In this document: positions 1-64,000 of the stretch, in pieces
Layout of the letters: each line of letters starts with the position of its first letter
How positions within the stretch are numbered: position 1 is the first letter of the stretch
Origin: Promethearchaeia archaeon
GTDB taxonomy: Archaea > Asgardarchaeota > Lokiarchaeia > Sigyniarchaeales > SOKP01
Assembly (NCBI GenBank): GCA_029856145.1
Contig: JAHQWK010000001.1
Span: 384,001 to 448,000, forward strand
DNA length: 64,000 nucleotides
Direction of reading: 5' to 3'
The notes under the pieces: model-generated
The model's database searches: none
The model's input: the letters and a program-made list of their open reading frames with translations, nothing else
Told to the model about the DNA's origin: nothing
Made by a program: the position numbers and the translations under genes

Positions 1-1
1 T

Positions 2-484
2 CTAAAGAAGGCTGAATTCATCTTAAAGAAGAAAGATAGATTGCATGTAAAAAAATCAAAGGGAGTTATTATATCTCCTTCTGGTATGCTTAAAGGAGGT
101 GCCGCAATAGACTATATAGAAACAATCTTAAACGATCCAGCATCAGCTGTTTATTTAGTAGGATACCAAGTGGAAGGAAGCCCTGGTAGGGGTTTATTAG
201 ATACGGGAATTTTTGAATTTAAAGAATCACGAAAGAAAAAAAATATGTTTAATAATTTTCAAATTGAAGCGAAATGTGATTATGATTATTTTGATTTTTC
301 TAGTCATGCTGATAGTTTGCATCTTTATAAATACGTAGAGAACCTAGAATTTCGAAATAAAAATCATAATAATATATTTTGCATTCATGGTGATAATAAA
401 TCAACTACAACATTTGCAAGTGAATTGGTGAAAAAAGGTTATAATTCAGTTGCTCCAGAAATTGGAGAAATTTATAAATTATAG
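2..484 (+). CDS. MBL-fold beta-CASP ribonuclease (aCPSF-like), 5'-truncated by window edge
   Basis: SPSGML.GG, LVGYQVEGSPGR, FSSHAD and IHG motifs; frame open back to nt 2. Confidence 0.85.
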   Translation, partial: LKKAEFILKKKDRLHVKKSKGVIISPSGMLKGGAAIDYIETILNDPASAVYLVGYQVEGSPGRGLLDTGIFEFKESRKKKNMFNNFQIEAKCDYDYFDFSSHADSLHLYKYVENLEFRNKNHNNIFCIHGDNKSTTTFASELVKKGYNSVAPEIGEIYKL

Positions 485-508
485 ATTTTTAACTTGCTTC
501 ATTCTTAT

Positions 509-2047
509 TTATTTTCCATGTAACTGCTTTCGAATTGCTAAATTACAATTTTCTAAATAAATTTCTACTTTATCTACGGGGATTTTTGTACCAGCAGCTG
601 GTGGGTGACCTCCTCCTAATACATCTAAACCTGTTTGTTCACATGCTTCTCTAATTGCTTTTGAAAGATTTACTCCTTTATTCACAATCATTTGATGTGC
701 TCGCCCAGAAACTTTATAGACATTTTCATCTTCTCTTTTTGCTAGGCCAAAAATAGGTTTTGATATATCAAATCCTTCACTGTTTTCAAAAACCAACATT
801 GAAGCAATTGTTCCAACCATAGTATCTGGAATAATATCTTCAGCGAGAAAATATTGAATGTATTCCTTTTGTTGAATTTTATTATTATCTTTAAGCCATA
901 TAAGACTCTTGAATAGTGTTTTTTTGTAATTTAAAAGAATCTCTTGAGATTTTTGATAAGAACTTTTTCTATCACCCATAGCTATAGCAATCCCTAATGA
1001 AGCATGATTTAATCGTCCACAAGCATTTAAGAGATTGGAAAACTCCGCGGCATCATATAAATCCGTGCCTACTGCTTCATTTTTTAATAGGAATCTATTT
1101 ATAATTAATTTCTCAATAATTTTACTAGGTTCAATATCAAGTTTTAAGGACCCATATTCAATGATAGCAGAAGAAATCTTTTGTTTCTCATCATTATTAA
1201 GCTCATTTAGAGCCTTTATATTACCTTTTGAATTTTCCATTAATATCCCTAAAGTTTTTAAAAATATTAAAGTTCTATTGACATCACCAGTTAACCCTGG
1301 TAAATTTATTTCCTTAGAATATGCAATTGCTTCATTTAATGGTTTTATTGAAGAAAAATTCAAATCACTTTTTATTTCAATAAATCCGAAATTCTTAGCA
1401 TCATCTAAAATTAGTGAATTTAAACCAAAAAATGATTTATTTGGGCCTTGATTTTGAATATCCCCAATAGCTCCAATAATTGCATTACATGACAAGTCAA
1501 TATTATTTTCATTTAAACATTTTGCAAAAAAATAACTTAATCCTGCCCCAGATACCTCTGAACTTCCATCAAATCCATAAAAATAAGGATTCACGTGCCA
1601 TTGATAAGTTTTATTAAAGATTTCTTTGAGTAAATCAGTATCTTCTTTAGTGGATATATTCTGTGGAAGATGATGATCTAGTATGATAAAAGAATTAAAT
1701 TTTTCTTTCAATATCAATTCATTTTGAAGTTCTAGGTATTGACCACTTCCAAAATCAGTAAAAATTAAAAATTTATTAAGACTCTTCACATCTTTCGAGA
1801 TATTACTGATAGTTTCTTTTTCTAATTGTTTTAAAACAGTAATCTGAAATGGAAGATTTTCTCGAATGAGAGCTTTGCCTAGAATTGCTCCTCCACTTAA
1901 TCCATCAGCATCTAAATGAGTATATATATGAATAGATGATTTATTTTCCTGAATAGAATCAATAAATTTATTCCTTACAATCTTTATAGCTTTATAGAAT
2001 TTTTCAAATTTATTCGTCAATTTCTTCATTTTATATAGAAGTAGCAA
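509..2047 (-). CDS. RecJ/Cdc45-like DHH-family phosphoesterase with DHHA1 domain
   Basis: HLDADG, DFGSG, LDHH, GDIQ and GGGHPPAAG motifs. Confidence 0.9.
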   Translation of the reverse strand: MLLLYKMKKLTNKFEKFYKAIKIVRNKFIDSIQENKSSIHIYTHLDADGLSGGAILGKALIRENLPFQITVLKQLEKETISNISKDVKSLNKFLIFTDFGSGQYLELQNELILKEKFNSFIILDHHLPQNISTKEDTDLLKEIFNKTYQWHVNPYFYGFDGSSEVSGAGLSYFFAKCLNENNIDLSCNAIIGAIGDIQNQGPNKSFFGLNSLILDDAKNFGFIEIKSDLNFSSIKPLNEAIAYSKEINLPGLTGDVNRTLIFLKTLGILMENSKGNIKALNELNNDEKQKISSAIIEYGSLKLDIEPSKIIEKLIINRFLLKNEAVGTDLYDAAEFSNLLNACGRLNHASLGIAIAMGDRKSSYQKSQEILLNYKKTLFKSLIWLKDNNKIQQKEYIQYFLAEDIIPDTMVGTIASMLVFENSEGFDISKPIFGLAKREDENVYKVSGRAHQMIVNKGVNLSKAIREACEQTGLDVLGGGHPPAAGTKIPVDKVEIYLENCNLAIRKQLHGK

Positions 2048-2129
2048 AATTAATAATATATTATATTAAATTATCAAATTAATAATAAATACTCAATTAA
2101 AAAAAGTAAATTTAATAAGGTGAAATTAA

Positions 2130-3125
2130 GTGCATCATGTAAGGATAAATGATTTAGCAAGACAAATCGTTGAAGATATCGTCGAAAATAAAGATCATTA
2201 TAATGCAGAGATTCATAAATTAGATAATGGAGCAACCGTTCTTGATATGTCTAAGGCATCTTGGACTGGAGGAAAATTAGTTGGAGAAATATGTATGGGA
2301 GGTTTAGGGACGATTGAATTTTCTTCTTATAATTTAGATGGTCATTTCATACCTAGTGTTAATGTTTATACTTCAGAACCACTAATATCATGCATGGCTT
2401 CTCAGTTGGCAGGATGGAGCATTAAATTAAAAAAAGATATTGAAAAGGATGGTCAAATAAAGAAAAAAGTAGTTTTTCAATCCCTAGGATCTGGACCCGC
2501 TCGAGCTAAGAGTAAAGTAGAGAAAATATTTGATGAATTGGATTATACAGATGATTCGAATTGTGCCGTTATTGTTTTTGAGACTCCAAAATTGCCAAAT
2601 GAAGAAGTAATGGATATTGTAGCTAAAAAATGTGGTGTTGATTCAAATGATACATATGCTGTTTGTGCTCCAACAGCGTGTTTGGTAGGTTCTATACAAG
2701 TGGCTGCTAGAATTGTAGAAACTGGAATCCATAAATTACATGAAATTAAATTTCCATTAAATCTAATAAGTGATGGTTTTGGTAGTGCTACAATCGCTCC
2801 TATTGCCCAAGATGATCTTGGTGCAATGGGACGTACAAACGATTCAATAAGTGCTGCTGGTTTAACATATTATAATATTCATGTTGAAAAAGAACGAGAA
2901 GTTGAGTTATTTGAACTGCTTAAAAAAGCACCCGCGAATACATCTTCTAGTTATGGAAAACCGTTTTTTGAAACCTTTAAAGCTGCAGATTATAAATTTT
3001 ATGATATTGATCCAGGATTATTTGCTCCAGCAATATATACGGTCACAAATACTAAAACAGGGAATTGCTTAACTGTTGGAAGAGTAAATAATGAACTTTT
3101 AAAACAATCTTATGGATTGGATTAA
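2130..3125 (+). CDS. mch: Methenyltetrahydromethanopterin cyclohydrolase
   Basis: EICMGGL, CMASQLAGW, GSGPARA, GSIQVAARIVE, AMGRTND, FYDIDPGLFAPA; AAGGTG SD 7 nt before the GTG start. Confidence 0.95.
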   Translation: MHHVRINDLARQIVEDIVENKDHYNAEIHKLDNGATVLDMSKASWTGGKLVGEICMGGLGTIEFSSYNLDGHFIPSVNVYTSEPLISCMASQLAGWSIKLKKDIEKDGQIKKKVVFQSLGSGPARAKSKVEKIFDELDYTDDSNCAVIVFETPKLPNEEVMDIVAKKCGVDSNDTYAVCAPTACLVGSIQVAARIVETGIHKLHEIKFPLNLISDGFGSATIAPIAQDDLGAMGRTNDSISAAGLTYYNIHVEKEREVELFELLKKAPANTSSSYGKPFFETFKAADYKFYDIDPGLFAPAIYTVTNTKTGNCLTVGRVNNELLKQSYGLD

Positions 3126-3210
3126 GGATAAGCCAAAAAGTTTTAAGAAAAAATAACAATTTTATTTAATTCTTAATTTTCATGGTTTTTTTAACAAAAA
3201 TAAAGAAAGA

Positions 3211-4278
3211 TCACATGTTCATTAGTTCTTCTTCATACTTAATAATCTCATCATTAGAGATATCTCTATCAAATTTAATCTTTTTCTGAATTCCTAAGTA
3301 GGCACAAGCAAGTTTGGCAGCAGCAGCAACTTCTGCCTTTTTAAGAGTGATAGAATATTCATCTTGTTGAATTGGATCTTCTTGATAAAGACTTTCTTGA
3401 AATTTCTTATCCTGAACTCGAAGAACACGGTCAATTTTCATTTTATATAACAACGAAGCCATTTTATTGGCAGCTTTAAAAGGCAATTGATTTTTAACAA
3501 CCAATCGTATAATATTATTTACATCAAAATAATTTAGAGTCTCAAATTTAGCCCGCAGAAAACTTTTAAGATTTTCAGAATTCTTTTCACATTCAATTTC
3601 CATCCAATCATGTATGGCCAGTTTTCTTCTAAAAAATATTAATTCCCAATCAATATTTAGTTCCTTTAATAAATCAAATATCATATCATCATTGGATTTC
3701 CTCGATTCTATTATTATATAAAGCTGAAGTCCATAGTACTTATGTTCTTGTTGAAGAAAAAATCCTCTTTGTTGCATAGAAGCAAGGATTAGAACTTTTA
3801 TGGAATATACATTTTCTGAAAGATTCTTTTTCTCGCAATTTAGATATATAACATTACCCTCCTCACTGATAAATTCGCTATCTAAAAAGCCTAAAATACT
3901 TTCCTTGTTATCCTTGATAAAAGCCATTAATCCACTAAGAGTTGGTTTCACATCAAATTTAATCAAATCATTTTCTTCAATTGTCACATAATCGTGGAAA
4001 TTACTACCAATTGCTAATTTAATGGAATTTAATTTAAGTTCTTTATCACTACCAAACACCTTCTGAAATGCATCATTTATCGGAAAAACCTCTTCTTCCA
4101 AAATTTTTATATCCGCAATAGAACTCTCATAAGGTTCTGGTTCATTTAACATTTTATTCAATACTGGTGCTTCCGAAGCATCAACCTCGATCTCATAAGA
4201 TTTTGCTAAATCTTTTCGAATAATATAGAAAGACCTTTTCTTTTTAGTATAGATAGAAAGTGATAGATAGTCATCCAA
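3211..4278 (-). CDS. Hypothetical protein; frame stays open 24 codons upstream, so the start is uncertain
   Basis: 355-aa ORF with no recognisable motif. Confidence 0.7.
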   Translation of the reverse strand: MDDYLSLSIYTKKKRSFYIIRKDLAKSYEIEVDASEAPVLNKMLNEPEPYESSIADIKILEEEVFPINDAFQKVFGSDKELKLNSIKLAIGSNFHDYVTIEENDLIKFDVKPTLSGLMAFIKDNKESILGFLDSEFISEEGNVIYLNCEKKNLSENVYSIKVLILASMQQRGFFLQQEHKYYGLQLYIIIESRKSNDDMIFDLLKELNIDWELIFFRRKLAIHDWMEIECEKNSENLKSFLRAKFETLNYFDVNNIIRLVVKNQLPFKAANKMASLLYKMKIDRVLRVQDKKFQESLYQEDPIQQDEYSITLKKAEVAAAAKLACAYLGIQKKIKFDRDISNDEIIKYEEELMNM

Positions 4279-4543
4279 TACTGCCCGAAATTTTTCTATA
4301 AATTTACCTTCTGAATTTACTGACCCAATCTTTCTTCTTCGAATTATAAATCAACCAAATATTGTTAAAAATATCTTACTTCTATTAATTAATGTATAAA
4401 ATTTTTATCTTAAATTCTTATCTAAAATGTAATATAAGATTATTAATTAAAAAATAAAACACATTAAAGGGAAAGTAATTTTTTAAAATAAAGTTTGGAG
4501 ATCAATTTTTGCCCATAAAATAAGTCTTCTTTATATTACATTC

Positions 4544-4711
4544 TTATTCTAAGAAATAAATCTCTCCCTTCTTAACATATACGATTGTAGAACCGAAATT
4601 ATTACGTATGGTGTACTTATCTCCTTGGACATCTAATATTTCTATAGAATAAGACATTCTTCTTTGCTTCATTATGTCTTCAATAATTTTTTTTTCTTCT
4701 TGTGCATCCAT
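4544..4711 (-). CDS. Small hypothetical protein, 55 aa (MDAQEEKKIIEDIMKQRRMSYSIEILDVQGDKYTIRNNFGSTIVYVKKGEIYFLE)
   Basis: Manually translated ATG..TAA ORF below the ORF-track cutoff; protein-like composition inside an AT-rich gap. Confidence 0.7.
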   Translation of the reverse strand: MDAQEEKKIIEDIMKQRRMSYSIEILDVQGDKYTIRNNFGSTIVYVKKGEIYFLE

Positions 4712-5282
4712 GATTTTGAGTTATTAATCACTGCAAAAAAATTTTATTATTTTATTATTTGATCAAGAAAAGAAATTAGCGAATTTTAAGTCAAAATCAG
4801 CTTTCTTTTTAATAAAAATTAAAAATAGATAACAGTTTTAATTATAAAATTATATCAGGTATTTATAATAAATTTAGACTAATATTCAATCAATATGTTA
4901 AGAAAATTAAATAAAAGTAAAGCATAGGATCGAAAGTTCATTGATTATGCACATTATAAATACAACTTTAAGCGATAAAAAGATATATTCATCCAAATTT
5001 TCAATTAGGAAAACTTTATGCAATGTTAAAAAATCTATGAGAAAAAACTCTTTCCATCAAAATCCTTGTATTTATCCCCTCTTTAGAAAAATTAGAATTA
5101 ATAAAATTCATTGTAGAATTAATAACCTCAATTTTATAGTTTATTGTCCTTATTAAAAAATCGATTTTTTTTTATTAAATCTTACATATTTTTATATATT
5201 AAAAAACATGTTTATATAAAACATATGTTTCTTAAACTAATAGAATTGTCTTAAAGCTTTATTCTTTTATATCTGATATAAC

Positions 5283-6533
5283 ATGGTTAAACAGAAATTA
5301 GATATTGGATTTTTCACCTCGATGTATTCACAAGTTAATGGTACTGCCATTGCTTGCAGAAATCTTGCTGAAGGTATCGCAAAATATACAGGACATAACG
5401 TTCATGTATTCGCACCGGGTATCCAAAGACCTAAAACCAAATCAAAGAATCTACACCTCTACAACTTTTTTGGTGCGAAAATTGGGTCTAAAACTGGTTT
5501 TGTACTAAGTTTTCCGATACACAAATATTTTTTCTGTTCCCATGATTATCTAGATATGGTACATATTCATACACATGCCAGTTATGGGTCTATGGCAATT
5601 AATTGGGCAAAATATTTGGGTATTCCAATGACTGGAACCCATAATTCTCCGCTTAGTTATTATACCGCACAATATATTCCCATCTTTGGTAAACTTCTTT
5701 CGAGGATGGATTGGGTATGGCGCTATGAAAGACATATCTTAGATAAATATGACCTTGTTTCGGTTCCAACTAAATCTAAAAAAAATTTACTTAGAGATCA
5801 AAGATTTAAAGAACCAATTGTATGTTTAACTAATGGTATTTCAGATTTATATTTTAAAGATGTAAAAGAAAATGGAATACGAGATAAATATAATTTGGAC
5901 AATAAAAAGATTCTTTTATATGCTTCTAGATTGTCTCCTGAGAAGCATCAATTAAGTATTATTAAATCATTTAGAAAAATCCAAAAAGAAGTACCAGATT
6001 CACATTTAGTTCTTGTAGGGAGTGATGGACCTTCTAGTTCTCATGTTAAGAAGTTGATTAAGAAGAAGCATTATAAAGATATTGTTTCTTACTTGGGTCG
6101 AGTACCTTTTACAGATCTATTAAAATTGTATAACACGGCAGATTTAGCTTGCCTTTGGTCATGGATTGAAGCGGAAGGTTTAGTTTTGATTGAAGCAATG
6201 GCACAAGGAACGCCTTGTGTAGGTGCGAATGCTATCGGAATTTCAAATGTAATTAGGCATGGAAAAACAGGATACCTTGCCAATGATCTTGACGATTTTA
6301 AGAATAAAGTGGTAAAAATATTTAAAGATGATGATTTAAGAGCAGAGATGGGCATGAATGCTAAAATGCTAGCTCGAAATTATCGAATATCTAAGGTAGC
6401 TAAAACTTGGATAAAACTCTATAAATTTACAATAAATGAACTTTACCCACTGCGTTATTATAAAAAAGAAAGAAAAGAACGAGTTGAATTGGTTAAGGAA
6501 TTTGTTCACAAATTACCTATTGTTTCATTTTAA
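5283..6533 (+). CDS. GT4-family glycosyltransferase
   Basis: SQVNG, HIHT, SRLSPEK, EAEGLVLIEAMAQGTP motifs. Confidence 0.92.
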   Translation: MVKQKLDIGFFTSMYSQVNGTAIACRNLAEGIAKYTGHNVHVFAPGIQRPKTKSKNLHLYNFFGAKIGSKTGFVLSFPIHKYFFCSHDYLDMVHIHTHASYGSMAINWAKYLGIPMTGTHNSPLSYYTAQYIPIFGKLLSRMDWVWRYERHILDKYDLVSVPTKSKKNLLRDQRFKEPIVCLTNGISDLYFKDVKENGIRDKYNLDNKKILLYASRLSPEKHQLSIIKSFRKIQKEVPDSHLVLVGSDGPSSSHVKKLIKKKHYKDIVSYLGRVPFTDLLKLYNTADLACLWSWIEAEGLVLIEAMAQGTPCVGANAIGISNVIRHGKTGYLANDLDDFKNKVVKIFKDDDLRAEMGMNAKMLARNYRISKVAKTWIKLYKFTINELYPLRYYKKERKERVELVKEFVHKLPIVSF

Positions 6534-6540
6534 ATTCTCT

Positions 6541-7287
6541 TTAGAAATTATGTTGTGTTCTAATTTGTTCTAATTTTGTTTTACAATTATTACAAAAATC
6601 AAATGACTTTTCATCAATTTTTTTTACATCATGAGAGAATCTCATAACACATGAATTTTTGAGACAATGGTCTGGACCTAATATGATATGTCCAATTTCG
6701 TGAATTACTTCTTTAATAACTCGCTGCTCAAAAATTTTAAAATTTGCTAATCTATTATAGAACTGTTCTTTTAACTTTAATGATGATATTACACAACAAC
6801 GATGTTTTAAATGTGTTTCTCCAAATAAAAATAGAATATTATCATCACTACTAGAATATAAAGGAAGATCAGTAACTGCAATTATCATTCCAAGGTTTTC
6901 TTCTATTCTTTTATTTATTAAAATCTGATAAAACTTATTAGTAGGATGTATCTTAATTCTACCCGAAGTTTTTTTTATTTCTCCATATTCGGTTTTAACA
7001 CCTTTAGAGATTAATTCAAAAGAAAAATTGTAAGTCCCTAAATTTCTGATAGTAAAAAAAAAAGAATCAAACACTTGAGTTAAATAATGCTTTATTTTTT
7101 CAAAAAGAGCTTTATCATATTCTCCAAAAAATAGAATTCCTATATGACACGGCAATAAAAGCTTTTTTGGTATTTCATTATCTAATTCAAATTCGTCAGT
7201 ATAAGATATTCCTATTCTTGTAATTAGTTTTTTTAATTTATCTTTATATCTGCGAATTTTTTGCTCATATTTCTGAAATCTTGGCAT
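6541..7287 (-). CDS. Archaemetzincin-like Zn metalloprotease (M54)
   Basis: KEVIHEIGH..LG..HC....CVMRFS and FCNNC motifs. Confidence 0.85.
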   Translation of the reverse strand: MPRFQKYEQKIRRYKDKLKKLITRIGISYTDEFELDNEIPKKLLLPCHIGILFFGEYDKALFEKIKHYLTQVFDSFFFTIRNLGTYNFSFELISKGVKTEYGEIKKTSGRIKIHPTNKFYQILINKRIEENLGMIIAVTDLPLYSSSDDNILFLFGETHLKHRCCVISSLKLKEQFYNRLANFKIFEQRVIKEVIHEIGHIILGPDHCLKNSCVMRFSHDVKKIDEKSFDFCNNCKTKLEQIRTQHNF

Positions 7288-7440
7288 TATCAGAGTTTTA
7301 AAAGTTACGTTCTATAAGAAGTTTCTTTCATTGAATAAAATTGAAATAGTGGGTTTAAATTTATTATTAATAGGTATTTAAGTCATAAATTCTATTATAA
7401 ATTAGATTAATTATTTTTTTACTATCAATTTTATGAAAAC

Positions 7441-8487
7441 ATGACAGATTTAATAGAAAATTCAGAGGAAACAAATCTAAATAAAGAAATTGTCAAAAAT
7501 TCTATAAATTTAGAAGAAAGGGACAAAGATGTAGTTGAAAAAGATTTTATCCCTCACTTTTTTCCAACTTACAGAATCAAAAGAAATTTATATCCAATAC
7601 CAATAATTCTCGTAGTTGCGATCTCAGCAATCCTAGCTTATTTAGCATATGTTGAAGCAGGAATTCAAATTGATGGTGGATACATTTCAGAAAGTGAATT
7701 TGGAGCACTAGGAGGAATTTTAAATGGGTTAATTTATACAGCATTAGCGGGAATCTCTGCTTTTGTCATAATTTTCATAATAAAGAAAAAAGGTATTGGT
7801 GTATTAATGTATATTTTTGGATTTAGTTTTGGATTAGTTGGATTTTTTCAAACTTGGTTTTTTGGGGAAATTATTATATATTTATTATTTTTAAATTCAC
7901 CACATTTATTCTATCTATTTTATTATGAAATGATTTTTCTAACAGCCTTTTTTACCATTCTTATGCTGTATTTATATTTTACTTCAAAATCGATAAAAAT
8001 AAAAAATTTTATCGTCTTATATATAGGATTATTAATTGGAGCATCTATGGGTGTATTAATGCCTCTTTGGACTACTTTAGCTATCTTAATTGGGATTTCA
8101 TGTTGGGACATTTTCGCTGTGTTATATAAACATGGACCAATCAAACAATTGATTGATATTGCGTCAAATCCAGAGGAAGATGTTGTTCTATCAGAACAAG
8201 AATTACAACAAAAAATTAAAACTGGAGAATATGAGTATGATACTTCAAAATTGGAAATTGGAATAGGTGATTTAGCTTTTTATAGCATGCTTACTTCAAG
8301 TGCCCTAGTTCAAACTAATAATCTAATAATTATGATTTTGACTGCATTTGCAACAATTGTAGGTACTGGAATTACTATTGCAGGTTTAAAACGAAACAAA
8401 ATCTTACCTGGTCTACCCATTTCGATTTTTCTTGGTATAGGAACGATGTTACTCTCATGGTTTTTAATCTCAACTTTTTTCTTTTAG
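7441..8487 (+). CDS. Presenilin-family GxGD intramembrane aspartyl protease
   Basis: Multi-TM; WDIFAVL (YD-equivalent), IGIGDLAFYS, LPGLPISI (PAL-equivalent). Confidence 0.9.
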   Translation: MTDLIENSEETNLNKEIVKNSINLEERDKDVVEKDFIPHFFPTYRIKRNLYPIPIILVVAISAILAYLAYVEAGIQIDGGYISESEFGALGGILNGLIYTALAGISAFVIIFIIKKKGIGVLMYIFGFSFGLVGFFQTWFFGEIIIYLLFLNSPHLFYLFYYEMIFLTAFFTILMLYLYFTSKSIKIKNFIVLYIGLLIGASMGVLMPLWTTLAILIGISCWDIFAVLYKHGPIKQLIDIASNPEEDVVLSEQELQQKIKTGEYEYDTSKLEIGIGDLAFYSMLTSSALVQTNNLIIMILTAFATIVGTGITIAGLKRNKILPGLPISIFLGIGTMLLSWFLISTFFF

Positions 8488-8527
8488 TTAAGATTACATT
8501 TTTTTTAAGGAAATAACCTTTAATTTA

Positions 8528-9760
8528 TTGCTTAAATTAAATTTATTATTATCGAAAGTGAGGATTAAAGCGATGGCTAATATATATAATATTAATACAA
8601 TTGCAGTTATTGGTGCTGGAACGATGGGTCATGAAATTGCCCAAGTTGCTTTAATGGGAGGATTAAAACCTGTTTTATTAAATGATTTAAATAGTGAAAT
8701 ACTCGAAAAAGCAATAAACAAAATTCAAAATGGTTTAAGAAGATTAGAAACTAAAGGAAAGTTAAAGAAAGGATATACGACTTCCGCCCTTATGGAAAAT
8801 CTTAAAACAGAAATAGATCTAAAGAAAACGGTTTCTCATGTAGATTTTGTCTTTGAAGCAATTCCTGAAAAAATGAAAATTAAACAAGAACTCTTCGAAA
8901 AATTAGGGAATTTTGCTCCAAAACATACAATTTTGGCTACAAATACATCAACGATGAGTATAACAAAGATTGCTTCTTTATCAGGACGACCAGATAAAGT
9001 TATTGGGTGCCATTTTTTTACTCCGATAGTGGTACTTAGATTAATTGAAATTATAAAAGGTAGAGAAACTTCAGAAGAAACAGTTGAAATTACTAAAAAG
9101 GTTTGCGAACAATTACCTGCTCTCAAAGGAAGAAGGTTTTTACCCGTTCTTCAAAAAGAGAGTCCGGGATTTATTGTAAATCGGTTACTGTTAGGAATTA
9201 GTGCTTATTTAAACTGGCTTCTTGATTATGCGATGGAGGAAGGCATACCATTAGAAAATTTAGATGCTGATGTAAAAGAAATAATGAAAGTCGGGCCATT
9301 AGCCAAATGGGATTATTTGGGCCTTGATGTAGTTTATAATACTTTAAAATATTTTGAGAAAGTTGTTTCACTTGATTTTTCTCCTGGAAAAACTCTAACA
9401 AAATTAGTAAATGAAGGAAAATTAGGTAGAAAAACTGGAGAAGGCCTTTTTAAATGGGTTGAAGGTAAACCACAAATAAATTTAGATAGAAAAGCAAGAA
9501 TTCTCGATCTTGAGCTTTTTATGGCAATTCAGTTGAATGAAGGATGTAAACTCTTAGAAGAGAGGATAGTTTCTGGATATAAAATTATTGACGATACAAT
9601 GTTTGCTGGAATGGATATGCCTGGACCATTTGGTATGGGGAAAAAAAAATATGAACAATGGGTTAAGCTGCTAGAAGATTTCGTTGGAAAATCAAATCTG
9701 AATTATTTTAACCCTTGTAATTTAATGAAATCTGGCAAATTTATTCAAATGCGAAAATAA
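8528..9760 (+). CDS. 3-hydroxyacyl-CoA dehydrogenase (likely start ATG 8573)
   Basis: GAGTMG, EAIPE, TNTST, HFFTP, PGFIVNR, GKLGRKTGEG. Confidence 0.92.
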   Translation: MLKLNLLLSKVRIKAMANIYNINTIAVIGAGTMGHEIAQVALMGGLKPVLLNDLNSEILEKAINKIQNGLRRLETKGKLKKGYTTSALMENLKTEIDLKKTVSHVDFVFEAIPEKMKIKQELFEKLGNFAPKHTILATNTSTMSITKIASLSGRPDKVIGCHFFTPIVVLRLIEIIKGRETSEETVEITKKVCEQLPALKGRRFLPVLQKESPGFIVNRLLLGISAYLNWLLDYAMEEGIPLENLDADVKEIMKVGPLAKWDYLGLDVVYNTLKYFEKVVSLDFSPGKTLTKLVNEGKLGRKTGEGLFKWVEGKPQINLDRKARILDLELFMAIQLNEGCKLLEERIVSGYKIIDDTMFAGMDMPGPFGMGKKKYEQWVKLLEDFVGKSNLNYFNPCNLMKSGKFIQMRK

Positions 9761-9882
9761 GAAAGTAATAATAATCTTATATAATCCAAACAAACATTAA
9801 TCAATAATTTTATATTATAATTGTGTGTAATTTATAAGAAAAATAGATTTATAAAATAAGAGTTAATTAAAAAGAATAACTA

Positions 9883-10173
9883 ATGTCTGAAGAGAACAAT
9901 GCTCCTAAATCGGGTTTCGATAAAATTATTGATTACTTTAATAATTCACTCGATTTAAATCATCCGATTGCCATTGCAAAAATTGTGGAAGAAACTGGGT
10001 TTTCTTGGAGTTTTGTTAAAAAAACATTAACTAAAATAAGTGAACAATACGATGGATTTCATTTTGAAAAATCAGGAAGCACGTGGATTACTTGGAAAGA
10101 TCGTGATCATTTAATAAAAAAACTCAATGATACTTGTTCCCGTTTATTAGACGAAGCTGAAGATGAAAATTAA
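9883..10173 (+). CDS. Small hypothetical protein, possible winged-helix
   Basis: IAKIVEETGFSWSFVKKTL resembles an HTH, followed by a beta-hairpin-like segment. Confidence 0.6.
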   Translation: MSEENNAPKSGFDKIIDYFNNSLDLNHPIAIAKIVEETGFSWSFVKKTLTKISEQYDGFHFEKSGSTWITWKDRDHLIKKLNDTCSRLLDEAEDEN

Positions 10174-10303
10174 AAAATTTTTATTTTTTATATATGAATT
10201 TCCTCAAATTTTGGGGAGAAATGTATTTTATATATAAAATTTACGCTCTCCAATATTTTAAAAAGATCAGCTCGCGTTTTTTATTTAAAAACATCTAAAA
10301 AAT

Positions 10304-10477
10304 ATGAATATAATGAGTCTTCAATTAGATTTTCTTTCTAAATTAAGGCTATTTATTTGCCCATTTAAAAATATGTGTATTCTCCCGAAAAAACAGTTTC
10401 TATGTAAGATCCCAGAGTGTAAAAGCTGTCCAACTTATATTGAAAAATTAAAAAAACTCAAAGAAAGAATCCTTTAA
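10304..10477 (+). CDS. Small Cys-rich protein, 57 aa (..FICPFKNMCILPKKQFLCKIPECKSCPTY..)
   Basis: Manual translation; five Cys; below the ORF-track cutoff. Confidence 0.65.
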   Translation: MNIMSLQLDFLSKLRLFICPFKNMCILPKKQFLCKIPECKSCPTYIEKLKKLKERIL

Positions 10478-10517
10478 TGCCTTTCTTAAAAAAATTTGAA
10501 CTTATGAATAAATAATT

Positions 10518-10724
10518 TTAATCTTTTTCTTCTAATTTTCTTTGAATATGTCTAAGTAAGCTCATTAATTCTTCAGTAGTACATTTATCTATTAAATCTA
10601 ATAAATTTTCTGACCATGATTCTGTACATTGCTCACATTCAAATATAAAATCAAGATATTCTTTTTTTTTTCCACTACTCATGATTTTTTTTATTTTTTT
10701 TGTTTTTTTAAAACAGGAGAACAA
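10518..10724 (-). CDS. Small hypothetical protein (likely start at the internal MSSGKK, 10682)
   Basis: Short ORF tandem with 10725..10955; CEQC motif. Confidence 0.5.
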   Translation of the reverse strand: MFSCFKKTKKIKKIMSSGKKKEYLDFIFECEQCTESWSENLLDLIDKCTTEELMSLLRHIQRKLEEKD

Positions 10725-10955
10725 TTAGAAATATAACCGGCAACGAATACTAACAAGATCTTCTTTTTTTATAGAGTAAATATTCTTTCCATGTTCTTTT
10801 CTGAAATAATGCTCATTTGGATCGATGCCTTTTACGACTCTAAAAAATACTCTTTTATCATGAATCCACAGATGATCTACCATCAAATCGATTTTATCAT
10901 TTGTACCAGTGCTATATATCTGGAAAGCTGAAAATTGTTGTATTTTTGACTCCAT
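10725..10955 (-). CDS. Small hypothetical protein
   Basis: 76-aa ATG ORF with protein-like composition. Confidence 0.65.
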   Translation of the reverse strand: MESKIQQFSAFQIYSTGTNDKIDLMVDHLWIHDKRVFFRVVKGIDPNEHYFRKEHGKNIYSIKKEDLVSIRCRLYF

Positions 10956-11417
10956 ACTTTTTATTATTATTATAAATTTAAGTCAATGCTTTTAAAAAAA
11001 AATTAAATCAAAATTATTTTAGTACAATTACAAATAAAATTAATTGTGGTGCGTCTCCATATTTTTTTTTTAATTTTTGTCACCCTCCTCCCTATGGCAT
11101 CGGTACCACAAAATTTTGTATACTCTAATGTAGAAACTCTAGCATGTAAAAAGTATCGTGCGTTTTTTCGAGTTTTATAAGTGAATCTCAAATTTAATAT
11201 TTAAATTCCACTAAATTTATTTTAAAAAATAATGAAATGAGTAGATCTACTGAAATAATTGAAATTGTTTATTAAAAAAACTTATTGAGCCATTTGGGGT
11301 TTTTTGAAAACCTTTAAAATAAATTAGAAAGAAATTTTAATGGAGAAGAAAATTTTAAAGTTGTTATCGTTTATACAAACTTAGATTAATTAAGTTTTAT
11401 AAGAGCAAAATGTATTT

Positions 11418-12677
11418 ATGAAAAATTTAAAAAATATATTATTTATTGTTATAGACTGCTTACGGGCGGATTATATTTATGAAGCTAATAAAAGTCATAT
11501 TCCTAACATAAATGAAATAAAGAAGAATGGTTTTTCCTTTCTAAATACAATAGCGACTACTTCTACAACAACACCCTCCTTTTCTAGTCTACTTACCGGA
11601 TTATACCCTTTTGAAAGTGGTGTGAGGAGTCACTCTGGTTATGCGTTAAATAAAAACGTCATCACTTACCCTGAAATTTTAAAAAAGAATGGATATCATA
11701 CTTATGCTGAAGTAACAGGACCAGTAAGACAAGAAATCGGATTAGATAAAGGTTTTGATGAATTCAATTATAGGAATCGAGATAAAACAATTCATACAGA
11801 GTGGGGTAAATTTTTAATAAAGAAATTTGAATCTGATTATAAAAAACCATGGTTTGTTCTTCTGCATATTTGGGCGCTTCATGAACCTAGGATTGTTTTA
11901 AATCAACTTAATTATGAAAAATATGGAAAAACAAAATATGCTAGAGCAATTTCTAGCATAGATAAATATTTAGGTGAACTTTTTAATGTTTTGAGAGATG
12001 ATACTATAATATTATTAACAGGAGATCATGGAGAACAAATTTCACGTTCAAGAATCGAAAGAAAAGCAAAAAATATTATAGAAAAATGCGTTAAATCCTT
12101 AAAAAAATATAATATTTTTAAAATTCCATATTCTAAAATAATAAGACCTATTCATGTTGGCCATGGGTATAGTATTTATGATGTATTAGTTAAAGTTCCA
12201 TTAATATTTTATAATAAAGAGATAATTCCTAATAATAAATCAAATGTACAGATCAGGCATATAGATATTTTTCCAACAATTTTAGATTTAGTTAATATAA
12301 AAACCGATAATGAAGTTACTGGAAAAACCGTAATGCCAATAATAGAAGGAAAAGAATTTTCACATAGAGATGCCTATCTAGAAGCTGTAGGTATAAATAT
12401 TCCCAAAAAAGAAGATTGGTTAGTTGGACTCCGTGTTGCTAATAAATATAAATATATCATGTCTCCATTTAAGAAAAATTTTAAAGAAGAATTATATTTA
12501 TTAGAAAAAGATCCTTTTGAAAAACGAAATGTTGCTCCTAATTATCCTCAATTAATTGAAAAGTTTAAGAAGAAAATCGAAAAACTGAAATTTAAAGAAT
12601 TTGTTGGGGAAAGGTTAAAAAAAGAAGAACAAGATAAAATTATAGATCGGTTAAGAGCTCTAGGATATGTCGATTAA
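11418..12677 (+). CDS. Sulfatase-like / alkaline phosphatase superfamily hydrolase
   Basis: IDCLRAD, TTPSFSSLLTGLYP, HEP, TGDHGE, GHG, VPLI, DIFPTIL, DPFEKRN, LRALGY. Confidence 0.88.
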   Translation: MKNLKNILFIVIDCLRADYIYEANKSHIPNINEIKKNGFSFLNTIATTSTTTPSFSSLLTGLYPFESGVRSHSGYALNKNVITYPEILKKNGYHTYAEVTGPVRQEIGLDKGFDEFNYRNRDKTIHTEWGKFLIKKFESDYKKPWFVLLHIWALHEPRIVLNQLNYEKYGKTKYARAISSIDKYLGELFNVLRDDTIILLTGDHGEQISRSRIERKAKNIIEKCVKSLKKYNIFKIPYSKIIRPIHVGHGYSIYDVLVKVPLIFYNKEIIPNNKSNVQIRHIDIFPTILDLVNIKTDNEVTGKTVMPIIEGKEFSHRDAYLEAVGINIPKKEDWLVGLRVANKYKYIMSPFKKNFKEELYLLEKDPFEKRNVAPNYPQLIEKFKKKIEKLKFKEFVGERLKKEEQDKIIDRLRALGYVD

Positions 12678-12784
12678 TTAATTTCAATTAAAGTATCTAT
12701 TCTTTTCACATTTACTTTTATATTTTATTTTAAATCTTAAAAATAATTAAATTTATTTTTTATCCAAATTAATAGCAAATATAA

Positions 12785-12869
12785 ATTTATAGATCTCGGT
12801 GATTTGGAGAGTGTGAAATTTCATTCTATAATTATTACACCTTTAAATGACATGTAAAATTCTATAAAT
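12785..12869 (+). promoter_or_regulatory. Long RNA hairpin with a GA/GA (K-turn/SECIS-like) core upstream of the FrhB-like gene
   Basis: ATTTATAGA/TCTATAAAT outer helix; GTGA..TGA core; TTTGGAG/CTTTAAA and GTGTGA/TTACAC inner helices; G-U pairs favour the + strand. Confidence 0.45.
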
Positions 12870-12912
12870 CATTAATTAAAACAATTTTTACCATTACATA
12901 TCTGTTAAATTT

Positions 12913-13869
12913 GTGATTAATAATATGAAAATTGAAAAATCAAGTCAAGATCTCGAAAATGAAGTAATTTATGCAGGACTTTGTATTCATTGTGGCTCTT
13001 GTAACGCATTCTGTCCACATATGGATTTTAATCAAGAAACAGGGGAAGCATATGTAGTAGATGAATGTGCTGAAACTGTAGGGCTCTGCTATAATTCTTG
13101 TCCAAGAAGTTTTTTGCCTATATCAGAGATTGAGATGAAACTTTTTGGGAAAACACGTATCGATTTAGCTGTTGGAGTCTATAGCGATATAGTTCAAGTA
13201 AAATCAAAAAATAAGGATGATATATTATCTAATCTTGTTGTTGCAGGTTTTGAAGCAGGAATTGTAAAACATATGGTCCTAAGCGAAGTTAAAAGTAAAA
13301 AACCTCCTGTGGCATTTCCTATTGTGGTAGATAATGCAAAAGATGCAAAAAAATATATACCAAAGTCTACAATGGAGAATGCAGGTCCCTTAGTTACAGG
13401 AATTGGAAAAGCCTATAAAGACTATAAACGTGATATTGGTATTTTAGCTAATCCTTGTCATCTTCAAGGTCTTGCAAAAATTCTAACGTCGGACTTTAAC
13501 ACAGGAGCAGAACGTACATCATTAAAGATAGCCTATGCGTGTTCTTCAGGGGGATTACCGGGCTGTAAGTACTGTACTGACTTTTCAGGAGAATTCTCAG
13601 ATATTTCATATTCCCCATGGGGCGCTCCAAAAGGTTCAGGTGAAGCTTTTCTTATAATTAGAACTGATGTAGGGCAAAAATTAGTTGATACTGCCGTCAA
13701 AAATAAATTAATTGAAGTTACTGATCCTAATCCAGATTTATCTGAGATGAAGAAGTTTCTAAATAAAAAACGCAAGAAAAATTTCTTAACTCTTTTAAGT
13801 AAGGATTTAATAACAGCTAAATACCTAAATCTTAATGTTGATGAGTTAAAGAATATTCTGGAAGATTAA
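12913..13869 (+). CDS. Coenzyme F420 hydrogenase/dehydrogenase beta-subunit (FrhB/FdhB)-like protein
   Basis: N-terminal ferredoxin CIHCGSCNAFCP and GLCYNSCP; ANPCH; GCKYCTDF...SDIS; IIRTDVG. Confidence 0.85.
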   Translation: MINNMKIEKSSQDLENEVIYAGLCIHCGSCNAFCPHMDFNQETGEAYVVDECAETVGLCYNSCPRSFLPISEIEMKLFGKTRIDLAVGVYSDIVQVKSKNKDDILSNLVVAGFEAGIVKHMVLSEVKSKKPPVAFPIVVDNAKDAKKYIPKSTMENAGPLVTGIGKAYKDYKRDIGILANPCHLQGLAKILTSDFNTGAERTSLKIAYACSSGGLPGCKYCTDFSGEFSDISYSPWGAPKGSGEAFLIIRTDVGQKLVDTAVKNKLIEVTDPNPDLSEMKKFLNKKRKKNFLTLLSKDLITAKYLNLNVDELKNILED

Positions 13870-14048
13870 TAATTTCTTTTTTATTTTTTATTATTATTTT
13901 AACTAATTAACACCACATTTTTTAGAAAATGATAATTTCTTAGCAAATTAAATATAAAATCCGTTCAATCTATTATTTATAGAAAGAAAAATTATTTACG
14001 ATTAAGATTTATTATAATAATATTAATTTTCAATATAAGTTAAATAGA

Positions 14049-14582
14049 ATGTCAAATCGAAAAATTCTCTTTAAAGTCGTTATTGTGGGAGATGGAGGCG
14101 TCGGAAAAAGTACTATGGTACAAAGATTAACAACTGGACAATTCATTCCACAACAAATTACAATTGGAACAGATCTTGCGATCCAAAATATCAGAATCAA
14201 TGAAAAAACCTCGGTAAAACTTCAAATCTGGGATTTCGCAGGAGAACGACGATTTAGAATTTTTTTGCCTAATTACTCTCGAGGTGCAACTGGGTGTTTA
14301 TTATGTTACGATATTACAAGGCGAAGTAGTTTTGATAATTTGGAAGAATGGTACCAAATCGTTAATAATAATGCTGATAATCCTGTATTTATTTTAGTTG
14401 GGGAAAAAGCGGACTTAGCAGATATTAGGAGAAGTGTTGAACTTGACCACGCTAAAGAATTTAAAGAAAAATACAATATTGAGTATTTTATAGAGACTTC
14501 TTCAAAAAGTGGAGAAAATAATAAAAAAATTTTTGAAACCTTAACTCGTACAATATTAAAAAGAAAAGGACATATTAATTAG
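14049..14582 (+). CDS. Rab-like small GTPase
   Basis: GDGGVGKS, TIG, IWDFAG, GEKAD, ETSSK. Confidence 0.93.
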   Translation: MSNRKILFKVVIVGDGGVGKSTMVQRLTTGQFIPQQITIGTDLAIQNIRINEKTSVKLQIWDFAGERRFRIFLPNYSRGATGCLLCYDITRRSSFDNLEEWYQIVNNNADNPVFILVGEKADLADIRRSVELDHAKEFKEKYNIEYFIETSSKSGENNKKIFETLTRTILKRKGHIN

Positions 14583-14624
14583 AATTAGTTAAGCTGTTTT
14601 CTCAACTTGGCAAATAACTTTTTT

Positions 14625-15497
14625 TCATTCGCTTTTTAATTGTTCTTTTATTCTATTATTCAATGCTTTAAGATTTTCAATTATTTTAATTTGAAGGTTT
14701 CTTGGTAATGGCTCGAGAATCTTATCCAATTTCTCTTTACTAATTTTATTGTTAGTTTTATAATTCTTAATTAGGAAAACAATAGTTAAAGTTGGTGAAA
14801 TAATAAGAAATCCATAGAAAAAATAAGAAATTGTTATAATTTGAGAACCAGGAAGGAGTAATTGTATTCCAATAGTACCATAATTTATGAAAAAAAGAGT
14901 TATTATGTTTAGTATGTTTAAAATAATGAAAACGAAAAAAGTGATGTAAGCAACCATCCTAAAATTATTCAATTTTAGAAATGAAAATATATTTCTTAAA
15001 TCTTTAGAAAATGGTAGAGTTGATCTGGCTTCAGTTGTGTCTGTTATAATTTCTATCTTTGTATATTTCCATGAATCAATAAAAATCCAAAAAAAACCAA
15101 ATGTATATAAAAAGATAAGAAATCCTAAAAAATATGAGATATAATTAAGAACTATATGAGGATTATATAATGATTCTCCACCTAACCAAAAAATTAAGAT
15201 TAGTTGGAAAAGCGTACAATAAAATAACCGATTTGCATGTTTTCTTTCTAAACCTAAAGGATTATATACAATAAGACTATTCTTAAACTCAGTTTTCATT
15301 TTATTACTACTAAGAATTCTAAAAAATAATGAAAATGTAAATGTAATTAAAGGAAATAATAATAGGAGTATATTTTCCCCTCCTTGAGCAATGATTAATA
15401 AAAATAGGAAAGTGAACAAACTCGAATCTCTTAAAAGACTCTCAGAGATTAAGGCTCTTAATGATAAATAATGGTTATTATTATTTTTTTCATTCAT
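14625..15497 (-). CDS. Hypothetical integral membrane protein
   Basis: About six hydrophobic segments. Confidence 0.75.
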   Translation of the reverse strand: MNEKNNNNHYLSLRALISESLLRDSSLFTFLFLLIIAQGGENILLLLFPLITFTFSLFFRILSSNKMKTEFKNSLIVYNPLGLERKHANRLFYCTLFQLILIFWLGGESLYNPHIVLNYISYFLGFLIFLYTFGFFWIFIDSWKYTKIEIITDTTEARSTLPFSKDLRNIFSFLKLNNFRMVAYITFFVFIILNILNIITLFFINYGTIGIQLLLPGSQIITISYFFYGFLIISPTLTIVFLIKNYKTNNKISKEKLDKILEPLPRNLQIKIIENLKALNNRIKEQLKSE

Positions 15498-15596
15498 TTT
15501 CTTTATTAAAATATACTTAATAAATAAATTTTTATGATTTCTACTATTCCACTATATAACTTAAACACATTAGTACTGTAATGTTGTGTAGAAATT

Positions 15597-16694
15597 ATGA
15601 ACACTAAACTAACTGATAATAGAAAAACTCCTCTCTACGAGACTCATTTAAACCGTGGCGCTCGTATGGTTAGTTTTGCTGGATGGATGATGCCAGTTCA
15701 ATACGAGAGCATTATAAAAGAGCACGAAGCAGTTCGTTCTAACGCTGGTGTTTTTGACATATCACATATGGGAGAATTTATTCTTGAAGGTAAAGATGTA
15801 ATTGATTTTCTTCAATATGTAATGATAAATGATCTTAATTTATTAGAACCGTCTAAAGGTCAATATTCTTGTATGTGTTATGAAAATGGAACTGTTATTG
15901 ATGATCTCGTTTATTACGAGGAAAATCTAGAGCGTTTTAGAATGATTGTCAATGCAGGTAATATCGAAAAAGACTTCCAGTGGTTAAAAGATCATATTGG
16001 TAAAAAAGACGTAAAAATCACAAACCTTTCAGAGAAAAGAACCCGTGTGGCTTTTCAAGGTCCTAACGCAGATGAATTGCTTCAACCTTTAGTAGATGTA
16101 GATTTATCAAAGATCAATCGATTCTATTTTGTTCATTGCACTATTAAAAACAATCCTGTTTTTCTAGCGAGAACGGGATATACTGGAGAGAGAGGATTTG
16201 AAATATCTTTTGAAAATGTATTTGCAGAAAAAATATGGAATGATTTGATAGAGACCGGAGCTATGCCAGTAGGATTAGGCGCAAGAGATTCTTTGAGATT
16301 AGAAGCATGTTATTCACTTTATGGGCACGAAATAAGTGATTCTATTACTCCTGTTGAAGCGGGCCTTTTTTGGCTAGTGAAGCCTAAGGAGGGAATTGAC
16401 TATATTGGAAAAGAAGTTTTATTGAAACAAAAATCTGAAGGAACAGAAAGAATCTTAGTAGGTCTTAATTTAATTGATAAGGGTATTATTAGAGAGAAAT
16501 ATAAAATCTTTAAGGATGGCAATGATATTGGATTTGTTACCTCTGGTGGGTATTCACCTACGCTTAAAAAAACTATTGGTTTAGGACTTGTAAAAAATCA
16601 ATATAAGAAAGTAGGGACTGAAATAAAAATTGAAATTCGCAATAAACTCTTAAGAGGAGAGATAACAACTACACCATTTTACCGTAATGTGTAA
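15597..16694 (+). CDS. gcvT: Glycine cleavage system T protein (aminomethyltransferase)
   Basis: FAGWMMPVQY, FDISHMGE, RTGYTGERGFE, GLGARDSLRLEA. Confidence 0.97.
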   Translation: MNTKLTDNRKTPLYETHLNRGARMVSFAGWMMPVQYESIIKEHEAVRSNAGVFDISHMGEFILEGKDVIDFLQYVMINDLNLLEPSKGQYSCMCYENGTVIDDLVYYEENLERFRMIVNAGNIEKDFQWLKDHIGKKDVKITNLSEKRTRVAFQGPNADELLQPLVDVDLSKINRFYFVHCTIKNNPVFLARTGYTGERGFEISFENVFAEKIWNDLIETGAMPVGLGARDSLRLEACYSLYGHEISDSITPVEAGLFWLVKPKEGIDYIGKEVLLKQKSEGTERILVGLNLIDKGIIREKYKIFKDGNDIGFVTSGGYSPTLKKTIGLGLVKNQYKKVGTEIKIEIRNKLLRGEITTTPFYRNV

Positions 16695-16730
16695 AAAGAA
16701 CGATTTATAGCGAAGAAAAGGTGAAAATTT

Positions 16731-17126
16731 ATGGATTATGAATGTCCTAATAATTTAAAATACGCTTCAACTCACGAATGGATTAAAATTGAAGATTCAG
16801 TGGCAACAGTTGGAATTACTGATTATGCCCAATATCAATTAGGTGATATTGTATTTGTGGAACTTCCTGAAATTGGTATGGTGTTTGAAAGAGGAAGTAA
16901 TGCGGCAGAAATTGAATCAGTAAAAGCTGTTGGTGATTTAATCATGCCATTATCAGGAGAAATTATTGGTATAAACGAAAATCTCGCTGATAACCCGGAG
17001 AATGTTAATTCATCTCCCTTTGAAAATGGATGGATGATTAAAATCAAGTTTTCTCACCCGAGTGAAATAGATGAGCTTTTATCTGCTGAAAAATATAAAG
17101 AAATAATCCAAAACGAAAAACATTAA
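16731..17126 (+). CDS. gcvH: Glycine cleavage system H protein
   Basis: HEW, VGITDYAQ, lipoyl ESVKA motif. Confidence 0.97.
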   Translation: MDYECPNNLKYASTHEWIKIEDSVATVGITDYAQYQLGDIVFVELPEIGMVFERGSNAAEIESVKAVGDLIMPLSGEIIGINENLADNPENVNSSPFENGWMIKIKFSHPSEIDELLSAEKYKEIIQNEKH

Positions 17127-17156
17127 AATTTTTTTCCTTATTGTTTTATTTAATTT

Positions 17157-18527
17157 TTGAATAATTTAATAACTGAGTTGTTTAAATTGGATTTTGTACC
17201 TCATGATGACAAAACTGTTAAAGAAATGTTAAATGTAATTGGTGTAAAATCTTTACAAGAACTATTTCAAGATGTTCCTAGCGATTTAATTATTGAAAAG
17301 CTTAATTTATCTTCTGGATTATCTGAACCAGATCTTATACGTCAATTGGAAAAAATTTCTCATAAGAATAAAGTATATTCAAGTTCTTTCTTAGGAGCTG
17401 GGTGTTATTTTCATTATATCCCCTCCTTAGTTGATTTTGTGACCTCTCGGTCAGAATTTTATACAGCTTATACACCATATCAAGCTGAAGCTAGCCAAGG
17501 ATATTTACAAGCTATTTATGAATATCAAACAATGATTTCTAGATTAACTCAAATGGATGTTGCTAATGCAAGTATGTATGATGGATCAACCGCTCTTGCT
17601 GAAGCAGCTATCATGTCTACAATTATTACACGGAAGAGTTCTGTAATATTACTTAGAGGAATTCATCCTGAATATGTAGAAGTTATTAGAACCTATTGTT
17701 GGGGACAAAATATTAATATAAAATCTGCAAATGAAGAAAATCTAAAAGATATGTTATCCGACGATGTGGCCGCAGTACTATTTCAAAGTCCTAATTTTTT
17801 TGGTGATATTGAAGATGTTTCTAACATTATAAAAAATGTGAGAGATAATTGCCCTAATTGTTTGATCATTCAAGTAATGACAGATCCAACATGTTTAGGA
17901 GTTTTAAAACCTCCAGGAGCAACTGACGTTGATATCTTTGTCGCTGAAGGACAATCATTTGGTATAACACCTTCTTTTGGTGGACCAGGATTAGGAATCT
18001 TTACTGCTAAACAAAAATATTTAAGAAAGATGCCAGGAAGACTGATTGGAAAAACGAAAGAAATAAATGGTGAAAAAGAAGGATTTATTTTAACATTGCA
18101 AGCACGTGAACAGCATATTCGAAGAGAAAAAGCAAGCTCTAATATATGCACAAACCAAGCATTATGTTCATTAGCAGCACTGACATATCTCTTAGCATTA
18201 GGAAGAACTGGTTTAAAAGAGGTTGCAAAGCAAAATATTCAAAAAACACATTATGTAAAACAAAAACTTAGTGAAATTCCTGGTTATAAAATATTAAATA
18301 AAAAGCCAACATATAATGAGTTTTTAGTCAAATGTCCCGACATTGAATTTTTAATCGAGCAATGTAGACAACAAGAACTTTTACCTCCTTTAAAACTTAC
18401 GAATTATTATCCTGAAATGAAAAGTATCGCCTTAGTATGTGTAACTGAAATGAACTCAAAACAATCAATTAATAATTTCCTTGAAGCCGCTCGTTCTGCT
18501 TCGAAAGATAACGTGGAGGGGCAATAA
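17157..18527 (+). CDS. gcvPA: Glycine dehydrogenase subunit 1
   Basis: FLGAGCY, EFYTAYTPYQAEASQG, NASMYDG, REQHIRREKASSNICTNQ. Confidence 0.97.
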   Translation: MNNLITELFKLDFVPHDDKTVKEMLNVIGVKSLQELFQDVPSDLIIEKLNLSSGLSEPDLIRQLEKISHKNKVYSSSFLGAGCYFHYIPSLVDFVTSRSEFYTAYTPYQAEASQGYLQAIYEYQTMISRLTQMDVANASMYDGSTALAEAAIMSTIITRKSSVILLRGIHPEYVEVIRTYCWGQNINIKSANEENLKDMLSDDVAAVLFQSPNFFGDIEDVSNIIKNVRDNCPNCLIIQVMTDPTCLGVLKPPGATDVDIFVAEGQSFGITPSFGGPGLGIFTAKQKYLRKMPGRLIGKTKEINGEKEGFILTLQAREQHIRREKASSNICTNQALCSLAALTYLLALGRTGLKEVAKQNIQKTHYVKQKLSEIPGYKILNKKPTYNEFLVKCPDIEFLIEQCRQQELLPPLKLTNYYPEMKSIALVCVTEMNSKQSINNFLEAARSASKDNVEGQ

Positions 18528-18529
18528 TC

Positions 18530-19966
18530 GTGTGTTCTAATATTCAATTAATTTTTGAAAAAGAAACTGAGAATGAACTGAAAAATTTTGTACCTCAAAT
18601 GGATATTGATGAAGTTGATATTAATGAAATTTTACCGAATACTCTACAAAGAAAAGATTTACCAATTCCCAATATTCCAGAAGTTGAAATAGTTCGTCAT
18701 TTCATTAATTTAAGTAACAGAAATTATGGAGTAGACTCAGGTATATATCCATTAGGTTCATGCACCATGAAATATAATCCTAAAGTAAACGAAAATATAG
18801 TTAGAATGCCTGAATTTACCTATATTCATCCTTTGCAAGAAGAAAATGATGGTTGTCTTGAATTGCTCTATCACATCTCTAAATTATTAGGAGAAATAAC
18901 CGGTATGGATGGATTTACATTGCAACCGGCAGCTGGAGCTCATGGAGAATTAGTTGGCTTATTAATAATGAAAAAGTATTTTGAGAGTAAAGCTCTTAAA
19001 AAGCTTAAAATTATTGTGCCAGATTCTGCTCATGGAACTAATCCTGCATCGGCAAAAATGGCAGGATTTTCAATTATAGAAATACAATCAAACAAATACG
19101 GAGAGATTCCATTAGATCAATTAGAATTTGCTATGCAGGAAGGTGATGTTGCGGGTATTATGCTTACTAATCCCAATACACTAGGAGTATTTGATAGACA
19201 AATTAAGGAAATCACGAAAATTGTTCATGAAAATAGCGGACTATGCTATTATGATGGGGCAAATATAAATCCAATGTTAGGAATCTGTCGTCCTAGGGAT
19301 ATGGGATTTGATATTATCCATTTAAATTTGCATAAAACGTTTTCCACTCCGCATGGTGGTGGTGGTCCAGGATCAGGACCCATTGGAGTCGTAAATGAAC
19401 TTATTCCTTTTCTTCCTGAACCTTGCTTAATTTCAACTCAGCAAGGGATTGTGTGTAACGAGAACAATGATAAATCAATTGGAAGAATAAAAGCCTTTTG
19501 GGGTAATTTCGGGGTGATTGTTAGAGCATATGCTTATATTTTAGCTCTAGGGGCTGAAGGATTAAAAAGAGTTGGTCAAGTCGCTGTTTTAAACGCTAAT
19601 TATTTAAGAGTTCTCTTGCAAAAGAACTTCAATCTTCCTTTTAACCGAATCTGTCAGCATGAATTTGTACTTTCGGATCGAGGTATGCCTAATGAAGTCA
19701 CGACTGAAGATATTGCAAAACGTATTCTCGATCATGGATTATATGCACCCACAATATATTTTCCATTGATAATCTCTGGTGCTTTAATGATAGAACCTAC
19801 TGAAACTGAGTCAAAAAAATCGTTAGATTATTTTGTGGAAGTAATGAATAAAATATATGAAGAAGCAAAGAATGATCCCGAAATTTTAAAAAATGCACCT
19901 CATAATACCTCTGTTAAACGTTTAGATGCCGTCTTAGCAGCAAGAAACCCAATATTACATGATTAA
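18530..19966 (+). CDS. gcvPB: Glycine dehydrogenase subunit 2
   Basis: PLGSCTMKYNP, QPAAGAHGE, NLHKTFSTPHGGGGPG, EPTETESK. Confidence 0.97.
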   Translation: MCSNIQLIFEKETENELKNFVPQMDIDEVDINEILPNTLQRKDLPIPNIPEVEIVRHFINLSNRNYGVDSGIYPLGSCTMKYNPKVNENIVRMPEFTYIHPLQEENDGCLELLYHISKLLGEITGMDGFTLQPAAGAHGELVGLLIMKKYFESKALKKLKIIVPDSAHGTNPASAKMAGFSIIEIQSNKYGEIPLDQLEFAMQEGDVAGIMLTNPNTLGVFDRQIKEITKIVHENSGLCYYDGANINPMLGICRPRDMGFDIIHLNLHKTFSTPHGGGGPGSGPIGVVNELIPFLPEPCLISTQQGIVCNENNDKSIGRIKAFWGNFGVIVRAYAYILALGAEGLKRVGQVAVLNANYLRVLLQKNFNLPFNRICQHEFVLSDRGMPNEVTTEDIAKRILDHGLYAPTIYFPLIISGALMIEPTETESKKSLDYFVEVMNKIYEEAKNDPEILKNAPHNTSVKRLDAVLAARNPILHD

Positions 19967-20054
19967 CATTATAAATTTTTAAATTTTTAAAGTCTATAAC
20001 AATATAAGTTCTAAAGTAGTATGAAAAATATAATTTAGATTTTGGTGTACAAAA

Positions 20055-22022
20055 ATAAAATATCTATCTTTTTTCCCTTACGAGAAATTCAGAGAAAATC
20101 AAGAAAATATAACTAAACAAATTGAAGAAAGTTCAAGGTCAAAAAAAATCACTTTATTATTAGCTCCTAATGGTACAGGAAAGACAATTATTGCCTTATG
20201 CAGCTTACTCCCTTTAGCATTTGAGAAGAATCTAAAAATTATTTATATGTGTCGGACACATTCTCAAAATCGTAGAATAATAAAAGAATTGATAAAAATC
20301 TCACAAAAGAAAGTCGATGACAATCTTAAGGTTAAGCTTAATGGTATTTCGATAAGAGGCAGAAACGAAATGTGTTTAAATAAAACATTATTATCTCTCA
20401 AACTAAATCCAAGGGAAGCTATGTCTGTTTGTAGTGATTTAAGAAAAAATCGGAATTGTATTTATTTCTTAAATTTATTAAAAAAAAGGGGACAAAGTGA
20501 AAACCCATTATCAATCGCGCCAGAATTATTTAATAAGCCAATTGATGCAGAAGATTTAATAATATTCTGTAAAGAACATAAATTCTGTCCTTATTTCTTA
20601 AGCAAATTTTTACTTGAAGCAATGAAAGTTATTATTTGTAATTATCAATGGATTTTTAATCCTTTTATTCGTGAATCTTTTCTAGAATTTATTGGTCAAG
20701 AACTCCAAAATTGTATCTTAGTATTAGATGAATGCCATAATATAATTGACGTTGCCACAGAAATTAATTCAAAAAAAATCACACCATATTCATTAAGAAT
20801 CTGTTTAAAAGATCTTGAAATGTATAGATCCCCTATTTTAATGCAAAGTTTCGTAAAAATATTATTAGATCAATTACGAGTTAAAAAAAAAAATCTTAGA
20901 TTGGAAGAAAAAGCATTAGAACCAGATAAATTATTAATATCGATTTATAAAAAACTAGGATTTTCTGATCTAAATGGATTTAAGAATTTTATTGAAGAGC
21001 TTCATGATTTCAGTGTATCTATTCATGAGGAAAAATTAGCAAATGGAGAAATTTCGAGAGACTTTGTTGGTTCATTAGCAGAATTTTGGTTGAAGTGGTT
21101 AGAAACATATTGGTTAGAAAATTATTTCTTTTGTTATAATGTTAAAGCGAATAAAGGAAAGCGATTAATCTCACTTGAAATTGTAGCATTAGATCCAAGA
21201 GAAATTGTAATACCTATTTTGAAAAAAGGATATACATGCTTAAATCTCTCTGGAACTGTAAACCCATATGTTTATAATAATTTAATGGGATTGAATGAGT
21301 GCGGCAAGAGTTATAAAGGCATTATTGCAGATTCACCGTTTAGTAATAGAAATATCAAGGCTATGATAACAGAAGGTGTAGATACTAAAAGAGATAGTAG
21401 AACTCCGACTATGTTTAAAAAAATGACTGAAAAAATTGATGAAGTTTTACATTGCACTCCCGCAAATATCGGAATTTTCTGTGCCTCCTATAAAATCCTT
21501 AAAGGATTATTAACAAATGGACTTGAGACTGTTGTAAAAAAGAATAAAAAAAGACTATTCATTGAGGAATCTGGATTATCTGCCTCGGAAAATGCTTTAT
21601 TAGTGGACGATTATAAAAGCATGGCTACAAATGGAGGCGCCGTCTTATTAGGTGTATGTGGGGGAAGAAATTCAGAAGGAGAGGACTATCCTGGGGATTT
21701 CATGAACTCTGTAATTATTGCCGGATTTCCATATCATTTACCTACTCCAAGAGTAGAAGCAAAAATAAAATATTATGATAAAGTATTTAATAGGCAAGGC
21801 TGGAATTTCGCTTACTTATACCCCGCTGTACAACGAGCAAATCAAGCTTCAGGAAGACCAATAAGAAAGATTTCTGACAAAGGGGCAATAATTTTCATGG
21901 ATAGTAGATTTAAAGCAAAATATAAATGGATTTCAGATTGGATAAGAAAAGAATTAGAAATAATTCCTGATAAACCAAATGCTATACTTCAGAACTTACA
22001 CTCTTTTTGGAATCCTAAATAA
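20055..22022 (+). CDS. xpd: XPD/Rad3-like FeS DNA helicase; start extended upstream to a probable ATA at 20055
   Basis: The in-frame upstream region holds FFPY.KFRENQ (Q motif) and Walker A APNGTGKT (20163), missing from the ORF call; DECHN, FeS Cys residues, QASGRPIR. Confidence 0.88.
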   Translation: MKYLSFFPYEKFRENQENITKQIEESSRSKKITLLLAPNGTGKTIIALCSLLPLAFEKNLKIIYMCRTHSQNRRIIKELIKISQKKVDDNLKVKLNGISIRGRNEMCLNKTLLSLKLNPREAMSVCSDLRKNRNCIYFLNLLKKRGQSENPLSIAPELFNKPIDAEDLIIFCKEHKFCPYFLSKFLLEAMKVIICNYQWIFNPFIRESFLEFIGQELQNCILVLDECHNIIDVATEINSKKITPYSLRICLKDLEMYRSPILMQSFVKILLDQLRVKKKNLRLEEKALEPDKLLISIYKKLGFSDLNGFKNFIEELHDFSVSIHEEKLANGEISRDFVGSLAEFWLKWLETYWLENYFFCYNVKANKGKRLISLEIVALDPREIVIPILKKGYTCLNLSGTVNPYVYNNLMGLNECGKSYKGIIADSPFSNRNIKAMITEGVDTKRDSRTPTMFKKMTEKIDEVLHCTPANIGIFCASYKILKGLLTNGLETVVKKNKKRLFIEESGLSASENALLVDDYKSMATNGGAVLLGVCGGRNSEGEDYPGDFMNSVIIAGFPYHLPTPRVEAKIKYYDKVFNRQGWNFAYLYPAVQRANQASGRPIRKISDKGAIIFMDSRFKAKYKWISDWIRKELEIIPDKPNAILQNLHSFWNPK

Positions 22023-22086
22023 TTCTTTTTTCCGGTAATTTAAATAAAAAGAGAATTTTTTTTGAAATAATCAATATATTGGCTCT

Positions 22087-23886
22087 TTAAGTGTTTGGTA
22101 ATCGAAGATTCTTTATCAATGCATATAACTCAATTAATTTCATAGTTACAATACTCCATCTAAAATTTTTTTCTACTCTTTTATAGCAGTTTTCTTTAAT
22201 CTTATTGTAATAATTTGGATCTAATAGTACTAAAGATTTAAGTATTTTATCAGGAATCTGATTAACTAATTGAAGATTCTCAGCTTCATATATAGCCTCC
22301 CTATTTTTTACTTTCTCAGAAATTTCCTTTAATTTAAAGAGAGAGATTAATACATCCGCAAATTTAGCTGGATTATCTTTCTCAATTAAGATCCCTGTAC
22401 CTATTTCTGGAAAATTTCTAATATCTATTATTGATTCTTGAAATCCTCCCACTTTTGTTGCTATTACAGGTAATTTTGTAGACATTGCTTCTAAAGCGAT
22501 GATACCAAATGGCTCCCATCTAGATAAAGCACAATAAACATCAGAGGCAATATGAGCAAGATGAAATATATCTGTTGCTACTCCAAAAATAATTCTCAAG
22601 TTGTTAGGATACTTTTTAACATATTGAGCATAAGTCCGAATTTCATTTAAACTATAATCAGTAGGTAATATGAGGAATAAAAATTTAGCATATGGGATTA
22701 CTTTGATTACTATAGGAATAGCCTCAAAAATTGTTTCAAATCCTTTTTGTGGGGAGATTCTTCCAGTTGTAATTACTAAAGGACCCGATTGGTCAAAGGC
22801 TTTAATATATCCGTTCTTGACGAATTCAGTTCCATTTGAAATCTCATTAATCACTTTTAAAACCTTTTCTGATTGAATTAATGGGCTCCTGTCTAAATGG
22901 GATAGCTTATGGGTTAACAAAAATTTCTTCATATCTGACAAAGTTAGGCTCTTTTCATATGATATATGTAAAACATCTCTTATTTCTTGTTCATGATTTT
23001 CCAATATTTGCTTAAAAATTTCATTATAATCCCAATCACAACCGTCCCACACGAAATTCGATTTGAATTCAATTAACTCCTTACCACAATTTGGAATTAT
23101 ATCTGACTTTAAATAGGATTGACTTACAGTTGTTACTAAATCACTGATAAATGCCCCTACTTGTTCTATAGTAGGTGGTTGATACTCTCCACTTATTTTT
23201 TCACATATTGAGAAAATTTCACGAAAAGTTAATGATTTAATACCTTCTTTAAAATGAATAGAAATTGGAGTTTGGTCTATTCCACATACTCTATAAAAAT
23301 CTATCGCATACCTCGGCCAAGTCAATAAATGAATTGTAATTATTGACGCTACATCTAATCCATTTTTAGCTAATATTTGTTTTATTCCAATAAATGGTAT
23401 AACGGCATGATAATCATGAATATGAATTATATCTGGAAGGATATCTTTACGATTATCAATTAAATAATCAATATAACAACACATTCCAATGCTAAAAAGG
23501 CAAATCTTTCCACTAAGCGTGTCTGGATTATATACAATTTTATCATCCAAAAATCTATTAGTAAATGAATTTTCCCCATGTAATAAAATAATATTTACAT
23601 TATTCATTTTTGATTTATAGAAGGCAATATTATATGTCGATTCTGGTTCATTTATTCCAAAACGTGAAGGATTGATTTGTCCTACACAGTTAAATGGTAA
23701 CTTTTCCCATTCAAGAGTTCTTTCTAGCTTTTGTAATTGACCGTGTGAAGGGATAAACATTGTAATATTATAATCATTAGCTAAATGTTTAGCTTGATTT
23801 GCAGGTACTTCTCCGAGCCCGCCTACTTTAATGATTCCCGCGTATTCAAAAGTAAATATCCAAATGTTATCTTTGTTAACTTTCAA
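22087..23886 (-). CDS. glgA: Glycogen/starch synthase (GT5)
   Basis: KVGGLG, IHIHDYH, GRISPQKG, SRWEPFG. Confidence 0.88.
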   Translation of the reverse strand: MKVNKDNIWIFTFEYAGIIKVGGLGEVPANQAKHLANDYNITMFIPSHGQLQKLERTLEWEKLPFNCVGQINPSRFGINEPESTYNIAFYKSKMNNVNIILLHGENSFTNRFLDDKIVYNPDTLSGKICLFSIGMCCYIDYLIDNRKDILPDIIHIHDYHAVIPFIGIKQILAKNGLDVASIITIHLLTWPRYAIDFYRVCGIDQTPISIHFKEGIKSLTFREIFSICEKISGEYQPPTIEQVGAFISDLVTTVSQSYLKSDIIPNCGKELIEFKSNFVWDGCDWDYNEIFKQILENHEQEIRDVLHISYEKSLTLSDMKKFLLTHKLSHLDRSPLIQSEKVLKVINEISNGTEFVKNGYIKAFDQSGPLVITTGRISPQKGFETIFEAIPIVIKVIPYAKFLFLILPTDYSLNEIRTYAQYVKKYPNNLRIIFGVATDIFHLAHIASDVYCALSRWEPFGIIALEAMSTKLPVIATKVGGFQESIIDIRNFPEIGTGILIEKDNPAKFADVLISLFKLKEISEKVKNREAIYEAENLQLVNQIPDKILKSLVLLDPNYYNKIKENCYKRVEKNFRWSIVTMKLIELYALIKNLRLPNT

Positions 23887-24109
23887 GATATTTCAATCTT
23901 TTTAGAACGCATTTAGTGGTTTAAAACCAAAAAATTGTGTACATCTTTAATTATAATTAAGTCTAATTCGTTAAAAAAAGAATTTAATTAAAACTTAATT
24001 AAAATTGGATTTGTTTGACTCAATTACGACAAAAAGTAAATTTAATAACTATTAATTAATCGTAATTATCAATATTAAACAACCAATATGAAATAATTAA
24101 AAAAAATTC

Positions 24110-24499
24110 TTGGTGATAATTGAAATGGTAAATTTTGAAGTAATAGATACTGGAAGCCCTAAAACTGGACCCTATAATCTTGGCATAAAGGCTAGTAACC
24201 TTATATTTATCTCAGGACAAGTTACTACTCCAGACGCGAGAGATATTAAAGAACAAACATTAGCTGCATTTGAAAAAATCAAAAAAATATTAGAAGCTGC
24301 GGGAGCACATGTCTCAAACTTAGTGAAAGTAACTGTTTTCTTAAAAAACATGTCTGATTTTAAAGAAATGAATCAAGCTTACAAAGAATTTTTCGAACAA
24401 AATGGTGTCTCTGAAAAATTTCCCGCAAGAAGTACTGTCGAAGCAACTTGTCCACTTCCATATGGATTGATTGAGATTGATGCTATAGCACTATTATAA
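24110..24499 (+). CDS. ridA: RidA/YjgF-family imine deaminase
   Basis: GPY, ISGQ, VKVTVFL, MNQAY, PARS, IEIDAIA. Confidence 0.9.
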   Translation: MVIIEMVNFEVIDTGSPKTGPYNLGIKASNLIFISGQVTTPDARDIKEQTLAAFEKIKKILEAAGAHVSNLVKVTVFLKNMSDFKEMNQAYKEFFEQNGVSEKFPARSTVEATCPLPYGLIEIDAIALL

Positions 24500-24618
24500 T
24501 CTAAAACTCATGCAATTTTCATTATTATTTCTTTTCTTTATATCTTTATATTTTCTTCGGAGGATACTTTATATAAATAATAACATTTTCACTTTTATTA
24601 AGAATCATAAAAAAACTC

Positions 24619-25848
24619 GTGAAAATAATGGATAATATGGAAAAAACAATTATGGAAAAAATAGATAGTATGAAAGATGAAATAATCCAGTTTCTCCAAG
24701 ATTTGATTCAAATACCTTCTGAAGTACCACCAGGGAAGTATAAAGAAATATCTAAATATGTTGAATCAAAAATGAAGGAATTTAAAATAGATACGAATGT
24801 TAAAAGGAAGAATGTTATTGGAGAAATAGGTAATAAAAATGGACTATCTCTTATATTTAATGCTCATCTTGACACAGTTCCCACTTATGATGGCTGGACT
24901 AAAGATCCTCATGGAGGAGAAATTGTTGGGAATAAAATTTTTGGCCGTGGAGCTGCTGATGATAAGGCATGTGTAGCAGCAGAAATTTTCGCTACTAAAG
25001 CCTTAATAGAGCTAGGTATAGAAATTAATGGAAAAATAATTATAACTGCTGTTGTTAACGAGGAAATTGGCGGTTTATTAGGTACTGAATATCTCGTAAA
25101 GGATGAAGTTGTAAGTGGAGATGCTTGTTTATTAGGTGATGTTTGTTGTGATTATCCAATTGCCTATCAAGGTGGAACCATGCAAATGACTTTTATTATT
25201 CAAGGAATACGTCGCAATGCACAAGCCTATCCAGATTTACCTCCACCTAATCGTAATAAATACTCAGGAATAAACGCTATTGGAAAGATGGTAAAAATTA
25301 TGAATTTTTTAATGGAATTACAAGAGGAATTCAAAAAAATGGAAACTAAATATCCAATACCTCCTGATCTTCCATCTAAAATAGGTTCAGTAAATTTTAC
25401 AAAAATAAATGGAGGTAATTCACTGTCTGCAACTCCAGATAATTGTGTTTTGCAATGCTTAATTAGTGTCATTCCAGAAATGGATTTAGACGATATTAAA
25501 ACGCGAATCTTAAATTTTATAGAGGATCTTAAAAAAGAGGATCCTGACTTAAACATAAAAGCCCAAATAGGACTAATTATTAAACCCCATATAACAGACA
25601 CCAATTCTACTTTTGCAAAAGCAGTAAAAAAAGCATTTAGAACGGTCTTCGAAGAAGAAAGAGATTTTAAAACTTTCATACCTACGACTGACGCCCAATT
25701 ATTTCAAGAAAAAGGAATTGAAACTATTTTATTTGGTCCTCTTCGAGGAGAGAATAATCATCATGCTCAAGATGAATTTGTCTACATAGATGATGTTTTA
25801 AATGTAACTAAACTCTACGCGTTAACCGCTTTGAATTATCTTACATAA
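24619..25848 (+). CDS. M20 (ArgE/DapE) metallopeptidase
   Basis: NAHLDTVP, GRGAADDK, NEE, TDA, HAQDE. Confidence 0.9.
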   Translation: MKIMDNMEKTIMEKIDSMKDEIIQFLQDLIQIPSEVPPGKYKEISKYVESKMKEFKIDTNVKRKNVIGEIGNKNGLSLIFNAHLDTVPTYDGWTKDPHGGEIVGNKIFGRGAADDKACVAAEIFATKALIELGIEINGKIIITAVVNEEIGGLLGTEYLVKDEVVSGDACLLGDVCCDYPIAYQGGTMQMTFIIQGIRRNAQAYPDLPPPNRNKYSGINAIGKMVKIMNFLMELQEEFKKMETKYPIPPDLPSKIGSVNFTKINGGNSLSATPDNCVLQCLISVIPEMDLDDIKTRILNFIEDLKKEDPDLNIKAQIGLIIKPHITDTNSTFAKAVKKAFRTVFEEERDFKTFIPTTDAQLFQEKGIETILFGPLRGENNHHAQDEFVYIDDVLNVTKLYALTALNYLT

Positions 25849-25899
25849 ATTTGAATTACAAATCTTATTATTATATAACATTCTTTAAAATGAAGACTT

Positions 25900-27066
25900 A
25901 TGTGTGATACTCTAGTTTCCCTTGGAAATTCAACTGAAGATGGAAGTGTAATTTTCGGTAAAAATTCGGATCGCCCTTTTAATGAAGTACAATTAATCAC
26001 TTATTCTCCTAGAAGGAGCTTTAAAAAAGGAGATAAATTGAAATGTACATATTTAGAAATTCCTCAAGTTCCTGAAACTTATGCCACTTTAATGAGCCAA
26101 CCTTATTGGATGTGGGGTGCAGAAATGGGTACTAATGAGAATGGGGTTGCAATTGGAAATGAAGCCATATATACTCATGAACCATTAAGAAGGATAGGAT
26201 TATTAGGCATGGATTTATTAAGGTTAGGTCTTGAACGAGGAAAAACAGCTAAAGAAGCAATGGAGGTTATAATCGATTTATTAGAAAAATATGGGCAAGG
26301 AGGTGGTTGTGCATATGATGACCCGGGTTGGATGTACCATAATTCATTTATAGTTGCAGATCCTAAAGAAGCTTTTGTCTTAGAGACTGCTGATAAATGG
26401 TGGATTGTTGAAAAAGTCAAAAATGTGCGTTCAATTTCAAATGGTATTAGTATTAGAGGCAAAGGAGACTATAGAAAGAAAGGAATAATTGAACATGCTA
26501 TTGAAAAAGGATATTGTAAAAATGATGATGATTTCGATTTTGCAATAACTTTTTCTGGAACCCCAATTTCTGCTATACCTTCACCTTATTCCAGAGGAGG
26601 AAAATCTACAATATTACTGAGAGAGGACATAGGTAAAATCACACCAAGTTTAATGATGGAATTTTTGAGAGAACATCAAGCAGGAATTTGTATGCATGGA
26701 GGTTTTGAATCAACAGGTTCTCAAGTTTCTCATTTAAGAAAGGAGAAAAAATCAATTCACTGGTTTACAGGAACTACTCTTCCATGTGTCAGTATTTATA
26801 AACCTTATACTTTTCCTATTGAAGGTCAAAAATATTATAACCCTGGTCCTTATCAAATAGTAAATTCTGGATGGTTTTGGTGCAAGCATACAAAATCTAA
26901 ACCGATACGTAAGAAAATTGAACTTGCAAATATCGAAAAAACTATTATCTCTAGAGTTAATGATTTGATAATTCAAGATGACAAAATTTCAGAAGATAAA
27001 TTCAATGAAAAAATCAAAAGGTTAAATTTAGAAGCATGGAATAAGTCTTTTAAGTTAATAAATTAA
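25900..27066 (+). CDS. C69-family (secernin/dipeptidase) Ntn hydrolase
   Basis: N-terminal MCDT, GKNSDRP, WMWGAEMGTNE.GV.IGNEA, CMH. Confidence 0.92.
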   Translation: MCDTLVSLGNSTEDGSVIFGKNSDRPFNEVQLITYSPRRSFKKGDKLKCTYLEIPQVPETYATLMSQPYWMWGAEMGTNENGVAIGNEAIYTHEPLRRIGLLGMDLLRLGLERGKTAKEAMEVIIDLLEKYGQGGGCAYDDPGWMYHNSFIVADPKEAFVLETADKWWIVEKVKNVRSISNGISIRGKGDYRKKGIIEHAIEKGYCKNDDDFDFAITFSGTPISAIPSPYSRGGKSTILLREDIGKITPSLMMEFLREHQAGICMHGGFESTGSQVSHLRKEKKSIHWFTGTTLPCVSIYKPYTFPIEGQKYYNPGPYQIVNSGWFWCKHTKSKPIRKKIELANIEKTIISRVNDLIIQDDKISEDKFNEKIKRLNLEAWNKSFKLIN

Positions 27067-27236
27067 CTATAAATTTACCTCCTAATGTTTTTCTTCTTCA
27101 GTTTAAAACTTTATATAATAGAAAAGATAAATTCAAGCACTTTTTAAAGAATTCATAATAATCAAAAAAACTTAATAGTTTTGGAGTATTCTACTTATTA
27201 ATTTGTTAAGATTAAAAGGCTTCTAAGGATTCAACA

Positions 27237-27530
27237 ATGTCATTGAATAAATTGGATATTTTAGGTATGGAAGGAGTTATTTCAAACTATAAACGTGGGC
27301 GCCATACAATACACCAGAAACACTGTATCATAGTGTTCTCTAATATAAAAACAAGAAAAGATGCAAATAAACTTATAGGGAGAACAGTTTCTTGGAATAC
27401 TATTGCAGGTAAGGAATTGAAAGGAGTAATTTCTCGAGCACATGGAAATAATGGTGCTGTAAGAGCCCACTTTAAAAAGGCTGGAGTTCCTGGGCAGGCT
27501 TTAGGAAAAAAAGTAAAAATTATTAAATAG
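27237..27530 (+). CDS. rpl35ae: 50S ribosomal protein L35Ae (eL33)
   Basis: GVISNYKRG, GVISRAHGNNGAVRAHF, PGQALG. Confidence 0.93.
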   Translation: MSLNKLDILGMEGVISNYKRGRHTIHQKHCIIVFSNIKTRKDANKLIGRTVSWNTIAGKELKGVISRAHGNNGAVRAHFKKAGVPGQALGKKVKIIK

Positions 27531-27671
27531 CCTTCTAATTTTTATACTTATTCTTCTACTCGATTATATCTGGATATTACATGATACGAGAATAATATAG
27601 CTTTTTTTATGTTTTGGAATTTCTTATTCTTCTGATAAAGCGATTTTAAAGGTAATTTTTACTTCATTTGG

Positions 27672-29663
27672 TTGGGTTTAAGCATTAATATGACAGAGCA
27701 AGTATGTAGATTTTGTCACAGTTATGTAAAGTTAGCTTATTATTGTGAAGAATGTGGCTCCAGTTGTTGTTCTGAATGCCTCCATGAAAAAAAAGTGGAT
27801 TTCTTCATTTGTCAAGAATGCAAATCTAAAAACATAGAAATTTTAAATTCTGAAAATAAGAAAGTTTGTAAGGACTGTGGATCGGAAAATGTTGTTAAAG
27901 TTAATCAACGCTTAAAATCCTGCCCAAAGTGTGATTCACATCAAGTTATTAATATATATGAAAAAAAAGAAGAATTAGAAAAGAATTTTTTAGAATTAAT
28001 TAAAAATACACGTTTGTTTGTTAACCCTTTAAAAGAAATTCTTGATAAATTGTATTTATTTCAATCAAAAATAAAGGAAGTAAGGGATCCTCCAAATAAA
28101 TATTATCATTTTCCTCAAATGGAATCAGATTTATTAGCTCTTTTTGAGCTATTTAAATATATTCAAAATACTTTATTTGAAAAAGTTAATGTTCATTTTC
28201 ATCAAGTAAATCAAAATAAAGAATATTTCTTTGATATTTACACCCAACCTAACTCAAATATAAATATCATTGAGGGAATTTTCGAAAATCTATCACGAAG
28301 TTATAATTCAATTGAAGAGTTTATAAAAATCAATTTAGAAACATTTAATGATAGCTTTGAAACGTTTAAAAAGAATCTACACTTTATAGATAAAGTTAGT
28401 TATTATTTTAAATCATATAATAAAATACTTAGACTCGCAGAAGGTGAAAAACCTGTATATGCTATTTATGCTAAATTAACTAATGGTTTAAATTCACATG
28501 ATAAATACAAGAAAGATAAAGGAATTTTGTTCATAACTAATTTTGACCTTTCATTTATTCATAAATATGGAGTAAAGAAAAAGAAAAAGGAATTAATTTT
28601 CAAAGCTCCTGTTCAAGATTTAATAAAAATAAGAGAAAAAGGTAAAGTTTTCAAAAAACTCTATATTGAATTCACCTATGGAAAATACGAATTTACATTA
28701 CCATCTAAAGCTGTTTCTAGAGTAATTGAGTATATTCTTTTAGCGAGATCCTTTGACGATACAACAATACATGATGAAAAAACCGCAAAGAAACTTCAAT
28801 ACATTGATTTAGATTTAAATGACTTAATAAATTTCATTGAAGAAAGTATTAACTCGTTTTTTAGTATAAAATGCCAATATAATAAAAGTTTTGAAAATCT
28901 AAATCATCATAATAGGGATTTAGCCCACCCTTTTGGTGTTCACCCCAACCAATTACCTAATATTTCATCTCGAACACCTTCTCAATTTCTCAATCCCCAA
29001 AATAGTGCTCAACCTTGGTTTAGCTTTCCAGTAAATTCAAATTTATATCAAAGAATTAATAATTCCCCTTATCCCCCACCTAATCCTGGTCAATCACCTC
29101 CACTTATCGGTAATCCTCAAATACCGAACTATGATAAGAATAATTTCTTCTCACAAAATCTCTATAATCTAGATCGTTTTCAAAATTATAACCCACAGAG
29201 AATAAATCCGAATAATTATTTAAATAATAACTTAAATCCACAGATTCAAAACCAAATAAGAAATGATCATTATAATGAGAATGATTATTTCTTAAATAAG
29301 GAGGCCATTTTCCAGGATTACAATAGAAATCATTTATCTGACATGTTTGATTCAGAATATATTCCACCAGACAATTCTTATAGATATAAACAAAAATTGT
29401 TCAAACTAGATAAAGAAAAACATAAGAAAATGCTTGATTTAGATAAAGAAAGATATAGTTTGAAAGAAACTTTGAAAAAACTTGATAATAAATTTGATCA
29501 AGGAATCATATCTGAAGTAGATTATTTTAAGACTTTTAAAAACCTCCAAAAAGAAATTTATTTAATTGAAAAAAAAATTCAAAACTTACAAGAAAATATG
29601 GAAGAGGTCGAAACTCTCAAAAGAAACAGTAGAAATTTTGATAAAAGGCGATTTTATACATAG
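27672..29663 (+). CDS. Multidomain protein: multi-CxxC Zn fingers, coiled region, PH/GRAM-like domain, Pro/Asn/Gln-rich linker, steadiness-box-like C-terminus
   Basis: Six CxxC pairs; KGILFITNFDLSFI; SPYPPPNPGQSPP; KFDQGIISEVDYFKTFKNLQKEIY. Confidence 0.7.
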   Translation: MGLSINMTEQVCRFCHSYVKLAYYCEECGSSCCSECLHEKKVDFFICQECKSKNIEILNSENKKVCKDCGSENVVKVNQRLKSCPKCDSHQVINIYEKKEELEKNFLELIKNTRLFVNPLKEILDKLYLFQSKIKEVRDPPNKYYHFPQMESDLLALFELFKYIQNTLFEKVNVHFHQVNQNKEYFFDIYTQPNSNINIIEGIFENLSRSYNSIEEFIKINLETFNDSFETFKKNLHFIDKVSYYFKSYNKILRLAEGEKPVYAIYAKLTNGLNSHDKYKKDKGILFITNFDLSFIHKYGVKKKKKELIFKAPVQDLIKIREKGKVFKKLYIEFTYGKYEFTLPSKAVSRVIEYILLARSFDDTTIHDEKTAKKLQYIDLDLNDLINFIEESINSFFSIKCQYNKSFENLNHHNRDLAHPFGVHPNQLPNISSRTPSQFLNPQNSAQPWFSFPVNSNLYQRINNSPYPPPNPGQSPPLIGNPQIPNYDKNNFFSQNLYNLDRFQNYNPQRINPNNYLNNNLNPQIQNQIRNDHYNENDYFLNKEAIFQDYNRNHLSDMFDSEYIPPDNSYRYKQKLFKLDKEKHKKMLDLDKERYSLKETLKKLDNKFDQGIISEVDYFKTFKNLQKEIYLIEKKIQNLQENMEEVETLKRNSRNFDKRRFYT

Positions 29664-29743
29664 AATGTTGTTGTTGAGTTTTATGCAGAATCTGCATTTT
29701 TTTTTTATCTTATATTTATATTTTTATTAATATATTACATCAT

Positions 29744-30763
29744 ATGGATAAAGAGGATGGACCATTTACTACTTTAGTAGGAAGTTGGCCTTTAAGTAAT
29801 ACATATAACAACATGGTAAAGGTCTTCACTGATTTAATTCAAATGGGTATCGATTTTCCATGTTACCCTCAGCTTTTATCCATGACTTATCAATTTTTAT
29901 CTCCTTTATCTAAAATCATTCCTCAATTAGAAGAAATCAATGAAAAATTTTATTTATATGAGGAATTTGAAGTACCAAAGGAACCCATTGCCCTTGAATA
30001 TGGAAAATTTATTATTAATTTTTTTAATGAACATCCAGATCTTAAGAAATCAATTAGGGGTACAAAAGCTTGTTTAACTGGACCCTTCACTTTAACCTTT
30101 GAGACTATATTGAAAAGCTCTATTGCTAAAGGCTTAAAACCAATAATTTTCGAAGAACCACGAGCAGTAATGGTAGATTGGATTGTGGATAAGTTTGCTG
30201 AAATTATAAAACAAATCGGAGCGGCCTATAGTGATATGGGAATAGATATTATTTCTTGTGATGAGCCAATTCTGGGATTGTTAGTAGGAAGGAAAATTTT
30301 GTTTCATTCAGAAGATTTTATCATTAAAACTATTAATAAAACAATATCTGGAATAAAAGGATTACCATCAATACATGTCTGTGGCAGAATTAGTCCCTAT
30401 CTACGAGATATTCTTTTAAAAACAAATGTGAAAATTTTAGATCATGAGTTTAGTACAAATGAAGAGAATTTTAAGGTGTTTGAGAAAAGGCATTTCCAAG
30501 GAACTGATAAATTCTTAGCATTGGGAACTGTTGAATCTAAGTTTGTACCCATTAAAGATAAGAAAATTGATGCTTATGTAGAAAAAGTTGATTTTCTTAA
30601 AAGATATATCAAGAAAGGAATAGAACAATATGGTAGAGAGAATTTAATTATCAAGCCAGATTGTGGTTTCTACCCGTTGAAAGTTTTCGGAGAAAAAGAT
30701 GGGTATGAAATAGCAATCAATAAAGTGAAAAATATGGTCCTTGCTTTGAAGGAATTAAAGTAG
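29744..30763 (+). CDS. Core (single-barrel) MetE-type methionine synthase / methylcobalamin:homocysteine methyltransferase
   Basis: TTLVGSWP, KACLTGPFTL, DEP, HVCG, PDCG. Confidence 0.82.
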   Translation: MDKEDGPFTTLVGSWPLSNTYNNMVKVFTDLIQMGIDFPCYPQLLSMTYQFLSPLSKIIPQLEEINEKFYLYEEFEVPKEPIALEYGKFIINFFNEHPDLKKSIRGTKACLTGPFTLTFETILKSSIAKGLKPIIFEEPRAVMVDWIVDKFAEIIKQIGAAYSDMGIDIISCDEPILGLLVGRKILFHSEDFIIKTINKTISGIKGLPSIHVCGRISPYLRDILLKTNVKILDHEFSTNEENFKVFEKRHFQGTDKFLALGTVESKFVPIKDKKIDAYVEKVDFLKRYIKKGIEQYGRENLIIKPDCGFYPLKVFGEKDGYEIAINKVKNMVLALKELK

Positions 30764-30822
30764 TTATTATTAAAATTGATTTAGATTAAATGCAAAAAGT
30801 AAAAGAAATTTATAAAAAAGAT

Positions 30823-31473
30823 TTATCCTTCCAGTTCTTTACGAAGTTTATCGATCTCGTCTTTTAGTTGAACTTTTGATTTAACTTCAGCTTCCTCTTC
30901 TTCAAGATCATAATCTGGTATATATTGTAGATCATCAGCAGGAATTTCAGGCATGTCCCCTCCTTGTTCTAGAAGCATTTCTGTTTCAAGTTTATTTAAT
31001 TCTTCTGTAACATCAATTGCTAGATCAATTTCTGGATCACCACCTAAAATATCAGCTGCTTCTTCAATTTCTGCAACATATGCCTCAGAATCTTCTGCAA
31101 TTTCAGCAACCTTAGCTGGCGATGCCTTTGTAGCGATCTCCTCTAATGTATCTCGAATACCCCCGAAAACATCACCTGTTTGAGATATTAGCATTCCCTC
31201 TTCTATCGCTTGAATTTGTCTTTCAATCTTTAGTCGTATATTATTACTACGGTCAACTTTCGCTTGATATGCCTTATATTGTACTAAATAGGATTTTGCG
31301 CGATCTTTTTCGCCTCGTTTTAATGCTATTTTTGCGTTTTTTCTGCTAATCTCAGAACGTTTATTATAATTTCTGTTCATCAAATTCAATTTATGGATAT
31401 GACCTTTAGCTTTAGTAACCAAATTTTCCTTTTCTTTGCTTTTACGTGGAAAGAGTTTCTTTTTTAACCCCAT
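30823..31473 (-). CDS. ESCRT-III Snf7-family protein (Vps20/32/60-like)
   Basis: Basic helical N-half (NAKIALKRGEKDRAKSYL), acidic C-half, EELNKLE, MPEIP. Confidence 0.85.
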   Translation of the reverse strand: MGLKKKLFPRKSKEKENLVTKAKGHIHKLNLMNRNYNKRSEISRKNAKIALKRGEKDRAKSYLVQYKAYQAKVDRSNNIRLKIERQIQAIEEGMLISQTGDVFGGIRDTLEEIATKASPAKVAEIAEDSEAYVAEIEEAADILGGDPEIDLAIDVTEELNKLETEMLLEQGGDMPEIPADDLQYIPDYDLEEEEAEVKSKVQLKDEIDKLRKELEG

Positions 31474-31616
31474 TTTATCATTACACCATTTAGAACTTTA
31501 ATTTTATATTATCTGATTTTATGAATTAAATAATGTTTCTGACTTAAAAATTTAATATTGTTTAATATAATATAATAAAATAATTCTCATCAAAAAAGTT
31601 TAACCTAGACCAATAT

Positions 31617-32741
31617 TTGAGCACCATGAAAAAAATCATATTAGATTTTGAAACCAAGAGTAAAAATCTCAAAGAACTAGTTCAAGAAGCTTTGAATAGA
31701 AATTTTATAAACTATTTTGTTTCTCAAGAAACTTTTAAAGAATTTGAGAAAATTGAAAGGATAAATCTTTATTCCAAAAATCCTAATATTCCCGTCAAAT
31801 ATGTGGTATATGATGATAAGGATATATTAGTAGAAAATTTAGCTAATGAGAAATTTATTAATAAGAATTTTGGATTCTTTTTTGAATTAAAAACCAAAGA
31901 AGATGAACAAGAAATTATTGAATTAGCAAAAACTCGATATGTAGATTTTATTATTGTTTCCGCTAAAGATTGGGAAATAATACCATTCGAAAACCTCATT
32001 GCTGGAATGCATTCAAACGATACAGAACTAATTGCTTCAGTGGAAAACATAAAAGAAGCCGAGATAATGTTAAAGACTCTAGAAATTGGGGTTGATGGAA
32101 TTAGGATGAAACCAACAAATATCAATGAAATTATTGAATTGAAAAAACTGCTGCATGAAGATTATCGTTTGAGATTAGAAAAAGCGACAGTTAGAAATAT
32201 CCAAAATATTCCTGAGAGTGAAAGAGTTTGCGTTGACACTACTTCACTTTTAAACATAGGAGAGGGATTTTTAGTTGGATCAACAACTAAAGGTTTTTGC
32301 TTGATTCATTCTGAGACATTTGAAACTCAATTTGTTGCGCCAAGACCATTTCGTGTAAATGCAGGGGATGTTTCGGCTTATATCTTAGTGCCTGATGATG
32401 ATCCTCAAAAAATCTATCGAACAAAGTATTTAAGTGAATTAAAGGGAGGAGATAAAGTTTTAGCTGTAAATTCTGAAGGAGAAGTTAGAATTGTCTCTGT
32501 AGGGAGAGTAAAAATAGAAACACGTCCAATGCTTAGATTTGAATTAGAAACAATGGAAGGTGATAAAAAAATTCAAATAAGTTGTATTTGTCAAAATGCG
32601 GAAACAGTTCGGCTACTCGGAGTTGATGGTAAAGCAAAACTTGTTGTTGATATTAAAATTGGAGATGATGTTCTTGTACATGTTGGATCTGGAGCGACAC
32701 ATTTTGGTACTTTTATAAGAGAAACTATAATAGAAAAGTAG
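31617..32741 (+). CDS. aroB': 3-dehydroquinate synthase II (archaeal type)
   Basis: WEIIPFEN, LEIGVDG, RVCVDT, RPFRVNAG, GRVKIETRPM, QNAETVRL. Confidence 0.93.
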   Translation: MSTMKKIILDFETKSKNLKELVQEALNRNFINYFVSQETFKEFEKIERINLYSKNPNIPVKYVVYDDKDILVENLANEKFINKNFGFFFELKTKEDEQEIIELAKTRYVDFIIVSAKDWEIIPFENLIAGMHSNDTELIASVENIKEAEIMLKTLEIGVDGIRMKPTNINEIIELKKLLHEDYRLRLEKATVRNIQNIPESERVCVDTTSLLNIGEGFLVGSTTKGFCLIHSETFETQFVAPRPFRVNAGDVSAYILVPDDDPQKIYRTKYLSELKGGDKVLAVNSEGEVRIVSVGRVKIETRPMLRFELETMEGDKKIQISCICQNAETVRLLGVDGKAKLVVDIKIGDDVLVHVGSGATHFGTFIRETIIEK

Positions 32742-32802
32742 GAATCTTATTATTGTATTTTTTATTTAATAAATATGAAATTTAAATTAAAATCAGAAAT
32801 AT

Positions 32803-34074
32803 TTGGATGCAATCGATTTGACAGCTTATTGGGCGCCTTTGCTACACATATATCAGCCCCCAACCCAAGATCCTAAAGTTTTAAGAAATATAGATAAAGA
32901 GTGCTATAAATCATTATTTTCCTTGCTTGAGGAATATGATACTGCGAAATTTTCTTTGAATATTAATGGTGTCCTTATTGAGTTATTTTATGAATTCGGT
33001 TTATCTGACACAATGGATTTACTGAAAAATTTAGTTTCTGAAAACAAAATTGAAATCGTAGGAACAGCAAAGTTTCATCCAATCCTTCCTTTAATCCCTA
33101 GAAAAGAAGCTCAACATCAAATTCAAATGAATGAGGAATTAAACAGAAAAGAATTTGGTCGTTGGGAAAGAAAAGGTTTTTTTCCACCAGAATTGGCAAT
33201 CTCAGGAGAGGTTGCTAAATTTATTCGACAGTTAGGCTACAAATGGGTAATTATGAGTGGAATAGCGTGCCCTGTCGATTGGCCATATGATAAAATCTAT
33301 ACATCTCCTAATGGGCTTCAGTTATTCTTTCGGGATGATATTTTTAGCAATAAAATCGCTTTTAAGAATATAACAGCAAAGAATTTCGTAAAAGATATTA
33401 AAGCTGTGCATAAAAACAAAGAAAAAAACAATCCAACATATGTTTTAACCGCTTTAGACGGGGAAACATTTGGACATCATATTAAAAATTACGAGAAGAC
33501 CTTTTTAGGTAAAACTCTAGAATTAATAGACCAAGATGATAATTTAAAGACTATTTTTATATCAGATTTAGATCAACATTTTCCAATCGCAAAAAAAAAA
33601 ATTATTCCACGAGAATCAAGTTGGAGTACAACTAATGACGATCTTAAAGATAAAATTCCATATCCCCTTTGGGATCATCCAAATAATAGTGTTCATAAGT
33701 ATTATTGGAAATTAATGAAAAGCCTGAATAATTTAATGAATTTAGCAGATAATTTAGATTTAGCAAAAGATTGGGAAGTAGATAATTATTATAATACTGC
33801 TAAACACTTCTATAGTAGAGGAATTTATTCCTGTCCAACATGGTGGTCTAATCCACTTAATAAAACTTGGTCTCCAAATTTAATTTATAAAGGAGTTGAA
33901 ATATTAATGAGAGCAGCATTAAATGCCCAATTAGCATTAATTCATGGTGGTAAATCAGATTTAGGAGAAGGATATTTTGATTCTATTTCTTACTATCACG
34001 GGCTTTTACTAATGGAATTAAATAATGTTACAAAAAAGAATTTGAAGCAGTTTAATAATAATAACAACACATGA
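32803..34074 (+). CDS. GH57-family glycoside hydrolase
   Basis: LHIYQP, HPILPL, GFFPPELA, ALDGETFGHH, SSW. Confidence 0.9.
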   Translation: MDAIDLTAYWAPLLHIYQPPTQDPKVLRNIDKECYKSLFSLLEEYDTAKFSLNINGVLIELFYEFGLSDTMDLLKNLVSENKIEIVGTAKFHPILPLIPRKEAQHQIQMNEELNRKEFGRWERKGFFPPELAISGEVAKFIRQLGYKWVIMSGIACPVDWPYDKIYTSPNGLQLFFRDDIFSNKIAFKNITAKNFVKDIKAVHKNKEKNNPTYVLTALDGETFGHHIKNYEKTFLGKTLELIDQDDNLKTIFISDLDQHFPIAKKKIIPRESSWSTTNDDLKDKIPYPLWDHPNNSVHKYYWKLMKSLNNLMNLADNLDLAKDWEVDNYYNTAKHFYSRGIYSCPTWWSNPLNKTWSPNLIYKGVEILMRAALNAQLALIHGGKSDLGEGYFDSISYYHGLLLMELNNVTKKNLKQFNNNNNT

Positions 34075-34077
34075 ATT

Positions 34078-34515
34078 TTATTTATATTTTGAAATCAATT
34101 TATTAAGGACGTTATTCCAATCATCTAATTTTGGTACATACCAAGCAGCTGAGTCAGATTCTCCATTTTCATTAGTAAATGTTACCTTTAAAAGGGGTTT
34201 AAATACTGATCTATGCATATGTGATTTTGGATTTGTGATCTTTATGATAGATTTAATTTGTATTAGTAACTCTTTCTTAGGTTTCCACATTCCAAAAAAT
34301 AGTTCTTCTTCTGTAAGTAACAAAACACCATTCCCACGAACTTTCCTAACTCCTGATGATTCTAATCCAAAGAAGTTAGAGATATCATCTACGAGCAGAA
34401 CGCTTTTATCGTTATATTTCTCATGTATCTCATTAATTCTCTTTCTAAAAATTTTTTTAAGCATAAGATAATCAATTGAAAATGATATCCAATTAATTGA
34501 ATAAAATGGAAACAA
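34078..34515 (-). CDS. Small PH/GRAM-like domain protein (likely start ATG 34464)
   Basis: GNGVLLLTEEELFF ... AAWYV..LDDWNNVL, a PH-fold-like pattern. Confidence 0.65.
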   Translation of the reverse strand: MFPFYSINWISFSIDYLMLKKIFRKRINEIHEKYNDKSVLLVDDISNFFGLESSGVRKVRGNGVLLLTEEELFFGMWKPKKELLIQIKSIIKITNPKSHMHRSVFKPLLKVTFTNENGESDSAAWYVPKLDDWNNVLNKLISKYK

Positions 34516-34589
34516 AAATTATATAATTTCTAGTTTATATAATTTACAAAGTAATATTATAAAAAAGATTTTTATTTAAGAACAGAGTA

Positions 34590-35642
34590 ATGTCAAAAGA
34601 AAGCGAGAAAAAGATTAAATATTGCGTCTTCTGTGGAGCGGATATAGCAGAAAGTAAGACTTATTGTCCTAATTGTGGTAAGTTAGTCATTAAAATTGTA
34701 CCCGGAAAAAAAGCTTTGAAACCAAGGCCCTTCTCTAAGGTAGATCTTTCAAGAAAGTGTCCTAATTGTGGTTCTATAATAATATCTACGATCTTAGATC
34801 AATGTCCTATATGCAATACAGAATTAGAGAAAATTTCTGAAGTCAGAAAAGCCATTGTCCAAAAGAAACCTGGTTTAATTTTTACTAATAAGAAATTTGA
34901 GCCTGAACAAAAATTTATTTTAAAGAAAGATACGTGGAACCTAAAAGAAGGACTAAATGTTTTTGGAACATGCATATATATATTAGTGATTGTCTTTTTT
35001 TTACTGATGACTTTTTCATTACAATTAGAGTCAGCCACCCCAACTATTGAAGAAATTCTATTGACTCAAATTCCTGAATTACTTTTTGGTATATATCCAA
35101 TATGGTATATTTATAATAAAAAGCATAGCTTTACCAAATTAGGCTTTCACTCTGATTCTAAAAAAATTCCTATAGCATTTCTCATTGGAATTTTAGGGGC
35201 TCTAATGTTGTTATTACTCAATTTCTTTTCTGATTCTTTAATTAACTTCATGTCAGATATAGGTTTAGATATCTTTGGTATCACATCAGCTATTCAAGAA
35301 CAAAATCTAGTTATTAGAAATTCTGGGTTAATTTGGATTATAATTCTAATATTAACATTATGTGTAAGAACAATTTCTTTAGAAGTTGTATTTCGGGGAG
35401 TTTTACATAACACCTTAAAACAAAGATTTAAAAATAATTATATTGTGATACTCATAGTTGCTTTAGCTTATTCTCTTATGTTATTAGTTTTTACAATTCC
35501 ATATGGAATTTACTTCTTTCTCTTTAATTTTCTAGCGTTTGTTGTGCTTGGATTCCTATATGAAATAAATCGAAACATATATAATACTATGTTGGCTAAT
35601 ATTTTGTTCAATATTATTCTAATTATCCTTATCTCTCTTTAA
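34590..35642 (+). CDS. Double zinc-ribbon + CPBP/Abi-like membrane protein with degenerate catalytic motifs
   Basis: Four CxxC at the N-terminus; LEVVFRG in place of EExxFRG; conserved His residues absent. Confidence 0.75.
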   Translation: MSKESEKKIKYCVFCGADIAESKTYCPNCGKLVIKIVPGKKALKPRPFSKVDLSRKCPNCGSIIISTILDQCPICNTELEKISEVRKAIVQKKPGLIFTNKKFEPEQKFILKKDTWNLKEGLNVFGTCIYILVIVFFLLMTFSLQLESATPTIEEILLTQIPELLFGIYPIWYIYNKKHSFTKLGFHSDSKKIPIAFLIGILGALMLLLLNFFSDSLINFMSDIGLDIFGITSAIQEQNLVIRNSGLIWIIILILTLCVRTISLEVVFRGVLHNTLKQRFKNNYIVILIVALAYSLMLLVFTIPYGIYFFLFNFLAFVVLGFLYEINRNIYNTMLANILFNIILIILISL

Positions 35643-35775
35643 TTTTAACTATTCATTACCCCCCAAATATAAAATTTAATAAAATATAATAAATCAATAA
35701 TCTCTAGATTTATTTTTTATTTAAACCATAGTTTTATTATTATGATTAAATCTAATAGGTTTGGAGTAAAAAGGC

Positions 35776-36492
35776 TTGGGTAAACAAGTATATAGAAATA
35801 AAGGAAGTAAAGACAATATTATAGTCTCTATTGCTGGAGTACATGGCGTTGGAAAAACTACTGTATTCAATCTTTTCAAAAAAGATAAAAAAGTAAAAGA
35901 TAATAAAAAATTCAAGTTCTTTCCCGAAAGATATGTAAAAAAACCTCCTTTTCCTTTTGGGTCCTCTAATAAGCAAATTGGGTTTAGAAGTGAACTCCAT
36001 TTTCTTCAACAGCTTATTAGACGTAATCAAAATATTGTAAATTTTGATAATCAATACAATGGGAGAATCATAATTTTAGATAGAACTCCATTATGTGTTT
36101 TAATTTATTCCAAGAGTTTAAACTTAAAAGAGAAAGATTATAATCTTATTTTAGATACATGTAAATCTATTGAATGGAAAGAGGATTATATCTTCTACTT
36201 AAATGCTAAACCAAATACAATTATGAAACGAATTATTGAGAGAGGTTCCTTAGAAAAAATAAGGAAGGAATGGAATGAGGATGATAAAGATTATTTATTA
36301 AAAATTCTTTCATATTACAAACAATTCCTTTCAAATAAAGAGGGTGTTTTTACGATAAATACAGAAGATTTAACTCCAGAAGAAGTAGTCATTGAAATGA
36401 GGGAACTTATAACCCAATTATCAGGATATTCTTTCGATAAGTTTGAAAAGCCATTCTCAACTCAGATGAATTTATTGAAATTTATAAAATAA
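35776..36492 (+). CDS. Deoxynucleoside/thymidylate kinase-family P-loop kinase
   Basis: GVHGVGKTT, ILDRT, KRIIERG lid. Confidence 0.8.
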   Translation: MGKQVYRNKGSKDNIIVSIAGVHGVGKTTVFNLFKKDKKVKDNKKFKFFPERYVKKPPFPFGSSNKQIGFRSELHFLQQLIRRNQNIVNFDNQYNGRIIILDRTPLCVLIYSKSLNLKEKDYNLILDTCKSIEWKEDYIFYLNAKPNTIMKRIIERGSLEKIRKEWNEDDKDYLLKILSYYKQFLSNKEGVFTINTEDLTPEEVVIEMRELITQLSGYSFDKFEKPFSTQMNLLKFIK

Positions 36493-36593
36493 AGTAATGA
36501 TAAAATATATTAAAATAGGCTTTCTATTTATACTTAAATTCAAGCTTAAAAAAATCGTGTTCAACCTAAATTGTGAGCAAGGTGGGAAAATAA

Positions 36594-37559
36594 ATGTCTA
36601 CAATCGCAGAAGATATCCGAAAAAATTTGATGCTTGTTTTAAAAGAAGAAGAAGAAAAAACTGATTTAGAAAATCTTGCAGTTTTATCTCGAGTAGGAAT
36701 GAAAGTAGCTAGTTCAAATTCGTCAGAATTAGATGCTGACGCCACTTCTGCGTCTAGTACCGCCTTAATAGATTTAGGATTAAGATTAAATCAGGCAACG
36801 GTTCATGGAGCTTTAACTGAGATTATCCTACACAATACATCGGGATATTGTATTTTAATGGCTATAAACGACGAATACATAGTATTTGGAGGCCTTTCTC
36901 GAATTTACAGCATTGGATACTATTTAGGATACTTAAGAGAATTAACAAGAAAACTGAATAGCCTCATTTCAGGCGATCAAGTAACTGAGATGATGCTTTC
37001 CCTCGAAGAATCTGAAATAGAGAAGATCGAACAACAAAAATTAGAAGAAGAAGCCAAACCTATAATAAAACCCACTCTAAAACAAGATAAAGCTGCTTTA
37101 GATGACTTATTGGGATTCTTAGATGATTGGGAAAAGGGAGATGAAGAATTCGAAGAAATTGAACCTACCACTGAAAGTGGTATTGTTTCGATTCCAAAAT
37201 CAGTAGGTCTAGGGCTTGAAAAAGAAGTGAAAGCTGCCACTGAAACTCCGGCTCCTCAAGTCGCGGAAAGTTTATCCACTGATACTCAATTTAAAGTATA
37301 TGAAGATGAAGTTCCACCAATCCCCCTCGATGATTATACTCCCATGGAAATTGATGAAGAGCCCATCTCTGAAGAACCGGCGTCTATTTCAGAAGAATCG
37401 ATACCTACTGAAGAATTACCCTCATTTGAAGAATTAGGTCCTCCAGATTTTGAATCAGAAGTATCTGCTTCTGAATATGACACTGAATTTGTTTTAGAAG
37501 AAGAGTCAGAGGCTTTAGGTTCTGTGCTTCGCGATCTCGGATGGGAGGAAGAGGATTAA
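36594..37559 (+). CDS. Roadblock/LC7 domain protein with long acidic disordered tail
   Basis: LAVLSRVGMKVAS..SASSTAL..G.LTEIIL....GYCILMAI roadblock pattern; Glu/Pro-rich C-half. Confidence 0.8.
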   Translation: MSTIAEDIRKNLMLVLKEEEEKTDLENLAVLSRVGMKVASSNSSELDADATSASSTALIDLGLRLNQATVHGALTEIILHNTSGYCILMAINDEYIVFGGLSRIYSIGYYLGYLRELTRKLNSLISGDQVTEMMLSLEESEIEKIEQQKLEEEAKPIIKPTLKQDKAALDDLLGFLDDWEKGDEEFEEIEPTTESGIVSIPKSVGLGLEKEVKAATETPAPQVAESLSTDTQFKVYEDEVPPIPLDDYTPMEIDEEPISEEPASISEESIPTEELPSFEELGPPDFESEVSASEYDTEFVLEEESEALGSVLRDLGWEEED

Positions 37560-37663
37560 AGTTTTCTAATGACTCAAATCCAGCATTAACTAATTCATAA
37601 ACTCTATTTTATTTTAATAAACTTTTAAATAGAGATGTCTCTAATCTATATTTAATATTAAAA

Positions 37664-39019
37664 TTGATAAAATTAGCTTTAGGAATCAGTATGACTGATA
37701 TTGAAGTAGAGCAAATAGAAAGGGGCAGACTAAAAAAATTTATACTTTTTGGAACACCCAGATTTGGTACAAATATCCTTTTAACTATCGTAGATTTTGC
37801 CCTATTGACGCTCTATAGTATTGGTTTTGAATTACCCGCTTGGCAAATTTTTTTAGCTACTAGTTTAGGAAAACTCAGTATCGCACTTTCTCAATTTCTA
37901 TTAGGTTGGTTGAGTGATGCTAAATATACTAAATGGGGAAGAAGAAAGCCATATCTCATAATATTAAGCCCACTACTTGGAATATCATTTATATTTTTAC
38001 TTATCCCTAATCGGTTTTTACCAATTTCAAATAAAACAACCTTATTCACTTGGCTATTAGTATGGGATTTACTTTTTCAAGCAAGTTATGGAATGACTAC
38101 CGTACATAATGCATGGATGGCTGAACAGTTTGAAGTTGGCGACCGTCCTAAAGCTTCACAGTTCATAAACCTATTTATTTATCTAGGTGCAGGTGTAGGT
38201 CAAATTTTTACTCTATTAATTTTGACAGATTTTGCTTTAAAAGTAGAATTAAATCCAAGTGTTATACCTAGTGAATTTTTACTTGGTGTATTAATTTTTG
38301 GGATAATTACAGTGCAATTATTTTATATTGTTGCGCTAATGATGCCAACAGAACCAAATTATAAAATAGATTCAAATTTAATTAGTAATTTAAAAGCCAT
38401 TGCAAAAAATAAAAATTATTTATCATTCAATTTTATGGAAGGATTTGCGAGTGTGGCTTGGGCTATTGTAACACCAACAATGCTAGCTTTTTTAACCGTT
38501 GTTCTAAAGTTTACTGAATTGCAATTTATAATTGGAGGATCAATCATTATTTTTGGTGTTTTATTATTCTTATACCTTTGGAGAATACTTATAGAAAAGT
38601 TAGGTAAAAAAAAGAGTCTATTAATTCTTTTTCTTTTTGCGATAATAGTATTACCTTTTACTTTAATAAGCATTATTCCAATGGAATCATATCTGATATA
38701 TGGAATTATTTTTATAATTGGAGTAGTTGCATCTATTGGTGGTTGGAATTTGTTCCCTTATATAGTATATGCAGATCTCGCAGAAGATGATGAAAAATCT
38801 ACTGGAGAATTAAAAGCAGGTTTGTATCGAGGGTTCTCTAGTATAATACTTAATCTTTTTCAGGCAATAGGCTTAGCGTTTTCATCCGTTGTAAGTTTGC
38901 TTTTAGGGGATTACTTATTCTTCATCTGGTGGGGCCCTATTTGCTCATTAATATTAATCGGAGCTTATTTCTATTCCAGAAGATTTATCAAGATTGATTT
39001 TGATTGGGAGAAAAAATAA
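37664..39019 (+). CDS. MFS (GPH-like) transporter
   Basis: About 12 TM; GWLSD...TKWGRRKPY. Confidence 0.9.
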   Translation: MIKLALGISMTDIEVEQIERGRLKKFILFGTPRFGTNILLTIVDFALLTLYSIGFELPAWQIFLATSLGKLSIALSQFLLGWLSDAKYTKWGRRKPYLIILSPLLGISFIFLLIPNRFLPISNKTTLFTWLLVWDLLFQASYGMTTVHNAWMAEQFEVGDRPKASQFINLFIYLGAGVGQIFTLLILTDFALKVELNPSVIPSEFLLGVLIFGIITVQLFYIVALMMPTEPNYKIDSNLISNLKAIAKNKNYLSFNFMEGFASVAWAIVTPTMLAFLTVVLKFTELQFIIGGSIIIFGVLLFLYLWRILIEKLGKKKSLLILFLFAIIVLPFTLISIIPMESYLIYGIIFIIGVVASIGGWNLFPYIVYADLAEDDEKSTGELKAGLYRGFSSIILNLFQAIGLAFSSVVSLLLGDYLFFIWWGPICSLILIGAYFYSRRFIKIDFDWEKK

Positions 39020-39328
39020 GAAGAAAATAATTCAAACTATTATTCTATTTCTACTTAGGTATTACAATTAAAGAATTTCATTAGTCTTAATATTCGGAAT
39101 CTTAACTTGAAATTAAATAATATAAAAATAAAAAAGCAAATTTTAGAATAATAATTTGCTTACTAAAAATAATATTTTCCATAATTAGGATAAAATGTCG
39201 CTTCAAGAATTAGGAATCTCTCATAAGAAAATTAAAAAAAAAAATAAATTTTTATTTTAAAATTTTTTTAAACATACTTTCTTCTTGGATAAAATCAATA
39301 AATAATAGTTTACTTAATTTAAGTAGGT

Positions 39329-40687
39329 ATGATTTTCGATAAAGTTTTAGAAATTTGTCAGAAATACTATATTTGCGTTCATTGTCTTGGTAGAATGTTT
39401 TCTCTTTTAGGGACCAATACAACAAACTATGAAAGAGGTAATTCTTTATTACTTTCGATAACTATGGAAAATCACAGAAATTATCTATCCGGAAATGACG
39501 TTATTCAGAAAAAGGCAATTACTAATTTAAAATTATTAGCTAGTAATGCTTATTTTAAACCTGCTCAAAAAGTCTTAGATAATGAAGGGTTAGAATATGT
39601 GAAGAACAATTCAAATCAAATCTGTTATCTATGTAATAATATTTTTTTCAAAATTGAAAATTATACTAGTAAAGCAATCCAAATACTTGAAAAAATTGAA
39701 TTTGATAGCTTTTTAATTGGTTCAAGGCCAGATTCTCAAATTATTAACCGAGAAGATAAATTCAAATCAGAATTTACTCTCTTAGAAGCTGAATCTTTTA
39801 AAAGTCATTTTAATCGTGTATTAGGAAAACAATTATTACCAGTTTTAAATAAAATTCCTGAGTTTTCTAATCCTGATGTATTAATGATATACTCATTAGA
39901 TTATGAAAGATTTATGGTTGAGTTAATATTAAAATCTATCTTCGTTTATGGGAGATATAATAAATTAATAAGAGGAATCCCCCAAACCCATTGGTTTTGT
40001 AGAAAATGCAAGGGAACTGGTTGTGAATCTTGTAATTATACTGGAAAGCAGTATTTAACGAGTGTTGAGGATTTAATAAGTCCAGTGTTTATTAAGGAAT
40101 CAAAAGCAACTGATTTGAAGTTCCACGGCGCTGGAAGAGAGGATATTGATGTAAGAATGTTAGGTTCCGGAAGACCATTTATTATTGAATTAAGAAATCC
40201 TAAAATTAGAAATTTAAACTTGGTTAAAATACAAAGAAAAGTCAACAAAAGCAATAAAAAGAAAGTAAGAATTTACAATCTAAAATATAGTAACAAGAAG
40301 GAAGTAATCAAAATTAAAACGGAAGCTAAAAATACAAAAAAAATTTACAAAGCCATTATAAAATCTGAAAGTAAATTAAATAAAGAGGAATTTAACCAAA
40401 AAGTAATTCTTTTGAAAAATATATTTGAAAATAAGAAATTACATCAAAGAACACCCTATAGAGTATCTCACCGTCGAAGTGATAAAGTAAGAGAAAAATT
40501 AATTTATAAGATTGAAGGAAAATTGATAAAACCAAATTTATATGAGTTTATAATAGAAACTCAAGGCGGAACTTATATAAAAGAGCTCATCAATGGCGAT
40601 GAGGGACGTACTACTCCTTCTTTTTCAGAAATTTTTAAAACTCCTTTAGAATGTAAAGAATTAGATGTTTTAGAAATTTCTGTTTAA
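39329..40687 (+). CDS. pus10: tRNA pseudouridine(54/55) synthase Pus10
   Basis: CVHCLGR, GRYNKLIRGIPQT, FHGAGREDIDVRMLGSGRPF, QRTP, GGTYIKE. Confidence 0.96.
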   Translation: MIFDKVLEICQKYYICVHCLGRMFSLLGTNTTNYERGNSLLLSITMENHRNYLSGNDVIQKKAITNLKLLASNAYFKPAQKVLDNEGLEYVKNNSNQICYLCNNIFFKIENYTSKAIQILEKIEFDSFLIGSRPDSQIINREDKFKSEFTLLEAESFKSHFNRVLGKQLLPVLNKIPEFSNPDVLMIYSLDYERFMVELILKSIFVYGRYNKLIRGIPQTHWFCRKCKGTGCESCNYTGKQYLTSVEDLISPVFIKESKATDLKFHGAGREDIDVRMLGSGRPFIIELRNPKIRNLNLVKIQRKVNKSNKKKVRIYNLKYSNKKEVIKIKTEAKNTKKIYKAIIKSESKLNKEEFNQKVILLKNIFENKKLHQRTPYRVSHRRSDKVREKLIYKIEGKLIKPNLYEFIIETQGGTYIKELINGDEGRTTPSFSEIFKTPLECKELDVLEISV

Positions 40688-40803
40688 TGTTGATTTTATC
40701 TAATTTTATTTGGCGAAAATCAAAAAATAAATAAATTATAATACATAATTGTACTAAATCAATTGAATTATTTTCGCATTAACAATCATTAAGGTGTATC
40801 GAA

Positions 40804-50591: not shown

Positions 50592-51662
50592 ATGAGTGAA
50601 ATCAAATCAAAACTTTTAGTTGTTTCCGATATTCATTTAGGTTCTTTGGACAGTGAAATAGACCTCTTTACTCAATTTTTGAGAGATATAATTAAAGGAG
50701 AATTTGGGAATGAGTTACAAGTTTTAATATTATTGGGTGATTTTATTGATTTATGCACTGATCTTCCTGAAACTCTTTTAAAAAGGGAAAAGGTTCAAGA
50801 AATTTTTACACTTTTACTTGAGATTAAGAAAAAAATGAATCTCATTTATGTACTTGGAAATCATGAAATTCCTATTACTGGAGATTATGATAAAAAGTTT
50901 AATCGCAGAAAAGAAAAGTTTTTAGCCAAATTTAGGAATAGCAATTTCAATGATTTGTTTAATGAGGAAATATTCTGTCAATACGTAATATTAAAAAAGT
51001 GGAACAATAATGATATGCTTTTGATGTATACTTCACGAGATCAAATTGAGAACAACCCTATTAATAAAGTAAAAATAGAGGGACTTGATTTAGATGAAGA
51101 TTATAGGTGTTTTATGCTGCATGGATACCAATGTGATAGTGAGATATATCGATTTTTTGTAGGACAAATATGGAAATCATTAATCTCTAATAATAAGTTT
51201 GAAGTCAAAGAGACTTATGATTATTTCTGGAATGAAGTAATAAAGAATGGCAGAAAAATTAAACCTATCACATTTGAAAACATGAAATATGAATTAGCCA
51301 AGTTAAAAAATGTATCTTTAGAATTCTTAGAAACACTTTTTTCAGAGTTAAGTATTTTAGAATTTAATTTAATTAAAGCAAATATGCGAATAATGAAAAA
51401 ATGGCAACGTGCAAGTAAATCTGATTATTATTTTGATGAAATAAAAGCATTTTTTGAGGATAAAGACTATAATTTTTCAAAAATAAATCATATTATATAT
51501 GGTCATTCTCATCACAGTGGAATGGCTTATGGAAATATAAACAATCAGAGAGTAGAAATAATAAATGATGGTGCTTGGCAACATGTGCAACCCTCTTATG
51601 TTGAAATTCTCTCAAAAGGAAAGTTAAATTTAAGATCTTTTTCAAATATTCTCAAATCTTAA
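50592..51662 (+). CDS. Calcineurin-like metallophosphoesterase
   Basis: SDIHLG, LGDFID, LGNHE, LHG, GHSH, NDGAW. Confidence 0.88.
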   Translation: MSEIKSKLLVVSDIHLGSLDSEIDLFTQFLRDIIKGEFGNELQVLILLGDFIDLCTDLPETLLKREKVQEIFTLLLEIKKKMNLIYVLGNHEIPITGDYDKKFNRRKEKFLAKFRNSNFNDLFNEEIFCQYVILKKWNNNDMLLMYTSRDQIENNPINKVKIEGLDLDEDYRCFMLHGYQCDSEIYRFFVGQIWKSLISNNKFEVKETYDYFWNEVIKNGRKIKPITFENMKYELAKLKNVSLEFLETLFSELSILEFNLIKANMRIMKKWQRASKSDYYFDEIKAFFEDKDYNFSKINHIIYGHSHHSGMAYGNINNQRVEIINDGAWQHVQPSYVEILSKGKLNLRSFSNILKS

Positions 51663-51707
51663 AGAAGAATAGAATTTGTATACTTTTCAACACTAATTTA
51701 TTTTTAT

Positions 51708-52400
51708 ATGTTCAAAACCTATAAATCCCAGCTTTTATTTTTAATTATTAAGTTTAGTTTTTTTTTTAAGTATAATAAAACTTTTAACCTTATGTTTGAG
51801 CGTATATATACTCCTTCTGAGATGAACAGCAAAGAAAAACCAGTTTATATTTTTAAAATCACAATTTTGGGACAGGAACGTGTAGGGAAAACGTGTATTG
51901 CTAGGCGATTATGTTTTGATACATTTGATGTGAATACAAAAGAAACGTTAGGAATCGAATTCTATACAAAAGATCTTCCTATTATTGTTAATGGTGAAGA
52001 ATCATTCGTGCGACTTAGTATATGGGATTTTGGTGGACGAGAACAATTCAAAAAGTTATTTCCATATTATATTAATGGCGCTAATGGAATTTTTATGGTT
52101 TTTGATTTAATAGATCTTCAAACTTTATTAAGATTAGACTGGTGGTATGAGAGATTAACAGATTATAGTCACGCCCATACTCCTAGAGTGTGCATTGGAG
52201 CAAAGAACGATCTAGTTAAAACTGCAAATGAGAAATCTAAAGTAGACGATCTCGTCATTAAGAGATTTATGGAAAGACATGAAGAAAATGATTTTTATAA
52301 AACTTCTTCGAAAGAAAATTATAATATTGAATTGGTTTTTAAAGAACTTGTAATTAAGATATTAGAGAAAAATAAACTGGATTTTGATCGATTATCATAA
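51708..52400 (+). CDS. Rab-like small GTPase (likely start ATG 51822)
   Basis: GQERVGKT, TLGIEF, IWDFGG, AKND, TSSK. Confidence 0.9.
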   Translation: MFKTYKSQLLFLIIKFSFFFKYNKTFNLMFERIYTPSEMNSKEKPVYIFKITILGQERVGKTCIARRLCFDTFDVNTKETLGIEFYTKDLPIIVNGEESFVRLSIWDFGGREQFKKLFPYYINGANGIFMVFDLIDLQTLLRLDWWYERLTDYSHAHTPRVCIGAKNDLVKTANEKSKVDDLVIKRFMERHEENDFYKTSSKENYNIELVFKELVIKILEKNKLDFDRLS

Positions 52401-52473
52401 AAAAGTAATCAAATCCTATTTCTTAGGGTTAAAATTTGCCGTTTGAGCAATATTATAAATAGTTATTTCTAAC

Positions 52474-53439
52474 TCATATTAGGATAATTACTACTCCCAA
52501 AATAGTTAATATAACCCCAATAAAGCCAAACCTAGAAATACTCTCCTTATTTACAAGATAAGTTAAAGGAAGAGCAAATAATGGGCTTGTAGTTGCTATT
52601 AATGAAACTACATTTGCTCCTGCTAGATGTACGGATTCAGTATATAAATATGCTCCCAATGAAGTTCCTATTATTGAGCCAATTAATAAAAACATCCATG
52701 AGCGTACTGATTTCTTCTGATAAGATGTATTATTATTTTTTTTTAACGAATAATTTTCTCTTAATACCATTGAACCCAAAATTATTAAGGCAAATGGAAA
52801 CCTAATAAGATTCCCTATAACAGAGCTTAGTTCTTCAATAAGTATAATTTGATCTATCTGGAGTATTGCAAATTCAATTAATACAGCACCAATAGCCCAC
52901 CCGATAGATGCTGTAAAACAAAATCCTATTGCTTTTTTATAATTTTTTTTAAAAATTTCGTGTATTGATTGATCCATAATATGGTTCTTCTTCTGTTTTG
53001 CATTCTCAGAGGTGTTTTTTGATTTTCCAATAATAATTACTCCAACACCAATCAAGATCAGAGATAAAACCAAATTTAGCTTAAATGCTTGATTCAAAAA
53101 GATTAGAGATAATATGAAAGTAAAAAGGGGAAATGTCATCGAAATAGCAAGAGCTATCGTAGTTCCTAATTCTTTTTGAGCAGTAAAATAAGCAGTATCC
53201 CCAATCACTTGACCAAACACAAAACTTAGAATTAATAACAACCATAATTCCCAGGGTATTATGAAGATAAGATTTAATTGATTTAAGAATAAAACAATCA
53301 AAATGAATGATAGAGTACCTATTGCTGTTCGAAAAAAATTTATAAAAGTTGGACTTACTTCATTTTCAGTCTTACGAAAAATAACATTAGACACTACAAA
53401 TGTTAGTACTGCTGAAATTGCGATAAATTCTCCTAACAT
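52474..53439 (-). CDS. EamA/DMT transporter
   Basis: About 10 TM in two repeats; GD.AYF, P.F motifs. Confidence 0.9.
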   Translation of the reverse strand: MLGEFIAISAVLTFVVSNVIFRKTENEVSPTFINFFRTAIGTLSFILIVLFLNQLNLIFIIPWELWLLLILSFVFGQVIGDTAYFTAQKELGTTIALAISMTFPLFTFILSLIFLNQAFKLNLVLSLILIGVGVIIIGKSKNTSENAKQKKNHIMDQSIHEIFKKNYKKAIGFCFTASIGWAIGAVLIEFAILQIDQIILIEELSSVIGNLIRFPFALIILGSMVLRENYSLKKNNNTSYQKKSVRSWMFLLIGSIIGTSLGAYLYTESVHLAGANVVSLIATTSPLFALPLTYLVNKESISRFGFIGVILTILGVVIILI

Positions 53440-53480
53440 TGATTATGCAAATTAAAGAATACATAAATTGTTTTGTATTG

Positions 53481-54089
53481 TTATTCTTCTTTACCCATTT
53501 TATCTTCAATCGTTAAAGTTAAATCTGTATTACAATTATAGCAAATTTTTGGGAAAGACTCGAACTCTACTCCACATTTTGGGCAAGTTATTTTACCTGC
53601 ACTTGCAATATCATGTAAATCTTCCATTCGTTGCTCAATTTTTGATCTTAAGATTTTTTTAATAATAAAGGAGAGGCCAATTGAAAGAATAATTATTTCA
53701 ATTCCAAGCAGAATTGTATACATAAAATGAAATGGAAAATGAGAATTAAAATACACAGGTGAATGTTTGAATAAAAACACATAAAGAAAAAAATTTGGAA
53801 AGAAGAATGTTAGCAAATTCATTGAATAGGATTTTTTAAAATCACGATAAATAAATATTGGAATTAATGACACTGATATCCAAATTAAATGAATAAAAAA
53901 TAAACCAGGTAATATATCAAACAAAGTGTAGTTAGCAAAAAATTGTATTAGTACTTTTTGCTCGGGTGTTGTTTCTATATCAAAGCTAAGATTAATATGA
54001 TAACCAAAATAAAATACAATTAAATTTAATATTAAGGTTTGAATTGAAAAGAGGACAAGTTTATTTCTAAAAACTTCAATAATTTTCAT
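53481..54089 (-). CDS. Membrane protein with C-terminal zinc ribbon
   Basis: About four TM; CPKCG..CYNCN. Confidence 0.78.
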   Translation of the reverse strand: MKIIEVFRNKLVLFSIQTLILNLIVFYFGYHINLSFDIETTPEQKVLIQFFANYTLFDILPGLFFIHLIWISVSLIPIFIYRDFKKSYSMNLLTFFFPNFFLYVFLFKHSPVYFNSHFPFHFMYTILLGIEIIILSIGLSFIIKKILRSKIEQRMEDLHDIASAGKITCPKCGVEFESFPKICYNCNTDLTLTIEDKMGKEE

Positions 54090-54206
54090 TAATAATTATC
54101 TAAATATTTCAAAAAATTAAACTCTTCTAAATAAATCCTGATTTTAAAATAGTTCTATTAAAAAAAAAAGAATAAAAAGTAAAAATTTTTTTTAAAGGAT
54201 CTATTC

Positions 54207-54368
54207 TCAAGGATTTTTCTTAAATTTCTTCTTTGATATAAATACAATTGTAATTCCAACTAATGAAGCCACAGCTAGAATCTCTATTTGATATCCCTGA
54301 ATTAAAGGTTCTTCTTTTAAAACTCTGAAGTAGGTTCTAAAAACTCTGCTCTTTTGGTAGGATTTCAT
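54207..54368 (-). CDS. 53-aa microprotein consisting mostly of a Loki-CTERM-like sorting signal
   Basis: MKSYQKSRVFRTYFRVLKEEPL-IQGY-QIEILAVASLVGITIVFIS-KKKFKKNP. Confidence 0.6.
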   Translation of the reverse strand: MKSYQKSRVFRTYFRVLKEEPLIQGYQIEILAVASLVGITIVFISKKKFKKNP

Positions 54369-54633
54369 TTTTATTGTACCCTTTTTTTACATTAAAGTTT
54401 ATATAAAATAGCAAAAACAGATTTATCTATTTAAATCTATTTGAAATTTAAAAATGCCCAAAACAGTAAAATTTTTAATATTTGCTATCTTTATTTATGT
54501 ACAGTGGAAGACTCGTATTCTTATTTTTTAAAAATAGCATATTATAACCATTATAAAGGATGTTTTCTCCCATGATTTACGCTTCTTCTTTAAATTCTAT
54601 TTATGAAAGTATTATTTTAGAGGTATTTAGCTT

Positions 54634-57561
54634 ATGAGTTATACATTTTCAAGGACAAAAATGATTGAAAAGATTAAATTTGGGCTTTTAAGTCCTGATG
54701 AAATCCGTAAAATGTCAGCGGCACGTATAATTACCGCAGATACATATGATGAGGACGGTCTCCCGATCCCGAGCGGACTTATGGACCAAAGACTAGGTAC
54801 AATCGAACCAGGTCAGCGTTGTCAAACTTGTGGTAATCTTGTAAGTAATTGTATGGGTCATTTTGGTCATATTGAGCTCGCTAGACCAGTTATACATGTA
54901 GGTTATGCAAAAAAAGTTTTAAAAGTTTTGCGCAGTATTTGTCCAGAATGCTCTCGTTTAATGCTTACAGATGAGGAAAAAGAGATGTTTAGAGAAGAAC
55001 AAGCTAAGCATCGAAAAATTTTCTTTGAAGGAGACGAAGATGCTGCAAAAATTGTCTTTAAACGAGCAAGAAAGACAAAAACCTGCCCTTATTGTGGAGC
55101 ACTAAAGAAAAAAATAATTATTGAGAAACCAACAACTTTTTATGAAGAAGAAGAAGGAAAAGGTTCACGGAGAATAACACCTATAGAGATTTTAGAACGT
55201 TTAAAAAAGATGAGTGATGTTGATCTTAGGATCCTCGGAATTTCTCCTGAGAACGCTCGTCTTGAATGGATTGTTTTTACAGTTTTACCAATTCCTCCTG
55301 TATGTGCTAGACCATCTATTACCTTAGATAGTGGTATTCGTTCTGAAGATGATTTGACACATAAATTAGTTGATGTTATTAGAATCAACCAAAGATTAAG
55401 AGAAAACATAGATGCAGGAGCGCCTCATTTAATAGTTGAAGACCTCTGGGAATTATTACAGTACCATATTACAACATATTTTGATAATCAAGTATCTGGT
55501 ATACCTCCTGCTAGACATCGATCTGGCAGAGCGCTTAGAACCCTAACTCAAAGGTTAAAAGGTAAAGAAGGAAGATTTAGAAGTAACTTGAGTGGTAAAA
55601 GAGTTGATTTCTCTGCTCGTAGTGTAATATCACCAAATCCTTATATTAGTATTAATGAAGTAGGTGTTCCAATAGAAATAGCAAAAATTTTAACTATACC
55701 TACTAATGTTAATGATTGGAATATTGAAGAGATGAAACAAATGGTCTTGAATGGACCTTTTAAACATCCAGGAGCCAATTATATTATTCGGAATGATCGT
55801 AGAAGAATCGACCTTCGGTATGTAAAAAATCGGAAGATTATTGCTGATATGCTTGCGGCAGGCTTTACAATTGAACGTCATCTGAATAACGGAGATTTAG
55901 TATTATTTAATCGTCAACCTTCTCTTCATAGGATGTCAATAATGGCTCATGAAGTAAAGATAATGGAAGGAAGAACATTTCGGTTAAACTTAACTGTATG
56001 TCCACCATATAATGCTGATTTTGATGGAGACGAAATGAATTTGCACGTACCTCAAAGCGAAGAAGCCCGTACAGAAGCAGAACTACTTCTTAAAGTTCAA
56101 GAACATATATTATCTCCGAGATTTGGTGGACCTATATTAGGTGGCATTCAGGATTTTATTTCAAGTGTATTCCAATTTACAAGTAAAGATTCTTTATATA
56201 CAAAAAAAGATACATTAAAATTATTATATACTGGAGATTTATTTGAAAATAATCCTAATTTTAGCTTGGATCAGATCACTCCTGTGATAAATGACCCAGA
56301 GCCAATGTATTCTGGAAAGGATATCTTCAGTACATTATTTCCAGATGATCTTAATATTAGAGTAAAATCAAAGTTCTGTAAAAAATGCGAAGTTTGTGAA
56401 GAAGAAGAGTGTGCTTATGATGCATATGTTGTAATTAAAAATGGTCATTTGATAACAGGAACTATTGATGAGAACTCTTTCGGAGCTATGCAATCAAATA
56501 GTATATTACAACGTATTATTAAGGATCATGGTAACGCACGAGGTAGGATATTTTTAGACAGTGCAACAAAGATGCTTTTATATGTTATTCGACAGAATGG
56601 AATGACTATGGGATTGGACGAAGTCTATGTGCATGGACATGCTGCTAAAGCAATCCAAAAAATATTAAAGGAAGCAAATGAGGAATCTGAAAAATTAATT
56701 ACTGCTTTTAATGAGAATGATACAAAAATTCTTAGAAGAGCTCCTGGCCGTTCAATGAGAGAAACTTTAGAATTAAGAATCCGGCAAGTATTAGCAGAAG
56801 CTAGAAAAAAAGCAGAAGAAACTGCAGCAGAATTCATTGGAGATGAAGCTCATTCTGTCATTATGACCAAATCTGGAGCTAGAGGTAATATATTAAACCT
56901 AGGACAGATGTCCGCTGTTGTAGGACAACAAGCAATTAGAGGAGAAAGAATTAATCGAGGATATAGTATGAGAACGCTGCCTCATTTTAAAATAAATGAT
57001 CTCTCGCCTAAATCGAGGGGATTTGTTTCTTCTTCCTATAGAAATGGATTAAAACCAGTAGAATTCTTTTTTCATGCTATGGGGGGAAGAGAAGGATTAG
57101 TTGATACAGCTGTAAGAACTTCCACATCGGGATATATGCAACGTAGATTGGTGAATGCATTACAGGATATGGTTGTCGAAAATGATGGCACTGTCAGAAA
57201 CTCTGATAAAAATGTAATCCAATTCTGCTTTGGAGATGATGGCATTGATGCAATGCATACTGATCATGGTGCTGCGGTGAATTTAGATGTTTTATTATTA
57301 AAAGCTAAAGCTCTGAATGTTGATGAGGTACGTGAAGAGATTAAAAAGGGATCTACAACAAAAAAAACAGCGCCTAAGAAAAAAGCTGTTTCTGAGAAAA
57401 AACTTGTTGAAAAAGCTGAAACTAAAGAAAAACCGGAAAAAAAAGAATTTGATGAAGATTCCTTAAAACAACAATTTGAGGAAGAAACCGGGAAAAAAGC
57501 AGTGTGGAGAGGTAAAGAAACTAAAACATATTTAGAATGGAAAGAAAAACAAATAAATTAA
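54634..57561 (+). CDS. rpoA1: DNA-directed RNA polymerase subunit A' (Rpo1N)
   Basis: GHFGHIEL, KGKEGRFR, NRQPSLH, NADFDGDEMN, GREGLVDTA. Confidence 0.99.
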   Translation: MSYTFSRTKMIEKIKFGLLSPDEIRKMSAARIITADTYDEDGLPIPSGLMDQRLGTIEPGQRCQTCGNLVSNCMGHFGHIELARPVIHVGYAKKVLKVLRSICPECSRLMLTDEEKEMFREEQAKHRKIFFEGDEDAAKIVFKRARKTKTCPYCGALKKKIIIEKPTTFYEEEEGKGSRRITPIEILERLKKMSDVDLRILGISPENARLEWIVFTVLPIPPVCARPSITLDSGIRSEDDLTHKLVDVIRINQRLRENIDAGAPHLIVEDLWELLQYHITTYFDNQVSGIPPARHRSGRALRTLTQRLKGKEGRFRSNLSGKRVDFSARSVISPNPYISINEVGVPIEIAKILTIPTNVNDWNIEEMKQMVLNGPFKHPGANYIIRNDRRRIDLRYVKNRKIIADMLAAGFTIERHLNNGDLVLFNRQPSLHRMSIMAHEVKIMEGRTFRLNLTVCPPYNADFDGDEMNLHVPQSEEARTEAELLLKVQEHILSPRFGGPILGGIQDFISSVFQFTSKDSLYTKKDTLKLLYTGDLFENNPNFSLDQITPVINDPEPMYSGKDIFSTLFPDDLNIRVKSKFCKKCEVCEEEECAYDAYVVIKNGHLITGTIDENSFGAMQSNSILQRIIKDHGNARGRIFLDSATKMLLYVIRQNGMTMGLDEVYVHGHAAKAIQKILKEANEESEKLITAFNENDTKILRRAPGRSMRETLELRIRQVLAEARKKAEETAAEFIGDEAHSVIMTKSGARGNILNLGQMSAVVGQQAIRGERINRGYSMRTLPHFKINDLSPKSRGFVSSSYRNGLKPVEFFFHAMGGREGLVDTAVRTSTSGYMQRRLVNALQDMVVENDGTVRNSDKNVIQFCFGDDGIDAMHTDHGAAVNLDVLLLKAKALNVDEVREEIKKGSTTKKTAPKKKAVSEKKLVEKAETKEKPEKKEFDEDSLKQQFEEETGKKAVWRGKETKTYLEWKEKQIN

Positions 57562-57588
57562 GAAAATTAAATTAAAAGGAAGATATTA

Positions 57589-58794
57589 ATGGTAAAAGTA
57601 ACTCCAAAGTTTTTAGATGATCAATTAGAAGTTTTAAAAGAAGATGGTATTCCTGAAGATTTAATAGACAGAATAAGAGAGAAGGTAAAAGATGAGGATT
57701 TAGAAATAGAACAACTTGAATATCTATTAAATAAAATCTATATTAATTATAATAATGCTATTGTAGAAACTTCAGAACCTGTCGGTACTGTAGCAGCACA
57801 ATCAATTGGCGAACCAGGAACACAAATGACACTAAGAACCTTCCACTATGCAGGAGTAGAAGAATTCTCAGTAACACAAGGATTACCTCGACTAATTGAA
57901 ATCGTAGATGCACGTCGTTTTCCAAGTACACCACAAATGGCTGTGCATCTTGAAAAACCTTATTCGGAATCTGAAGAGAAAGCAATTGAAGTACATAATC
58001 GAATTGAGCAAATCCGTGTAGAACAAATTATTCATGATATAGATTTAGATTTTGTTAATTGGAATATTGTTATTAACTTAATCCCTGAAATTTGTGAGAA
58101 AAAAGGGATCGATCTTGATGAAATACCAGAAATTTTAAAACGGTATAAGAAAAAGGGAACAATTAAACGTGAAGGAAATTCTATTATTATCGATCCAGGC
58201 ATAGAAGATCTACAGAGTCTGCAAAAATTAAGAGAAAAGATCCTTAAAAAAGTTGTAAAAGGGGTAAGGGGTGTAAAAAGAGGTTTATTAACTCCTTCAG
58301 ATGATGGAGAAGAATGGGTAATTAAGACCGAAGGTACTAATATGCATGGTGTTATCCAAATAGAGGGAGTTGATGTAACAAAAACCGTATCAAATCATAT
58401 TCACGAAATAGAAAAACTATATGGAATCGAAGCAGCACGTCAAATGATAATAGTAGAATCTCAAAAAGTGCTTGAACAACAAGGATTAGATGTAGATTTA
58501 AGACATCTTTTAATTTTGGCAGACCTAATGTGTTATTCAGGATCCATTCAATCTATTGGAAGACACGGAATCTCAGGTTCTAAGTCTAGTGTGTTCGCTC
58601 GAGCAGCCTTTGAAGTTACAGTTAATCAATTACTTGATGCTGGGCTTTATGGAGAAGAGGAGCGATTAAAAGGGATTCCCGAGAATGTAATTGTAGGGCA
58701 AATCAGCCCTATAGGTACGGGTCGTGTGAGTGTAATGTTTGATCTTGATGCTAATATAGATTTATTAAAAAAGAAGAAGAAAAGACATAGTTAA
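57589..58794 (+). CDS. rpoA2: DNA-directed RNA polymerase subunit A'' (Rpo1C)
   Basis: [35 protein letters not shown]. Confidence 0.99.
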
Positions 58795-58895
58795 CCGAAA
58801 ACTTTTAATTTAGATGAAATAACTTAAACGTGCCTAAAAAAATTAAAAAGGTACCATTCTTTTTACTTATTATATAGAAACTGTTTGAATATACC

Positions 58896-59270
58896 ATGGC
58901 AAAGAGAAAAACTAAAACTTCCATTGAGAAAGTTGATCTTAGTAGGAAAAAAACAAAGGAATTTGATGTAGATACCAATATCAAAGTTACTTATAAAACT
59001 GGTAAAATTATTTATGGTAAGAATCAAATTCTTAAAAGTTTGCATAGAGAAAATCCCTATAAAATGCTTATTGTGAGCAATAATTGCCCAACAGAATTGA
59101 TAGATGAGCTAGATAATTATAATTATCTTCTAAAAGATAAGATTTTTATTTATAAATATAAAGGTTCAAGCTGGGATTTAGGGTTAGCTTTAGCCAAACC
59201 TTATATGATCTCTGTTATAGGTGTAATTGATTTTGGAGATTCAGACTTAATTTCTTTAAAAACTAAATGA
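58896..59270 (+). CDS. rpl30e: 50S ribosomal protein L30e
   Basis: TGKIIYG, SNNCP, GSSWDLG...KPY, GDSD; synteny. Confidence 0.93.
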   Translation: MAKRKTKTSIEKVDLSRKKTKEFDVDTNIKVTYKTGKIIYGKNQILKSLHRENPYKMLIVSNNCPTELIDELDNYNYLLKDKIFIYKYKGSSWDLGLALAKPYMISVIGVIDFGDSDLISLKTK

Positions 59271-59295
59271 ACTTAACAAGTGACTAGGTTTTTTC

Positions 59296-59772
59296 ATGTT
59301 AAAAAAGAATATAAAAATTGACCGGGAAGCAATGGAACTGATCTCACTATTTAATAACATCTCGGGTGCCATCATTAAAGATTGTCTTATCTTTAAATCT
59401 CCTGAAAATGGCTCTGAAATTGTTATATTTTTAGTAAAAGAAGAGGATGTCGGAAAAGCAATTGGAAAAGCTGGCGAACACGTTAAAGACTTAAAATCAA
59501 AACTCCAAAAAAAGATTGATGTAATCGCTTTCTCAGAAAATTTAAACAAATTCATCCAAAATATCTTGCAAACAACTAAAAATTCAATAGTGGTTCAAAA
59601 TATTGAAATAAAAGAAAATAGAAACCAAAAGAAAACTGTAATTATCACCGTAAGGCCTCAAGATCGTGGAAAAGCCATTGGTAAAGACGGTTCCATGATA
59701 AGGAAAATTAAAGAATTAGTATTAAGGTATTTCGAAGTTGATAATGTAATTATCAACACTAAAAATATCTAA
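59296..59772 (+). CDS. nusA: Archaeal NusA (KH domains)
   Basis: Two GKAIGK.G motifs; synteny. Confidence 0.93.
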   Translation: MLKKNIKIDREAMELISLFNNISGAIIKDCLIFKSPENGSEIVIFLVKEEDVGKAIGKAGEHVKDLKSKLQKKIDVIAFSENLNKFIQNILQTTKNSIVVQNIEIKENRNQKKTVIITVRPQDRGKAIGKDGSMIRKIKELVLRYFEVDNVIINTKNI

Positions 59773-59874
59773 AAATTCTTTTAGAAATTATATTTGCCTC
59801 TAACTATACATAAATTTTAAGTTTAAGGAAACATTTTTTCTACTACTAAAGTTCTATCAATTAATAATTAGTAG

Positions 59875-60318
59875 GTGTTAAATATAGGTAGCCCAAAAGG
59901 TTTATATGCAGCTCGAAAACTTCAAGCCAACCGAAAGAAGTATCGATGGTCTAAGACAAAGTATAAAAGAAGAAAACTCCAATTAAAGAAAAAGGTCGAC
60001 CCTCTCGAAGGAGCATGCCAGGCTCTTGGTATTGTTCTTCAGAAAGTTGGTCGTGAGAGTAAACAACCAAACTCAGCAATTCGGAAGTGTGTGCGTATCC
60101 AATTAAAGAAAAACGGAAAATCAGTTACAGCGTTCTTACCCGGAGATGGTGCATTAAACTTTATAGAAGAACATGATAGAGTAATTGTCGAAGGAATTGG
60201 GGGAGCAAAAGGACGTTCCATTGGAGATCTCCCTGGAGTGCGTTATAAAGTTGTTAAAGTTAATGGTGTTAGTTTGGAGGCTTTACTCCAAGGGAAGAAA
60301 GAAAAGCCACTACGCTAA
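59875..60318 (+). CDS. rps12: 30S ribosomal protein S12 (true start probably ATA 59884)
   Basis: [29 protein letters not shown]. Confidence 0.98.
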
Positions 60319-60332
60319 AGAGGTTATAAATT

Positions 60333-60950
60333 ATGAGTAAGGCAAAGAAGGAAATAAAACTATTCAATAAATGGTCTTTTTCAGAGATTCAGGTTAATGA
60401 TAGAACGCTCGAGGTTTATATTAATTTGAAACCTATTATTGTACCCCATTCAGCTGGGAGACACGAACATAAAAGATTCTGGAAAACTTCTAGAGTTTCA
60501 ATAATTGAAAGATTTACTAATAGATTACTTTCTCCTGGTTTTATCAGTGGTAAAATTAGGGGTCATAAAAGTTCTCATAATTCTGGCAAAAAATTCAAAT
60601 TATTAAGAAGTATAGAGAATGCTTTCATTTTAATCGAATTACTCACTGACCAAAACCCTATACAAATCTTAATAGATGCAATAATTAATACTGCACCTAG
60701 AGAAGAAACCACTAAAATTGCAATGGGCGGAATTAGCTATGCGTCAGCAGTGGATATTGCGCCACAGCGCCGAGTTGATTTAGGTATTAAGTATCTTGTT
60801 CAAGCAATAGGAGCTAGATCCCATTCTAATGTCAAACAGTTTGAAGAAAATCTAGCACAAGAATTAATGCTAGCAGCGAATAATAGCCAAGAATCTAGAG
60901 CTGTGAAGCGGAAGGATGAAATCGAAAGAATAGCAGTTTCTGCGAGATAA
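60333..60950 (+). CDS. rps7: 30S ribosomal protein S7
   Basis: LFNKW, PHSAGRH, APREE, VDIAPQRRVD, KDEIERIAVSAR. Confidence 0.98.
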   Translation: MSKAKKEIKLFNKWSFSEIQVNDRTLEVYINLKPIIVPHSAGRHEHKRFWKTSRVSIIERFTNRLLSPGFISGKIRGHKSSHNSGKKFKLLRSIENAFILIELLTDQNPIQILIDAIINTAPREETTKIAMGGISYASAVDIAPQRRVDLGIKYLVQAIGARSHSNVKQFEENLAQELMLAANNSQESRAVKRKDEIERIAVSAR

Positions 60951-61167
60951 AATTTTTTGTAAAATTATTATTTTTTAATTTAAATTTTACAAAAGGAACA
61001 AGAAAAACTTGAATATGAAATTATTTCTTTTAAAATTTGGATTAATATCACCCACATATTATCCCTATTCATTGACGGGTTAGAAAATTTCTAAATTTTT
61101 ATATATTTGAAAGTCATATTATTTAGTTAAGCAGAATTAAAGAATCAGAATAGGGTCAATAAATAAA

Positions 61168-63141
61168 GTGGATGCCGACAAAAATAATAATATTTTAGAA
61201 AAGCAACTAAAAACTTTAGGTCAGAAGGTTAGGATTGATATTCTAAAAAAGTTAAAAAACACCCTAACTCCTTTATCATTTTCAAGGCTACAAAAGGAGG
61301 TTTTAATAAATGATCTTTCATCTGTGAATTTGTCTTTTCATTTAAACACATTAAAAAAAAGTGAATTAGTATATTCTTCTGATGAGGGTTATTCAATTAC
61401 ATATTTAGGGGAGCAGATTATAGATAAAATTTTATCTATTGAACAAATTCTAAACAAGCAAAATCAATCAAGAATGATCCGAACTTCAAAATATTCAAAG
61501 GAACTTTTTGACGCTAGTAAAATTGAGGAATACTTAGTTACTGAGGGTGAATTGGAGCGTTTTTTAGCTAGACAAATTGCTCGTGAAGTAGAAGAACGTC
61601 TTTCTAAAACTAATATAGAATATATGACTGCTCCTTTAATGCGAGAATATATTAATGCAATTTTATTAGAAAATGGTTTAGAAGAAGTAAGACATAAATT
61701 AACTCGATTAGGAACTCCTCCTTTTGAAGTATCTAAATTGTTTGAATCCAATAATGATCGGATAAACCCTGAAATATTTATTGAAAAATTAGGTTCTGAC
61801 GTTTCTGAGCAATTTCTACTTCTAAATCTTATACCTAAAAATTTAGCTGATTTATATTTATCTGGGGAAATTGCTCTTTTACATTTAAATTACTGGGCTT
61901 TAAGGCCTTTAAGTCTCTATATAAATACAAAAACAATAATGGATTATCTTTTCAAGAAACACAGCAATCTTAAACATAATATAGAGAAAGATATAAATCA
62001 TTCAGAACTGATTATTCAATTCTTAGATCTTTTATATGTTCTAAGACAATTTTATTCTGAAGATTTACTTTTAGGAAATTTTAACAATCAATTCCTTTCT
62101 TCATTTTCGTTGCCGAAAGCAATTTCCTCTGACTTCCCTTTATTTACTTCTCAAATTCTTAGATATAATAATTTTTTTAACAAGACAAAACCTTCTTTAA
62201 CACTTGAATTTAATTATAATGGGAGATCTTCAAATCAGAGCCTTATCGATGAAGCTTTTCTTAATTCATTAGATACAAGATGTGGAGAGCTTGTTAAACC
62301 TTTATTATTATTTGAATATTCAACGTTTTTTCCGTTAGGGCCAAAAAATAATATTATATATAATCTATTAGTTAATAATTTGAAAAATAATGTTATTCTC
62401 TACAATAAAACTTATTCAAATTTAATTAATTCAACTATAATTCAGATACCAAACCCTCAAAAAAATCAAGTCATATTAGATAAGATTTTAGTTAATTTAC
62501 CTATGATTTCAGTTGAAGCAAAGCAAAATGACGAAAAGTTTTTGGAATTATTATATGACAAATTAAGTTCCGTTTTTGAATTGTTTGATTATAAAGAGAA
62601 ATTAGTGCAGAAGAAATTAGATTCACTTAAGGAATGGAATTCCATTATATCAAATATTTTCAACAATAATAAAAAGACTATATTCAAAAATGCTCTAAAA
62701 TCAATTAGTTTTTTCGGTTTTAATGAAGCTGTTTTAAATCACTGTGGAATTGAACTTGATAGAACAGAAAATAGTGAATCTTTTGCTTTAAAAATACTAT
62801 CTTTAATGAAAAAGACTATAGAAGAAAAAAACAACACAAATGGCAACAACTTTGTTTTAAGCCAACCTCATTATGATTCTTATTTGCAAGACTCTTGGCA
62901 TAACGGTATAACACAATCCAACCAAAAGATAAAGGGTTATTCCTCAAGTTTGATAAGAGATGAGTCAAATCTTTCCCTTAATAAAAAAATCGCATTATTT
63001 AAAAAATTTCAAAAAATTATAGATAAAGGGACTTTATTTACAGTAAAAATAAACAAAGAAGAAATTAAATTACAAAAGTTTCTAAAAACTATAATTGAAT
63101 CCAAAATAGGTGCGATCTCCTTAAGAGATTGCATACCCTAA
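61168..63141 (+). CDS. wHTH + ATP-cone + degenerate class III ribonucleotide reductase (NrdD)-like fusion
   Basis: ArsR-like N-terminus; IRTS....E.FD.SKI...TAPLMRE ATP cone; TRLGTP, SGEI, GFNEAV NrdD remnants; no RxxGY loop. Confidence 0.8.
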   Translation: MDADKNNNILEKQLKTLGQKVRIDILKKLKNTLTPLSFSRLQKEVLINDLSSVNLSFHLNTLKKSELVYSSDEGYSITYLGEQIIDKILSIEQILNKQNQSRMIRTSKYSKELFDASKIEEYLVTEGELERFLARQIAREVEERLSKTNIEYMTAPLMREYINAILLENGLEEVRHKLTRLGTPPFEVSKLFESNNDRINPEIFIEKLGSDVSEQFLLLNLIPKNLADLYLSGEIALLHLNYWALRPLSLYINTKTIMDYLFKKHSNLKHNIEKDINHSELIIQFLDLLYVLRQFYSEDLLLGNFNNQFLSSFSLPKAISSDFPLFTSQILRYNNFFNKTKPSLTLEFNYNGRSSNQSLIDEAFLNSLDTRCGELVKPLLLFEYSTFFPLGPKNNIIYNLLVNNLKNNVILYNKTYSNLINSTIIQIPNPQKNQVILDKILVNLPMISVEAKQNDEKFLELLYDKLSSVFELFDYKEKLVQKKLDSLKEWNSIISNIFNNNKKTIFKNALKSISFFGFNEAVLNHCGIELDRTENSESFALKILSLMKKTIEEKNNTNGNNFVLSQPHYDSYLQDSWHNGITQSNQKIKGYSSSLIRDESNLSLNKKIALFKKFQKIIDKGTLFTVKINKEEIKLQKFLKTIIESKIGAISLRDCIP

Positions 63142-63178
63142 TAAATGGAAGTGAAAAGAAAAGGGTTTCTTTGAAAAA

Positions 63179-64000
63179 TTATTTAGTCATCAATTCAGCT
63201 AAGAGCGCTTTCCTCATTGGGATTCCATAATAAGTTTGCCTAAAGTAAATTGCTTTTTCTGAACTATCAACATCAGGAGAAATTTCTGTAATTCTTGGAA
63301 GCGGATGTAATAATCTAAAGTTATCTTTTGTATCCTTAAGATCCTCTTGTCGAAATACGTAAAATCCTTTAATTCTTTCATATTCTTCCAAATCAACAAA
63401 TCTTTCCTTTTGGATTCGTGTCATATAAAGAACATCTAAAATATTTAGTATTTTCCTATAATCCTTAATTTCTTTATATTTAACCTGTCGTTGTTGTAGA
63501 AAATCTTTGTCCCGATTTCTCATTCTCAATTCCTTAGGACTTATGAAATAAATATTCATATCGAAATTTGATAAAAGAATTGAAAGGGAATGAACTGTCC
63601 TTCCATACTTAAGATCTCCCATCAGACCTATATTCAATCCATCTAATGAACCAATTTCCTCAGTAATTGTTAACAGATCTAATAAAGCTTGAGTTGGATG
63701 TTCTCCGCTTCCAGAACCAGCATTAATTATCGGAACCTTAGAAAATTTTGATGCCATTCGAGCAGCTCCTTCAAGTGAATGCCTCATAACTATGCAATCA
63801 CTATAGTTTTCAACAGTTCTTATTGTGTCTGCAATGCTTTCTCCTTTTTTTATAGAAGAAACATCTCCAGAATGAAATCCAATTACATTCCCTCCTAATC
63901 TATACATAGCAGATTCAAAACTAAGACGAGTACGAGTAGATGGTTCAAAAAATAATGTAGCTAAGATTTTTCCTTGAAGAAGATTTGAATTCTTGATTTC
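63179..64000 (-). CDS. pyrB: Aspartate carbamoyltransferase catalytic subunit, 5'-truncated by window edge
   Basis: FFEPSTRTRLSFE (upstream of the called ATG), HPTQALLD, GDLKYGRTVHSL, HPLPR. Confidence 0.97.
   Translation of the reverse strand, partial: EIKNSNLLQGKILATLFFEPSTRTRLSFESAMYRLGGNVIGFHSGDVSSIKKGESIADTIRTVENYSDCIVMRHSLEGAARMASKFSKVPIINAGSGSGEHPTQALLDLLTITEEIGSLDGLNIGLMGDLKYGRTVHSLSILLSNFDMNIYFISPKELRMRNRDKDFLQQRQVKYKEIKDYRKILNILDVLYMTRIQKERFVDLEEYERIKGFYVFRQEDLKDTKDNFRLLHPLPRITEISPDVDSSEKAIYFRQTYYGIPMRKALLAELMTK

What the first reader, a model, noticed from the sequence alone, without database searches (positions are those of the whole stretch)
61168..63141. Class III ribonucleotide reductase apparently repurposed as a DNA-binding (d)NTP sensor
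Seen: residues ~10-90 form an ArsR-like winged HTH, residues ~100-175 a well-conserved ATP cone, and the rest keeps eroded NrdD-barrel landmarks (RHKLTRLGTP, LADLYLSGEIALLHL, SISFFGFNEAV, GYSSS, KFQKIIDKG). The C-terminal Zn-binding CxxC pairs and RxxGY glycyl-radical loop are absent, only three scattered Cys remain, and no nrdG activase is nearby. Known: bacterial NrdR couples an ATP cone to DNA binding to sense ATP/dATP. Inference: this is an independently evolved NrdR analogue, a pseudoenzyme transcription factor that might also use NrdD specificity sites to read dNTP pools. It lies convergent with pyrB.
Basis: partly seen in the sequence, partly recalled or inferred. Interest (0 to 1): 0.85.

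Follow-up and report, generated by a model that had tools for sequence, protein, structure and literature searches.

The report
Dead anaerobic RNR fused to DNA-binding domain
This Asgard-archaeal gene encodes a copy of the anaerobic ribonucleotide reductase that has lost every catalytic element, carries a DNA-binding winged helix and an ATP-cone, and sits beside the pyrimidine gene pyrB, so it is most likely a nucleotide-sensing regulator and not the enzyme that databases name it.

Summary
Window 61168-63141(+) is an intact 657-aa ORF with a wHTH (Pfam DUF7347), an ATP-cone and a class III RNR barrel (Z 30.4 to P. copri NrdD).

- **Catalytically dead:** it ends just before the Zn ribbon and glycyl-radical domain. 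The thiyl-Cys finger loop is gone, the second active-site Cys is Ser249, and the HxHD and NxN substrate motifs are lost.
- **Not decaying:** 30 orthologs have intact frames. dN/dS is about 0.2 overall and about 0.1 in the cone and linker.
- **A real RNR exists elsewhere:** the genome has a canonical NrdD and an NrdG2 activase on other contigs.

New here:
- wHTH-bearing relatives occur in several Asgard families and, by source names, in Bathyarchaeia and Conexivisphaerales. Erosion is graded across them.
- The gene lies next to pyrB in 19 of 21 loci from 6 of 7 families, once directly behind it.
- Five genomes with no detectable RNR or activase keep it.
- A 19-bp site with two conserved arms lies upstream of its own promoter.
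- The barrel is predicted to homodimerise.

Best reading: a dimeric ATP/dATP-sensing DNA-binding regulator of nucleotide metabolism. Its targets are unknown and no regulon was found. The idea that it reads dNTPs through NrdD specificity sites is not supported. The scan has noted this architecture in other genomes. I found no paper on it.

The parts
61045..61063 (.). Conserved 19-bp site ATATCAC-N4-ATAWTATC: two conserved arms around a variable centre, 35 nt upstream of the TATA box. Candidate operator.
   Evidence: Upstream alignments of 16 same-genus and 12 other-genus orthologs. Arms are kept down to 46% protein identity while the centre varies. Only one other exact copy in the 3.55-Mb genome.
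61091..61105 (+). BRE/TATA-like promoter element CTAAATTTTTATATA of the gene.
   Evidence: Nearly invariant in the upstream alignments. Promoter role is inferred from archaeal consensus.
61116..61144 (+). Conserved block ATATTATTTAGTTAAGCAGAATTAAAGAA at the predicted transcription start / 5' leader.
   Evidence: Conserved across the genus. Unique in the genome. No Rfam match.
61168..63141 (+). 657-aa ORF (GTG start): wHTH, ATP-cone and dead NrdD barrel.
61207..61431 (+). ArsR-like winged helix-turn-helix (DUF7347), aa 14-88. Recognition helix reads NLSFHLNTL.
   Evidence: Pfam 45.5 bits, NCBIfam HTH_metalloreg E 1.7e-6. N54, F57, H58, L59 and L62 are invariant.
61474..61707 (+). ATP-cone, aa 103-180, the most constrained part. 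R105, K108, R175 and R180 are invariant in A1; K177 is not invariant there (R in P0128).
   Evidence: dN/dS about 0.1.
61759..63138 (+). Class III RNR alpha/beta barrel without catalytic elements, aa 198-657. Predicted homodimer interface at aa 198-213, 241-246, 277-295, 320-332 and 483-490.
   Evidence: fold; lost residues; dimer.
63179..64000 (-). pyrB (aspartate carbamoyltransferase catalytic chain), convergent and cut by the window end. The conserved neighbour of the gene.

Best explanation
The protein is a catalytically dead paralog of the anaerobic ribonucleotide reductase NrdD that works as a dimeric, nucleotide-responsive DNA-binding regulator.

Shown:
- An RNR barrel fold.
- Loss of both active-site cysteines, the HxHD and NxN substrate motifs, the Zn ribbon and the glycyl-radical domain.
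- Purifying selection over the whole length.
- Conserved adjacency to pyrB.

Inferred:
- The barrel survives as the dimer scaffold.
- The ATP-cone binds ATP or dATP.
- In active class III RNRs these ligands reposition the cone domains. Here the same movement would reposition the two wHTH domains, which are tied to the cone by a long helix (aa 79-100), and so switch DNA binding.
- The 19-bp two-arm site upstream of its own promoter is the first candidate operator (autoregulation).
- Further targets are probably in nucleotide metabolism. pyrB is the best lead.
For: - **Architecture and fold:**
- **Catalytic losses,** mapped through the genome's own NrdD onto T. maritima C125 and C329/C330: S249 replaces the bottom Cys, the finger-loop segment has no Cys, and the protein ends before CxxC..CxxC and RVTGYY. 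HxHD (HVHM in the genome's own NrdD) reads ALLH, and no NxN flap is kept. PMC11226230 names these as NrdD hallmarks.
- **Selection:** 30 intact orthologs. dN/dS is 0.20-0.25 overall, 0.04-0.29 in cone and linker, and 0.10-0.24 in the wHTH for five of six pairs (0.62 in the sixth, whose dS is only 0.035).
- **Dimer:** residues 198-657 in two copies score ipSAE 0.76 against a best control of 0.00. The three runs agree in at least 90% of contacts and partner pLDDT is at least 82. In calibration 20 of 30 solved homodimers and 1 of 23 single chains reached the mark. NrdD dimers are solved, so this may reflect likeness. The interface falls on residues 201-213 and 241-246, which include most of the invariant positions there (P201, L208-S213, N241).
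- **Cone movement in active enzymes:** PMC12662201 abstract.
- **Candidate operator:**
- **pyrB link:** adjacent in 19 of 21 loci, covering 6 of 7 GTDB families sampled. The outer neighbours change while this pair stays. The pair is co-directional in G213, G237, G089 and G007. In G007 the start codon lies within about 3 nt of the pyrB stop.
- **Independence from RNR:** present in G213, G089, G094, G019 and G159, which show no canonical NrdD, no class I/II RNR and no NrdG2.
Against: - No DNA binding or nucleotide binding has been measured.
- The cone scores below Pfam's cut-off in this protein, and its KR dipeptide reads RT. The genome's own, presumably active, NrdD also reads RT.
- The 19-bp site was found at no other nucleotide-metabolism gene. 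It is missing upstream of orthologs in two f1 genera and in the longer forms. No regulon is defined, and the site could belong to another factor.
- The gene is convergent with pyrB in most genomes. That arrangement gives neither a shared promoter nor co-transcription.
- Much of the adjacency within family f1 is inherited synteny.
Confidence: 0.6

Rival explanations
1. A protein-level regulator. The dead subunit pairs with the active NrdD, or with aspartate carbamoyltransferase, and tunes it. The wHTH would serve protein contacts rather than DNA binding.
For: - Pseudoenzymes often regulate their active paralogs (general knowledge).
- The dimer-interface residues are the best conserved part of the barrel.
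- A second dead NrdD without a wHTH exists in the same genome and is conserved.
- The gene is adjacent to pyrB, and to canonical nrdD in G007.
Against: - Five genomes keep it without any NrdD or NrdG. An obligate NrdD partner is therefore unlikely.
- The wHTH has the ArsR-type recognition-helix motif and is under strong constraint.
- PyrI, the usual ATCase regulatory chain, is present.
Confidence: 0.13
2. A DNA-associated factor outside classical gene regulation, for example a replication or chromatin protein that couples ATP/dATP level to DNA transactions.
For: - In family f1 the gene sits in an information-processing neighbourhood: rpoA'', L30e, NusA, S12 and S7 upstream; L44e, TFS, PCNA and primase large subunit downstream.
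- Sequence conservation is high for a regulator, 54-80% among the listed Asgard homologs.
- No regulon was found.
Against: - That neighbourhood is not kept in the other families, whereas pyrB is.
- A single specific conserved site upstream of its own promoter fits a sequence-specific factor.
Confidence: 0.12
3. It is a working ribonucleotide reductase, as NCBI's name says, using unconventional chemistry. It would then be the only RNR in the genomes that lack others.
For: - Five genomes, one of them closed, show no other RNR.
- The barrel is under purifying selection.
- One invariant His-Cys pair (H525, C526) occurs in the close family.
Against: - Every element that all known RNRs need is absent: the thiyl Cys on the finger loop, the radical source and the substrate triphosphate motif.
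- C526 is not kept in the longer relatives.
- No activase is present in those five genomes.
- This genome has a complete NrdD/NrdG pair.
Confidence: 0.02
4. It is a decaying pseudogene or an annotation artefact.
For: Eroded catalytic motifs and a truncated C-terminus.
Against: - 30 of 30 orthologs are intact. The 'internal TAA' flags lie upstream of a later start codon.
- dN/dS is about 0.2.
- 486 homologs reach E <= 0.001 among the candidates scored, and the 120 listed are mostly about 650-665 aa.
- It has its own conserved promoter.
Confidence: 0.01

Closest known systems
Class III (anaerobic) ribonucleotide reductase catalytic subunit NrdD (for example P. copri 8P27, T. maritima 4U3E, phage T4 1H7B)
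   Same: N-terminal ATP-cone followed by the ten-stranded alpha/beta barrel. Z 30.4 over 438 residues. Predicted to dimerise as NrdD does. Clearly descended from an archaeal NrdD, because the cone and linker align with the genome's own enzyme.
   Different: It has an added N-terminal wHTH. It has no thiyl-radical Cys, no second active-site Cys, no HxHD or NxN motif, no Zn ribbon and no glycyl-radical domain. It occurs without an activase. It cannot be an RNR by any known mechanism.
NrdR, the bacterial ATP-cone repressor of RNR operons
   Same: A DNA-binding domain joined to an ATP-cone. ATP/dATP-dependent control of DNA binding is the most economical analogy.
   Different: NrdR uses a Zn ribbon rather than a wHTH. 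It has no RNR barrel and binds paired NrdR boxes at RNR promoters. Here no shared box was found at nrdD or nrdG, and the protein persists in genomes without an RNR. It is an analogue at most, not a homologue beyond the cone.
ArsR/SmtB-type winged-helix regulators, Pfam DUF7347
   Same: The N-terminal 90 residues match DUF7347 above its cut-off and show the ArsR-type recognition helix (S-x-H-L-x-x-L).
   Different: ArsR proteins are about 100-aa metal sensors that dimerise through their own helices. Here the wHTH is a module on a 657-aa protein whose sensing and dimerisation parts come from an RNR.
Enzyme-derived transcription factors (trigger enzymes and pseudoenzyme sensors such as BirA, PutA, NadR)
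   Same: An enzyme scaffold fused to a DNA-binding domain so that metabolite state controls transcription.
   Different: Those mostly keep catalysis. I found no described example derived from a ribonucleotide reductase.

Membership tests
Active class III RNR (NrdD) | Ten-stranded alpha/beta barrel fold of RNR and glycyl-radical enzymes | tested here: met
   Foldseek E 3e-16. VIA Z 30.4, rmsd 3.4 A, 438 aa against 8p27_A.
Active class III RNR (NrdD) | Thiyl-radical Cys at the tip of the finger loop (Tm C330, Pc C416) | tested here: not met
   The genome's own NrdD has SQCCRK aligned to Tm C329/C330. The corresponding segment of P0001 has no Cys and is shortened. Cys occur only at 372, 526 and 655.
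Active class III RNR (NrdD) | Second active-site Cys on strand A (Tm C125) | tested here: not met
   LRPFC in the genome's own NrdD reads LRPLS in P0001. S249 is at least 90% conserved.
Active class III RNR (NrdD) | HxHD triphosphate motif and NxN flap over the substrate (PMC11226230) | tested here: not met
   HxHD position reads A236-L-L-H239. The flap region reads SNND and varies across the family.
Active class III RNR (NrdD) | C-terminal Zn ribbon (CxxC..CxxC) and glycyl-radical motif RVxGY | tested here: not met
   The protein ends at profile position 499 of 562 and at Pc residue about 675. The stop is 38 nt from pyrB.
Active class III RNR (NrdD) | Dependence on an NrdG radical-SAM activase | tested here: not met
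   NrdG2 is in G000 but on another contig. Five genomes with the wHTH form have no NrdG2 at E <= 1e-20.
NrdR-type regulator | ATP-cone domain | tested here: inconclusive
   PF03477 scores 18.1 bits here against a cut-off of 25.8. Relatives score 27.9-36.9 bits over the same segment. The segment aligns with the cone of the genome's own NrdD. There is no PDB sequence hit for the cone alone.
NrdR-type regulator | N-terminal Zn-ribbon DNA-binding domain | tested here: not met
   The N-terminus is a wHTH (DUF7347) and has no Cys.
NrdR-type regulator | Repeated operator boxes upstream of RNR genes | tested here: inconclusive
   A genome-wide scan with the conserved 19-bp site found nothing at nrdD, nrdG or pyrB. 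Other motifs were not searched systematically.
NrdR-type regulator | ATP/dATP-dependent oligomerisation and DNA binding | not testable with these tools
   Needs purified protein.
ArsR-like wHTH / DUF7347 | Match to the family profile over its cut-off, and the recognition-helix motif | tested here: met
   PF24038 scores 45.5 bits against a cut-off of 27.6. HTH_20 E 8e-4. NF033788 E 1.7e-6. NLSFHLNTL has invariant N54, F57, H58, L59 and L62.

The most novel reading that the evidence does not exclude
An RNR-derived transcription factor family that is widespread in archaea (Asgard, Bathyarchaeia, Nitrososphaerota). It would use the ATP-cone to couple adenine-nucleotide or dATP status to expression of pyrimidine and deoxynucleotide metabolism, with pyrB as a core target. 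It would be retained even in lineages that have lost every ribonucleotide reductase. That would make it the missing archaeal counterpart of NrdR and PyrR, and the first ribonucleotide reductase known to have been converted into a DNA-binding sensor.
Probability: 0.25. Interest if true: 0.8.

Novelty: new variant of a known kind. Interest (0 to 1): 0.66.

Why it matters
- **Archaeal regulation:** archaea lack NrdR, and little is known about how they control nucleotide-synthesis genes. A conserved regulator built from a dead RNR would give a concrete candidate to test.
- **Enzyme-to-regulator conversion:** the relatives form a graded series. Some keep the Zn ribbon and a remnant Gly loop, one keeps HxH and a finger-loop Cys, and the form studied here has lost everything.
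- **Annotation:** NCBI names most members 'anaerobic ribonucleoside-triphosphate reductase'. Metabolic reconstructions of Asgard genomes could therefore credit an RNR to organisms in which I detected none.

Tried and rejected
- **Regulon search.** The 19-bp site and the downstream conserved block were scanned over the whole genome. The only other exact copy, the best one-mismatch copy and one two-mismatch copy that were followed up lie by an SDR, an alpha/beta hydrolase and a RagA-like GTPase gene. None lies at nrdD, nrdG or pyrB. No regulon can be claimed.
- **pyrB promoter.** Its footprint is conserved in the genus but shares no evident motif with the gene's own site.
- **Site outside most of f1.** The 19-bp site is absent upstream of orthologs in f1 genera g2 and g3 and in the longer forms.
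- **PDB by sequence.** The whole protein, the cone alone and the family profile gave only marginal NrdD hits (E 0.02) or noise. Cone ligand residues could not be mapped onto a solved cone.
- **'Internal TAA' in three orthologs.** It lies before a later start codon and is not a break.
- **Rfam on the locus.** Nothing was found.
- **Literature.** Searches for DUF7347, NrdD pseudoenzyme, and Asgard RNR with HTH, plus the RNR phylogeny paper 10.1101/2022.04.23.489257, gave no description of this family.
Full report
**Observation**

Window 61168-63141(+) holds an uninterrupted 657-codon frame with a GTG start. Thirty orthologs begin at the same M/V-D-x-D-K-N motif, most of them with GTG or TTG.

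Pfam gives three domains:
- DUF7347, an ArsR-like wHTH, at aa 14-88 with 45.5 bits.
- A sub-threshold ATP-cone at aa 103-174, with 18.1 bits against a cut-off of 25.8.
- NRDD at aa 441-647, matching profile positions 283-499 of 562.

NCBIfam agrees. In relatives the cone segment passes Pfam's cut-off at 27.9-36.9 bits. It aligns column for column with the cone of the genome's own NrdD.

An AF2 model built on 36 homologs has mean pLDDT 76.5. It matches class III RNRs with Foldseek E 3e-16. VIA gives Z 30.4, rmsd 3.4 A over 438 residues, model 198-654 on P. copri NrdD 120-675. The model therefore stops exactly where the Zn ribbon and glycyl-radical domain would begin. The stop codon is 38 nt from the convergent pyrB, so no continuation is possible.

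**Is it an enzyme?**

The genome is 3.55 Mb and 97% complete. It has a canonical NrdD on contig C15: 711 aa, NRDD 1-560, with CPHC..CPQC..RVTGYY. It has an NrdG2 activase on C26 and no class I/II RNR.

That NrdD aligns to T. maritima NrdD so that its C180 equals Tm C125 and its C387/C388 equal Tm C329/C330. Against it, P0001 shows these losses:
- Ser249 at the first position.
- No Cys, and a shortened segment, at the finger loop.
- A-L-L-H where NrdDs have the HxHD triphosphate motif.
- No conserved NxN flap.
- No Zn ribbon.
- No glycyl loop.

PMC11226230 describes the HxHD motif, the NxN flap, the Cys loop and the Gly-Tyr of the radical domain as the conserved functional core of NrdD. The stretch that would form the specificity-site hairpin (about aa 250-290) is the least conserved part of the family alignment. 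By every sequence test available here, the protein cannot reduce ribonucleotides.

**Is it decaying?**

No.
- The search for homologous proteins returned 486 relatives at E <= 0.001. The 120 listed are 54-80% identical and mostly 650-665 aa long. Sources name them either 'anaerobic ribonucleoside-triphosphate reductase' or 'HxlR/ArsR regulator'.
- All 30 orthologous loci fetched have intact frames.
- Nei-Gojobori dN/dS on six independent close pairs is 0.20-0.25 overall. By region it is 0.04-0.29 for cone and linker, 0.10-0.24 for the wHTH (with one outlier at very low dS), 0.26-0.39 for the middle, and 0.18-0.53 for the C-terminal part.
- The barrel is therefore still under selection, though less than the N-terminal modules.

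**Range and graded erosion**

In 301 genomes of the same GTDB phylum:
- The 660-aa form is in 64 of 68 genomes of the window's own family (f1).
- About 710-780-aa wHTH-bearing forms occur in families f2, f3, f11, f15, f17, f21 and f23.
- None was found in f7, f14, f16, f24 or f29, although f14 and f29 mostly have canonical NrdD.

Named members of the longer forms come from Jordarchaeia/Freyarchaeota, Atabeyarchaeum and Odinarchaeia.
- They keep a CxxC..CxxC ribbon, and their Gly loop reads RNIGPY, RLNGPM or TRLTG[PA]Y.
- They also lack the finger-loop Cys and the strand-A Cys.

Outside Asgard, source names place relatives in two further groups.
- Bathyarchaeia (P0305, 732 aa) still has HxH, a Cys in the finger-loop region and the ribbon, but no Gly loop.
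- Conexivisphaerales, in Nitrososphaerota (P0306, 668 aa).

The wHTH fusion is therefore old, and the catalytic parts were lost stepwise. The window's form is the most eroded.

**Genomic context**

ORFs from 21 loci, 11 from f1 and 10 from six other families, were clustered.
- The protein lies next to pyrB (OTCace_N plus OTCace, about 306 aa) in 19 of 21 loci, covering 6 of 7 families.
- The outer neighbours change. In f1 they are rpoA'', L30e, NusA, S12 and S7 on one side and L44e, TFS, PCNA and primase on the other. Elsewhere they are an HTH_3 protein on one side and pyrI, atpF and atpA on the other.
- The pair is convergent in most loci. It is co-directional in G213, G237, G089 and G007.
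- In G007 the start codon lies within about 3 nt of the pyrB stop, and a canonical nrdD faces the gene from the other side.

This is the strongest functional lead. It is tempered by the convergent orientation and by inherited synteny within f1.

**Independence from RNR**

G213 (a closed 4.4-Mb genome), G089 and G094 (f2), and G019 and G159 (f1, 98-99% complete) carry the wHTH form. They show no canonical NRDD match, no PF02867 match and no NrdG2 at E <= 1e-20. The protein is therefore neither an obligate partner of NrdD nor only a regulator of nrd genes. These genomes may lack de novo dNTP synthesis altogether. That point needs its own check.

**Promoter and candidate operator**

Upstream alignments show three conserved elements:
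- A BRE/TATA element at 61091-61105.
- A conserved block at the predicted transcription start, 61116-61144.
- A 19-bp element 35 nt upstream of the TATA box, at 61045-61063: ATATCAC-N4-ATAWTATC.

The two arms of the 19-bp element are kept across genera whose proteins are only 46-54% identical, while the four central bases vary. That is the pattern of a two-half-site protein-binding site. It has one other exact copy in the genome and none at nrdD, nrdG or pyrB. It is absent in genera g2 and g3 and in the longer forms. I treat it as a candidate autoregulatory operator only.

**Dimer**

Two copies of residues 198-657 score ipSAE 0.76 against a best control of 0.00.
- The three runs agree in at least 90% of contacts, and partner pLDDT is at least 82.
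- In the tool's calibration the mark was reached by 20 of 30 proteins solved as homodimers and by 1 of 23 solved as single chains.
- My own alignment was used, so those counts hold only roughly.
- NrdD dimers are solved, so the pass may reflect likeness rather than independent evidence.

The interface uses residues 198-213 and 241-246. These include most of the invariant positions of that stretch (P201, L208-S213, N241), though W243 and P247 are not among the confident contacts. A dimer with two wHTH domains fits a two-arm site.

**Mechanism proposed**

- **Shown:** a dead RNR barrel, a constrained wHTH and cone, and the pyrB neighbourhood.
- **Predicted only:** the barrel homodimer.
- **Inferred:** the cone binds ATP or dATP. 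R105, K108, R175 and R180 are invariant in the 36-sequence alignment, and K177 is basic in most but not invariant there. P. copri NrdD uses Lys7, Arg8, Arg87 and Arg91.
- **Inferred:** in S. thermophilus NrdD, ATP and dATP put the cone domains in markedly different positions (PMC12662201 abstract). Here the same movement would carry the wHTH domains, which are joined to the cone by the long helix 79-100, and change their spacing on DNA.
- **Targets:** unknown. The gene's own promoter and pyrimidine synthesis are the leads.

**Comparison and novelty**

It works like NrdR in logic (cone plus DNA-binding domain) but is not an NrdR. It has no Zn ribbon and I found no NrdR-like boxes. It is a member of the NrdD superfamily by descent and fold, but it fails every test for the active enzyme.

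I found no paper on it. The scan has noted the same architecture in several other genomes, and one follow-up (e1-2484408) reached the same 'dead RNR fused to a DNA-binding domain' reading.

- The pyrB linkage.
- Persistence in genomes without a detectable RNR.
- The graded relatives inside and outside Asgard.
- The candidate operator.
- The selection profile by region.
- The predicted dimer.

Noticed in passing
G000:C13:89917-91719 (L002:1180-2982): A second dead NrdD paralog without a wHTH. It is 600 aa, with an ATP-cone plus NRDD 8-501/562, Ser for the strand-A Cys, no finger-loop Cys and no radical domain. It is 51% identical to the genome's canonical NrdD over aa 3-354. Intact orthologs (44-74% identity) occur in most genera of the family. 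The next gene is a RagA/Gtr1-like GTPase.
   Followed up: partly
Genomes G213 (closed, 4.4 Mb), G089, G094, G019, G159: No canonical NrdD, no class I/II RNR (PF02867) and no NrdG2 were detected, although completeness is 87-99%. These Asgard genomes may have no ribonucleotide reductase at all and may depend on salvage. NCBI-style naming of the wHTH form as an RNR would hide this.
   Followed up: partly
L060 (G007:C56:68000-84000), about 4179-9700: A canonical nrdD is convergent with the wHTH form. The wHTH form itself starts within about 3 nt of the pyrB stop, an operon-like pyrB-regulator pair.
   Followed up: partly
window 61168; orthologous loci L016-L045: The start codon is GTG or TTG in 24 of 30 orthologs. 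This suggests conserved weak translation initiation, as is common for low-abundance regulators.
   Followed up: no
window 60955-60994: A perfect 12-nt inverted repeat (TTTTGTAAAATT / AATTTTACAAAA) lies just after the S7 stop, followed by T-rich sequence. It is probably the terminator of the rpoA''-L30e-NusA-S12-S7 cluster.
   Followed up: no
L001:2718-3554 and 3630-4010 (G000:C15): Downstream of the canonical nrdD lie a 278-aa protein with two retroviral-type aspartyl-protease domains and a MazG-like nucleotide pyrophosphohydrolase.
   Followed up: no
G000:C20:98517-98792 (L068); loci L057, L060, L061, L065: pyrI is unlinked from pyrB in this genome. In the other Asgard families pyrI is transcribed divergently from pyrB and is followed by A-type ATP synthase genes, an unusual split of the pyrBI pair.
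   Followed up: no
window 63960-64000 and beyond (L016, pyrB upstream): The pyrB-L44e divergent intergenic region is almost invariant within the genus. It contains a near-palindrome, TTTACATAATGTTAA, between the putative TATA box and the pyrB start.
   Followed up: partly
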